From Hormiphora californensis (Eukaryota > Animalia > Ctenophora): a stretch of 64,000 nt of DNA. Under the pieces are notes generated by a model. It saw only the letters and a program-made list of their open reading frames with translations. It did no database searches and was not told where the DNA came from. This document shows positions 1 to 64,000 of this stretch, in pieces (positions within the stretch are counted from its first letter, which is position 1; each line of letters starts with the position of its first letter). The position numbers and the translations under genes were made by a program. The stretch spans positions 7,006,001 to 7,070,000 of the forward strand of contig CM035357.1 of the NCBI GenBank assembly GCA_020137815.1, read 5' to 3'.

Positions 1-1237
1 ATTCCACTTCCAGGGCACTCCAATGGGTCTCTACAACCACCAAAAAAATTTACCGCGGGTACCGCGATGGAGAAATCGGTCATTTCCGGGTTTATTTTGC
101 ACCTGCATAAATATAGCCTAGGACGAATGCGATATACGGTAAAAACCGTCTTTGGAAACAAGTAGAAAAGAAATCAAGGGCACTAAAGTGTGTAGCGTCC
201 TCGCATTAGTGGGGGTAGGTGCTGGAATTAAGTCTCTATCTTATCAGGTTAATTAGATAATTGGATAATTAGATGTGCACATAGCCGTTTTATGGTTATA
301 CGGTAAAAACCATCTTTGGAATGGAGTAGAGAAAAAACCGAGGGTACTAGAGTGATCAGCGTCCTCGAATTAGTGGGGGTAGGTACCAAAATTAAGTTCC
401 TATCTCATCGCGTTAATTAGTTAATTGGATAATTAGGTATGCGCATAACCGTTTTTAGGTTACATGGCTATAGCCACTTAGGAATGGTTTAGAGACTTTT
501 CATTGGTGCCATTTTGTAGGCAATAGCCAAGTTATGGGGGGTCGACGTCGGACTTTTAAGCTCTATATTCAACCATTTAGCCGTTATATATATGCTCAAA
601 ATCGGTCTTTTTACCGCTTTGTTGCTCACTTTGAGCACCTTTAAAGCCAAATAACGGCTAAACGGTTGAATTTAGAGCTTAAAAGTCCGACGTCGACCCC
701 CAATAACTTGGCTATTGCCTACAAAATGGCACCAATGAAAAGTCTCTAAACCATTCCTAAGTGGCTATAGCCATGTAACCTAAAAACGGTTATGCACATA
801 CCTAATTATCCAATTATCTAATTAACGCGATGAGATAGGAACTTAATTTTGGTACCTACCCCCACTAATTCGAGGACGCTGATCACTCTAGTACCCTCGG
901 TTTTTTCTCTACTCCATTCCAAAGATGGTTTTTACCGTATAACCATAAAACGGCTATGTGTGCATCTAATTATCCAATTATCTAATTAACCTGATAAGAT
1001 AGAGACTTAATTCCAGCACCTACCCCCACTAATGCGAGGACGCTACACACTTTAGTGCCCTTGATTTCTTTTCTACTTGTTTCCAAAGACGGTTTTTACC
1101 GTACATCGCATTCGTCCTAGCCTATATTTATGCAGGTGCAAAATAAACCCGAAAATGACCGATTTCTCCATCGCGGTACCCGCGGTAAATTTTTTTGGTG
1201 GTTGTAGAGACCCATTGGAGGGCCCTGGAAGTGGAAT
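1..1237. mobile_element. Long foldback/inverted-repeat element, probably truncated by the window start
   Basis: 1-~585 is the near-perfect reverse complement of ~651-1237 (attccacttccagggc... / ...gccctggaagtggaat) around a ~65-bp spacer; no credible coding ORF. Confidence 0.8.
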
Positions 1238-1882
1238 CGCTTTTAGATCAATTACTTCCTTTTTCAGCGATATATCGACGTCATATGACTGGCCTATTAG
1301 TACTGCATGGGGGATCTCGTTAGCCAATAGGGAGGGAGGAGGGAACGGTCCAAAAACCGATGCTTTTTCAAGCTAAATCTAAAGAAATCCATGTCACTCA
1401 CCCCTCATGTGGAACCCTGTCACACCCGTGCTTGGAGCACAGAAGTCGGAGCGAGGTCACCCCTCTCACCCCTTCATAGAACATCCCAATACATGTGCAA
1501 GACTTTAAAATTGAGTATTCAAAAATTTCAACTTAGCAACCCCTAGTAATAGTATTTATACATTAAACTGGTGTTCTTTACTCGTATACCCCTCCTTTGT
1601 TATAATGACCCTTTTCTTACCTCAAAACCTTTGATAAAATCCAAACAATTATCCTAGCTATGAAATATCTGCCATGGGAGATAGTGAGGTTATGATAGAA
1701 ACACCTAAACACACCTAAAAACACATAAAACAGCTATAAACCGACTGAAAACATCTAAAACGCGATTTTTGTTAATTTTGTTAATTTTGTTAATTTTGTT
1801 AATGTTTCACCAAGGGTCGTTTGTTAATTAACAAAACATTAACAAAATTAACATGACGACCCCCCCATCTTTCTGATTTTCA

Positions 1883-2012
<130 letters not shown>

Positions 2013-2014
2013 AG

Positions 2015-5000
2015 AATATTGATTTCTACGACGACCCAGAGAATAGTGTGGGAGCCCTCACTACACGACTTTCTATCGATGTCAATGGTATCAAAGGGGC
2101 AACAGGTAAATATATCTCATCCACGATGGTACCCATGATGTCAATGATGATAAGTTAACGACACATTAAAATGCATTATCTTCAAATTAGAGTAAAGTAA
2201 TGTTTTTCAAAAGTATCAATACTTTCAAAAGTATCAATACTTTCCAGAATAATTCCTACATTAGATACTTCGTAACAGTGCTGCTTGCAGTCAAAATACG
2301 GTAACGCAAATACAGTAAGGAGACGCGCACGGTGCATAACGCGCGGCAAAAAGTTCATGTGTCAGCACGTACTAGCGCCCTGATTGGTCACGGTTGCGCG
2401 TCGTCTTACTGTATCTTCGTTTTCCATTACCGTTTTCCCACTACAAGCGACCGTGTAATAAATCATACTACATCTCTGGTCCTCTCTGCTTTGTTTAGCA
2501 GGCATATCCAACTGCTATCCAGGTTACTCTCCAATCACCTGGGCCATTCGCTTTAGCAGCAGAAATACCCGTCTGTAGGTAGATTTTGAAGGAGGTTGGG
2601 GTAAGGGCGTAGGTTGATGAAGATCCTGTACAAGAATTAGTATTTTGTTACAATTTGTTATTTTTTCGATTAATCATTAATAAAGTCGGATTTTTTTAAA
2701 CTGTCACCCCCCCCCCCTTTTCTTGCCTAGCTAGACTGTGTTTCGCGCGCCCCGCCCGCGAAACACAGTCTAGGTTATTTGTATACCGACCTATTCCGTG
2801 TACTGCATTGTGGGGACTCACGTGCGCGTGATGAGTGCTGAAAAGTGTGTACTGCGCTCTCCATCGCACTCTAACTACTGTCTCTCACTTTGAGTGAGAG
2901 AGATAGCTGATCAGTGATCACGTACACGAGCTGATCACTTGACCAAAAGTGTACAAAAACACATAACCCTTCTTTACAAATGTAAAGGAGGGTTAGAACA
3001 TAACAACCCTTTTCACGTGCGGGGTCGTATTTGTGCGTGACAGCCCCCACTTGCTCTCACTTTTCGGCAAAAAACCGCATATTATCGGAAAGAGCATAAT
3101 TTTGTGAGTCCGTAAAACTTTGGTTTGACGAAATTGGTTAAGAAACAAAGGCGTGAGAGTGGAAACAAGTTTCCGACGTGCAAATAAAAACTTGCGCGCC
3201 ACCCAGGGGGGGGGGTGACAGTTTCAAAAAATCCGACCTTATTTAATTTTAAAGTAAGAGTGGCACGCCGTGTTTTCTCACAAAACTTAGTGGATGAACG
3301 GGGAGTACCACCAGGACCATTGGTAAGGTATCGAAAATTTCCAATTCTGTCGCGTTCATTAGTTATGACGTAATATGCTCATTATTTCAACTTTTATAAA
3401 ATTGCTCTATAGAAAAATCTGTGCATTGTGGATTGAAATTGATGCTTGCATCGTGTTCAGCGTCAAAAAATAGCCGGGGTACCAAATTTTGGTGTCTCTA
3501 CCTTGTCTGTGAAGCGAGATATCGACAAATATCAAAAACGACCAAAGTGAGAGAAAGAGAGTTTGTTACAAGTGGGTGGCGCGCACAAACAACTAGCACC
3601 CAAAGATAACAATCTCTCTCTCACCCATTTTGGTCGTTTTTGATAATTGTCGATATCTCGCGTCACAGACAAGGTAGAGACACCAAAATTTGGTACCCCG
3701 GCTATTTTTTGACGCTGAACACGATGCAAGCATCTATTTCAATCCACAATGTACAGATTTTTCTGTAGAGCAATTTTATGAAAGTTGAAATAATGAACAT
3801 ATTACGTCATAACTAATGAACGAGACAGAATTGGAAATTTTCGATACCTTACCAATGGTCCTGGTGGTACTCCCCGTTCATCCACTAAGTTTTGTGAGAA
3901 AACACGGCGCGCCACTCTTACTTTAAGCATTTTTCAGAATTTTTTCCCTGCCCGGGTGAATGCCGAAGGCATTCACCCGGATGCCTTTTTACTTTGTAAA
4001 AAGGCATAGCAGGGTTAGAATTCGAAAACGACATTTTGGTATACTAACTAATCGGTAGAGGGACATTTTTTGGTCACACTTTCGTTGCGAGGGGCAACCT
4101 CACGGCGTGCGCGATCTGACACTTGCGGAGTAACATGCACGCGCACAAACAATTGAAATTTTATGAGGGGCGCGCGGCTATAAACTGTAACGCGCGGCAA
4201 AATTTGTTTTATATCGGCCGCACGTTTTGATTGGAGAAATTGAAAAGAAAATTGAAAAATTGAAAAGAAAATTGAAAAATCTGTTCTGCGTTTTGTTCAA
4301 AAATTCGAAAAACACAAATCCCCATTTTGCGGACAGCTTACTCGTTGGGCGAGTTGAATGGCAAATCGAAGAGGGCAGGGAAACGTAGCATTATGGATAC
4401 ATAATGCAAATAATTCTTGTTTATCGTCTAGAAATATGTGCGAAATAGGGGGGTCTACTGATTATAGTCAGGACCACTATTGGTGCGCGGTCGTGCCCAC
4501 GGGAGGAGTGCTTGGATCAATGGATCATCTTGAAACCGGTTTGAAGTATAACTAATGCTATATTACAAAAGGTCTGTAAGCTATTTGGGTGATTGTTCTG
4601 CAAATCCAATCAGAGTTATGACAAAAAACAGTCAAATAAAGACGTTTTAAAGTGACAAACTGGAGGGCACTGAACAGCCCTATAGGAATCGGGTTGGGGC
4701 TATTAACTTTTTGGAAGTGGCAGGGAATCGTCCAAATTTGCAGTCTCACTTGGAATAGTTCTATCTTTTGTTAGTTATCTAATAGTTGCTGTGTTTAAAC
4801 ATGTGAGAAGATGATTGTAGGGGCCTCTATACTGGTGTATTCTTGTTGTGAAGTGATCACTTGACGAGATTTACCCAATTAGAGAGCAGATTTAAAAGCA
4901 AACAAGCGGGGTGAGAGCAAGAATATGGGGCAGAGAGGAGGAAGAGCGGAGACACTGACCGCCCCGCCGCGAAGGCCACATGACCGGGTTGTCACAGTAA

Positions 5001-8000
5001 TTGTGTCTACAGTAGACTAATTCCAAAGATGGACGGACTACAGTGCCTCGCGAACTAGTCAGGGGGCCTGTACTGCGACACAGGATCAGCTGAGTTACTA
5101 ACACGGACTGCACAGAGGGACCAGTCTCTGCTCCACTCAACGTTCTAAATCCGCAACGTAACCCTTATATGGAGAACGTGGGCGGGGCGGTGGTCGGGGG
5201 AGGTCCCCTTGTAGCTTGGTCCAAACGAATTTCTTTTTGACTGTTTTGTAATACTCGTGATTGGATTGTGCTGAACATCACCCAAATAGCTACAGACACT
5301 TTTGGAATATGCATTAGTTAACTTAAAACCGGTTTCAAGATGATCCAAGCACTCCTTCCGTGGGCACAACCGCGCACCAATAGTGGTCCTGACTATTATG
5401 GTTAGGGTTATAGTGGTGCAGTTTAAAAATTGATACTGTAATATCTCCGGTTCCTGATGAGATACAGAAACCGTTTTGGTAGCGTTGGAAAGTTCTTATT
5501 AACACCAATCCAACACAACCAAAATCAAGTCTGGTAACTGGAAACGTGAATTTCGATTTGTGAGACGCAGTGAGTGTGCCTAGTAATCCCAGTGCTGACA
5601 ATATCGGTAGACCCCTTTTTTCGAAATTTTTTCTAGACGACAAAAAATTCTGAAAAAAATGCTTAAAATTAATGATAAATCAAAAAAAGATGATAGACGA
5701 AAAGTTTTAGGTATCTTATCAAACTTTAAAGAAATTTTGTGCAATGGTTGTGTTTCTTCATACCTTTAACCGACCAATGCCAAATTTGCTCCATCTATAG
5801 AAGTCACAACGTTGGGTGGAGCAATAAATTCACATCCTGTCATGTCTACATCAATCATAATACCATTAGGATTAGCTGTAGGTAGTCCATGGCGTTTCTC
5901 CTGAAATGATATCATGATCAATTTAATGGGATTCAACATCTTTGATCATTTTGTGACAATATTTAGACACCCCGGTGTATGTTGGTTACGAAATAACCCC
6001 TTTGCGACCTTCGTAGGGCAAGCTTAGCACCGGCAAGGGAGGGGGTAATCGTTACCAAGGTGTATGTCGGTTGGAGACTCTGGGTTATATTCCCTGTTCC
6101 CATCAAGGCTTGTATGAGAACACTATGGTCAAGATGACTGTTACAAACAAACAAACAAACAAACAAACAAACTCGCTGGCTCATTGGAGGGGTTTAACAA
6201 TATGATGTACCTGATGAACCCGAGCAGGTTCTGACACAGATATCCCGACCTCTTGTGTTGTCAGCATCGCGAAGAAGAACAACATTACCGCTCGCCAGCG
6301 CCAACAGGACAAATAAAAGAAGGAACATGACCTAGGGGGGGGGGATAATGAGTATCAAATCGAGGTACTGTTTTCATTAATTAATGTATTGTAATGGAGG
6401 CAGAGCGAGCACGGCAAAAATCTGTAAGCAGTGCAGTAAGTACATGGGGTCAGCAGTCGGTTTGATTGGTCTTGATTTTCTATTGGTTTCAATTAAGCTA
6501 AATCGGTTAGCTGGTCGAAGAAAAAACTACTTTAGAGAAATAACGACCACCAACACTAGGGTCTCGCAATTTAGACCACATCGGTGCCAATCAGGGTAGT
6601 AACCCAAAAGTAGTAAGAACACAATAACTAAAATTTTCGAAAGCTTCTCCTTTTATGTAGATAATTCGATTAAGATTTGAGTCGCCTGATACTTTGTTGC
6701 ATGAAAAATTCAAATTAAGATAAGGGCATAATTATGCAGTTTAGATAAATCAACTGTATCGAAATTCGAACCCTTATCTTAATTTAAATTAAATCTTGAT
6801 TCCCTTTCTCTCGCCTTTCTCACACCTATCCTCTCCTAATTAGGTGTGAGGGTTGGTGTGCTGGTACAGAATACCGTCAGTATGATCGCAGGACTGATCA
6901 TTTCATTTGTAGCAAGTTGGCGTCTCGCACTCCTCACTCTCGCCTGTGTCCCTCTTGCCGCTGCAGCAGGTACCACCACTACTCCCTAACAACACCCTAA
7001 CAACACCATAACAACACCCCTACTCCCTAACAACACCCTGAAAACACCCTAACAACACCCCTACTCCCTAACAACACCCTGAAAACACCCTAACAACACC
7101 CTAACAACACCCCTACTCCCTAAAAACACCCCTACTCCCTAACAACACCCCTACTCCCTAACAACACCCTAACAACACCCCTACTCCCTAACAACTCCCT
7201 AACAACACCCCAACAACACCCCTACTCCCTAGGCGGGGCTGAGATGATTCAGGTAACCGGGACAATGAACACAATGAAAAAGTTGTACGAAACAGCAGGG
7301 AAGACAGCCAGTGAAAGTATTGAGAATATGAGGACTGTTGCCTCCCTTAATCTGGAGGATGTCTTTATTAAGAAATATGCATCGGCAATCCAAGAACCTT
7401 CGAGGTACTTTTAATAATATCCGTAATTTTACTGCTCCTTATCAAAAATAGGGGCTAATTATAGGGGTAGGGGCCAACATTACTAATATTAATATAATTA
7501 TAATGATATTATTTTAACATATTGGGCTCTTATCATCCGGGGTGCGATGAGAGAGAGAGGGTAGGAGGTGAACCCCACATTTGAATATCAGAATATGAAT
7601 ATAATCATGATGGTCACTGGGGGGGTTCCAACCTATTTGTTGTACGTTTGTACGGAAAAAAACACGGGTTTCCTCAAACAAAAAAATACAAAAAAATACA
7701 AAAAAGTACAAAAAAATACAAAAAAATACAAAAAAATAAAACGGGTATAAACGATTAAACAAAGCTTTTCTGATCGTTGAAACTTTACTTTATGATCATA
7801 ATTGTGTCATAAATTCCTATTAAACTGTGGTTTCATACAAAATTAGCAACTTTTTCTTATAATTGGAAGATAAAAACATGTTTTAATCATGTTTTAATTG
7901 TTCTTTATCAAAACACAAGGAAATATTCTATTCAAAATTTTCGAAATCTGAATCAATGATGTTTACTTTTTCGAATGAAAGATAATAATTACACGACAAA

Positions 8001-10282
8001 CGTTCCTAGGTGGTACATTAGGACAAAAGGAACCCGTCCATGAATTTTTACTAGGCACCCGCCTCCATAATTTGTTGTGCTTTTTTTTTGTACTGTTTGT
8101 ACGAAAAATTGGAATTTCTAAGAGAGAAAATCTTTCCAAATCGAACTTTCTATCCAAGAAAGTATTATCGAATCGCAATTTCTAAGCGAGAGAAATTTTC
8201 CCGAATCGCAATTTCTTACCGAGAAAATTTTTCTCGAATCGTATTTTCTAAGCGAGAAATTTCCCCGAATCGCAATTTCTTACCGAGAAAATTTTTCTCG
8301 AATCGTATTTTCTAAGCGAGAAATTTCCCCGAATCGCAATTTCTTACCGAGAAAATTTTCTCGAATCGTATTTTCTAAGCGAGAAATTTCCTAGCATCGC
8401 AATTTCTTACCGAGAAAATTTTCTCGAATCGTATTTTCTAAGCGAGATATTTCCCCGAATCCCAATTTCTTACCGAAAAAATTTCTCGAATCGTATTTTC
8501 TAAGCGAAAAATTTTCCCAAATCGCAATTTTTACCGAGAAAATTATCCCGAATCGAAATTAGTACCGAGTAAGTGATCTCCAACTGAGAAAATTTTCTCG
8601 TAATCGTAACGGTAATCTGAATCAATGATTTCGTTTTTTTAGAATTTCAAAAACGTGTACTTTTACACACTTTTTTAGTATGTAATTTTAGCAGGAAAAT
8701 GGAACTAAAAACGTTCATATATATGACTAGCGCACCCATTGGGTGCGCCTCAAGTAAGGGCTTTTTGATAACCCACCCGGCTTCGCCGGGTGGTTCTTTT
8801 CGTCACTTTCAACGTGAATAAAACGGTTGCCATGGCAACTGAATTGGTAACTATGGGGACTGGCATGTTAAAAGTCATTCGAAAATATTAAGAAACTTCC
8901 ACTGGAAGTTCCAAAAGTGTGAGCAACAGCTTTGGGCACATAGAGTATTTTATGAAGGAGCAGTCTGTCGCTTAGATACCGCTTAACGAACGGCCATCAC
9001 TTCGACGTCGTTCATCTCCAAATTATAATATAGATAGATGGTACATGAACATAAACGGAACCCAGCTATGTATTATTTATACTTTTATCAGGCACCCACA
9101 TCCTTCATTATTTTTTTGTATTTTTTTGTATTGTTTGTATGGAAAAAAAACAGGAATTTCGGATACTTTTATGTATGGTCCGTACAAAACCGTACAAAAC
9201 CGTACAAAAAAATAGGTTGGAACCCCCCCTGGTCACTTCTCTCTTGATTTACAGACGGTATAAGAAGAGGGCTCACATCATGGGGTTCTTTTTGGGACTC
9301 GCCGAAGGAGTTATTTTCTTCACTTTTGCTGCTGTCTTTACCTACGGAAACTACTTGATGCAGCGAGATTTGATCGATTTTAACAGAATGATGAAGTATG
9401 TGTGGGAGCTGGTAGGGAGGGTAGACGGTTACCGGTAGGGGGTCAAGGAGGGGGAGGGTCTAACTGCGAATTAAAATACCTTCCTGAATACTAAACAGTA
9501 ATTACAATACTTACTCTCCCTGTCAAGGGTATTCTCAGGCATTGTATTCTCTGCCATGACTGTCGGAGAGACGCTGTCAATGCTGCCTGATTACAGCAAA
9601 GCCAAGGGTTGTGCGATATCGCATCTTCAAGCTAATTGGCGATATCCCGCAAATCGATGCTTATTCTACGGAGGGTAGTAAGGTAAGAACAGTGGAGGAG
9701 GAAGTTAGTATTATCTGGGATAGCTCTCTTTTTTTTTTTTTTTTTTTTTCTCGCGACCTCTCCGCGTCCTTAGTGTCACCGAAGGCTAGCGCTATGTTGG
9801 GGCCCTTTGTGAAACTACGAAACTCCCAATGCCCCTTGTTTGCCCCCAGTGCCTTCTCGGCCCGGCGCTGGTCATCCTGGTCACACCTGGATTCTGGTAT
9901 CCAGGTGTGACCAACAAAGTGAATACCCAACTTAGGCAAACAAAGTTTGGTCCGGCGTCTGGTACAACGGCACATCCTATACATCGCTTGGCTAGCGGGG
10001 GGAACTTAAACAGGGCCGTCTTGACCTCTCATTTTGAGCCTATGGTGCGCGGAGCCCAAATCAATTGATAATATTAATATACCGATTGATCTGTGCAGTG
10101 TGGTCAAGACTGCACCCTGTCAAGTGTGGTATTCCCAGATGATGAAACGTAGAGTAAAAGAGGTGGGGTGATAGGGGAGCAGTGTTACCACAAGGAGGTA
10201 GAGAGACAAGAGACGGGGAAAGAAGAGTGGGAGAGAAAGAAGAAGAAAAGTAGAGTAAGATAGTGGTAAGGAGCTTATGCGA

Positions 10283-10368
<86 letters not shown>

Positions 10369-13300
10369 ACTAGGATATAGATTGGCAGGAGGGGTCTGGG
10401 GGCCATGGAGCATTCCGCTGGCAAGCGCAAAGGTGGCCCCATCCAATACCCATCCAATACTCATCACCCGAAAAGGTAATTTAATTTAGATCTAGGTTAG
10501 TAGGTTATGACGGGGCACTAATTGATTCAAGGGCTTTATGGAGTTACTAATTTAATTTTAAACAACAATAGGGTCCGACAAAAGTTCAGTATTCACACAG
10601 CGAACTTGGGTGATTAGGGCGCCGTAGCGGAAAAGTTTCCGGATACGCTGTATTTTGCAAAAAAAAAAAAAAAAAATCTAACCAATCCCAACCCTGATCA
10701 CAGCCTTGGCCCCGGCACTCACAACACTGCACCCAGTTTCTAGCGCTACCATACAGTCCAGCATCCCCCTGAAGAAAGCACCACTCCGCTCCGGACGAAA
10801 AGATTGTCGAATTTGATGTTGTCAACCCAACTCTCGTGCGCGGATTGTTTTTGCGCGTCACCTATATTTATTATTCTTAAGGTGCTGTGCGCGTGATCCA
10901 AATGTAAATTTCACCTGCGCATGACTCTCGGGGTGACACATCTAGAAAAACCCGACAAACAGTGAGTCCCCTTAGGGATCCCATTGCGTAGGAACTTACA
11001 GCATTTGATGGATGCTTGGTACCGTGATGGGGATGGGAAGAGATGCTCCAACCTTGTACTGATATGGTAGTTTCCGTGGACCGTGCCTCTCTAATTAATG
11101 TGATTTCATGATGTGCTGCGTGAATTCATAACTTGCTGCTTGCTCAATAAATAGTTTTACGGGTTTATAGCAGGAAGCGACCGAATATTCGGTTCGGTTC
11201 GATTCGGTTCGGAAATTCGGTGTTTTTTGGGCGGTTCGGTTCGGTTCGGTTCGGTAGGAAATTTTGGCCGAACCACCGAATTTTTTGGTCAAAAAATGCC
11301 CAGAAATCGGTCTTTTTCATGCAAAATTTTTCAATTATTGTATGGATTTCAATGTCAATTTCGCCGTATTAACCCTATTTCGAATCGGTGGTGCTATGTG
11401 GAAATGATTTCGCTAGTTAGCGGGTTCGATATGGATTGATTTGATACCTGACTTCCCGTCGAATCGTGTCCTCATGAGAGGGTCAACAAATTCAGAAACT
11501 TTTTTTCAAAAAATTCATGGAGAGCACCGATCAAGGTGTTAAGAATCATTCTCTGAAATTTTGTAAAAAAAGTTTGGAAAATATTTCAAAGTCAATTTTA
11601 TGGAAAATTTTCTATGTCAATTTTTGCGTACGAATCGTGTTTCGAATCGGTATTGCTAAGCGGGAGTGATGTTGCTAATTAGTGGGTCCGAAATGGATTA
11701 TGCTGATACGTGATCCCCCATCAAATCTAATTAGGAAGTTTAGGGGAAACGATTCATGTTTCAATAAATCCTGCTAATTAGCGAGAGCACTGCCGCATAG
11801 CATCACCGATTCGCAACACGATTCGTACGGCAAAATTGACATATAATTTTTTTTTCCGAAATTGACTTTGAAATATTTTACAAAGTTTTTTCACAAAATT
11901 AAATGTTTCTCTAAAAATTCATGGAGAGCATCGATCAAGGTATTGAGAATCATTACCTGAAATTTTGTGAAATTTTTTTTGTGAAAAATATTTTAAGTAA
12001 ATTATGGTATACGAATCGTGTTTCTAATCGACAATGCTAAACGGGAGTGATGTTGGTAATTAGTGGGTCCGAGATGGATTGTGCTGATACGTGATCCCCC
12101 ATCAAATCTAATTAGGAAATTTAGAGAGACACGATTCATGGTTCGTTTAATCCTGCTAATTAGCAATACCATTCCCGTATAGCATTGCCGATTCGAAACA
12201 CGATTCGTACGCAAAAATTGACATAGAAAATTTACGATAAAATTGACTTTGAAAATTTTTTCACAAAATTGATTTTGAAATTTTTTCAAACATTTTTTAA
12301 CAAAATTTCAGAGAATGATTCTCAATACCTTGATCGGTGCTCTCCATGACTTTTTAGAGAAACATTTATATAGAAAAAGTTTTGTATGGTTCGGTTCGGT
12401 TCGGTTACCGAAATTCGGTTCGGTTCGGTTCGGTTCGGTAAAAAAGTTTTTCAAATTCGGTTCGGTTCGGTTCGGTGGAAAAAAACCCGGTTCGGTCGTT
12501 TCCTGGTTTATAGTATAATAGACGGGGTTTATTGTAGAAGAAAGCAATCAATTTCGATGCACAGCATCATCATCAGGCTCAAATTAGTGTTAAAAAGTTT
12601 GTGTTAAAAATGTTGAGGGGGTGATCCCTGTAGTGATCTCACGTGGTTCGAAGTTTGATCAGGCAGTGTTAAAACTTTTCAACACTACTTTAGACAAATT
12701 AATTTGAGCCTGATGATGATGATGCTGAGCATCGAAATTGATAGCGTTCTTCTATAATAAAACCCCGTCTACTCACTTCGTACAGCAGGAAGGAGAAAAC
12801 TAAACTTCCTCATTGATATGCGGCTAATAAACAATCAACCGATCGCGATCCTTATTCCCTATCAACCTTGGCACACATTTTCAGTTTGGGCACACATAAA
12901 CAAGACATCAAATAAAGCAAGGCTTTGTACATTCTCCAGTCTCCTAACACGTTGTTCGGTTGAGCAACTCAACAACAAACACACTGATTTTGGCCGCGAA
13001 AAGGGGTACAACCTGTCAGCGCATTGGCTGTCCCTAATCCCTATTCTCATTTCTGAACCGTGGTCAGAGCATTGGCCTGACAGGGTACAACGTGCCCAAA
13101 GGCTGGTTACAAACAGTATAACAATAACATAGAATTATCTCGGGGTGAGTGAGAAACTAGGCTACAATAATGAATATATCCCCATTTATTATTATTACCT
13201 CATATGATGCGACGTGTCATCAGGGGGTCACGTTTATCCAAATATCGAGCTAGTGACATCATCAGCTGCCCAACGTGGCTCCATAGCTGCAGAGGGGTTA

Positions 13301-14056
13301 CCATGGTGATACGTTGGGCTCCCTGTATAACCTCATTGTGACATGTCATAATACCTGCAAGGGTATTCTCAGGCATTGTATTCTCTGCCATGACTGTCGG
13401 AGAGACGCTGTCAATGCTGCCTGATTACAGCAAAGCCAAGGGTTGTGCGTATCGCATCTTCAAGCTAATTGGCGATATCCCGCAAATCGATGCTTATTCT
13501 ACGGAGGGTAGTAAGGTAAGAACAGTGGAGGAGGAAGTTAGTATTATCTGGGATAGCTCTCTTTCGTGTATTGTGTTCGACACCACACGTACAGTTTTGT
13601 GAGACACAATTAACTCGTCTCTGTAACACGCCATGTCGCCAGAACAGTGAAAGTAAATGGTCGCGCGCGGGTAAAACTCTGCGCGTGCCCTGGCCTCATG
13701 GTTTATCAGGTGCGCTGACAAGCGCTAATCACCTGGAGATCCAGGGATATTCCATCTAAAGTGCGTTTCAAACGACTTGACCTGAGATTCCTGGAAATTC
13801 AGGATTTCCCCTTTGTAAATACACACGCAATGCGCCAAATTCCAAGAATTACGGGTCAAGTCGCTTGAAACGGACTTTACTAAATGTATCTCAATTTTAA
13901 TCCAGTCTGTTTATTTTCAGCCTGAGATTACCGGAAAACTTAGCTTTAAGAATGTATGGTTCAACTACCCATCTCGCCCCTACGTTCCCGTTTTACAAGG
14001 TAAAGTTTTCAGACTGTCTCTCGGTCTCAGTCTATTTTAATTTATCTATCTCTCTA

Positions 14057-14137
<81 letters not shown>

Positions 14138-15537
14138 CCTTTCTCGTTTGGCCTAAAGCCAGTTGAATCCAAATCCTTGGAGATATTTCACAGTCCTCCA
14201 TCCCCAAGATTAACAGTTTTTAACCGTTTCTAGGTCTCTCATTCGATATTAAAGTTGGTAAAACCATTGCACTGGTAGGACAGAGTGGGTGTGGGAAGTC
14301 AACCTCAGTACAGCTCACACAGAGATTCTACGATACCCTTGGGGGTGAAGTGGTAGGTGTAGAACTGTAGAACCATCTGTCGTTTTACAAAGTGGGTACC
14401 AGTGTTCTAAATTCACCCCCCCCCCCCCCTCCTTAAATCCTCCTGTTAGGTTGAGTATCAGAGACATATCGTTGTAAAATGTTGTGAAAAACATTTGGTT
14501 CAAATATATATAATTCAACCCATACCTTCAGATGATAGACGGTATAGATATCAAACAATTGAATGTGCCCCACCTTCGGCAACAAATGGGATTCGTATCA
14601 CAGGAACCTGTCCTGTTCGACTGCTCTATCGAAGGTACATTACAAGCTGTAGTAGGGCAGCTCATACCCATGTTACACAGGTCATATATTTGTGTTACCT
14701 GGATGAATTCCTCTGACTATAATCACTCCCCTTCTCTGACTCCAAGAGAGTATACTCTCCTATCACCCCCTCGCATTCTGGAGCTTCCCCTCTCCCTGCT
14801 TATCACCCCCTCCCCTCCCCAGATAATATCCCCATCTATCACCCCTCCCCCCCCCCAGAAAATATCCGGTACGGGGCACTGTTCAGGGATGTGACTGATG
14901 AAGAGGTGATCAAGGCAGCCCAAAACGCAAACATACATAACTTTATTGCTTCACTACCCGAGGTATATTATAAAATCCCTACAATACAACTTCTGCAAAC
15001 TTCACTAATCGTGATTTAGTTGTCTCATGCTGATCGTGAGTCGAGAACAGAACCACATACCTATACAGTTCCGCATATAATGCTGTTTTCCTACAGGGCT
15101 ATAAAACGCGTGTAGGAGAGAAAGGCACTCAAATGTCTGGTGGCCAGAAACAGAGGATAGCCATTGCCCGGGCTCTCGTCCGTAATCCTAAGATTCTCCT
15201 TCTTGATGAGGCGACCAGTGCCCTTGATACAGAGAGTGAGAAGGTAAATATTATAGATCATTGAAAGGGTGGTATAAAAACCTCCAATCAATTGTCAACA
15301 TGTAATAACAGTTCACATCCTAATCAATGTTTATTTTCTCCCAGGTGGTCCAGGAAGCTCTCGACTTAGCGAGAAAGGGACGTACATCACTGGTTATTGC
15401 ACACCGGCTGTCCACCATTCAGAACTGCAGACCTCATCTGTGTTATCCAAGAGGGGAGGATAGTAGAGATTGGCACTCACAAGGAGTTGATGAGCAAGGA
15501 TGGGGTGTACAGGAACTTGAACAAATCAGCCAAATAA
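2015..15537 (+). CDS. ABCB1: ABCB1/P-glycoprotein-type (MDR) ABC transporter, 3' half (TMD2 + NBD2); 5' exons lie upstream of the window
   Basis: Exons 2015-2105 ([16 protein letters not shown]), 6844-6969 ([13 protein letters not shown]), 7233-7404 ([12 protein letters not shown]), 9255-9395, 13362-13515 (LPDYSKAK), 13921-13999 (FNYPSRP), 14234-14352 (Walker [10 protein letters not shown]), 14532-14634 (VSQEPVLF), 14859-14962, 15097-15243 ([27 protein letters not shown]), 15345-15537 (IAHRLSTIQ). All have GT-AG ends. One +1 indel near 15426 is likely an assembly error. The symbol denotes the subfamily, not proven orthology. Confidence 0.95.
2681..3241. mobile_element. MITE with ~35-bp terminal inverted repeats
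   Basis: taaagtcggatttttttaaactgtcaccccccc at the left versus gggggggtgacagtttcaaaaaatccgacctta at the right; internal 16-bp-stem hairpin at 2732-2772. Confidence 0.75.
3253..3922. mobile_element. Palindromic MITE with TTAA target-site duplication (Kolobok/piggyBac-type)
   Basis: TTAA at 3249-3252 and 3923-3926; ~310-bp arms agtaagagtggc.../...gccactcttact are near-perfect reverse complements. Purine-purine (AG) start fits Kolobok better than piggyBac. Confidence 0.85.
3927..5662. mobile_element. Second TTAA-flanked inverted-repeat element, left arm interrupted by a nested hairpin-ended insertion (~3946-4420)
   Basis: TIR gcatttttcagaatttttt / aaaaaattctgaaaaaaatgc followed by TTAA at 5663-5666; further inverted arms 4423-4640 versus 5230-5400 and 5601-5640. 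Confidence 0.7.
6975..7230. repeat. Intronic C/A-rich minisatellite (ccctaacaaca and cccctact units) filling almost a whole ABCB intron
   Basis: Visible tandem units between the donor at 6970 and the acceptor at 7232. Confidence 0.9.
7619..9229. mobile_element. Non-autonomous DNA transposon with G-rich TIRs and an 8-bp TSD, carrying an internal satellite
   Basis: TSD tggtcact at 7611-7618 and 9230-9237; TIR gggggggttccaacctattt / aaataggttggaaccccccc; ~30-bp unit satellite at ~8110-8600. Confidence 0.85.
9528..9682 (+). pseudogene. Duplicate ABCB exon with a +1 frameshift
   Basis: Identical to 13362-13515 except for an extra A at ~9616 (gtgcgAtatc versus gtgcgtatc); 155 versus 154 bp. Confidence 0.75.
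11171..12505. mobile_element. Non-autonomous hAT-type transposon
   Basis: Perfect 8-bp TSD gtttatag (11163-11170, 12506-12513); TIR caggaagcgaccgaa / ttcggtcgtttcctg; subterminal (ggttc)n arrays and internal repeats. Confidence 0.9.
12519..12835 (+). mobile_element. Short repeat containing a spliced-leader copy fused to a minimal hammerhead-like motif, preceded by an inverted partial copy (Penelope pLTR/retrozyme-like)
   Basis: SL-like aaacttttcaacactactttagacaaattaatttgag (12672-12708), then c-ctgatga-tgat-gatgc-tga-gcatc-gaaa-ttgata; inverted copy at 12519-12600. The 3' portion recurs at ~42135-42220. Confidence 0.6.
13757..13878. mobile_element. Small MITE in an ABCB intron
   Basis: taaagtgcgtttcaaacgacttgacc / ggtcaagtcgcttgaaacggacttta inverted termini. 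Confidence 0.65.
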
Positions 15538-16205
15538 ACTGTTTTAGCTCTATTATTAGAAATGAAATTAAACTTGTAGGGTAGAGGGTCTCGGGGGGAT
15601 ATCTCTTCTCCTTGTCCATTTATTCTACAAATGCAATATCAAAATATATCCTTGTCTATGCTAAATTAGCAGCTTTATCAAACTGTATACAGAGACACTT
15701 AGTATTAGTTTTGGATTTTCTAATTTCGTGAATTATTATTGACGTGTTCCCAACGATTTATGCTAATTTCAGAAGTAATACACGAGTAGTTAATAAGACA
15801 GCAAGATTTTATTTTTGTGTATTGAATTGAGCTATGCAATTGTATGTATTTGTATTATCTTTCCTAGCAGTAGACTCGCTTGTTTGCAACTTTGTTTGCC
15901 CAAACCCATGCACACACACACTTGGAGCGAGAGAAAAAGTCTCCAGTACTTCTCCAAACCTTCCAAGAGGGAGATTAACCCCAACCCCACTTCTTCCCCT
16001 TTACAATTTGTTAGTTTCTCAAGACACCTGATTTCCAAACTTTCCTCCCGTCCTCCACGAAGTCATCACGTAACTTTGCACGGAAAGATCTAAAATAACT
16101 AGGGGATTAGAGAGAGATAGAGCTTGTTAAAAGTCTCAACCCTCCCTCTCACGTCTGCAGCACACCATTTCCTCCTTTAACTCTCCAGTTGATCTTGTTT
16201 GTGTG

Positions 16206-19200
16206 ATGTGTTATCGTCATCCCACCATCAAACCACCACTCCTTCTTCTTCTGGTTCTGCTCCTCGGGGCTCCATGGGGCTGTCAGGGCGCGGAGGAGAA
16301 AACAGTGAAATATCAGCTGGCCACGGAATCAGTTACCATCTCAAAGGCACCATCTGATCTGAGCGATCTGAAGGATGAGACTCTCAAACTGATACAAATT
16401 GACAATAGTGCGGCGTATGGAACTAGTAACCCCGATTATGGTATCCTAGCAGTCACCATGAAATCCTCCTACAATACCACACGGAAACGCCGCTCTACTA
16501 CCACTACTGACCTGTTCACTGAGCTAACTCTTGTTAATTCAGACCTGAAACCAGTGGCAAAACTAGCATCTGACGTTGCTGCTGAAACCAAATCATTTGG
16601 CTGTCCCTCCTCCAACAGCAGCACAGTCTCTGCAGCGAGTAGTAGTTACGTGTTCTTGGCCTACCTCGCATCTTCCTTCTCATCCACTGTAGAGCTGACT
16701 GTTAACCTGGACTTTACCGAGATTGGTATGGGCAACATGATCACCAGCGAGCTGGATGATAGTCAGAGGGAGGTGCTTCACATGTTTGAGGTGACACCGG
16801 ATCACGTGTCGTATAGGAAGAGCATTGAGGTGGTTGTGGAGAGTGGAAATGATATCAACGGCACCCTGTACGTCTCACCATCCTGTCACGCGGCCAGCAG
16901 TGATGTTTTTGAGGGTGAGGAACGGTCCAAGTTGACCTTTTCAAGACAAGGACGGTTCTCCCTCCATGAGACTTCCTTTCCCAAGATCAAATCTCAAAGG
17001 TAGGATGACGGCGCGGTAGAGATATGTGTAGAAGGAATTACAATGCCAATACCCCACATCATCATGATGATGACTGTTGTCTTGTTCGACCCTTGTCAGA
17101 ACCTGAACATAACAAGGGGGAAGTTTCGCGAGATCTTGGCCTATCTGACCCAACCCGTTTTGATTTTCAAAATGCAACCAGATAGGGGACACCATACATT
17201 TGGTATACATCTAACCAGTACCTCCCCCTTCTAGGTACTACGTGAGGGTGGCTCTAATGGATGGCCATGGATCTAAAGTTGCTAAAAATGTGACAGTATC
17301 GATCCAGCAAGGATACGACTACACTATATTCGTGCCCCTTTCTCTCTACTGTCTGGTATGCCTGTTCTTTGCCTCCATGATAACCTGGGGCTTCTTCCGT
17401 ATCTTCTCTTACCACTGCGAGCTGCCCTGCTACACTAGCTGGAGGAAAACATGCATGGGGTAAGTAGAATATGGTGGTCCGCCGGATGTCATGATGATGA
17501 CACTATTTGAATGTCTGGGGGCTGAAGACAAAATAATGGACTAAACTGAGGGGGCTGGGGTTAAGCTAGAATTATAGAAGGGACGGGGGCTGAAGAAGAA
17601 AAAGAATATGGTGGTCAGTCCCAGGTCCGGGTACCCCTATGCTATATGGTCAAGGGTGGAACATTGTTATTGTCTACTGTCTAGTCGGTTCTAGACTGCA
17701 ATGTTTACTACTTCTCCACCCTATATTCCTTCATCCTTGTCTCGGTAGACCCCCCTATCTTTGCTTGTTCCACCAGCTGAGAGGCTGACACATGATGCTC
17801 CACACCCCTCAATTTACAAACACTGTGCACAGAGTGTGTAGTATCTTCTCTCTCCCCCCTCTCTCTCCCTCTCTCTCTCTCTATCTATCTCTCTCTCTCT
17901 CTCTCCCCTCTCTCTCACTGATCTCTCCCCAAACTCACAAACCCCTTGTTCAGATGGTTAATCAGGGGGAACAAGGGCTACGCCTATTGGACCCTGGTGG
18001 TTGGCGTCATGATACTGCTGGGGGAGGTAGCAACGGTTGCCAAGGCCTATGACAAGATGACCTCAGAGGGAGACCGGGACCAGTGCTACTACAACGAGAA
18101 GTGCTACAGGGTGGTGGATTGGATGGATTTCCCGGCTAACTCAGGTACTTACATGTCAACTCCTATAGGACCTATTATAATAGGACCACCTTTATCTGTG
18201 CCACCCTGAAATCCCCCCCCCCCCTTAGAATATCAACATGAACATGCTGAAAATTCTGTTAAAAAGTGATACTGATATGAGCCATATCATGAGCCAAACA
18301 ACACATTCTTCCCACGTGCAGTGACGGCTAACCTGGCGTATCTTCTACATGGAATAATGGCACTTATCATGATATCACTTATGGAGAGCAAATGTGGGGA
18401 GAACAATCATATTCACGAGCATGCCTTCTCCCTGGCTTACTCCCTGGGTACTGCACATGTTATGCAGGTACAATAAACACACTAAACTATCTGGTAGATA
18501 ATCATTTAATGGGATGATTAATTACACTGGATGATTAGGTTCCCAACCCCTACCCCAACCCAATATATTGCAGGCACTGGTAGCTGGAGTATACTCGTTT
18601 TGTCCCAACCACCTGGCACAAACCTACGATCTCACCTTCATCTACATTATTGTGGGTCTCTACGTTGCTTGCCTCTTCGACAGGTAAAACATGACACTTG
18701 TAACTGTAAAACTCCTTTCCGAGTTTTCGACCCAAAGCACTCGAGTGCACTCTGGACTGAATAGTTTCCCCGTTTGTTAGAAAACTTTGTTATTATAAAC
18801 CTATTATTATCCCCCCCCCCTCTAGTTCAACTCCTATTCCTAACCTGCAGGGGTTCCATAAACTATGTGAAGGATCAGAAAATGAGTCGATTCTGTAGCA
18901 TCCCAACGAAACCTGTCCGTGCTAGCAAGTTCTATGCCTTCCTGGTTGGACCCATGCTCATTCTGCAATACACCGAGGTAATTACTATATACAGTTTCGA
19001 GTTTACTATATTGTTAGGCTATATTGCCTGATCTGAATTTATATCCGGTACCAATTTACCCATTATCTAGTCGGGGGGGGGGGGGGGGGGGAGTAGTGCA
19101 TGACATTTGAGATCATTTTGCCAAACACCTCGGATTAGTTTTTTTCAGGAACATCTCTTTAACAACGTCCATCTTCTTTCAGACAGCCTTTACCTCGGAA

Positions 19201-20863
19201 GGGTGGCCCAGTGGTTATGCCAAGACCATCTTTTATGCTGTATTCTTTGTGTGGTTGGCAACTGTTCACGCCTGGATCGCATTCAAAGCAGAGCTCTTCC
19301 CCATGGACTTCTACAGGTGATTTACTTGTTGTGCTACTCGACATATATGCTGCACAGTTTTAACTCCAATTAATAATTCATGGCTGTTGTCGCTATACTA
19401 TAGGCTATAGCAACCTTATCAAGGTGGGGGCACTCTAAACAGTTTTCCAATTCAGATTGTTGACACCCAGTTTTCCAATTCAGATGGTTGACACCTAGTT
19501 TTCCAATTCAGATGGTTGACACCCAGTTTTCCAATTCAGATGGTTGACAGACGGGAGGTGTGATCCAGATCACCCGGAATTCTGCAACTGGTGGGATTGC
19601 TACAGTTACAAGATGAAGCGGGACAGTGGTTACGGATGGAAGATGCTCCTTTTTGTCATTCACACCCTCACCTCCATCGCATTTGCTGCATATGAAGGTA
19701 CGTGAAATGAACAATCAATCAATCAGGGTCGAGTATTTGAGTGATAAATTTCTGACAAAAATATCACCCAGGTTTCTTCTGTGACGACTGCAATTTCTCC
19801 TACTTCTTCCTTGGATGGCTACTATCTGGTCTCATCTTCACCCTTCTCTTTGCTCTCTTCGACCAGATCGGATTGGAGAACAAGTTTGCACACAGCACCT
19901 GGCACACTAACTTCACATGGGTAAGTGCAGTTTGTTGTGTCAAGACGAGGTATTGCTGTGAGATCTCGCCTTGTTATGTTCTAATCCTCCTTCACAAAGG
20001 GGGCCGTGAGAGAGGGTCGAACAAGGCAAACTCGCTCTACAACTTGAAATCTCCATGTTGTTTATTATTATTGGTAACTAAATTGAATTGCTTCCTATTT
20101 TACCTCACCATGACACCTCTTTCTACAGATTCGAATTATCTACTCGGTCACGGTGATAGGAGCTTGGTCAGCAGCCATCTGGGTCTACCGAGATTACGAC
20201 CTGTCCAACCCTCTCCGCCCTCCCCAACAATCCCGGACCTACAACGACGAGTGCATTTTCTTCGACTACTATGATGGCCAGGACATGTTCAACTTGTTGA
20301 CCTCCTTCGCCATGCTGGGTACCACCTACCTTGTAATATACCTCAACTACCCCTGTGTAGAGTGTGTGGCGGCCCACTATGGGTTGGAATACACCGGGAG
20401 GAGGTTTAGCATGACCATGTCTGAGGCAGCTAGTAAGGACGGGAAGGTGAGTGGGTGTGGGCACGGTGGGTGTGGAGCAACCTGTTCCCACAGCAGCGGC
20501 GGAGCAGTGGGTCACGGGGGAAAGAGCTTGAATTGTGGATGCAGTGGTAGTTGTGGGTGTGCCAAGAAATCATGCGGCTGCTCCATCAAATCAATCTGTG
20601 ATTGTAAACAGCGGGAGGCGAGTAAGAGGGGCTCCTGTAAGGGTGGATGTCCACATGGTGGTGGATCGTTGAAACGTGGAGATCCACATCGCCATACCAA
20701 GGATAGCATGATGACGGAGATGAGCGATGATATTAGTTACCTCAATGTGACGGATGATGTCGGTCCTGATCCCCAGATTGTCTTTAAGGACGGGGACCAC
20801 AGCAAGTACCCCGCTGTGGTGGTTAAAGATCATGGGAAGGGAAAGCCGGGGTACTTGTACTAG
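16206..20863 (+). CDS. SID-1/SIDT (CREST superfamily) multi-pass membrane protein, divergent, with a Cys-rich C-terminal tail
   Basis: Signal peptide and ectodomain in exon 16206-16999; then 17235-17459, 17954-18144 (GDRDQCYYNEKC, cf. SIDT GNQDxCYYNFLC), 18322-18467 (ANLAYLLHG; AYSLGTAHVMQ), 18574-18683 (VYSFCPNHLAQTYDLTFIY, cf. CYHVCPNYxNFQFDTSFMY), 18851-18977, 19183-19316, 19540-19697, 19772-19920, 20129-20863 (PQQSRTYNDECIFFDYYD, cf. PAESRExNRxCILLDFFD). Exon phases are compatible; one small extra exon near 17780-17835 is possible. Confidence 0.88.
19441..19548 (+). repeat. 28-bp tandem repeat (about 4 copies) spanning a splice acceptor
   Basis: Unit agttttccaattcagatggttgacaccc; AGs end at 19455, 19483, 19511 and 19539, and only the last gives an open frame. 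Confidence 0.9.
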
Positions 20864-21920
20864 GAGGGATGATGTCCTATATCATGATATACAAGGGACA
20901 CGCTACAATAACACACAGAGTGATATACAGAAAGTCTCTCTCTGTTAGAGACATGCTCACTTGTCGAGAGACTGAGTTGTCGAGAGACTGAGTTGCAGAA
21001 GGTCGGGGCCACCCAATATTCTATAACCCCCGACAATTATATGAACGTAGATTAAAGGGTAAATTAATGTTTTATCTTTTTTTAAACTTTGTGTAGCTGT
21101 ACATAGATTGTACATAGCATGTTAGAGAATCTGTTGAAGGAGATACTGTTTGGTAGATTATTATTTAGTCCCATTTTGCCTTGTAAAATTCTTAAGTTCA
21201 GCTGATAGCAGCGTACGGTTGTTTTTTGACCTACGGCCAGTTTTACTATTTATGATTTTGATTTAGGTTTTAGTTCAACTAATAGTTGCGAAAGAAAACC
21301 AATCCAGATTCCAGTTAACTTGTAGATGTTACATTTTAGTTGTGCGAATTAATTAATGTGCCGTTACTTTTCATTTATTACTTCAACAAAATAAACCTTG
21401 TGTGTCGTTAACTTCTAGTGTGGCAAAAAAACTCTAAAAGTGTTAGCAATACTGATTACTTTGGGGACAGCTTGCGTAATAGCATGGCAAGGGACAGCTC
21501 ACAGCGAGATGATGTTTGGATCTAAAATCAGCAATGTTTCATGTTTGACACTTTCCCGCCGTTGTTGAACACATGCCCGCGCGCACTGAACGCGCACCCA
21601 CTTTCCACACATCGTCTCTTCCGCCGCGTACAAACACTCAATGAATGACAAGTGTGACACTGTGTGACAAGGACCCGTACTGCAGCAGCAGCCACTCTTA
21701 TCAGGTGTGACCTGTCTCCTGAGGTTCGAATTTGGCGTCGGAGACATTAGGGTTAAAACTAAAAACTTGGATTATGACCTGTTTTTTTTTCTAGCTTCAC
21801 TTGTTGAGTACAAAGCTACCAGCTGCAATGGCCTCATTTGAAGAACTTAAAACGGGGGAATATGAGGCAGGATGGACTAAAGATGAACCAATATTTAAGA
21901 ACATAATATTCCAGTGTGTA

Positions 21921-23793
21921 TGTTCGCAAAAGGCAAGCTTCCCCTCGTCCGACCCGAAGTTGGAATCATATGGGTTTAGTTTGTCGAACCGGCAAGTTGC
22001 TAACATTTTCAAATCTTCACTACTTCTCAAATGATCCCATACTTTCAGTCTAATCCCAAAATCCTATTAAAAATAGAGACAAAAATAACTGCATTATGTT
22101 TCATAATGCTATGTTTCCCCGCCAACCTCTATTTTCATAACTATCTAAATCTAATGTGAAGGCGGGCCAGACATTTCTCAGCATTTATCAATCACTCAAA
22201 CCGTATGGAACTTGTTCTTGTGTTTTAGTAGCACTAAATTGCGTGCCACAATGCGCGGCTCACATTTCCTGAAAACGTGCCATTGAAGTATTTTATGAAG
22301 GAGCAACACCGTTGTCCCTCGCAACTGAGCGTGTTACAGCCAGTTTTGTGACCGTGACACCTCACTAGTATGTAAACTTGTCGAATTCTAAACCCCTATG
22401 CCTTTTTACAAAAGGCATCCGGGTGAATGCCTTCGGCATTCACCCGGGCGGGGAAATAACGGCACCAAACTGTGAAATGCCCTTGCATTAGTGCGAGTAG
22501 AATAAAATCAATTTTCTATCTAAAGGCCGAGTTTATAGCAAGAAAGGACTATTTTACAACGAATTCTCTGGTTAGTATGGTAACCAACTCCGTTGTCATG
22601 GTAAATCAATCGAACTCTATCGAGTTCTATCGCCAGCAACTGGATGAAAATTTATCCATTTCATTATGCACAATGCACAGGCTTTGGTTACGAAGTTACC
22701 CCTTGCCAGCGTGTGCACGCGAAGGTCGCCCGGCGACAGAGTGTGAGGTGTCTTCGATACCAAGCACAGGTTTGTGTAACAAAAAGGGGCGTTTTTATAG
22801 CTTATTGTAATTTTCATTACTTTCACAAAGGCTCAAAGTTTGAATATCAAATTTGCCAAAATTGTGCAGGGGCCACCCCAAAATTAATCTCTAAGTAATT
22901 AATTAATTAATTTTGACTATTCCCACTTTCTGTAGATTATATTATATGTTTTATGCATGAAGAACATTCCTAGAAAGTTTCAAGTCGATATTTTAAGCAG
23001 AACGGAAAATATAATTTAGTGCATGGGCAAACAAAATGGTGCAAGGGCACATGTTCAGGGGAAATTTGCACAAATTGTGCAGGGGCAAATTTTAATTAAT
23101 TTGCCTATAATTAATTACCTAATTGATATATTAATCATACGGCTCTTCTAGTACTCGTAGTTATGCTACTAGAACATGCATAGAAAGTTTCGTGTCAAAA
23201 TATTAAACGGTGTGGACACAGTTCGATCATAAAATTGGTGCAAGGGCTGCCCTTGCACCATTTGCCCTTGCACATTGCCTGCCCTTGCACCAAATTCCAT
23301 TTTTTGCACGGCTCTAACTAACTAATTAATTAATTTTGACTATTCCCACTTTTCGAACATCATCTTTTATGATTGAAGAACATTCCTACAAAGTTTCAAG
23401 TCGATATTTTAAGCAGAACGGAAAATAGAATTTGGTGCAAGGGCGCGGTGCAAGGGACATAACACGCAATGTGCAGGGGCACGGTGCCCTTGCACCGTTT
23501 TTAATTACCTATAATTAATTAATTAATTAAAAATTCAAAAATCCGCCAACGTCATGACACAAAGGAATACTACAAGAACATGCCTACAAAATTTCAAGTC
23601 GATATCTCAAACGGTGTGGCCACAATCGTTGACATGTTTTTTGCCCCCCCCCCCCCCCCCCCCAAAAAAAGACCTTTCTTTGTTCTTAATAGGGCCGGCA
23701 TTTTTGGGTTTTTGTGCAGGGGCAAAAAATTTTTTTTCTTTTTTTCGTTTTTTGCTGTTTTCTTCGGGTCGGAGGTGCCTGCCGGCACCTAAA
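21921..23793. mobile_element. ~1.9-kb composite insertion without TSD, ending in a GC hairpin (Helitron/Helentron-like)
   Basis: The flanks ...ccagtgtgta | tagaacaatgctcagtcgacc... are contiguous in the paralogous copy at ~32322-32350 (empty site); terminal hairpin aggtgcc-tgcc-ggcacct at 23773-23790. Confidence 0.65.
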
Positions 23794-23984
23794 TAGAACA
23801 ATGCTCAGTCGACCGGTGGGCCATGTCACATCTCACCTACAGCACCCTCAAACAAACACACAAATTGTACTCACCATATTTTCGATGTTTGTATTCATCA
23901 GCTAAATTAACCGAACTTTTCGAGGTTTCGAGGTTTCTTGGTTCTGGTTCACCTGGAAACCTGTAATAGTTCAATGTTTAGATT

Positions 23985-24285
<301 letters not shown>

Positions 24286-24861
24286 TAATTAGGGGGAGGG
24301 CCTCAAAAAGCCCTAAAATGGACATTTTTGACAACACAGACCAAACGCGGCAGCCGGCAAAATAACGCAATTAAAACTAGGTAAAATTTACTAGGTACCT
24401 TACTAAAGTCAACGGCAAACACAGTTGGCGTACGATACCATAAATATCAGTTCAGCACTGTATGGATCTCTCCTTTCCGCGCCCTACGTCAAGGCAGGGA
24501 GTACTAAACTAATGTATCGCTCTCACTTTTCTCAAAGGGGATAAAAGTGAGAGACATACTTTTACTAAAAAACCTTGTTAGAGGGGATCATATCAGTATT
24601 CCCTTGGGACCATATATCAGAGAGAAAGGAAGATTGAGATATTTTTTTGAAACTGAGCAACGTCCTTGCTGGCTGCTCTTCGATATTATCGCACTGCACC
24701 GGTGTTATTGTCGGAAAAAATGGAGAAATAAAAAGTTCCATACATACGGGATTTTGATTTTGGACCTTAACACTTCTCACCCATCAATGTAGTTGTTGTT
24801 GAAAATATGTAGCATGTTAATGTATGTACATGTACTAACTTACACCTGATTTGTAACAGTT

Positions 24862-24932
<71 letters not shown>

Positions 24933-26550
24933 TCTCCCAAACAAGTAATGCACAGTAGCGTTTCAAAGGTGCCCCAAATGAATCTACTTATAGACTCACT
25001 TTGTTTGAGACATGCTCATACGATCTACGAAAAGACGCCAATTTGCTGTAACAGTTAACCATATTTTCGTTTTCTCAGTGCAGTGCTAGGTGAAAGAGTA
25101 AGAGAGTGATGGAGAGATTAGTCAGAGGGCCAAGAGAATTTTTAGAAGAGAGGGGTGGAACGGGAGAACGAGAGAGAGCTGAGGAGATGAGACGAAGAAG
25201 GAAGAGGAATTGACCCGAGAGATATGTATTGAGAGGACAGAGGAGAGAGAAGACGAAGAGAGAGAGAGGAGACGAGAAGAAGAATGAGAGGAGAGAGGAG
25301 AGAGGAGACGAAGAAGAGAGAAGAGAGGAAAGGATTGAGAGAAAAAGAAGGAGAGACAGAGAGAGAGAGAGAAAGAAGGGAGAGAAGGAGAGATGAGAAA
25401 CGAGAGAGTGGAGAGACGAGAGAGAGACGAGAGAGAGGGTGAGGGGGGGAGAGAGAGAGAGAGATAGAGAGGAGAGAGATGACAGAGAGAGAGTGAGAAA
25501 CATCTTCTTGAGAGGAGAGGAGAAGAAGACGAGAGAAGTATGGTCTGTGTACGATGTGTAGAAGTACGGTGTGTCAAGTCCCAGCGTTAGACGACATATA
25601 AACTCGTAACGAGCATCGCTCTGTTCTACTTCAGTTGCGGTAAGATGATAGAGAGAGGGGAGGGAAACCAGCACCCCAGCAAAGGAAAAGACACAGTGTA
25701 CAATTAATTGCCGCATGAAACAACGAAATTGGGTTTTGCCGGAATTCACGGCTGTATGAGGGACAACTTTAAACTGAGCACCTTTAATCAGGAAGCCGGA
25801 TAGTAAGCTCCCCCGGTGTCTAATATAACTACTGTACGATATTTAGGAGACACCCGAGACCATATTATCCGGCTTTCGGGTGGGTGGTGGGAGGGTGTTA
25901 AATCAAGTATATAAAAAAGTTACAAGAAATAGAGAGAAGGAGAGATGGAGAAGGTCCCCGAGAGAAGAGAGAGAGAAGGAGGGAGAAAGAGCAACCATTT
26001 CAAATCAGATATAATGTCAGGAATATCATCAACTGACACCGGCGGCAAGTGGCGGGAGTAGTCAGGTTTAATGGCGTTAGACGCTTTTTGTCCAAATCCA
26101 AGTACGTATGTAAATTTGCTTTTTAATTTAATATTTCGCAATAGCACCAGTGCAGTGCGGACTCTTAAAGAGTACTCTCTTAAAGGGGTACACCTAGCGT
26201 TTTTAAACTCGTGTTGCCCAACCCAATGATCATAATATTCAAGAGTTTGCACTATTAATAGGACGTAAATAGCCAGGAAGCCTTTAACTCTGGCTTGTGA
26301 CAATAAATACTTAATAGGGCGGAGGCCCATCAGGAAGCCCAGTAATGATGCCTTTGGGGTAATAAAATTCTTCTAATTTCTCTCACCTTCTTTTCTCTCT
26401 CTCTCCCCTTTTCTATCTTATTCTTTTCTCTTTGTCTCTCTTCGTCTCTCTCCCCCTTCTTTTCTTTTATCTCTCTATCTCATATGCTCTCTCTCTCAAT
26501 CCCGCTTCATTCTCTCAATCCCTCACAATTAGAGGGAACGATGGAGAGGG

Positions 26551-26627
<77 letters not shown>

Positions 26628-26782
26628 TTGAGATCACTACACAGTGTCTGTGAAACCGGTGAGAAACCAAAGGGAGAGAGAGAGCCTCCCCCCCCCCCCC
26701 CCCCCCGCGCCGCGACGCAATTGGAGAGCACTAAAATTGTCCCCTTTCTGAGTTACGCCAACTGTGTTTGCCGTTGAGATTA

Positions 26783-27282
26783 GGTGCCTTACCAGCGCAT
26801 ACTACAACAAACTAACCGGTTGTGTAACTGGACTTGGATTCTACCAATCCTCAGCATATAATAGAGACCCTACTCTCGCTACTTATGCTCATTTTACAGG
26901 TATAGTCCTTGTTGTGAAACTGAAATCCTTAATCCATCTTTATCACTTATATTGGCTTGTTAGTTACTAACCTCCCCCCCCCCTCTCGCAGTGGATGAAG
27001 GATGTCAAAATGGCAGCATTTCTAATCTACAGACTGCCATATCCCTTGGTGATGCCATCACCTCTCTCTTACAACTCAGCCCGCTTCGCGGGCTTCGTTT
27101 TCGCGCGCTACGCGCGCGAGTTGTAAGGGTGACTGCGTCACCAACCATATCCCCTACGGACGTCAGTGGAGGGGTGGTGGTGGGCAGTGTGGTAACTGTA
27201 AAGTGCACCCAGGGATGGCAGTATACCGCAACGTGCAGCAGTGGGGGCAGCTTTCAACCCGCCCTACAATGTGTCTATGAAG
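26783..27282 (+). pseudogene. 5'-truncated paralogue of the secreted sushi-domain gene, carrying an in-frame palindromic insertion
   Basis: CLTSAYYNKLTGCVTGLGFYQSSAYNRDPT aligns with CFTSAHYNDISGCDNGSGFYKSTEYDEDPT (29191-29370); exon 26992-27282 aligns with 29586-29765. I found no signal-peptide exons upstream. Confidence 0.55.
27046..27144. mobile_element. 99-bp palindromic mini-element with a 9-bp TSD inside a coding exon
   Basis: TSD ccatatccc (27037-27045, 27145-27153); TIR ttggtgatgc / gcgtcaccaa; two internal GC hairpins. Confidence 0.9.
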
Positions 27283-27304
27283 GTAACATGAACGTGCAAT
27301 TAAT

Positions 27305-27425
27305 AGTCGGACCCCGATTTACCGGGATACTCAGGGGAAAGGGATTTGCCCGGTATATCGGGGTCAAATACTGTTAATTTCCTAATTCGGGGAAGTTCAT
27401 CCTCCCGGTAAATCGGGGTCCGACC
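27305..27425. mobile_element. Small MITE family gtcggaccccgatttaccggg...cccggtaaatcggggtccgac
   Basis: Inverted termini; related copies at ~42222-42320 and ~55274-55366. Confidence 0.8.
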
Positions 27426-28135
27426 ATATAAACATGTAAAGTAAAAACATTGGCAGTGGAATATCTATCAGAATGTTCCACAGCCAGTGTGTGCTTACCA
27501 TTTGAAGGGGTTTCCTTATCATGAGACATGGTTACATATCAACCGACACATATGTGTTCATAATTTGGAAACTCTCTTTTTCGCCTTCTTTGATTTCCTA
27601 CAGCGCTGACAATGCTACTGCCAACACCTCACCATAGTGGGTACCACCCCGCCCCGCTAAACAGAACCTAAAGTTGTTTCCTTACCAAGATACTTTATTA
27701 CTTAATTTCAGTGTACCACATCTGTTGTAGGGATATGATATCCTTGGATACCCCATAATTGTGCGATGGTAAGGGGCAGATATCCATACCCCAGACATTG
27801 TTGTATCGTCCCAAAGCAGAAGAGACACAAGTATCGTTCACAACATTTAGTTTTTATTTCTAGTAGGAGATGCTGTGTGGGGGAGAGTCTGAACTGCAAT
27901 ATTACAATGACGTTTAGTTTCGCATTGGTTGGGAACATGTCAGTGGCGCCGGGGTGGGGGCAAGTCTATTGTATTGGAACAATGTACGTACAACTCGCTA
28001 TATAATAATAGCTAATCATTGTTCATTTTCAATGCGAAGGAGTCTTTAGTAGTCCTTTTACCTATTGAACAGATAATTACAGCTCTGATACCAGGCAACT
28101 TAATCTCATCTCCATTGGAGAAGCTCGCTTTAAGT

Positions 28136-28430
28136 AGTTGCTATCATTGATTATTAATATAAAACCCCATGTTCTTACTCTCGCTATGTTCGTGACTAGT
28201 TGCTATCATTGATTATTAATATAAAACCCCATGTTCTTACTCTCGCTATGTTCGTGACTAGTTGCTATCATTGATTATTAATATAAAACCCCATGTTCTT
28301 ACTCTCGCTATGTTCGTGACTAGTTGCTATCATTGATTATTAATATAAAACCCCGTGTTCTTACTCTCGCTATGTTCGTGACTAGTTGCTATCATTGATT
28401 ATTAATATAAAACCCCGTGTTCGTGACTAG
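28136..28430. repeat. 62-bp tandem repeat, about 4.7 copies
   Basis: Unit agttgctatcattgattattaatataaaaccccatgttcttactctcgctatgttcgtgact starting at 28136, 28198, 28260, 28322 and 28384. Confidence 0.95.
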
Positions 28431-28504
28431 TTGGCTACTGAAAAGAGAGAGAGCTAACCAACAAGACGCTGCACACCCCACGTGGGGTATGCGTCTTGTT
28501 GGTT

Positions 28505-28569
<65 letters not shown>

Positions 28570-28819
28570 CAGTAGCCAACTAGGCCCACTTAGAAATATT
28601 GGAATTGTTAGCTAGTATTGTCATGTTAGTTGCAGTTTGCTGTTGAGATTCTTAATTACTTTCTTATATAATAATACTCGAGACATTGAGACATTGAATT
28701 ATATTCTTTCTGCTATAGCTAATGATGAATACTATTTTCTTAACCTATCTTTATTTTTTGTTGATCGACATATTTTTATTAAATCTAAATAACTGTTTTA
28801 GTTCAACTTATATGTACCA

Positions 28820-29773
28820 ATGTTCGGTACTGTGGTGTTAGTGGTATTATTCATACTTCCATCATGTTTAAGCAAAGGTAAACATCACTATTTTCAACTT
28901 AATTGGAAGTTTTACTTTTTATTACTAGGGACGACTTAAAATAGTGTTACTGTTTTACTTTATTTACTTTTTATTACCACATGTTGGTAAATTATACTAT
29001 CCTGCAGAGTACGCTGCGCTTATTGTGCAGAAGGTGGAGGGACAAACAATTGACGATGAGTACATTGGGGTTTACGTTCCAAGACCTGATAACGTTCCTG
29101 TTTGTGGTAAGGGGGGAGGGGGTGATAAGATCAAATGGGAGGGAGAGAGGTTGCCAGGATCAACATTAAATTATTCATTTCTCTCTTCAGATAAAACAGC
29201 CTACATTGAACAGACCAGTAAAACTCTCCTCTACGTGGCATACAACTCCAAATGGTGCTTCACAAGTGCCCACTACAACGACATATCGGGCTGTGACAAT
29301 GGTTCGGGGTTTTACAAGTCAACTGAATACGACGAGGACCCTACAATTACAACTTTCGGCGAGGTTACAGGTAAAATATCAAGCCCAGGTTACTATCCCA
29401 AATTTCAGCTGGTAACTTGCTGGCAACTAATAAAACTGGTAACCGAACAGAAAACATCGGGCACATGACGTTATATTGCCTAGCTAGACCCCCATTCGTG
29501 CGCCCCGCCCGCGAGTTTTATAAATTAAAATAAAATGGGTTTGAACAAAACCAACGTTATCCTACTTAATCAATCGATACTTCAGTTAAGGAAGCGTGTC
29601 TGGTGGGAGATGTGGACAGTATTACAACCCCAATCTCACCCCTGGATGCTACCGGAGCAGTTCTAGTGGGGTCTACAGTGACTGTATCCTGTCAGAGTTT
29701 GAGAGGTACCTTTACCACAACCTGTCAGAGTGGAGGCACCTTCGAACCCCTACTATCTTGCTTGGGTGAGTAA
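28820..29773 (+). CDS. Small secreted protein: signal peptide, Cys-containing domain and one sushi/CCP-like domain
   Basis: Exons 28820-28877 (MFGTVVLVVLFILPSCLSK), 29008-29106, 29191-29370, 29586-29773 (C...GSTVTVSC...TCQSGGTFEPLLSC). All introns are phase 1. It may end at the TAA at 29773 or splice onward at 29765. Confidence 0.7.
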
Positions 29774-30123
29774 CAGCTGAGCGTTAACAAGTTGCCTGAT
29801 CTGCATGGTGGTCATCAGTATGACTTGCCCGTTGATTCCTAATCCAATTTAGATTGCTAGTTGTTGACTTGTTGTGTCGCATGAAACAACTGTTTTATGG
29901 CTGGCATTAGTGTTTAATTTTGCACTGCTAAAATATTTGACCGAATCAATACACATACACTCACTAAGTAGCTTCAACACTCCTACAAAACCCCTAAGTT
30001 GCAAAACAAATAACTCAGATATCAAGTGAAAGTGATTTTAATTTCAATTTCAATTAAATTAATTCGTAGAAATTTGATCAATACAATTGATGGTACGCGT
30101 TCACGTTCCATCTAACTTCTTAC

Positions 30124-31710
30124 CCTGTAATATCCTCGTTTTGAAAGGATCCTATCCACCTCATCTTCCCACTTGTCTGTATCGCCCACTTCCTCAAACC
30201 TGCAATAAATAATTGTTGTTGTACATACTCCACCTCATCACTCGTTCGTTACGTTGCAGTTCGTTTCACTTTTGCTTGTCTCAGACACCAATAAGGGCTC
30301 TTCCTCTCACTAAAATGCAACTTAAATCCGTCTCAAATACCCATTTCTAGCACACATGAACTCCCAGTTACCACTGAACTGTCTCTCGGGCCTGGCCTAG
30401 TCTCATCACTAAATTACAGCTACATTCTTGGCCAATATTACCCACCGCCCCACCCCCACCCGCCCTCCCTCACCCACCTCTCCCAATATAGCGGACATTG
30501 CTATACACCACACTACAGAGACAATCCTTGTGTTTTGGTGCACTAAGTCGCTTATCGCGTGTAACAACTAACAAATGTTCTTATCTGTCCCATCCGCATA
30601 GTATTCTAGAACATTTTACAGTATATTGGTGCTACATTCAGTCCTACCCCTTATCTGTGTTCAATCGTTTTTGTTTATCTTCATCTCCGATCCACTGGAA
30701 ATGCATATACCTCTCATCTCATCATCAACAACATCACGGTACCAATCATCCATCAAAATTCTGTAAGTTCACCTGTCCGTATTGTCTGTTCACAGATTGT
30801 GTAAAGTTTATATTGTGAATGTAATTTACTATTCAAAACACGGTAAACATCGGGATTCCAGACCCAAACTCAAGAAATTCTCAAAGGCAAAACGTTACCT
30901 TGTTCCAGACAAAACAAACTCAAGACACTCAAAGGCAAATCGTTACCTTGTTCCAGACTAAACTAAACTCAAGACACTCTCAACGGCAAAACGTTACCCT
31001 GTTCCAGACTAAACTAAACTCAAGACACTCTCAAAGGCAAAACGTTACCTGCTCCAGCTTAATATAAACCTTAGGAATTGATTTAGGCCAGGAGTAGTGT
31101 GATACCCCTGTCGACGTCGTGCGGCTCACGCCGCTCGGCGTCGCCAGTGGTTGACCACGGTCTTCCTGGAGCGTCTGAAGTAACATGCTCTGCATAAACT
31201 GATTGGTGGGTGGCCTTGCTACGGCGGAGTGGTGGACGTGCTGGGGCGCCTAATAAGCGTGCTCGGTGCGGCCGCCGCTACTTTCGGGCAGGTCACTCGC
31301 CAGACGCAGCAAGTACAAACAAACAAACAAACAAACTCCACCTCATACTCAATTACATGTGTTTTTTTGTTTGTACTTTTTATCATACTCTGCTCATTCC
31401 TTGAATTAAAAAACAGTTAAAATGAGCACAGATCATAGCAAATGATGTAAGTACAGATTACATCAGAATTCAGATCATATGTCTGTCTGATTTCAGTACA
31501 AACTCACAACCCTTACCCGGTGGAAATGATATCAGGATCCTTATCAAGTCCCAGGAGGGGAGTTATATCATCTCTTGGCACCGTACTCCCCACATTCCAA
31601 GTCAACATGTGAACCTTCACCGTTGTTGCCATGGTAGCTACCACTCCGGATACTAGTAGCAGTAGGGTAATCAGTTGAACATGTGGGCAGCCGTAGAACG
31701 AGATGAGCAT
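30124..31710 (-). CDS. Inositol polyphosphate 5-phosphatase-like gene, N-terminal exons only, with a signal peptide
   Basis: Exon 31710-31517 MLISF...LLLLVSGVVA...VHMLTWNVG...PDIISTG (family motifs TWNV and PDIxxxGxQE); candidate next exons 31174-31049 (LQE...YIKLEQ, needs an indel) and 30199-30124 (FEEVGDTDKWEDEVDRILSKRGYYR, in frame). Catalytic GDLNYR and PxWxDR motifs were not found. Confidence 0.65.
30866..31050 (-). repeat. ~51-bp tandem repeat (about 4 copies) spanning a minus-strand splice donor
   Basis: Unit contains cgttacc (ggtaacg on the minus strand) at 30893, 30941, 30992 and 31043. Confidence 0.85.
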
Positions 31711-31855
31711 CAACTTAATCTCATGGTGTGTGCTAACAACTCGAACTGCAAAATGAGGCTTTTGGAGCAGGCAGTCAAGGTGGACGATGAGGTGTTACAG
31801 GGGCGTGGATATTTAAAGAGGAAGGGAGAGAGATAGAGAGGGAGATAGAGATAGA

Positions 31856-31921
<66 letters not shown>

Positions 31922-31944
31922 TAGAGAGGAGAGAGAGAGACAGA

Positions 31945-32007
<63 letters not shown>

Positions 32008-32543
32008 GAGAGAGAGACAGAGAGAGAGAGACAGAGAGAGAGAGACAGAGAGAGAGAGAGACAGAGAGATTGGGGTAACCATTCTGTAACTCAAAATGAC
32101 AAGAGTCTTTCCTTCTCTGTATATCTCTCTCATTCAATTTTTTTTGTGTGACAAGGACCCGTACAGCAGCAGCAGCCACTCCTATCCTGTGACTCGAATT
32201 TGGCTACTACTTGGATTATGACCTGTTTTATTCTAACTACAAAGCTACACAGAGTGCAATGGGGGAAGGTGAGGCAGGGCAGGATGGACTAAAGATGAAC
32301 CAATATTTGAGAACAGAATATTCCAGTGTGTATAGAACAATGCTCAGTCGACCGGTGGACGATGTCACATCTCACCTACAGCACCCTCAAACAACCACAC
32401 ACATTGTACTCACCATATTTCCGATGTTTGTGTTCATCAGCTAAAATAACCGAGCTTTTCGAGGTTTCGAGATTTCTTGGTTCTGGTTCACCTGGAAACC
32501 TGTAATACATAGTTCAATGTTTATATTGGGGAGAGAGAGAGAG

Positions 32544-32608
<65 letters not shown>

Positions 32609-34017
32609 GGGAGAGAGAGAGAGAGAGAGAGAGAGCACCAGCTGTGACAGAATGAAGCTGCTCCCACTTCCCAAACAGGTGCATCAAGAGAAGTAGCAAC
32701 ATATCACCAACATACTCATTATATCCGTAATATTCATTTCTGTGACCACCAATCTATTTCTCTGTTGCGTTCTCTTCCTTCATTTTCTCTATCTCTCTCT
32801 CTTCTGTCAATGGCAATTGGGGTAACCAGCCTGTACGTTACATTTTGAGTTACAGACTGTAAAATGACTAAAGTCTCTCCCCCTCTCTATATCGCCCTAT
32901 CTTTCTTTGAGTATCTCCCTCTCATGCACTTTCTGCCTGATACTCTGATGTATCTAGCCATGAGTTCTGGTTGACTTGTTCTATTTTCGAACTTGTCTTT
33001 TTGTACCCTCTCGCCAAGATAATACACAAAACATGTTGAGATTCATTATGTGACAATGAAGAACCAAAATACTATCCTAGAAAACGAATAGAAAAGTGTG
33101 ATTACCAGTAAGGGGTACACCCCTTACTCAACAATCATATATCATTACCTTGATCTGCGAGATGGGTAGATCCAATTCACTATATATCTCCTCCTCTAAC
33201 AAGAAGTTGAACTTCCATTTCTGTTAAACTACACTCGTTTGCCCACTGGTGGCGTGATAAAATGCACCTGTAGGAAAATATGATCAGTTAAATTCTAGCT
33301 CATCATCATCAGCATCATATTCTAGTGCATAGTGGGCCGATAGTCAATAGTTATGATAAAACTTATGGATGACGAACTTTCAAGCTTTTGTTGGAAATGG
33401 AAACTGATCCAGCATACGGTGCAGGCCGCAGGTTTGAATTTATTTGTCTCTACGAAGAAGAATAGGGAATTCTATAGCAAGGGAGAGAGAGATTAACACA
33501 GCCGCCCCTAATCCACCGCCACACATGGATGAACTGTGTGTGTTCTGCGATGCTAGGGTGGCACTTTACACATGTCTTCTGCTGTATAGTTGTTGAGTAA
33601 TCCCCTTACAATCTGCTATTGGGTATCCTAGCTTCAGCTCTCACCATCACACTGCAGTGGCATTTCAATTTAATTGCTGATTTCGATTTAATTCCTGATC
33701 TTTCGTCTTCAGTTTCTACCTGTAGCCTAATCATAATAATTAAACGATCCCTGCTGTTTATCGTCCAGGTGCTCAAAATGTCGAGTGTCACACTCCTGAT
33801 ATTTGTTTTTTACGTCACTGATTGCACAGTTGGTGCTCTCCGTGCTAAGCCCCGTAATTTTAGTAACTCATGATCATGTGATCAGCGATATAGAGAGGGT
33901 TCAATGAAGGGTTTTCTAGGTATGACGTGATGTTGTACTATTCGTGCATTCTGTTGCCCTCTGTTTACTGTTTCAATCGCTTTGCAGAATTATGGTACTA
34001 CACGTCATGATACTACA

Positions 34018-34041
34018 CATTTGTTTGTTTGTTTGTTTGTT

Positions 34042-34072
<31 letters not shown>

Positions 34073-34218
34073 GCTGTCTGTCTGTCTGTCTGTCTGTCTG
34101 GCTGTTGCTGTCTGTCTGTCGTCTGGCTGTTGCTCTGTCTGTCTGTCTGTCTGTCTGTCTGTTGTCTGTCTGTTGTCTGTCGTCTGTCTGTCTGTCTGTT
34201 GCTGTCTGTTGTTGTCTG

Positions 34219-34254
<36 letters not shown>

Positions 34255-34436
34255 GTTGTTGTTTGTTTGTTGTTTGTTGTTGTTTGTTGTTGGTTGTTTG
34301 TGTTTGTTTGTTGTTGTTTGTTTTGTTTGTTTGTTTGTTTGTTTGTTTGTTTGTTTGTGTGTTGTTGTTTGTTTGTTGTGTGTTTGTTTGGTTTTGTTGT
34401 TTGTTTGTTTGTTTGTTTGTTTGTTTGTTTGTTTGT
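34018..34436. repeat. Degenerate (GTTT)n/(GTCT)n microsatellite
   Basis: Direct inspection; it accounts for the four low-complexity ORFs here. Confidence 0.95.
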
Positions 34437-35149
34437 ATAGGTAGAGCATGACATCATGATATTACCAACTTTATGGTAGCATGTATGATTATAACTGCAG
34501 TAGCTAGAATCTAGCTGCTGCAGATACGGTATCTGATCTACTAAATGCTAACTTTCATGTGCAATTGTTCTAGAATTTGAGGGAAGTTGATATTTGAGAG
34601 GATGATATAAGGAGGAACCATTTTGGGATTCCATTGGAGTCTTTTCACACGTTACATAATATATATCACATTGATTTATGCGATTGGAGTGAGGGGTTGA
34701 TGAGCCTATACTTTTTTGTAGATTGATCTAGGTGAATGTTACTTTTCGGAAATTGCGATGCGGTGATGCAGCGGTATATGTAACCAGTTAACTGCAGTTA
34801 TGTCCCAGTTATGTATTTCAGAAGATCATATTTTGTCGGTTCAGCTTTGAAAGTAATGCAGCTGTTTTTTAACTGTTCAGTTATTTTATAGATCCTTCGT
34901 GCAAGAATTTATTGGGTAAATAATTGAATTGTTCATACTATTTTAGTGCAGACACAGTGTGTCGAGAGGAGACTCAAATACATAACTAATTGCATACCGC
35001 CCGTGCCACTAGAAATATCAGCCCGAAAGCTGATGATACTATTACATATCCTTGTTCCTTCGAACTTATTGGAGGTGCATAATGAGCCCACCTCCCCCTA
35101 GTTAGAGTAACTGGCAGCTGTTACTTCTGAATCACATATAAATCCCAAA

Positions 35150-35183
<34 letters not shown>

Positions 35184-35479
35184 AATCGAATACACGCACT
35201 ATCCGACGGCGGGCGTGAGCCCGCCTCGGACAGGTAAGATCCCCTAATTCCGGATGCATTGTCACACCTAAGGAAAAAGGGGGTACCTGAATAAAGATAA
35301 CAACGGAACCCAGAAGGGCGGGGAGATATAAGGGTAGCAAAATGATAATGAACTCGATTAAATAGGATGTTACCCCGCATAATGAGTACATAAGATGGTC
35401 AAAAAATATTTAATAAACATAGGGACACACAAAATGAAAACTCTACATTAGGGAGGGGCACAAGAGGGGAAACGCAGGC

Positions 35480-36235
35480 TTAGGAGAGAAAAGGTCCGAG
35501 TTCTGCACCCGTACCCAAGGGACAGAGGAGCGGAGAGGAGACGACCTGCCTAAACCACTCTCTTGTGCCCGTAAAGTAAAAATGTGGGCACAGGGGGTTG
35601 ACGTTACTATGAGAAAGTGAGCTAAAAGTGAACAGGGAGATAGAATTACAACCCACTGTGCCCAAATCCTACCTTAAACTACTCACAGCCGCTATAGTAA
35701 TACCAACAATGGTCAGAAAAATCGAAACATAAAGAAGTCTAACGCTAGGGTGGAGCCCAGGAAGGGAACAGCAGGTTTAGAGAAAAAAAGGGAAGCGAGA
35801 GTAGCTACCTGCCTAACCACTTTTGGGCTCCGAAAACAAATACAAGTGGCACAGGGGATTGACGTCACTAGGGAAGTGGGAACTGAAAGCGGAAAGGGGG
35901 CATAGTTATTACAACCCACTGTGCCCAAAGCTTAACTTAAACTACCCACAGCCACTAGGTGGACATAACGATATAGGCCCCAAATACCACTGAAGGCGGT
36001 TGACACAATATAAACATAAGAAGTCTAGAGCTACGAGAGGAGCCCAAGAAGGGACGACAGGTTTAGAGAACGAAAGGGGAGCGAGCGAGAAGCTACCTGC
36101 CTAAACCACTCTCTTGGGCTCCGGAACAATTAAAACATATGGGCGCAGAGGATTGACGTCACTAAGAAAAGAGGAACTAAAAGCGGACAGGGAAATAGTA
36201 TTACAATCCTCTGTGCCCAAAACTTAAATTAGACT
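35480..36235 (-). repeat. Three diverged direct repeats (~235-280 bp period) in the retrotransposon 3' UTR
   Basis: Shared blocks acctgcctaa(a)ccact...ttgacgt(c/t)acta...ttacaa...ctgtgcccaaa at ~35540-35665, ~35805-35930 and ~36095-36220. Confidence 0.8.
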
Positions 36236-39200
36236 ACAAAATAAACAATTTTACATGTCAAGGAAATTCCTCAGAATATTAGAGGATGCGAAATAGGACA
36301 GTTTTCTGCAACTGGGAAGACGAGATGCGTTTGGTCACCGGGATAGATACTCTGGGAGTTTATCCGTTACACCGCCGAGCGTGCCATTACTATAGGCACG
36401 ACCGTTACCTTAGATAACCCCCAGATGCTCTGGATTTCTCCCGAAGCTCCTGGTACTTCTGAACCTTTTCGATTTCTCGATCTGCAACAAGCGTTCTTTT
36501 GGCACAGCACATCACGATAATCGGTCCTTCTTCCGTTTGTCAACAAGCACCAAATCAGGTTTACAGGCCTGTATAGTTCTGTCACATTGGATAAGGAAGT
36601 CCCATAAGATCTTATAGCGTTCATTCTCTAGTACCTTTTCTGCATAATGAAGAAACCAAGGAGTGGTAGTCGAACCAGAATCGATACACATACCCCAATG
36701 TATCGCAGCCGCAACTCGATCATGCCGTTGTTTATATTCAGAGTTAGCTAGCTTTTGGCAATTGCTAAGTATGTGCTCCACCGATTCATTGTGTTCACGA
36801 CACAATTCTGCACAGCGGAGAAGTATCAGCCGCTCTCTGAATGATTGCTCGTAACCAATTAGTGGTAAGCGCTGGTCCTGAGCAGCAAATAGACTGCTTC
36901 TGTATTCTTTGGCATGCTTGTTTAAGGAGCCAGGACCAAGTTTCATTCAGAGAACACCCGCCCTCCTCTAACTGTTGCAGGAACCTGCCATGAACCGGTT
37001 TAGCCTTCCACGTATCGATCAACGGTTCTCGTGTTGCAATTTAAGTACCTCTCCGTCCTCTGGATCCCTAAGAAGCATACCTTCGACGTTCATCGCAGAG
37101 AAGAGGCTCTGAAGTTTAGAATCGTTAGAGTCATTGAAAAATGAAGTCAACGCTACCTCTTCTCTAACGATAACATCTTCCATGCGTTGGAGACCACCCT
37201 ACCTCCCTTTTCCGGCTGACGTAAAGACGATCCACATCACTATATGGCTGTGGATGGCACCCGATTGCGAAGTAGTTTACGTGTCTGTGTATCAAGACCC
37301 TTAGTCTCCGTTACTGTCCAGGACAGAATACCTGCACCGTATCTGATAACGGGACCGCCCAACTATTTATAGCAGTAATAAGATTTCTGCTAGTAAGAGA
37401 GGATTTAAGGAGAGTTTAATACGGCGAAAATATTCCGTGGAAGTAATCTCTTTCATACGCTTATTAAGGATAATATCAGTTTCTAAAATACCTAAATACC
37501 TATAACCCCTTCCTCGACTTCAGGGAGGGCAGAACCATCCGGAAGGGATATGCCGTCCCAGTATTACTCTCTGGCCATCACCAATGCACAGTACCACATT
37601 TATCAGTCCAAACTCCATGTGATGTCTCTGCTAAATTTAGCAGGCTCTAGGAGTGAGCTAAGCTCAGCAGCACTGCGGCCATATAGTTTCAGGTCGTCAT
37701 ATATAGGGGTGATTGATATTGGTTTCATCGCCCGATGGTAAGAGAACTTTAAAACCAGAGTCAGAGCGGCTCAGAAGATAAGATAGGGGGATAAGGGCAA
37801 TAATAAAGTGCATGGGGGAGACTGAGTCACCCTGGAACAGACCACGCTTGATGGGGACCTTACCTAGGTCTCTGCCGCTAAGGAAAAGATTTACGGAACA
37901 CTGGGAAAAGGAAGTTCTAAAGAAGAAATAAGGACGGGTGTATCTTGCATAGTGGACATAGAATCTAAGATCCAAGAGTGAGGGACCGAGTCGTAGGCCT
38001 TTTTGTAATCGATAAAGACATGTGAACAGATCGCTTAAGTCTCTAGCTTGCCTAAGGATCAATTTATCAATAAGGAGCTGCTCTTTGCACCCGGCTGTTC
38101 CGTTTGCATCCTTTTGTCCTCCGGGAAGAGCCCGTTAGCGTCTAGGTGCGAATAAATCTGGTCTGCAAGGATGCCTGTGGTAAGCTTCCAGATGTTAGGT
38201 AAGCATGTAATAGGCCTGAAGTTGCTCGGGTCTGGAATCCCTTACCAGATCCTTCATAAGTAAGAAGGTCCTTCCTTCGGTCATCCAGCTAGGTATATTA
38301 CCAGTAAGAAGACTCTCTGAAATGAGAGTAGCCAACCGGCTTGAAGACAAAACGTGCTTGAGCCAGAATCCGTGGAGGCCATCGATTCGGGGGCGGTCCA
38401 GTTGCTCATCCTTTGAATCGGGCGGCAACTGTTCCAGGGCAATTGAGAAATCGGGCTGGGGCACCACTGTATTCATCTCGTTTTCAACTGTGGGTAGCCA
38501 ATCGGCTTCAGTGTTGTACCCCATCTCGTTTCCCCAATGCCTCCCCAAACACGGTGTACTCCTCCGGATCCGCCTCTGCAGCAAGTGTGTTGTTGCTGGA
38601 TCAGGAGGGTTGCCTAAGATCTATAAAAGTTACGCTGGTGGGTCTCAAAGAGGTGGTTCTGCCGATATGTCTGCGATTTTTTGTGTATCTCCTTATCTTC
38701 GCAGATTTGGCCAAGAGACGCTGTTTGACTCTTCGATGGTGGTAGGGAGACCTTTACACTTAAGTAGGGGATACCGACGGTTAAGCTCCAACTGGGTAGA
38801 CTCCTTTAGCCGTTTACCTTGTGACATTTCCGTTAACCTGGAAAGATCTCCCCGCAGTAGGAGGACGGACCGATCTAGTCTGCGTTTCCACAACGGAGCT
38901 TTAACTTTCTTGGTATTGGCATAGGAGAATCTGAATCTGCATCCCGCGGAGGAGGTTCACCAATTCTATCCCTGACAGTGTGAGCAACAGCTAGGAGTAG
39001 TGTGTTGAGTGATGTGAGTGTGGTGTAGGGATGCGTACAATGGTGGTGTGATGTGGTCTATCTCGTCCCGTATGTCCTTCCACCTTCGGTGTCTTAGATC
39101 CTTGACTTTGATCGATGAGGGATCATCCATAAGATCAATTAGTTTCTCTTTAACAGACACATATGGGCTTCCGTAAGTTGGGTGTTGTACTCACGGGGGG

Positions 39201-41249
39201 GTCGAGTGTGGCGGGAATGTGGTGTGCTGAACAGGACGGGCGGGTGCTTGTGGGGTGTGAGGTGGGTGGGGGTTGACGTTATTGTCGTGAATTGCATCTG
39301 GGCTGACTGGCACCGTTGGTTCGATTGCAGTCCGGATCTCGTTGAGGACTGGCAGATAAGCGCCCGGACTGGGTAGTGTAGCGAAACTGAGTACTTAACT
39401 GTGAAGCGGTGCGAGTAGGGTGGTGAGCAGGATGGGTGTTCCATTTTAAGGCCACACGATTCCATTACCTTCCTGTTCGGTTCAGACTGCCAAGCAACTG
39501 GATGAGAAGTGTGATCATGTCGTGTGACCATGTGATTCGATTTGATTGGGCAGTGCTCTCTGTAGTTGTGGCAATGGAGCCAGGGGAGGTGTAGCTGTGG
39601 TGGAGATAGGGGTGACTGTGCGTGTGGGGGTGGGGATGATTGTGAGGGTGACTGTGAAGGTGGGGGGTGACTGTGAAGGTGGGGGTGACTGTGGAGGTGG
39701 GGGCAGGGGTGGCTGTGAAGGTGGGGGCGGGGGTGACTGTGTAAGTGATGGCGGGGTTGGGTCTGGGGGTAAATCAGTGGTGGTGGTGACAGTGGGCTGT
39801 GGGGTGGTTAACTGAGTAGGACTTGTGACGGCCGCTGACAGCCCTGCGGCAGGACTAGGTGAAGTGAGATCTGTGAAAGTGTCTGTGTGCTCACTAGGGA
39901 TTGATAAGGGTAGAGGACCTGATGACAAAGGATAGATAATTCCGACTGGACTATAGACTGGATTTGTAATTTTTTTGAATCGGAAATCATTTTTGAGAAT
40001 TCATGATGGATCGGACTTGTCGGCTAGGGCTTTACCAGTTCTGTGGGGATGGCCCGCATCCTCCCATAGCCGTTCTAGTCTTTTCCAGACCCCAGCCGTA
40101 CCTGGTCGGCTTCTATGGTGACAAAAAACAAACAAATGTATCAGCCTCCGACCACTTAGTACGGGATGAGGATAAAGATGACATATTAACAATTATATAT
40201 AAAACAATAAGATTGAGTTTCAACGATTCACCAACTACCATATAGATATTTCTAATCAGTAATCGGTGGACATGCGTACACTGGATAATACGCTAGGGAG
40301 AAAAACTGCTCTGGCCGTTGCCCCGCTCACCCAGAGCCGGGGGAATTACGCCCCCGTAGTAGCCTTCGTGTATGGTTACTTCTAACCCGTAACCATACAT
40401 CCTGTCGGCACGAGGCACCACGTTAGGATTGGGAAAGGTTTGAAAGGGATGCAAGACCGATATAGGGGAAAAAGAGACAGACAAGGAGAAGGAGATGAGA
40501 GTGGGTTAGTTGGATATTACAAGGGTGCCAAGCTGAGCAAGGTGGCGTAAGATGCCTGCCACTTGTACAATGCCTAACCAAAGATGGGGGCATAGTGACA
40601 AATACTTTAGTACTTTGAATTTCCATTGAACAGGTTGGCAAGGTATGTCTGATTAATTAATCATCTTTTATAATCGCTGGGTTTTAAACTGTTTAACATT
40701 TTTATTTGGTTTTGCGGTCTTGCAGGGTTTTATGATTTTTTATTTTGTTTTACATCTTTTAATGATTTTTTGATTTATAGATTTTTTGTAGTTTTATATT
40801 TGGTTTTACAAGTGTTTATGTACCTAAGACTAATGGCTACAGAGGTTTACGCGCTCCATCGCATCTATAACAATTTTATCCTTCTTTTACAGTTTTTTGT
40901 TTGTTTTTCGATTTATGCTCCTGGGTGCTGGGACCTTGTCCGGTAGGGTCTGAATGGGTGGTGTGGACCTTAGCCCTTGGGACTGCTGGGGATGGGGAAC
41001 ATAGAGATCATCTGTTGAAATTGCTTTAATAACCCGCAGAATCCATATTAGCAACAATTAGGAACAATCTTCCAAGGGTCCAGTGAAACACTACCGGTCA
41101 ATGGGGAGATATAGGACGTAGGCTCTTTACTTGTGACATATAAGAGTGTGGAGTTAGTTAAGAAAAACCGGGAAGCTGGGGGTTAGGAGCGTAGAGTGTT
41201 CTCTACATGATGAGAGTACTCATCGTGACCTCAGAAATAAAGTGTCAAT

Positions 41250-41346
41250 ACCACTCTCAGCCACTCATACACTAACAGGGTGGTCGTGCATGAGTGTTAC
41301 CGAGGGGAACCAATGGGCGGTGGTGGCAGTGACGAAACTTCCCCCC

Positions 41347-41349
<3 letters not shown>
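41250..41349 (-). ncRNA. Putative HDV-like self-cleaving ribozyme at the retrotransposon 5' end
   Basis: Minus strand: P1 gaggggg/tcccctc, P3 acc/ggt, GG for P1.1, 11-bp P4 cactcatgcac/gtgtatgagtg, J4/2 gctga. P2 is imperfect and L3 is slightly long. Confidence 0.45.
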
Positions 41350-41394
<45 letters not shown>

Positions 41395-41553
41395 CTCTCT
41401 CCTCTCTTTCTCAGCACATTGCTGCTTCATTGTTTGCAATTATTCAGCTGTTACACGTCATGGGACCTTGATCTCGTATTCTTGTTTGTTCTTTATCACA
41501 AATAGCATCATGACGGCATTTTTTTTTGGTGATTCAGTCAGTGTTCATAATTC

Positions 41554-41639
41554 AGTTATAGAGGTTACAGCTCCCCAAAATTAAAAGTAATAAAGTACTT
41601 TATTACTTTTAATTTTGGGGAGCTGTAACCTCTATAACT
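41554..41639. repeat. Perfect 86-bp spacerless palindrome
   Basis: agttatagaggttacagctccccaaaattaaaagtaataaagt | actttattacttttaattttggggagctgtaacctctataact. Confidence 0.95.
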
Positions 41640-41705
41640 ACTCAATCTTGTGAAACTTTCTGTACAATCTTAATATATCTAATACACAGTAACTTATAGC
41701 ATAAA

Positions 41706-44002
41706 ATGGAGCCAATTGAGAGCTGTTTGGACTTGGCAGGCATTCAAAGAACAAGTGGTATTATCATCACCACATTTTCCTTCCTCGCGGTGTTCCTAAC
41801 AGTGCCATACTGGCAGTATATCTACAGGCAAAACACATGCTGACCCCTCAATACTTCCCCATCATCAATGTTGTGGTATGTTACCAACATATTGATGGTT
41901 AGACTAATTAGTAGAAGTAGGAGAGGGAATAATAATCGTCCTTCGTTAGAAAACTGAATAATTTTGATGATTTGATAGTCAAAACCACCCAAGGTATCCG
42001 ATTTGTTCGAAATGTAGAAAAGAGTCAAGAGATGCCATAACCCACACATGCTTCTTCACCAGGTATCAGATCTGTGCAGCGCCATTGTCGGTGTAACCTT
42101 CCGAGGACCTGGAATGATCTACCCCAAGTAAGAACGTGTTCTTCTACCACAATAAAAAAACCCGTCTAGTTCTACTCAACCGGAAGGAGAAAACTAAACC
42201 TCCTCATTGAGTATGCAGTATACAGTCGGACCCTGTCAGAGCATTGGCCTGACAAGGTCCGACCCCGATTTACCGGAAGGATAAACTTCCCCCGATACAG
42301 TATTTGACCCCGATTTGGTATATTTCTAGGCTATTCTACGGGAGAGAACCAAAACCGTGCAGCGGCGGTGGTGGTGGAGTTATGGATCATGTTCAGGAAC
42401 GACGGGTTTTGCATCTTTGCACCATACATCGCGTGGGCCTTTGCATATCAGAATGCCTCTGCGATTGCAATCATGTCTGTGGATAGAATGCTGGCCATAT
42501 CACTTCCTTTCTGGTGAGATATTACAGAAATAATTTTTCATTATCATGGTCCTAATAAGTATGATAAAAATAGATCGATCACTCATATATTATTTTCAAT
42601 GTCAAGAGCCAAATTGACAAATTCTTACTGTGCTTGCACCTGGTAGCACAGTACCCTCGTACAGACTACAGGTGAGATAATTCTCTTCCTAGGTATAAGG
42701 TGACTATGAGCAAGAAGATTGCAAGACGTATGACCTACATAACCTGGATAAGTGTTAACTCCTACCTGTTCCTCCACCTTGTCTTATATAATACCAGCAT
42801 AACGGAAGTCAGGTAAGCTGGCAGTCTAAGTAACTAGACCTCAACTCCAGACACTGGACAGAAACACCTGAGGAACAAACATCTTTCAATATGACACCAC
42901 TACCAACGACCCGCCTCATTTTACCTCACACCTACAATCCCCTCATGAGGCGTGTTTGCTAGAGGGGTCTGCAGCGTATGCACCAACGCTCATCCATAAT
43001 ATCTACCACAAGGTGGGAGGAGACAGATGGACGGTGTATGTACTATCTACTAGTGAGGATCAAGTTGGGTTATCTTGGAGGTGGAAGATTATCGAGGATG
43101 TCATATTCTTTATTGTACCTTTTGTCATCACGATATTTTGTTACATCGTTATTATTATCAAGGTAGGATTCATAGCATGATGTTCTACACTCAGTATTAT
43201 TAAAGTATTTTAGTTGTTGGACAGAGTATTTTAGTATTGTATGATCGAGATTTCAACTGTAGGATGGAGTCTTATTGAACTTGTTTTTCAGATGGTTAAG
43301 TGCCGGAATGACTGCCGGTTGAACTCTGTCCACAAAGTGCCCTTTTGTACCAGTCTATCTGTGGTGATATTTAGCTGCGTGCCCTGGATACTCTACTTTA
43401 TCTATCATTACTTTATTGATTGTGACACAAGTGACAGTAAGTACTTGTTTAGAAATTAGAAACCGTGACGTACGGTATATCGAGATCAGAAAGTACTCAT
43501 CTTTAACATCAATATCTTTTTCAGTTATGGTATTGACCTACATCTTCTTCTATGTCTCTCCTCTGATCAACCCTATCTTATTTTCAATGAGAAGCAAGAC
43601 CTTCCACGATTTGATTTGGTCTCACGTTCACGCTGCTCTGAGGAGGCTCAGAGTTAGTCTTGCTCGACAGGTAGTTGATCTTTAGAGAGAGAGATTAAAT
43701 GTCGTGATTTACAATTATTGTCCAGTTCAAAAATTTGAAATTGCAGACACAAACACATTTGTTTGATGTACTGCATAAGAGAGAGGATACTATTATGAAT
43801 CTGTTAGTGTTATGAATCCTTCAAGGCCTCAAGGGTAAATTCAACCCCCTTGTTTACCGAAGCTAAATATGTTATCCTCAAGTTATCAGATACAAGGAAC
43901 AGAGAGGGAACAGTTGTTAGGAATGAAAATGTGGTACAGAGCTGCTATTCTCAGTCTAGTGGATCTAACTTACATTTTCTGCGTCAATCAACAGAAATGT
44001 GA
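41706..44002 (+). CDS. Class A (rhodopsin-family) orphan GPCR
   Basis: Exons ~41706-41875, 42063-42127 (VSDL), 42330-42513 (TM3 ...AIMSVDRMLAISLPF), 42694-42812 (TM4 Trp), ~42950-43162 (FIVPFVITIFCY), 43292-43436 (SCVPW), 43525-43670 (LINPILF). Two homopolymer indels are needed; the 3' end is approximate. Confidence 0.85.
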
Positions 44003-44574
44003 TATATCAGGACTTCATTAATTGTGTGCATTGTTTTCAGAAGAAGAGTTAATATTTTCTCAATTTCACAACTTATCTTCAAATTACCTAGAATTGGAGA
44101 TTATTTTTTAGCCAATTGTTTTCAATGCTACCAATGTTTTTCTTTCTCACACGTTTCTGATACAATTTGTTGAAAATAATAAAGTCATTTTCTCATTGCC
44201 CACGTTTCCCAGAGGTGTGTTGGACGGTATATCGCTTATCGCTACTTCAAATCAGCTCATATTTCCTTGCTGTTTGCGTGTGTTGCGTGCTGTAAAACCA
44301 CTGCTCTGTTATATAAATAATATTGGTCCAATATGGCATCTGTTGAGGAGGGTCTGTGTGACAATGTATTGTTTGATGGAGACATCGAGTACTGTCTGAA
44401 TGACTGTCTGAACCATTGGCTATCCTGTCGAGCGATAATCCAAACAGTTGACAGTCGCCATTTCGTTATCAGACTCTGGTCAGGTAAATAATTTGTCCAG
44501 CCGATTGACTCTAGGAATTAGGATCACATCCAAACATTGTTGAGAGTTGGAAGAGTAAAGATCACATCACACAG

Positions 44575-44795
44575 TTCATTGCATCTTGTTGTTGTATAGA
44601 ATGAGGGATCACATCACTGCATTTTATTGTTGTATAGAGTGAGGGATCACATCACTGCATTTTGTTGTTGTATAGAGTGAGGGATCACATCACTGCATTT
44701 TGCTGTTGTATAGAGTGAGGGATCACATCACTGCATCTTGTTGTTGTATAGAGTGAGGGATCACATCACTGCATTTTGTTGTTGTAAAGAGTGAG
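44575..44795 (-). repeat. 38-bp tandem repeat (about 6 copies) reiterating the last codons and stop of the TRP gene
   Basis: Unit gatcacatcactgcattttgttgttgtatagagtgagg; it reads LTLYNNKMQ* on the minus strand. Confidence 0.95.
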
Positions 44796-47636
44796 TGATT
44801 CCTCGATATAAGCCAGTTTCTCCTTGATAACTGACAGCACCGTCTTCTCCAACAACACCTCCATCTTGGACAACCGGACACTCAACAACCGGATACGTTC
44901 CTCTATCACACTGATCTTATCTCTATCACATACAGGATCAAATGTTTGTTTTATTGGCTGGCTAGCCTTCAGTTCCTCGGTTAGAGATGCTAGAATGTTG
45001 GAAGGAAGACGCTTCTCAAGATCACAGATATACTTCGCCTGTTCTATCCGGGCAATCAACTCTGCCGTTTCAAATATCCTACCGTAGCTGTCCGCCATGA
45101 GGGCTATCAGCAGGTTCAGGACTATGATACTGGAAACTGTGATCCAGATAGCGCTGATGATCATCCACCATGCAGGCCGGATAAACATGTGGTTAGATCT
45201 GGCTAACCCTTCCTCGTAGTCATAGTCTCCCAGGACCATTCGGAGAACCCGGAAGAAGGTTTCTACGATGCTGATCCCTTCAAAAGAGTCCACTTCAGTG
45301 CTCTGGCCGCTACCTTTCGATTTAGCTGCCCTCCGCTCCCTAATTCTCATCTCCCCCTCGCCCTCGCCCTCCTCCGCATAGGAGTTCAAGTGGTCCGAGC
45401 TGTAGATATAGATGGTCTTGTAAAACACGAGGAAGGCAGGAACGAATAGAGTAACAAACATAAGGAGAACCTTCTTCAGGTCCTGTTGGGCAAAGTGCAT
45501 GAAGATGACGAAGGGACCCACTGAACGGAGTATGACGAGCTTCATGAAGCCACTGACCCATAGACACATCACGATACATGCCCCCGTCACACTTTCAATC
45601 TTGTCCAACTCCGGCCAGAAGAATATCAGGATTTTGAGAGTCAGGTAGAGGCCCAGGGAGATGTCAAGGACGAAATCGAAAATGAGAGCAGGAGTGTTGC
45701 TGAGATCGTCATAAAAACTGAGTTGATTCACCCCAGTCTTCTTGTTGATATCCTGGATCAATAGCCATCCCTTAGGGTGCACTATAGCCTGTTCGTAAAG
45801 ATCCGTCATGGTGACTAGCCGCTTCACAAACGTGAAATAGAGGTACCGGCGTTTGAGGGCTATGTAATTCAGTACCACCCTGTAAACTAGAATAACGAGT
45901 GCAAACAAGAATATGACAATGTTTATACCGTGAGTTGCGGTAAACTCAGATTCAGGCCCGTCGAGGGTGACATTTTCTAGCATGTACACGATCAACCAGG
46001 TGATCAGGTACACCGCAAGGAAGATAAAGTTCTTCTTAGCTGACCCAGCCCCGTAGAGGTCCCATTTTGCGGTGGTGAGCTGCTCAAAAACAGGGTGGTC
46101 TGCGATGCCCATGTTGCCCTTCCATACCAGGAAGTGGAAGAGAGAACCGTGGACATCATCATCGTGGGACAGCAGGGAGTTTAGGTCGTAGAATCTCTCA
46201 CCTAGATGTGTGCATTTATTAATATTGCATTTGTTAATTACTTGGAATCAATTTAGTTAGTAACAAGACGTGTAAAAGTTACATTTCATTTGCTAATTAT
46301 CACTAATTATTGATATACCTTGGTAGAGATCCTCGGTGACGACTCTATCGAACACATCTCGGATCAAAGTAGGCATGGTATTGGCGATCCTCAGTGCAGT
46401 GGGGATCCGGTACTTGTCCTGCACAAAGGGGTCCGCTCCTCGTGATAGCAGCCTTTCTGTTATGGTAGAGTGTCGGTAATACGCCGCCAGGGCCATCGGG
46501 GTGAGGCCCATCGAGTCTTTTTCGTCAATAGGAATGGGCTTCTTCTGGAAATAGTGAGAGAGATCTTTATAAAACAGGGAATGTTGGTTTAATGGTTTAA
46601 ACAACCTGCTAAATAAGAGTAATGGAGCTTCATTGGATATTGAGATCCTACAAATTGGCCGCTAACACAACGAGTAGTTACCTGATCAAACCTTATCAGT
46701 TTTTCCATTACATTTTCACATCCATACATAGCAGCAATATGTAGAACTGTCCTTTGGCAGCGCCATGCCCTAGGGAATTTGTTTCATATGATCAACTAAC
46801 AAGGCAGTTTGGTTGTTGAGTAAGGGGTGGCCGGTGGAGACAGTTTGGGTGGCTGTGAGGTCAGCTACTTCCCGACTGCAAACTCGGCCGTTATAATCAT
46901 CCAAATTGGAGAACACACTCTTTGATAGTGTTCTAATTGGATCGATTAATTAATATATTCCTACTTGTGGTGTGTGTTAGCCCCCGCTGCAATAAGAGCC
47001 ATGGTAGTATCCACATTATCAGCAATTACAGCATAGAACAGCGGAGTGTAGCCCATGTTGTCGTGTGCATTTATATTCGCACCGTAGTCGATAAACGTCT
47101 TAACCACATCAACTACAATGCAGGGGTTTTGTAGGGTTAACAAGGTTATTACTAAAGAGTAAAGCAGCTCTTTGACGATGGTAGACAGAAGTTTTGCTTG
47201 AATTTCCAATTTCAAATGCTAGAGGTTTACCTGAGCAGTACTGTACAGCGATATGGAGGATAGTCTGGGTATATCCATCCCTCACCTCCAAATTTACATC
47301 TGACTGCATCATTTCGCGGAGGGATGTGAAGTCCGTGGGTAGTTCCTTAAAGTTGTATCGGGTACAACCTGAAACAAAACAGGTGATTGGTTCCAAACAA
47401 GTCCACATTTAAGCAGGCGAAGTTTGGTGTCACATATGCACAAAGGAAAGCGATTTTTGAGCCGAAAAGGAGGAAACACCACATGTAAAAACTACGCAAT
47501 CAAGTCAGAGACCGGTTCACCGGTTCAATATACCATGTTTTTTAGCGAGAAGATCAAAATAGCAGAATAGCTTATACTGCTCATCTGTAGGGTTCTTTAC
47601 TACTGTAATTGGATCAGTGGACGATGTTCCACTCAT
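44766..47636 (-). CDS. Ankyrin-repeat TRP cation channel (TRPV/TRPVL-like)
   Basis: Exons 47636-47534, 47368-47231 (TILHIAV), ~47129-46965 (GYTPLFYAV), ~46770-46682 (TVLHIAA), ~46545-46319 (GLTPMALAA), 46201-44766 (six TM segments, pore FRVLRMVLGDYD, S6 VLNLLIALMADSY, TRP-helix region, C-terminal coiled-coil-like segment). Confidence 0.9.
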
Positions 47637-48151
47637 GAACACGTGCTTTTCCAGCTGCTGGTGGAGAGGAATATCCGCCATGACATACAGCTATTAGTAG
47701 TGCAATCAGTTGTTAGGATCTTCCCCGGGACACAATTTAGCAATTTTAGACGGATAGCAGCTGTCTGGCAGCACCAGACGGACCCCGTTTCGATTCTCAC
47801 AGTGCGCTCAGATGGCGCCAAATAGCTATCGTCAGATAGCTATCCTAGAACTGGAAGTTTCACTGAAACAATTAAGCAACGTGCCCACCCCAGAAGTGAA
47901 ACAATTTAGTACCCAGATAGCTATCCCAAAAGTAAGATCGTGATCATAGGTAACTTTCAGAGATACAGCGAGCCAGGAAGAGAGTTAACTAATTCAGCAG
48001 AAAAACAATCACTATTAACAGAGCTGGTGGAGCAACAATTAGTGAGAAAGGATTAGTGCTGCAGAGATCAACAACCTTTTCCCCGGTTACTTCTTGAACT
48101 ACTAATTCTCTCTCTTCCACTCTCTTTCTCTTCATCTCCCTCTTTCTCAAG

Positions 48152-51100
48152 CTATAGGTGGTTCACACAGCTCAGTTGGCAATATATCATGCTAATAAAG
48201 TACACCCCGTGGCTGAATATAATAACGCGATATTTTATTAACTTTATCGTGGGTATGAGAATGGTGGGATAAATCACTGCGCTGGCAAGCACAAAGAGAG
48301 CAATTGGGTTACATATAAAACTAGATCTGCAGATAGAGAGCTTCAATCAAACTATGAACTCCTAAATATTAACCCAATATATCTTATTCCCCAGGTCCGG
48401 TGCCATCTTCCTCACTCCTAATAGAATGGGTGATTGATATGCACCGTTGTGTTATAGCAGTCCGCCACAAGACTGCATTCCTGCCCAGATCCCTTGATGA
48501 TACCTCATCACTAGAGGGGGTATACCTCATCTCAACAGAGTATGGGAACCTCAACATCAGGTAAGCGGTATTGATTCTGTGAGTTCAGTATCAGAACGTC
48601 CTAATATTTACCGCAAACATCTCAAAATTAGGGGTGAAAACGCAGCATACCTCAGTCACCAGATCCAGTATAAGAGGTAACAAACTCTGTTGTTTTATAG
48701 TTGCTGTTATTAACGGGTGATAACTAAAAGATGTCACAAATTTAAAACAGCTGTAGAATTTTTCCCTTTTGAGATACAGCTTCGGGCCAGTTATAAAACG
48801 ATTTTTCAGACAATTTTGAATCGGAATAATTTACCGGCAAAGACTAAAAAGTTCGTTTTCATTGCGATATCACATCATTTCCTTTTGCCCCACCAAAGCA
48901 TTTAGTACGTGAAATTTACACACTTTTCTAGCACCTCTAGCACCTGTTCTGTTCAAGATTCAGCTTCGGGACAGTGATAGAATGATTTATCAGACAATTT
49001 TGAACGAAATTAACTTTGTTTCAAACTTCATGAATCTCAATTTCCTGATCAGAATCTTCTGTAACAAAGCGTAGTTTACAGGTAATTTGAGAAATCGCCA
49101 TTTCGACGATCTCTTGAAACATTAATGACCGTGAAAACCAATTTCTTAATGAGCTAAAATGTTCAAACTTGGCAGTTATGTTGACTATAGCATGAACAGC
49201 CAAACCTCCAATTATTAGAATTTTATCTCATCGGAAAAGTCATTTCTGATCACATAGAAGTTTCAAATCTCCGTACTACATGCTTTGGTGGGATAAGATG
49301 AAATGATCAGATATCGCAATAAAAATGAACTTTTTAGGTTTTGCCGGTATACTATTCCGATTCAAAATTGTCTGAAAAATCGTTCTATAACTGGCCCGAA
49401 GCTGTATCTCATAAGGGAAAAATTCTACAGCTGTTTTAAATTTGTGACATCTTTTAGTTATCACCCGTTATGCGTTGACTATTTCAATTGAGCGTATTTT
49501 AAAACTATGTATATGCAAGCTCAAGCCCCAAAGTCTGCTTGTATGGTTCTGAACTAAATAAGCAGTCCAACTTACTACTAGCTTCCATGAAATATTTTAG
49601 ATGTGAAAAGCAGTCGGCGATTCATCAGTATACCTTGGATTCCCTTTACTACGTTTCAACGCCCATTGGAGAGGTAATATGCGATGTGATAAGGGGATCA
49701 GAGGTTGTGATCCGGGGGTAAAACTTAGTTAGAATGAAAAATTTATCATCTCAGTCAAATATAATATATTGGTTTGACTAATCATACTACTTACTATTCA
49801 AATTGTCAGTGCTACATCACCTAGCAACTACACCTGCACGTGCAATTATTAGAGCAACTTAGAAACCTCCCTCCCAGTTGCAGTTTTGGGTACTAAGGGA
49901 AATTCAATTCTGCACGTGCATTCTTTTACTTTTGTCCTGATGTCTAACTCTTCAACCCCAAGCGCTATTCGGCAACGGTCATCTGGGTCCGGAAGATCTG
50001 CTGCTGTCAGAGAGCAGGCTAGAGAATATGACAGATTACGCCAACGTGTTCAAGCGAGCCAATCAACGACTACTGATAGCTTTACCCAACGTCGCCCAAG
50101 GGTGATTACTCCAATCGAATATATAAATCTCTGAATTGGCTACATAGCGGCCAAGTTTTCACGTGATGAGTTTCTGTAACAGCACTGAACCTCCCTGACA
50201 TTGATTTTTTAAATTCGCACCTTGACATTGTCAGGAAGCCCAGAGCGTACAACAACATAGCGTAAAACAACGTAGTATAGGGAGAAAGTGAGAGATAGGC
50301 TAGGAACGGATGGTGCAGGTGATGTCAGCGTTCCCTAATCCAGCTACCATTTCCCCGAAATTCGCCCGTAGGGCGAACGGGCCTACTAGTATAATCTACA
50401 GGGTTTTGACTGTTGGGTCAAGCCCCACATGATGAATAATTATACCTAGTATAAAACTTCAATTGTACATGTTCCAGGTCGATGTTGATGAATCACAGTT
50501 CCTGCTAGCTGTAACACCCACCGATGTTACCCTCATTTCCCTCGACAGACAGTGCATATCTCGGAGTTTTCCCATTGTAAAACTTAGAAAGTAAGTCAGC
50601 TTTGCCTGTCTCACCCCGCCTCGGGTTAGAACATAACAAAGTCAGCTAGATCATTTTGCTAAAAAGCGGTTTTTAAGGCCTTGGCCCGGACTCTCAACCA
50701 TTTTTACTAATTTCTAATTCCAATCAATATTCTCAAGTTACGGAAAGGCAACGTCAGACCAGCTAAAACTGGAGATAGGACGAGGTGTGAGGCACGGAGA
50801 CCGTACATACCTGTTCACCACGCCAGACCCTGACAAAATCCTAACCTCACTTCGACACCAAATAGACATTCTCACGGTTTTAGTTCAGCTCAGGGAGTCC
50901 AGGGACCGTATCCATTCCTCACCATCAACCACTCTAAACCGGGACAGTGTCGACATATATGAACCTGTTAATTCCAGACGTCATCATGGCGATCAGGTGA
51001 GATGGACTAGTGACAGCTCTGAGTTCCAATCAGAAGAAACTCCTCCAACAGATCTTGAGCAACTGTATAGTTTCAGTAGCAGTGAACAAAGTAGTTTCAG

Positions 51101-51461
51101 ATACAGTCTTCAGGATGATTCGACGGACAGTTTTGGGTACGCCGTAATCGATCGTTCAGCATCCCAATTACAAAATGAGTTTTTAAACTCCCCGCCCGTT
51201 GATAAGTTTTATGAAAGTGTGTCTATAGCTGGTGAGGAGATTGTGTATCAAGAACTCAATGAAATAGGTCAGGGGAGAAAGCGGAGAGGAAAGAGAAGGA
51301 TGCGAAGTGCAACTTTTGTTTCATACATTGAGGGGGGACAGGAGGCGTTGGAGAGGTTCACTGATAGGCTGTTTGAGGAACAGATTTACAGTTGTTTGTT
51401 TGACATTCCCGAGAAGAGGGAGAGGAAGGAGAGTGGAGCGTATGATGTTTTACAAAGGTAG
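48152..51461 (+). CDS. IRS/DOK/FRS2-type adaptor (probable PH domain, IRS-type PTB domain, Tyr-motif tail); first exon not located
   Basis: Exons ~48152-48252, 48395-48560, 49601-49673, 50478-50590, 50738-51461. FPIVKLRKYG...LEIGRG...YLFTT matches the IRS-PTB pattern; the tail has YEPV, YAVI, YESV, YQEL and YDVL. Confidence 0.7.
48713..49468. mobile_element. MITE with ~195-bp TIRs and TA flanks
   Basis: ta-acgggtgataactaaaagatgtcac... / ...gtgacatcttttagttatcacccgt-ta; it explains the mirrored ORFs at 48717 and 49464. Confidence 0.9.
49782..50389 (+). mobile_element. Non-autonomous Helitron-like element
   Basis: 3' hairpin ttcgccc-gta-gggcgaa 8 nt before CTAG|T; candidate 5' A|TC at 49782, which is less certain. 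Confidence 0.55.
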
Positions 51462-52769
51462 ATAGAATCGTTACTTTTTTCGGTGGTAATTGGGAGAATA
51501 TGTATAATCCTCGATTGGTCCTCGTGGAAGGATAATATGAACAAGTTTCATTATCATGTTATTTTGCAGCGGCTGGTTTTCCCTATATCACATCACCAGT
51601 TTCCATTGTCCTGCAAATCCTGCAAATCCTGCAACCACACCGAAGTTGTGAAAACTTTTTGTTCGAAACTGATTTGGCACATTAGGTCGTGTAATTATGG
51701 GGGAGATTTATTGTTGCCAAATTCAGATTTGCTACATCGTGCCAAGAAATCGCATACGTAATTGTTCATTCATACAATTTAATTTCCTATAGAGTATAGC
51801 GTCCCCTGTTTGAATTGACGTGTGTGTACATTGAAAATCACTGGTGATAGAATTCCGATGTTGGTTTCTTCATAGTTCATGCCATTCCTGTCTGACGGCG
51901 CCAGACCCCGATTTGATTCTCGAATGGGGCGACTGTGCACTCAGATGGGGTCCACGCCCCACGGTGTCAGACTGCCATTCCGAAATATGTACCAAAATAT
52001 ATTAACATTGAGTAGATAGAAAAATGTCATTAACATATTACCTCGATATTCTACTGCTTGGAGTGGTTGGGACAACAGTCGATATTCTACAACACGAATG
52101 TCAAAAATTTTAGGTTCCCTAATTTGAGGTTCCCATAATTTTGAGTATTCGTAATTAGGTTCCCTTGCTTTCATTGAAACACAAGGGAAGTTTCCACTCT
52201 GTGTCTGCCGATCATGCTCTAACTTCACGCTTTCTAGCAGGCCCTCTGACAGGGAAACAGCTTCAAGACACAGCTTCCTTCCCAACCGCCAAACCACCTC
52301 ACCCACCCACTCTAACAAATGAGGTTTACCAAATTGGACCATATGAGACAATTAGACTTTGAGACCATGCATACCAATTAACCCTTCCATCCAGCTCAAA
52401 TGAAACTTTCGGGGTTACCCGGGTAACCCCGAAAGCCGGCATACCACTTTTGCCATTACGAGTCTCTTGGTCTTTGATTATTCCAGATTCACAAAATTCC
52501 ATTGCCTTATTTGGATATGCAAAAGGAATGGCGATAATAAATCGTGCCTTATCAGTTGTTGTATCATTTAAAAAATATGATGCATTTTAAAATAACGATA
52601 TTGCGTAATAGTATGACGTCACAGAGACTACTTTCTATAGTCTCCGTGACTTTTGCTGTAGCACTTTAAAAGATTATACTCGATTGCAGGGCGTTATATA
52701 ATAACTTGCATTCCTTTACTGTTACTCATAATATTTACGGCATTGATAATAAAAATATTCCAAGACTTT

Positions 52770-53624
52770 ATGCAAAACATGCTATTCATCTTGTTACTGT
52801 GTCTTGCTGGATCAGCAGCAGCTAAGTGTAGTTGGAGTCAACCTGATACCTCTGTGTGGAAGAGGATTCGTAACCCAGTAGTACAGGTTAGATATATTGT
52901 ACCTAACACCAAAACCATCTTAGATGGTTTATCAACCGCCTTCCAACTCCAACCAATAATTTGAAAATTATAAAACTGATTATTTTCTGACTAATCCCTT
53001 GTAATTTCAGCATAGTGAAGTAGTACAGTATTCCACTCTAACACGGGACTGTATAGAGGATTTCCATGTTACTTGCCACGGCATGGAGCTAAGCTCCCAG
53101 CTACGCCTTCTTGCCCAGGACCACCTCACGTTTGTTCTAGAAGTAGAGAGCAGAGACAAGGAGGAAGGAGAGGAAGAGGTTGTGCCAGAGTCTTTGGAGC
53201 GGGATTATACCATGTCTCATAATAGTCGCCGGGTCCAGCGGCCAGCTGACTTGGAAGGTTTAACTCGCTCCTGGTGTCCTCGTTATCGGGATTTTGTTTA
53301 CAAACAAACAGATGAAACTAGTAAGTGAACTTTCATCGGGGAACAAGTGATGCTTTGTGAGCGTGGAATTCCACGGTATCTATCTTTTTTTGAAATGTGA
53401 AATCTACCTCTTACGAAGTTATATCTTGTTTTGCTCGAACCTGTTTCCCAGCACCCCGGATTTTAAACAAAACAAACATCAAACCACTTTCAGGCGAAGC
53501 AGCTCAAATCCAAACGTTTGATAATTATGTCAGGGGAGGCTTTGTAGGGTGTGCCGTTTCTCTCTACAAGAGCGATGAGGGTTATTTACATCTCACTGCT
53601 TGTACCTATTCTATGGTTATCTAA
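52770..53624 (+). CDS. Small secreted protein (~185 aa), possibly a divergent CAP/SCP family member
   Basis: Exons 52770-52886 (signal peptide MLFILLLCLAGSAAA), 53011-53320 and 53494-53624 are in compatible phases; MELSSQLRLLAQDH and VGCAVS...LTACTY resemble CAP motifs. Confidence 0.65.
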
Positions 53625-54064
53625 GCGGTGTACAATATTCGGCGCCCGAAATGGACTGAGGTCTGAGCGGTGTTATACGATACGGTCGTCGAACGATCGT
53701 TACGAGCGTTCTACTTTTAGTAGGGTTGTCAGATACAATATGAGAACTGAAAATGCGGGCTGATACCACATAGGCGCAGTATTTATGAACTATTCTGTTT
53801 TTATTTGTTTGTACCCTCGTATTACTATTTGGATAAAGGAATATAAGTGTAATTCATATATCTAGACAAATCTGAATATTTTATTTCTTTCTAAACTTTT
53901 AGCGATCAGTCTGTTTTACTTTTGTGTACCATGCAAACTTGTTGAGTAAGGGGTGAGAGAGGGTAACCCCCACCCCTTACTCAACAAATGCAAACCACTC
54001 ATCTCAGATGAGTCATGCTATCAGTCGCACGTTATATTGTCATTACAAACAGAGCAGCTAACCA

Positions 54065-57000
54065 TTAGGACATCTCAACATTATCGCTCCGTCCCTCCTC
54101 ACTCTTCTTCTTCCCCCCACAATCCCCCAGACAGTGCTTCTGGAGGGAGGACAGGAAGAGCTGAAGGAACTCTACTATAGTGAACACACTCGCTCCACAG
54201 AATAGTCCCAGGACTCCTCCAATGTCTCCCAACAGGTTGGCGGAGGTATACGTGACCACCTGGAGAGAGATACATAAATCAATACATGCATCAGCTTGTT
54301 GAAATTCAGATAACTCAAAATGTTAGGTTACTTGCCTAATACTCGACACCCGGATTTGAACAAAGTAGTAACTACTGTAACTTAGGTTCTAGGTTAACTA
54401 GGTATACTAACTCATGTAAAAAGTATGATGTGTTTATCGAATCTACGTTCGGTGAAGGTTCGGTAGATCAAGTACCTGTTTAATTTCTGAGGTGACCATG
54501 CTACTGAACAGTATCTCCAGGACAACCACGTTCTGCAGAATATCCTCAGAGGTGCTGTATTTTATATTTAGTTTCTCGTTGGATAATGTTCCCAAGAATC
54601 CTGGAAAGGGGGGATTGACTGAGGTCTCCCCAAATAGGAATCATTGTCTCCGGTCTGTGTATATTGAGGTTTCTGTTTCTTTCAATATCTAATCTTCCCA
54701 AAAAAGTAACAGTAAAGAAAGTTTGTAGAAATATAATATGATCATTTGAAAGGAAATTATATCTACAGATAAACTGCAGTATACCTTGGATGTTTTTATC
54801 GCTTAGTAGTTTCTGTGTATAAACAGGAGACAGTGCCGAGCTGGAGAGTTGTGCCGTGTAGCTGAAAGGGGTTGTTAATATCACAATCAACTTATTATAC
54901 CCACCACATTCTCTCGATACCTGCACCACTAAACTCACTGGTTGCTATGGCAACAAAAACTCACTGTGATTCCTCGCATGGACTACTACAGGGGCAAATG
55001 TTGAAGTCAAGAGTTGGGTCAGTATAAAGGTTGCTAAAATTCAGGTAGGCTTCAAGGCCACAGTTTGCCCATTGTTTAACTGTACACGGCTGGTAACTCT
55101 CTGTGTTGATAGGTGGTGTCATGTGCACACAGCCACACCGCTCAAACAACCACCTGAGTCAGGATTGAATAGTTAGTACAGCCAGCATGTGATATGGAAG
55201 AAATGTTATTTCTTCTTTAAATCTAAACAGGCAGCTCATGCAGTGATAAGAGAGAATCTAAAGAATCATATAAAGTCGGACCACGATTTACCGAAACCCT
55301 GATTTACCGGGAGGATAATATAATTCTTCCCCCGAGCATCCCGGTAAATCGAGACTGTCCGACTGTAGATCAGCATTACTTGTTGAGTAACACGTGGTAA
55401 CCATGGTAACGCATTACCTGTCCTTGCATTCCTGGATACAGCTTCCCTCTGAGTAAGCGCCGTATGTCGTGTTAATGAGTGATGCGTTACAACTACCACC
55501 CGGAGGGGGCTCCCGTACCTCAGTTTTCAGGGCCAGATCAACCTGGCAATGCAGACCGTGAAGTAAAAAGAAATAAACGATTTTTAAGAGTTTCGCCTCT
55601 TATAGCGGACTACTCCAGGTATTATAGGCACGTGTGAAACGTTTATTCTTATCGTTTATTCCTAACCTAAATCTAAATTCACCTCTCGAATAACAGTCTA
55701 ACTTGGCGTCTTGGCACCTCTCGATCACAGCTTACCTTGTATATCGATCCTGGACTGATATAGTACCCACTGTTTAGCGTGACTCCATAGTACTTACTAT
55801 CGTGAAATGCCACTGTATATCCATACTGGGGCAGATCAGACGACCTGGGTAGTTTTGTGGGTGTCGTTAGAGCTAGTGGTTCACATGTTCCCAGTCTTTC
55901 GGCTCTGACACCGGGACGAATTAGGCCCAGTTATTGTGAGCTTACACGCACGTAAGCTCGAATGACAGACTTCATAGCATGGCAAGGGAGTGGTTTGTGC
56001 TGATAGAGTTTTGTTGTAACGTGGTTGAATTTAGGAATCGAAACACCGAAAAAAGTAACAATGTGGTGTAATAGGACAAGACGTGTTAAATACCTTTTAG
56101 AATAGTCCTTCAGATCAGCAAACAGCATGAGCTGCATCTTTCCCCAATCTCCACTTTTACCTATTATTAATCCATCTGGATTGATTCTCCAACAATAACC
56201 TAGTTTCGAAAATCTAGTTATTATTGATTTAATACCCTATTGAGCAGTTCTATGATCTCGTGGCATTGGTTTTATAGCCCACTATTATAGTGGCCCACTG
56301 GTATCACCTGAAGGCGTTGCTTCTCGTTTAAAGTAGGGTGCACCGTGTAGAAGTTTTAATTTGGCGCAGTTCTTGTTGCGTTGGGTACACATTAGTAACC
56401 TACTGTTTGCAGGACCGCCCCTCTCAATAATGTCCTGAAGAGAGAGTAAAATATAGCCAGTCCACATTAATTAATATATCCTCTAATTTAGAAAACTAAT
56501 TGTGGTTGCAGCAAGAAAGTTGCATTTGCTCTGAAATCTGAATGCTGAGAACAGGTTTGGTTTGGTTTGGTATGGAATAGTTTGGCCTACGCTGCAGTCC
56601 CCTATAATTGTATCAGGCTAGGAACCTACGGTGGCCTTCAAAAATGTGCAAACTACTAGGGGGTTTCCCGGTTTCGGGGGCCTGCAGCATTGGGGGTAGT
56701 AGGGCATGCCAAGAGGGATGCAAGACGCAAGTACCTCAAGTGTCATATTTTGAATCTTGTACATTTCATCATTTTCCCAGTTGATAGATCTAGACTTGGT
56801 TACATTGTATGTGTCCAGTGTCTCCCACAGGTGGCGAACTGCACTGTTTCCATCTTGCTGCAGGTAGCTATAAAGTAGGTACATCAGGAAATTAGGAAAG
56901 TTCCATCTAGGAGGTGGGGTATAGTTCTATCTGTCTCCCTACCTCCCATCCCGTCGCACGGGAGGTAAGGAGAAAGTACGAACAGTCCATTAGTCCAAAG

Positions 57001-57656
57001 TATACAATTCTAATGGTGTGCTGATGTCACGTACCTCTTTTTGACTTTGTTGTGAGAACAGATACTGACAGTGGGGAATTTAATTGACTGAGGTTTAGCT
57101 CCATCTGGATCCACTGCATCCACAATAACCTCGTATTTAGTACCTGATAATCACCATGGTTACTAGATGCAGTGATCATCACCATGGTTACAAGATGAAG
57201 TGATACCATGGTAACCATGGATACCAATCAGAATAAAAAAGAAGCACTATCTTCAAAACTATTAAAATCACAATACTGATAACTCTTACCGGTGGGTTTG
57301 TTGATAAATGTAACTATGGAGGTTATTATCATGTACACCGTATAAATGACACACGCTATCCATGCCAGCAAGTAGAAAAACCTGATGATTAGTTGGGAAA
57401 TTGATAAATATTATTGAATTTTGAATCCCCACTTTCAGCTGTCCAAGGATGAGGTTTGATAATTGGATCTTTTGAATTCTCAAAAGAGATTTCTTAACCT
57501 GATTGCTTTGTTACTCCCACAAAAGATTTGGCTGACACCGTGAGCTGTGGTGGACTCAGCAAACAATTTCAAGTCCTTCACCCATGACGTTGATCTGTTT
57601 GATGAAGGAGCAGGGGATGATTCCCGCTGTTTATCGACCGCCTGGTATTCGGTCAT
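54065..57656 (-). CDS. DEG/ENaC (ASIC-like) sodium channel subunit, about 12 exons
   Basis: N-terminal TTAHG (HG motif), FPTVSICSHN (~57050-57080), Cys-rich thumb CGC...PC...C...CPCSSPC (54965-55150), TM2 LLGDIGGVLGLFCGASVFTIVEF with the GAS filter. Confidence 0.93.
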
Positions 57657-58068
57657 CAGTCCCTGCAGTTCAAAATCTACAGTTCCGGACAACAAACAAA
57701 GAGCCAAACCACAATGATAACACTCCAACAGAGAGAGCAATGTGATGGTGGGGGAGTGAGTTATCGAGGTACTGTTAGTAACTGAGTTTAGTGGTGATCA
57801 GATGGGGAGGAATTCTTTCCGGTTCATTTAATACAACGATTAGAGAGGGAGAGAGATAGAAAAAGAGAGCGATAGAGATAGATAGCCTATCAAGGACAGC
57901 ACACAACTATTTAGAGTAGGGGTGCACCAGTCTCTCTCTCACGTTTTCCAATCATTGCACCAATCATATTGATCATCAGCTAATCAGTATGTATTCAGAA
58001 CATGACACGAATAATATGATTGAATATCCATAAATAGTGTCGCCCCTGGGTATTATAAACCACTGCTA

Positions 58069-58340
58069 TAGTCGAATTTTTTAATCAAGGGACAGGGGGC
58101 CGCGCATTCAGAGAGGTCACGCGGCTTTGTATTTGTGCGTGATAATCGAGATCAAGTTCCTGGAAATCTTAAGACTTGAACCCGGAAGCGTTGGAAAGAT
58201 AATTTTAAGACCTTTTCAACGCAACAAAGACCAAGTCTTTATCTTATCAGGAACAGGAGATATGAGCGAAAACGTTTAGCACGCGCAAAAAGACTTTTGT
58301 AAATGCGCGGCCCCTGTCCCTTGATTAAAAAATTCGACTA
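58069..58340. mobile_element. MITE with ~40-bp TIRs and TA flanks
   Basis: tagtcgaattttttaatcaagggacaggggg.. / ..cccctgtcccttgattaaaaaattcgacta. Confidence 0.85.
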
Positions 58341-58597
58341 TAACAAGTTAATCAGCTGTCACTTAGCCCTAGTATCAACAGCTCCAGTGCAGTATCGGAA
58401 ATTTTACCACGAAATTAAAAATAAATTCCCTGTGTGGAAAAGTAATTCCCTCGAACAAACACACACACACACACACATGCAACCACATGGTAGAGTGGCG
58501 CTAATTTGCAAATTTCAAGTGGTGCTTTTCTAGTTGTTGTACAGGATGTTCCACTGAATTTAAGTAACAGTTACATTCCGCATCTGCTTTAAAGGAC

Positions 58598-59616
58598 ATG
58601 TTGAGGAGATCAGTGCTACAACCAGAGAGGCCGGATTGTGGGATTGTCGGGGGATCCACGGGAAACCGACCAAGCCTGGCGACTACCTATTCTCAACTTT
58701 CCAAACACACAGGTTAGTTGTCTCAGTTGAAGTCTTCAGATCTTAAATAAGTAAAACAGTTTTGGTCCGTTCATTGTCGACACAAGCTCAAGCAGCTGAC
58801 ATGACTGTTAAGAGTTCTGCGGATTTACTTCTTATTTGGTTAGGGGTGAGCTGAACTTTACCTTTCACCACTACAACTACAGGGGATATAATAGACTTTG
58901 CTATAATACTTGTCACTTCATTGTTCCTTACTTGTTCCTTACTTGTCTTCGCTCTCGAAACATCCCACCTTTACTCGATCCTCGAAACATCCCACCTCTA
59001 CTCTTTACTCTCTCGAAACATCTCGGATTTACCCTTTACTCTCTGGAAACATCCCACCTTTACTCTTTACTCTCTGGAAACATCCCACATTTACTCTTTA
59101 ATCTATTGATAATTGAAACATCCCACATTTATATTTACTTTGTAATCTCTTGAAATATCCCATCTTTACTCTTTAATCTCTCGAAACATCCCACTTTTAC
59201 GTTCAGGAATATACCGGCTTTAGGTTTAGAAAGACACTTCTCAATTCGTCTCGTGACCACTCTGAAAAAGTATGAACCCGCATTCTGGTAAAGCAGTATT
59301 AATAAATGGGTGATGCATACCTAACAATAAATTTGTTGAATTTGTTACATGACTCGATTGCTTGTCAACTCCCATGCAGCTCATCTCACCATGGGTACCA
59401 GCCCCAATAGCAGTATATAACTAGCATATTGTTAGCTTGCTCAGACTCTTACGGTCTATATTGTATAAACCCGGCCTGAGCAGTCAAGTGTCAATATGCT
59501 ACGAACGTGGCGTCCCCAGAAATCGACAGGACTGTTTTCAAATCTGTTGGATGCCCTCTCAACACAACAAGTTCAGAATCTCCAACACCATCTCCAGGGT
59601 ACCAGCAGTCAAGAAG
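58598..59616 (+). other. Probable exons of an unidentified gene or pseudogene
   Basis: Splice-site-bounded open segments at ~58600-58712, 59207-59287 and 59446-59616. I could not join them into one clean frame or recognise a family. Confidence 0.3.
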
Positions 59617-59719
59617 GTACGTGTTTTATTCTCTTCTGAAGAAGGTACGTGTTTTATTCTCTTCTGAAGAAGGTACGTGTTTTATTCTCTTCTGAAGAAG
59701 GTACGTGTACTCTTCTGAA
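59611..59719 (+). repeat. 28-bp tandem repeat (about 4 copies) spanning a donor-like site (gaag|gtacgt)
   Basis: Unit gaagaaggtacgtgttttattctcttct. Confidence 0.9.
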
Positions 59720-62053
59720 ATTCATTTTGTATTGTATGTACTGTTATTCATCTTGTGGGGGGTAATTAGGGAGAAAGACTCGACATTATTCCATAAATCA
59801 GTGGCTTCCCGATTGGGAGCAACATCTGTCTGTGTACAATATCGTGTCAAGGTTAGAGCTTAAGTATCATATATCTATCTTATCTTATCTAATATCAGTA
59901 TTCAGAAGACAACAACTGTCAACTGACAAGTATATAAGAACATCGAATATACCGACACTGTCAGTAATCTTATTATTTTCGACATTGAGCCGTCGACAGT
60001 CATACAGGTCCCGTGGACAAGGGTGTGAGAGGGTACTGGAGGCATAGTTCATCTTCACGTTTTAAAAAGTGAAACGGAACAACTATTTTCTGAATTCAAC
60101 TTATTGATTTCTGAGGCTTGTTGGTATCTTGGCAAACGTTGCTGGCCCCCGATATTCTGCCCCACGCAGCGCTTTTCAAGTTGGTATCCACTGAAGAGAT
60201 CGTTGTGATCGAAACATTTGTTTGGAACCAACTTATTTCACTTTGTTGCTTCTTGATATCTGAAGAATTATAGATGCTGTACCTTAAATGCGTGACGTTG
60301 TAATTGAGAACTGCCAACTGGACTAGACGGTGATGACAGCTCTTTGTTTTCTTCTTCTCTCTGTTTGTGCGTCGACTATCTTTTTTTCTCTGTTTCTTCA
60401 CCTCTGTGGCCAGCCTAGTATACGTGCACTTCCGACATGTTTCAACTTCGCATTCCGTAGACCTGCGAGTTATACCGAATTCTGTTAAGTTCTCCTTCCA
60501 AGTATTTCAAGATTTCTTGAGCGTTTCTGTGTTCAAACTCATAAATACGTAGTCGTAGTAGACCGCAGATTGTGAGAGAGAAAAATAAAAGAAGGTAGAG
60601 AGGAAGAAATATAAATGAGAGAGAGAGAGGGAGAGAAAGATAGAGAGAGGAAGGGAGATAGAGAGAGAGAAATGAAATAATCCCCTTCCACCCAACACAT
60701 GTGTGCTTACGTGTGTACGCTCTAGTTTATTGCATTAGGAGTTGTTGTGCGGGGAGAAGGGAACTATACGTACTGCAGCAGGCGCTCATATTATATCGTG
60801 CATGTCGTGCAGTGTGAATCCCTTCCTCCGAAGAACCAGTACCCCTACTGCAACCACACTTATACCCAACTACCACCAAGCCACAATGGTGGACGGTGGT
60901 GACAGTGGTTTTCAGATTAGGAACAATGTTGTATAATGTTCTTGTTTATTGGAGCTCTCATTCACTGTCTTCAACTGTTGTTATTTGATTGTTGTCAACG
61001 GGGGTAAAACAGAAAACTGAAGTGAACTCAAGCACGTTATACAAGAATGAATGAGAGAGAGACTCACTATCTCATGTTAGAAAATGTCAACGCTTTCAGC
61101 TTTCATCCAGCTCATTTTGTCGTCGATTTGAGCTGCCCGCAGCACAGTTTAATATGTTCTCTCTCTCCCTTACTTCGGGCATTTTGATTGTTTTTGTTCT
61201 GTGCTATATCGGCATACAATGGACTTTTCTGAACATGAGACCTCTGAGTCTGAACACCTCTCAGCAACAGCAGCTGCTGTCGTCTCCTGTTAAAATGAGT
61301 GCTACTACCTGCTTACTATATGCCATATACTGAGTTTTCTTTGCATTATACGACTGACTTGCTGCTTTCGAAGACAGCATTTTTCTATCGTCTTTCATTA
61401 CATGTTGTTCGGTATACCTTTACCCATTAAACTCCATTATACATTCATTGATAAAGGTACCTTGTGTAGGCTCAGTGGTTTGTAGAGTATGCAAGTGGGT
61501 CGGAGGCCCGCGGTACAGGACAAAGTCGGTCTCTTCAACAATGGAGATAGTGGCCCAGGTAGGTCTAGATCTGGGAGCTGGGAGTGTGTCAGTTTCATGA
61601 AACCAAACAGTCTTTTAAACCTCTTTTTGAGGAGTCATAAAAACAGTGATACATAGAACTTGAATCTTGATCTTTAACAATCATATAAATCTTGTGAGAC
61701 CAGATGAGTGGATGACAACATGTCACAACAGGAGCTTTTACTCGTTGAGTGTACTGCACATTGTACAATGTTTTTGAGTACATCAACCAGTACAGTGTAC
61801 ATTACAATGTGTTGTGTCATGTGAGTGTAGGTAGGTGTTTCTATAGGGCTTCATATTCTCGGCAGGTAGAAATAACTGAATAATGTAAATTCCTTGTACA
61901 AGTTTGTAGAAGTACGCATAGGAATACCTATTCTTTTTGTTCTTTATTGTTCCATTCAGTTTTTCTAGTCTTTTCTCTCAAAAATAGTCAAAGCTATGTT
62001 CTGATGGGGATATAGGCGTATTTTCAGATGTGTGTAACCGAATTGGGAAGGAT

Positions 62054-63775
62054 ATGAACCCCGAGAAAATTGGAGGAGAAGCGATTCGAGCTCACCCCTC
62101 CTTCATCGAATACCTCAGTGGAAATTACTACGATCGAGTGATGAAAGTTCTTGTGAGAGATGGTAATTGTTTTTCTAGAAACAGCTATCCTTAGATTCTT
62201 AGAAAGTACCTACCTAAAGCGGCTATTGCAACGTACTCACTACTCAAAGCTACTTTAAACAGTCTAACTCATTCTCTAACATTTCACCACCACTACAGGA
62301 TACTTTTGGCTGGCCTACTGTCTCGGACAAGAGAAGGACTGGGAGGAGGATTATGACAACATGGTATGAACAGAGTACACTAGATATCATACAAGTTCAT
62401 ATTTGCAGTGTTCGCTCACCATTTATTCAGTTTTGGTCCAAAGAACCATTACTATATCATGCTTGGGTATCAAATATGTGACACTGAATGGTTTCCTACA
62501 CATGTACATGTGTTCAGGTGCTGGAGCTTCTAGATGAGGATGAAAGTTGCTTCCTTATCTACCGACTAGATGAACCAAGAGGCAGCCATTTTGAACATGT
62601 TCTCATCACCTGGCAACCCGATGAATCAACAGTGAGTCTGAGCTGTTTGTTCATCTGTCTGTTTTTTTTGGGTGTGAAATAGAGTCATATTTTTGGTTCG
62701 ATAGTTAGATCACTATAAAATATGGGAAATTTAGATAATCTTCACGTGCCTACAGTTAGTGATTTGAAAATGGTTTAATCCATTTCATATGTCTGTTTGT
62801 TGGGTGTGAAATAGTCATATTTTTGGTTCGATAGTTAGATCACTATAAAATATGGGAAATTTAGATAATCTTCACGTGCCTACAGTTAGTGATTTGAAAA
62901 TGGTTTAATCCATGAAAGTATGTCACAAAAACGGCATTACACATTGCCTTCCTTTACATTTTCAACCCCGCACGTTATTAAAACATGACCTGAAGTAGCT
63001 GACATATATATTATTAACTCCGACGACGCCAGAGAGAGAGAGAGTGAGATAGAGAGAGAGAGAGTGAGAGAGAGAGAGAGAGAGAGGGGGGGGGGAGATA
63101 GAGAGAGAGAGAGAGAGCTCTGTTATACCGCTTCCTGTTTGGATAAAATTATCCAAGACATTTATACATTTAGCTTAAAACCTCAGAAAATCTTTATTTA
63201 GGGCACTGTGTTTCAGGTGCAAGATAGAGCAGCCTATACAATGTCCAAACCCCACCTTTTGGAACTGTTTGACGACGGTATCTTCACCTACAACCTAACT
63301 GGACAGAACTACGTAAGAGGAAACTTGTAGTAATTACTTGTTGAGTTCAACAAGTAATTACAGCTTCGAAGAGTTCATCATGAGATATGAGCAGGATTGA
63401 TTGAAGCCAAAACTAACTACTACTGCAGCTTCATGTAACTTTTTCTGCGTTTTAACCTGTTTTAAACCCAGAGCGACGTAGATTTCAACGCCCTGAAGTA
63501 CATAATGATGGGAGAGGGAGAGATCGAGCCGCTGAGTCGGTACGAGGAATTGAAGAAGGAAGCTCTTGCCGAGGAGGTTGGTAATCTTTTAAATCACTTG
63601 ATTTTGATATTTACCCAGCCCCTTCCACAACTCATTTTCCTGACTCAACTGTTCACAGGAGATTGAGAGGAATAGGGCACTGAAAAAGATCCCGGATATG
63701 GACATGCATATTGAAGACGATGCCGTGAAAGAAATCAACAAATTCGTGAAGGGATTCATCAACTTTATTCAATTT
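62054..63775 (+). CDS. Twinfilin-like ADF-H actin-binding protein (divergent), continues past the window
   Basis: Exons 62054-62162, 62299-62363 (DWEEDYDNM), 62518-62631 (VLELLDEDESCFLIYRLD...ITWQPD), 63217-63312, 63473-63576 (EPLSRYEEL), 63658-63775 (FINFIQF); colinear with twinfilin WDKDYD..VLPLL...CYILFRLD...W.PD...PLT..EE...NYVQL. Confidence 0.82.
62670..62913. repeat. ~130-bp direct tandem duplication in a twinfilin intron
   Basis: gggtgtgaaata...ggtttaatccat occurs twice. Confidence 0.9.
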
Positions 63776-64000
63776 GTGAGTTTTCTGTGAAATTTCCTCT
63801 CTATCTCTTGGATACCACTTGAAGTCAAGCAGCTCAGTTTGACAGTGTGTGTGTGTTGTTCTTCTGTCAAATTCTGTGGAAGTTCCAACTACCACGGAAT
63901 ATGACTTCTTCGAGGTGCACACTTGTCCTGAAGCAGTTTCCAAATCAAATCATTCCTTCGCCGATATTTCGATATATGTTACCGTCGACGGGGGTTATTT

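Follow-up and report, generated by a model that had tools for sequence, protein, structure and literature searches.

Metazoan Penelope-like elements (PLEs) carry minimal hammerhead ribozymes (Cervera and de la Pena 2014, PMC4209133), which are marked by an unpaired base after A9, a G10.1-C11.1 pair, a palindromic helix III, and a position 17 that is not G, and which cleave poorly in vitro. Here, we describe a hammerhead-like motif in a 64,000-nucleotide stretch of the genome of the ctenophore Hormiphora californensis (contig CM035357.1, positions 7,006,001 to 7,070,000 of the forward strand; hereafter the window). This motif and its relatives share with the PLE hammerheads the CUGANGA...GAAA core, a base left unpaired between positions 9 and 10.1, the conserved G10.1-C11.1 pair, helix II families that covary in a single genome, a palindromic 15.2-16.2 (i.e., the dimer type), a short helix I, and no helix III hairpin. 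In both cases, motifs also occur in pairs, on opposite strands and separated by 100-700 bp, and lie within the repeat at the end of the element. In D. virilis Penelope (PMC4209133), a splice acceptor abuts helix I, as in the ctenophore elements; however, the ctenophore elements differ from the published ones in that the acceptor appears to serve trans-splicing of the spliced leader (SL) and that the leader is fixed in DNA directly 5' of C3.

A DNA-encoded 5' leader that marks a reverse-transcribed, trans-spliced RNA is also a feature of SL-tagged retrogenes in dinoflagellates, which carry relict DinoSL sequences (PMC6050394, PMC12014239). The dinoflagellate retrogenes are host genes retroposed by the enzymes of other elements, whereas in the ctenophore, an animal, it is the 3' end of the transposon itself that is tagged, and the tagged copies form amplifying families. 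Animal non-LTR retrozymes (Cervera and de la Pena 2020, PMC7229834; bioRxiv 10.64898/2026.07.22.740005) are likewise short, non-coding, PLE-related, and endowed with type I hammerheads, and both they and the ctenophore units are presumably moved by PLE enzymes. Retrozymes differ, however, in that they are arranged as direct repeats in tandem and yield circular RNAs via hammerhead cleavage, while the ctenophore units are solo or head-to-head, carry the leader at their start, and have no tandem arrangement. The original prediction had proposed a retrozyme at this locus; we rejected that label because no direct tandem copies occur in the window or in the 46 units examined. Finally, insertions of PLEs (Craig et al. 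2021, PMC8557442) share with the ctenophore copies 5' truncation, an adjacent inverted copy at the 5' end, and a nearby microsatellite, and one of their ends bears a tail of 30-40 bp, which the ~45-nt ctenophore tail fits. Short ctenophore copies differ from these insertions in that their 5' boundary would be set by the trans-splice site and not by incomplete reverse transcription.

The leader and hammerhead locus

The locus and a related copy elsewhere in the window comprise the following features.

12519..12609, minus strand: left (inverted) arm, found by inverted-repeat search; leader remnant, linker C, minimal hammerhead, and part of the 3' region
12546..12577, minus strand: left-arm putative minimal hammerhead; its spacing is canonical for the family, and U17 lies at 12546
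12578-12609, minus strand: internally deleted leader remnant of the left arm, with linker C at 12577
12610..12665, plus strand: filler of 56 nt at the fold-back axis, part of an unrelated repeat that is both high-copy and very conserved
~12665..12708, plus strand: DNA copy of the SL, 44 nt, matching the published H. californensis leader
12709..12743, plus strand: right-arm linker C and putative minimal hammerhead, read in the sequence and by family comparison
12744..12815, plus strand: PLE 3'-terminal region with GCGUUC, AATAAA (12756-12761), CCCCGTCTA, and the terminal hairpin
12816..~12860, plus strand: tail extension of ~45 nt, ATATGCGGCTAATAAACAATCAACCGATC...CTTATTC, optional among copies
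42135..42207, plus strand: 5'-truncated copy of the same family, 3' region only (AATAAA, CCCGTCTA, terminal hairpin)

The original prediction held that 12672-12708 is the ctenophore SL and that it is joined to a hammerhead-like core without a GT donor, and both points were borne out. Alignment to the leader published in PMC8527503 revealed one mismatch in the last 37 nt (A to G in TTTAAAC), with a few further mismatches near the 5' end of the leader. RNA contigs from one small same-species run and two marine metatranscriptomes match 12672-12708 and mostly diverge at 12708/12709; a few continue by chance to 12723, and the matching contigs cover the leader alone. From 12709 onward the sequence reads CCTGATGA. 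The leader sequence by itself would fit an SL RNA gene in variant or decayed form, but the GT donor is absent at 12709 and PLE sequence follows, while the exact leader end followed by GT is found at 94 other loci, including a tandem array on contig 13. We rejected this explanation, which is barely conceivable given the missing GT and the PLE sequence downstream. Genome-wide, the leader core occurs 626 times, and ~15% of genomic leaders have a GT donor.

On the plus strand, linker C (12709) is followed by CUGAUGA (12710-12716), an extra TGA (12717-12719), an unpaired U (12720), helix II (GAUGC/GCAUC, 12721-12725 with 12729-12733, loop UGA), GAAA (12734-12737), the self-complementary AUUGAU of helix III (12737-12742), and A17 (12743). 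The sequence at 12744..12815 is the same stretch that follows the hammerhead in native (i.e., SL-less) copies, and an alignment of 15 family members placed the terminal hairpin, GGAAGGAG...CTTCCTC, at 12788-12811. Thus, the unit does not end at 12835, as had been suggested; its 3' hairpin region extends to ~12815 and its tail to ~12860. This tail is common to the locus in the window, its twin on contig 7, and loci L012, L016, and L068, and is absent in 9 others in the family alignment.

The minus-strand arm corresponds to the inverted, internally deleted copy that had been predicted. It reads AATTTGAG (12585-12578), C (12577), CUGAUGA (12576-12570), and one unpaired U (12569), followed by helix II (GAUGC 12568-12564, loop UGU, GCAUC 12560-12556), GAAA (12555-12552), AUUGAU of helix III (12552-12547), and U at position 17 (12546), with a predicted cleavage site between 12546 and 12545. 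The arm ends abruptly at 12519 without the 3' hairpin. The whole composite and its flanks are duplicated on contig 7, where the left arm is complete. The filler between the arms has dozens of genome matches of 93-98% identity to query positions 92-147 alone, and its parent repeat reaches beyond both filler ends at other loci. Two flanking ORF fragments that resemble ABC-transporter exons by eye gave no Pfam match. Recurrence of the family near 42135, also foreseen, is accounted for by the 5'-truncated copy, which lacks both leader and hammerhead.

The arms form inverted repeats of 52 nt at 90% identity and 49 nt at 78% identity. These repeats, together with Rfam matches that are only hairpin-like microRNA precursor look-alikes, would be expected of a MITE whose ~90-nt arms are terminal inverted repeats. 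However, the family consists mostly of single arms or pairs of unequal arms, 5'-truncated copies occur, and the 3' end of GIY-YIG elements consists of the same sequence. The constant feature is the inner ends (the leader 5' end) and not the outer ends, where one arm is truncated and the tail is optional; nor could a target-site duplication be delimited. A MITE or other DNA transposon was rejected on the variable outer termini and the lack of target duplication, and we consider it highly improbable.

Conservation of the hammerhead motif

The core is present in both arms, and we aligned 26 sequences gathered by a pattern that required the core but not helix II pairing. CUGANGA...GAAA is invariant in these 26 sequences. 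Helix II is 93.8% paired, with compensatory changes in four of its five pairs, and its covariation score is 0.711, compared to 0.187 for shuffled alignments (0/500 reached the observed score) and at most 0.112 when slid. The closing G10.1-C11.1 pair is kept in 25/26 sequences, position 17 (H17) is never G, and helix III is palindromic in 21/26, versus 10.6 ± 2.3 after shuffling. A single unpaired U or A follows A9 in the minus arm and in nearly all family members. Judged by its sequence, the motif at this locus falls among the minimal type I hammerheads of PLEs, with a helix III that is palindromic, and the original prediction of such a motif in inverted partial repeats is supported. Its architecture is of the dimer type, and it may cleave after position 17 upon pairing of two copies.

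The plus arm has four unpaired bases (UGAU) at the junction between core and helix II. This junction had been read as part of the motif; it instead results from a 3-nt TGA expansion private to the window copy, unlike its relatives, including the contig 7 twin, which have one unpaired base. The expansion has probably disabled the plus-arm hammerhead.

A covariance-model search with Rfam, which had been proposed as a check, returned no hammerhead match either in the whole window at the gathering threshold or in 12300-13100 at E up to 10. Matches at the locus were only to plant microRNA precursors, which the hairpins of the inverted repeat resemble. The Rfam hammerhead models also miss the motif at the GIY-YIG-linked locus L091, used as a control; the absence of a match is therefore weak evidence, as the minimal type is not covered by these models. 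Thermodynamic folding of monomers and dimers predicted helix II as well as GAGC/GCUU in the minus arm, although such folding cannot model a hammerhead core and the dimer minimum is a mere extended duplex.

Leader joins and native splice acceptors

A search for the SL 3' end followed by 0-8 nt and the hammerhead core yielded 162 genome matches, compared to 0 and 1 for the reversed-pattern control, so that the join is far more frequent than expected by chance and is not unique to this locus. The joins occur in at least 15 families, which differ in their linkers and in the sequence of helix II, and the joins always fall at the exact leader 3' end (...TTTGAG), as in mRNAs. In an unselected sample of 30 SL loci, 8 contain the join and the others are mostly leader-capped intronless ORF elements; PLE hammerhead retrocopies make up about one quarter of all genomic leader copies. 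One family has ~40 SL-joined copies versus 9 native ones. The window's own subfamily (GAUGC/GCAUC) is represented by SL-joined copies only, with its direct parent unseen: a genome search that allowed up to 3 mismatches found no native copy. When metagenomes were scanned for joins of leader and core, only two matches emerged, which are identical, due to chance, and devoid of leader and helix II. Full-text literature search found no description of an SL-hammerhead join, nor does PMC4209133 contain one.

Native copies mark the place where the leader is attached. In 29 identical native copies, the sequence reads TATAG/C-CUGAAGA-U-GGUGC... (the slash marks the join point), while 6 SL copies read TTGAG/C with downstream sequence identical to that of the 29. 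Thus, an AG splice acceptor (TATAG/C) lies one base before hammerhead position C3 in the native copies. A second family shows native TTATAG/ versus SL-joined TTTGAG/, and a third shows native TATTAG/ or TACTAG/ versus SL-joined TTTGAG/. As read from these alignments, native copies of three families have an AG acceptor exactly at the SL join point.

The native copies, examples of which lie around 231.5-238.2 kb on contig 8 and 1.62-1.63 Mb on contig 2, in turn connect the hammerhead to PLEs. At least 66 GIY-YIG matches occur in the genome, in tandem or inverted arrays, several of them in frames of 790-1039 aa. At least 11 native copies of the 40-nt hammerhead stretch of the window's family lie 349-352 nt downstream of a GIY-YIG match, some of these matches being in frames of 790-953 aa, and ~75 nt of 3' end follow the minimal hammerhead in the parent PLE family. 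At L091, the end of a Pfam-confirmed GIY-YIG ORF is followed by a minimal hammerhead with the acceptor-like TTTGTTTACAG upstream. Of the adjacent Penelope ORFs that had been suggested as a check, the GIY-YIG domain was thus found. As to the reverse transcriptase, the best 150 of 1399 RVT_1 candidates were scored; all were of other types and none adjoined a GIY-YIG match. No full-length SL-capped PLE was found, in that none of the 100 joins listed lies a few kb upstream of a same-strand GIY-YIG match.

The joins could also have arisen if the reverse transcriptase switched template from PLE RNA onto SL RNA or an SL-capped mRNA, with the PLE transcript itself not trans-spliced. Template switching clearly occurs at such insertions, as the 56-nt foreign filler and fold-back arms illustrate. 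Random switching would scatter the join points, however, whereas the joins lie exactly after an AG behind a U/A-rich tract in three independent families and always use the leader's exact, mRNA-like 3' end. This origin is very unlikely, and trans-splicing of the PLE transcript remains our preferred explanation.

The acceptor position also bears on the proposal that trans-splicing is coupled to ribozyme assembly, in which the leader's last bases (GAG plus C) would supply the 5' strand of helix I and the hammerhead would form only in trans-spliced RNA. Consistent with this idea, GAGC pairs with GCUU in the minus arm (4 pairs), pair 1.1-2.1 is formed in 21/21 scorable sequences, and in D. virilis Penelope the intron end coincides with helix I's 5' end, such that the hammerheads of spliced and unspliced RNA differ (PMC4209133). 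Native copies, however, carry AG at both positions of the leader's terminal AG, so that the innermost pairs of helix I are present even in the absence of trans-splicing. Comparison of native TATAG/C-CUGAAGA with SL-joined TTGAG/C-CUGAAGA likewise indicates that positions 2.1-2.3 (C, G, A) are unchanged by trans-splicing, and the SL alters only positions beyond them. Helix I, of about 4-5 pairs in PLE minimal hammerheads, comprises 2 contiguous pairs in the plus arm and most relatives and 1 pair in the two largest zero-linker families; most SL-joined families thus have 1-2 pairs, versus 5 in the SL-less L091 motif, and families with linkers of 4-8 nt use the linker and not the leader. Coupling of this kind is unlikely.

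Probable retrocopying of trans-spliced Penelope RNA

The SL-core joins, the PLE hammerhead traits, the native acceptors, and the GIY-YIG link together lead us to conclude that the locus is, very probably, a head-to-head (fold-back) insertion in which a short, non-autonomous retrocopy of the PLE 3' end was made from trans-spliced RNA. The joins and native acceptors support the earlier suggestion that a non-autonomous retroelement was reverse-transcribed after trans-splicing. Host SL trans-splicing would use the acceptor on PLE transcripts and yield a capped RNA of ~165 nt that consists of the SL, the hammerhead, and the PLE 3' end. Because this mini-RNA would retain the 3' end recognized by the PLE reverse transcriptase/endonuclease, it could be copied into the genome, and the DNA copies would start with the leader because their RNA template had been trans-spliced. 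Once the cDNA reached the leader 5' end, the enzyme would switch template twice: a move to an abundant repeat RNA would give the 56-nt filler, and a return to the new cDNA would then produce the inverted second arm. Both solo units and inverted pairs occur, and the axis of the pairs is the leader 5' end. Hallmarks of retrotransposition include the 5'-truncated copy, the variable tail, and the foreign filler at the axis, and the architecture of PLE insertions (5' truncation, adjacent inverted copy, tail) is present. The hammerhead in the mini-element is a passenger inherited from the PLE.

These retrocopies would explain a published oddity of H. californensis, for whose genome 718 copies of the leader were reported, along with clusters of genes that have an apparently common first exon. 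About one quarter of leaders are PLE retrocopies, most others in the 30-locus sample are ORF elements, and only ~15% have a GT; therefore, most genomic leaders are retrocopy decoys instead of SL RNA genes, a point of importance to annotation. At the level of DNA, the joins would prove that a ctenophore trans-splices transposon RNAs, with host trans-splicing setting the 5' end of these mobile PLE RNAs. More broadly, it can be RNA processing, and not a promoter or truncation, that fixes a retrocopy's 5' end.

More tentatively, the acceptor in the 5' strand of helix I could be an ancestral functional module of PLEs, represented by an intron end in Drosophila Penelope and by an SL acceptor in H. 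californensis. In hosts with an SL, the acceptor might cap read-through transcripts, cleavage and trans-splicing might be alternative fates of one site, and SL-capped mini-RNAs might found self-propagating, SINE-like lineages whose DNA-encoded leader possibly aids re-expression. We regard this scenario as speculative. With a splice acceptor bordering the PLE hammerhead in a lineage very far removed from Drosophila, the role of this hammerhead, and its link to splicing, become testable.

Leader and anatomy of the fold-back element

The sequence of window positions 12672-12708 reads as the original prediction gave it, and its identification as the ctenophore spliced leader (SL) holds: these last 37 leader nt carry one difference from the published Hormiphora californensis leader. 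According to the genome paper (PMC8527503), that leader is 44 nt long, has 718 genomic copies and is carried by no fewer than 56% of Iso-Seq reads. RNA contigs aligning to 12672-12708, from one run labelled as the same species and two marine metatranscriptomes, leave the leader for many unrelated sequences, mostly at 12708/12709 (a few match by chance up to 12723). Position 12708 is therefore the true trans-splice junction of the leader. Genome-wide, the leader core occurs 626 times and the exact leader end followed by GT 94 times. On contig 13 (3189667-3195338), leader-then-GT recurs seven times at a spacing of ~740 bp, six forward and one reverse, and is probably a true SL RNA gene array.

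The window leader is part of a fold-back element whose two arms a repeat search reported as an inverted repeat. Unit boundaries were taken from an alignment of 15 relatives.

Features of the fold-back element and its dispersed copy (window coordinates)
12519-12609, minus strand: left arm; its leader, with an internal deletion, precedes the hammerhead, and the arm ends at 12519
12585 down to 12546, minus strand: left-arm leader end and hammerhead; the right-arm motif recurs, here with one unpaired U and a UGU loop (direct reading)
12610-12665: filler between the arms, 56 nt, with 93-98% matches at dozens of loci
12672-12708, plus strand: last 37 nt of the right-arm leader, followed by no GT but by C, then CUGAUGA (direct reading)
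Next, plus strand: four unpaired bases, GAUGC-UGA-GCAUC, GAAA, AUUGAU, A, GCGUUC... and AATAAA (direct reading)
To ~12815, plus strand: 3' region with CCCCGTCTA, then the terminal hairpin (12788-12811), then the unit end (alignment)
To ~12860, plus strand: tail of ~45 nt, following five copies and missing from the others (alignment)
42135-42207: 5'-truncated copy, the 3' part alone

The unit thus ends at ~12815, with an optional tail, rather than at 12835 as first proposed. The predicted downstream recurrence at ~42135-42220 does represent a dispersed family copy, of the lesser extent listed. A twin on contig 7, at 93% identity, covers the entire composite together with the filler and right flank; both of its arms are complete, with one unpaired base in each hammerhead. 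The filler is foreign sequence at the fold-back axis, part of a different, longer repeat. This parent repeat is high-copy, 93-98% conserved and often arranged in inverted pairs 150-375 bp apart (loci L020-L030, around position 1500). It includes GGTTCGAAG, folds as a long hairpin at L020 and had no tRNA match in Rfam.

Several features surround the element. The truncated left arm has an imperfect (GGTTC)n array (12387-12500) 20 nt away, and another family member, L013, is flanked by a similar ACCAGGAA-CGACCGAA stretch; the array may be a shared target repeat, matching the microsatellite bias reported for Penelope-like elements (PLEs). CTGTCAGAGCATTGGCCTGACA, a short palindrome, is a small dispersed repeat: it and its complement recur at 13016-13085 and 42233-42258 and beside a contig 11 PLE (L091, minus strand, ~950-1045). 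Plus-strand ORF fragments at 9139-9438 and 14532-14894 resemble ABC transporter exons by eye, and a Pfam search of them gave no match; such exons would put the element in an intron with its right arm in sense. A 2016 marine metatranscriptome contains two contigs of low depth that match 12543-12585 and 12796-12832 with 3-5 differences and then depart. They stem from related copies, so family RNA or carried-over DNA is present in environmental data.

Recurrence of the join and identity of the hammerhead

The SL-hammerhead junction is not unique to this locus. A join pattern (leader end, 0-8 nt, CUGANGA, 9-22 nt, GAAA; pairing not required) had 162 genomic matches, versus 0 and 1 for a reversed control. 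The joins comprise at least 15 families with distinct helix II sequences and linkers (none, C, G, GA, UU, CAGC, CUACUA, AUUAUC and others), and many are head-to-head pairs with their axis at the leader 5' end. Among 30 leader loci of contig 1 (L031-L060; first by coordinate, chosen regardless of downstream sequence), eight carry a hammerhead motif, two continue into GT, and ~19 of the other 20 lead within 60 nt into intronless ORFs of 250-490 aa. Coiled-coil-like regions, weak CCCH matches and one PHD finger were seen in these ORFs. A 5'UTR hairpin, GTAAC-R-GCCCC-nnn-GGGCAGAA, is conserved at many of the loci. The ORFs resemble leader-capped retrocopies derived from gene families or ORF1-type retroelement families. 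At L039, a frame with a FADD-like motif stops ~350 nt upstream of the leader.

Stem II covaries among copies, and the core, which the join pattern required, is invariant. In an alignment of 25 distinct SL-joined motifs and one SL-less motif, 93.8% of cells in the five-pair helix II are paired and four of the five pairs are changed on both sides. The covariation score was 0.711, compared to 0.187 for shuffled alignments, none of which (0 of 500) attained it; slid partners scored no higher than 0.112. G10.1-C11.1 is retained in 25 of 26 motifs; nearly all have one unpaired U, A or G after A9; from A15.1 on, 21 of 26 are self-complementary, versus 10.6 ± 2.3 when shuffled (ACGU, AUAU, AGUACU, AUUAAU, and AUUGAU with G-U pairs); and the base after this stretch is G in none. 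Cervera and de la Pena list these four features, all shared by the H. californensis motifs, as marks of metazoan PLE minimal hammerheads, which lack the helix III hairpin and are supposed to act as dimers (PMC4209133). Rfam hammerhead models gave no match at the window element; this carries little weight because they also miss the L091 motif beside a GIY-YIG endonuclease ORF. Helix I is weak, with two contiguous pairs in the right arm and most relatives, four in the left arm and one in the two largest families. The right arm's extra TGA, between core and helix II, occurs in the window copy only and probably disables that hammerhead; the other motifs may be catalytic.

Minimal hammerhead-like motifs number 743 genome-wide versus 68 in a control, and most are therefore not SL-joined. 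Abundant families of this kind include CUGAAGA-C-GUCUGA...UCAG, CUGAAGA-C-GGAU-UCUA-AUC and CUGAUGA-G-GGC...GCC. A further hammerhead-like motif (L076; contig 2, 1980255) forms seven pairs in helix II and lacks both the unpaired base and a leader.

Parent Penelope-like elements and the native acceptor

GIY-YIG matches number at least 66 in the genome. Many form tandem or inverted arrays, and several fall within open frames of 790-1039 aa. At L091, the GIY-YIG ORF (Pfam, 24.1 bits) stops ~180 nt upstream of a minimal hammerhead with a five-pair helix I and an acceptor-like TTTGTTTACAG immediately upstream. A 40-nt query from the hammerhead of the window family (up to three mismatches) returned six exact SL-joined copies, TTGAG|C-CUGAAGA..., and 29 identical native, SL-less copies, TATAG|C-CUGAAGA.... 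At least 11 of the 29 have a GIY-YIG match 349-352 nt upstream, the adjacency sought for this family; its hammerhead and 3' end are therefore the tail of an endonuclease-encoding PLE.

At the leader join site, the native element has an AG after a U/A-rich tract (five bases of native context were read). A second family has native TTATAG| (9 copies) versus TTTGAG| (~40 SL-joined copies), and a third has native TATTAG| or TACTAG| (5 copies) versus TTTGAG| (~15 SL-joined copies). The join point thus coincides exactly with the AG in three families. The closest known parallel comes from Drosophila virilis Penelope: an acceptor abuts its hammerhead, with the intron's 3' boundary at helix I's 5' end (PMC4209133). 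An acceptor at the hammerhead edge is thereby a recurrent PLE feature that may be functional.

Proposed trans-splicing and retrotransposition of PLE transcripts

The original prediction of an SL-bearing retroelement stands, but its proposal that trans-splicing builds stem I does not. Native and leader-joined copies are identical at 2.2-2.3 (AG) and 2.1 (the element's C): leader and outron both end in AG, and trans-splicing would leave 2.1-2.3 unchanged. The leader adds at most one G-U pair farther out. The element also falls outside the definition of a retrozyme, as it has no tandem repeats.

The most economical account proceeds in four steps, and builds on the observed leader identity, coincidence of join and AG in three families, GIY-YIG linkage and motif covariation, together with the 5' truncation, tail and fold-back architecture. 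Judging from these sequences, PLE transcripts would be trans-spliced at the acceptor abutting hammerhead position C3. The product would be the leader plus the element's last ~120 nt, retaining the 3' end that PLE enzymes use, and this leader-capped RNA would be reverse-transcribed into new genomic sites. At the capped 5' end, the presumed enzyme would switch template, sometimes to another RNA (the filler), and snap back to give the inverted arm.

In a full-text literature search, no paper linked hammerheads or Penelope elements to spliced leaders in a relevant way; trans-splicing is unmentioned in Craig et al. 2021 (PMC8557442) and in a 2026 retrozyme preprint (bioRxiv 10.64898/2026.07.22.740005). 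Dinoflagellate retrogenes, with their relict leader, offer the closest analogue of the leader tag. Two known kinds, the PLE minimal hammerhead and the SL-tagged retrocopy, are combined here. For the window subfamily (GAUGC/GCAUC), only SL-joined members were found within three mismatches: either its parent has been lost, or SL-capped units propagate and diverge by themselves.
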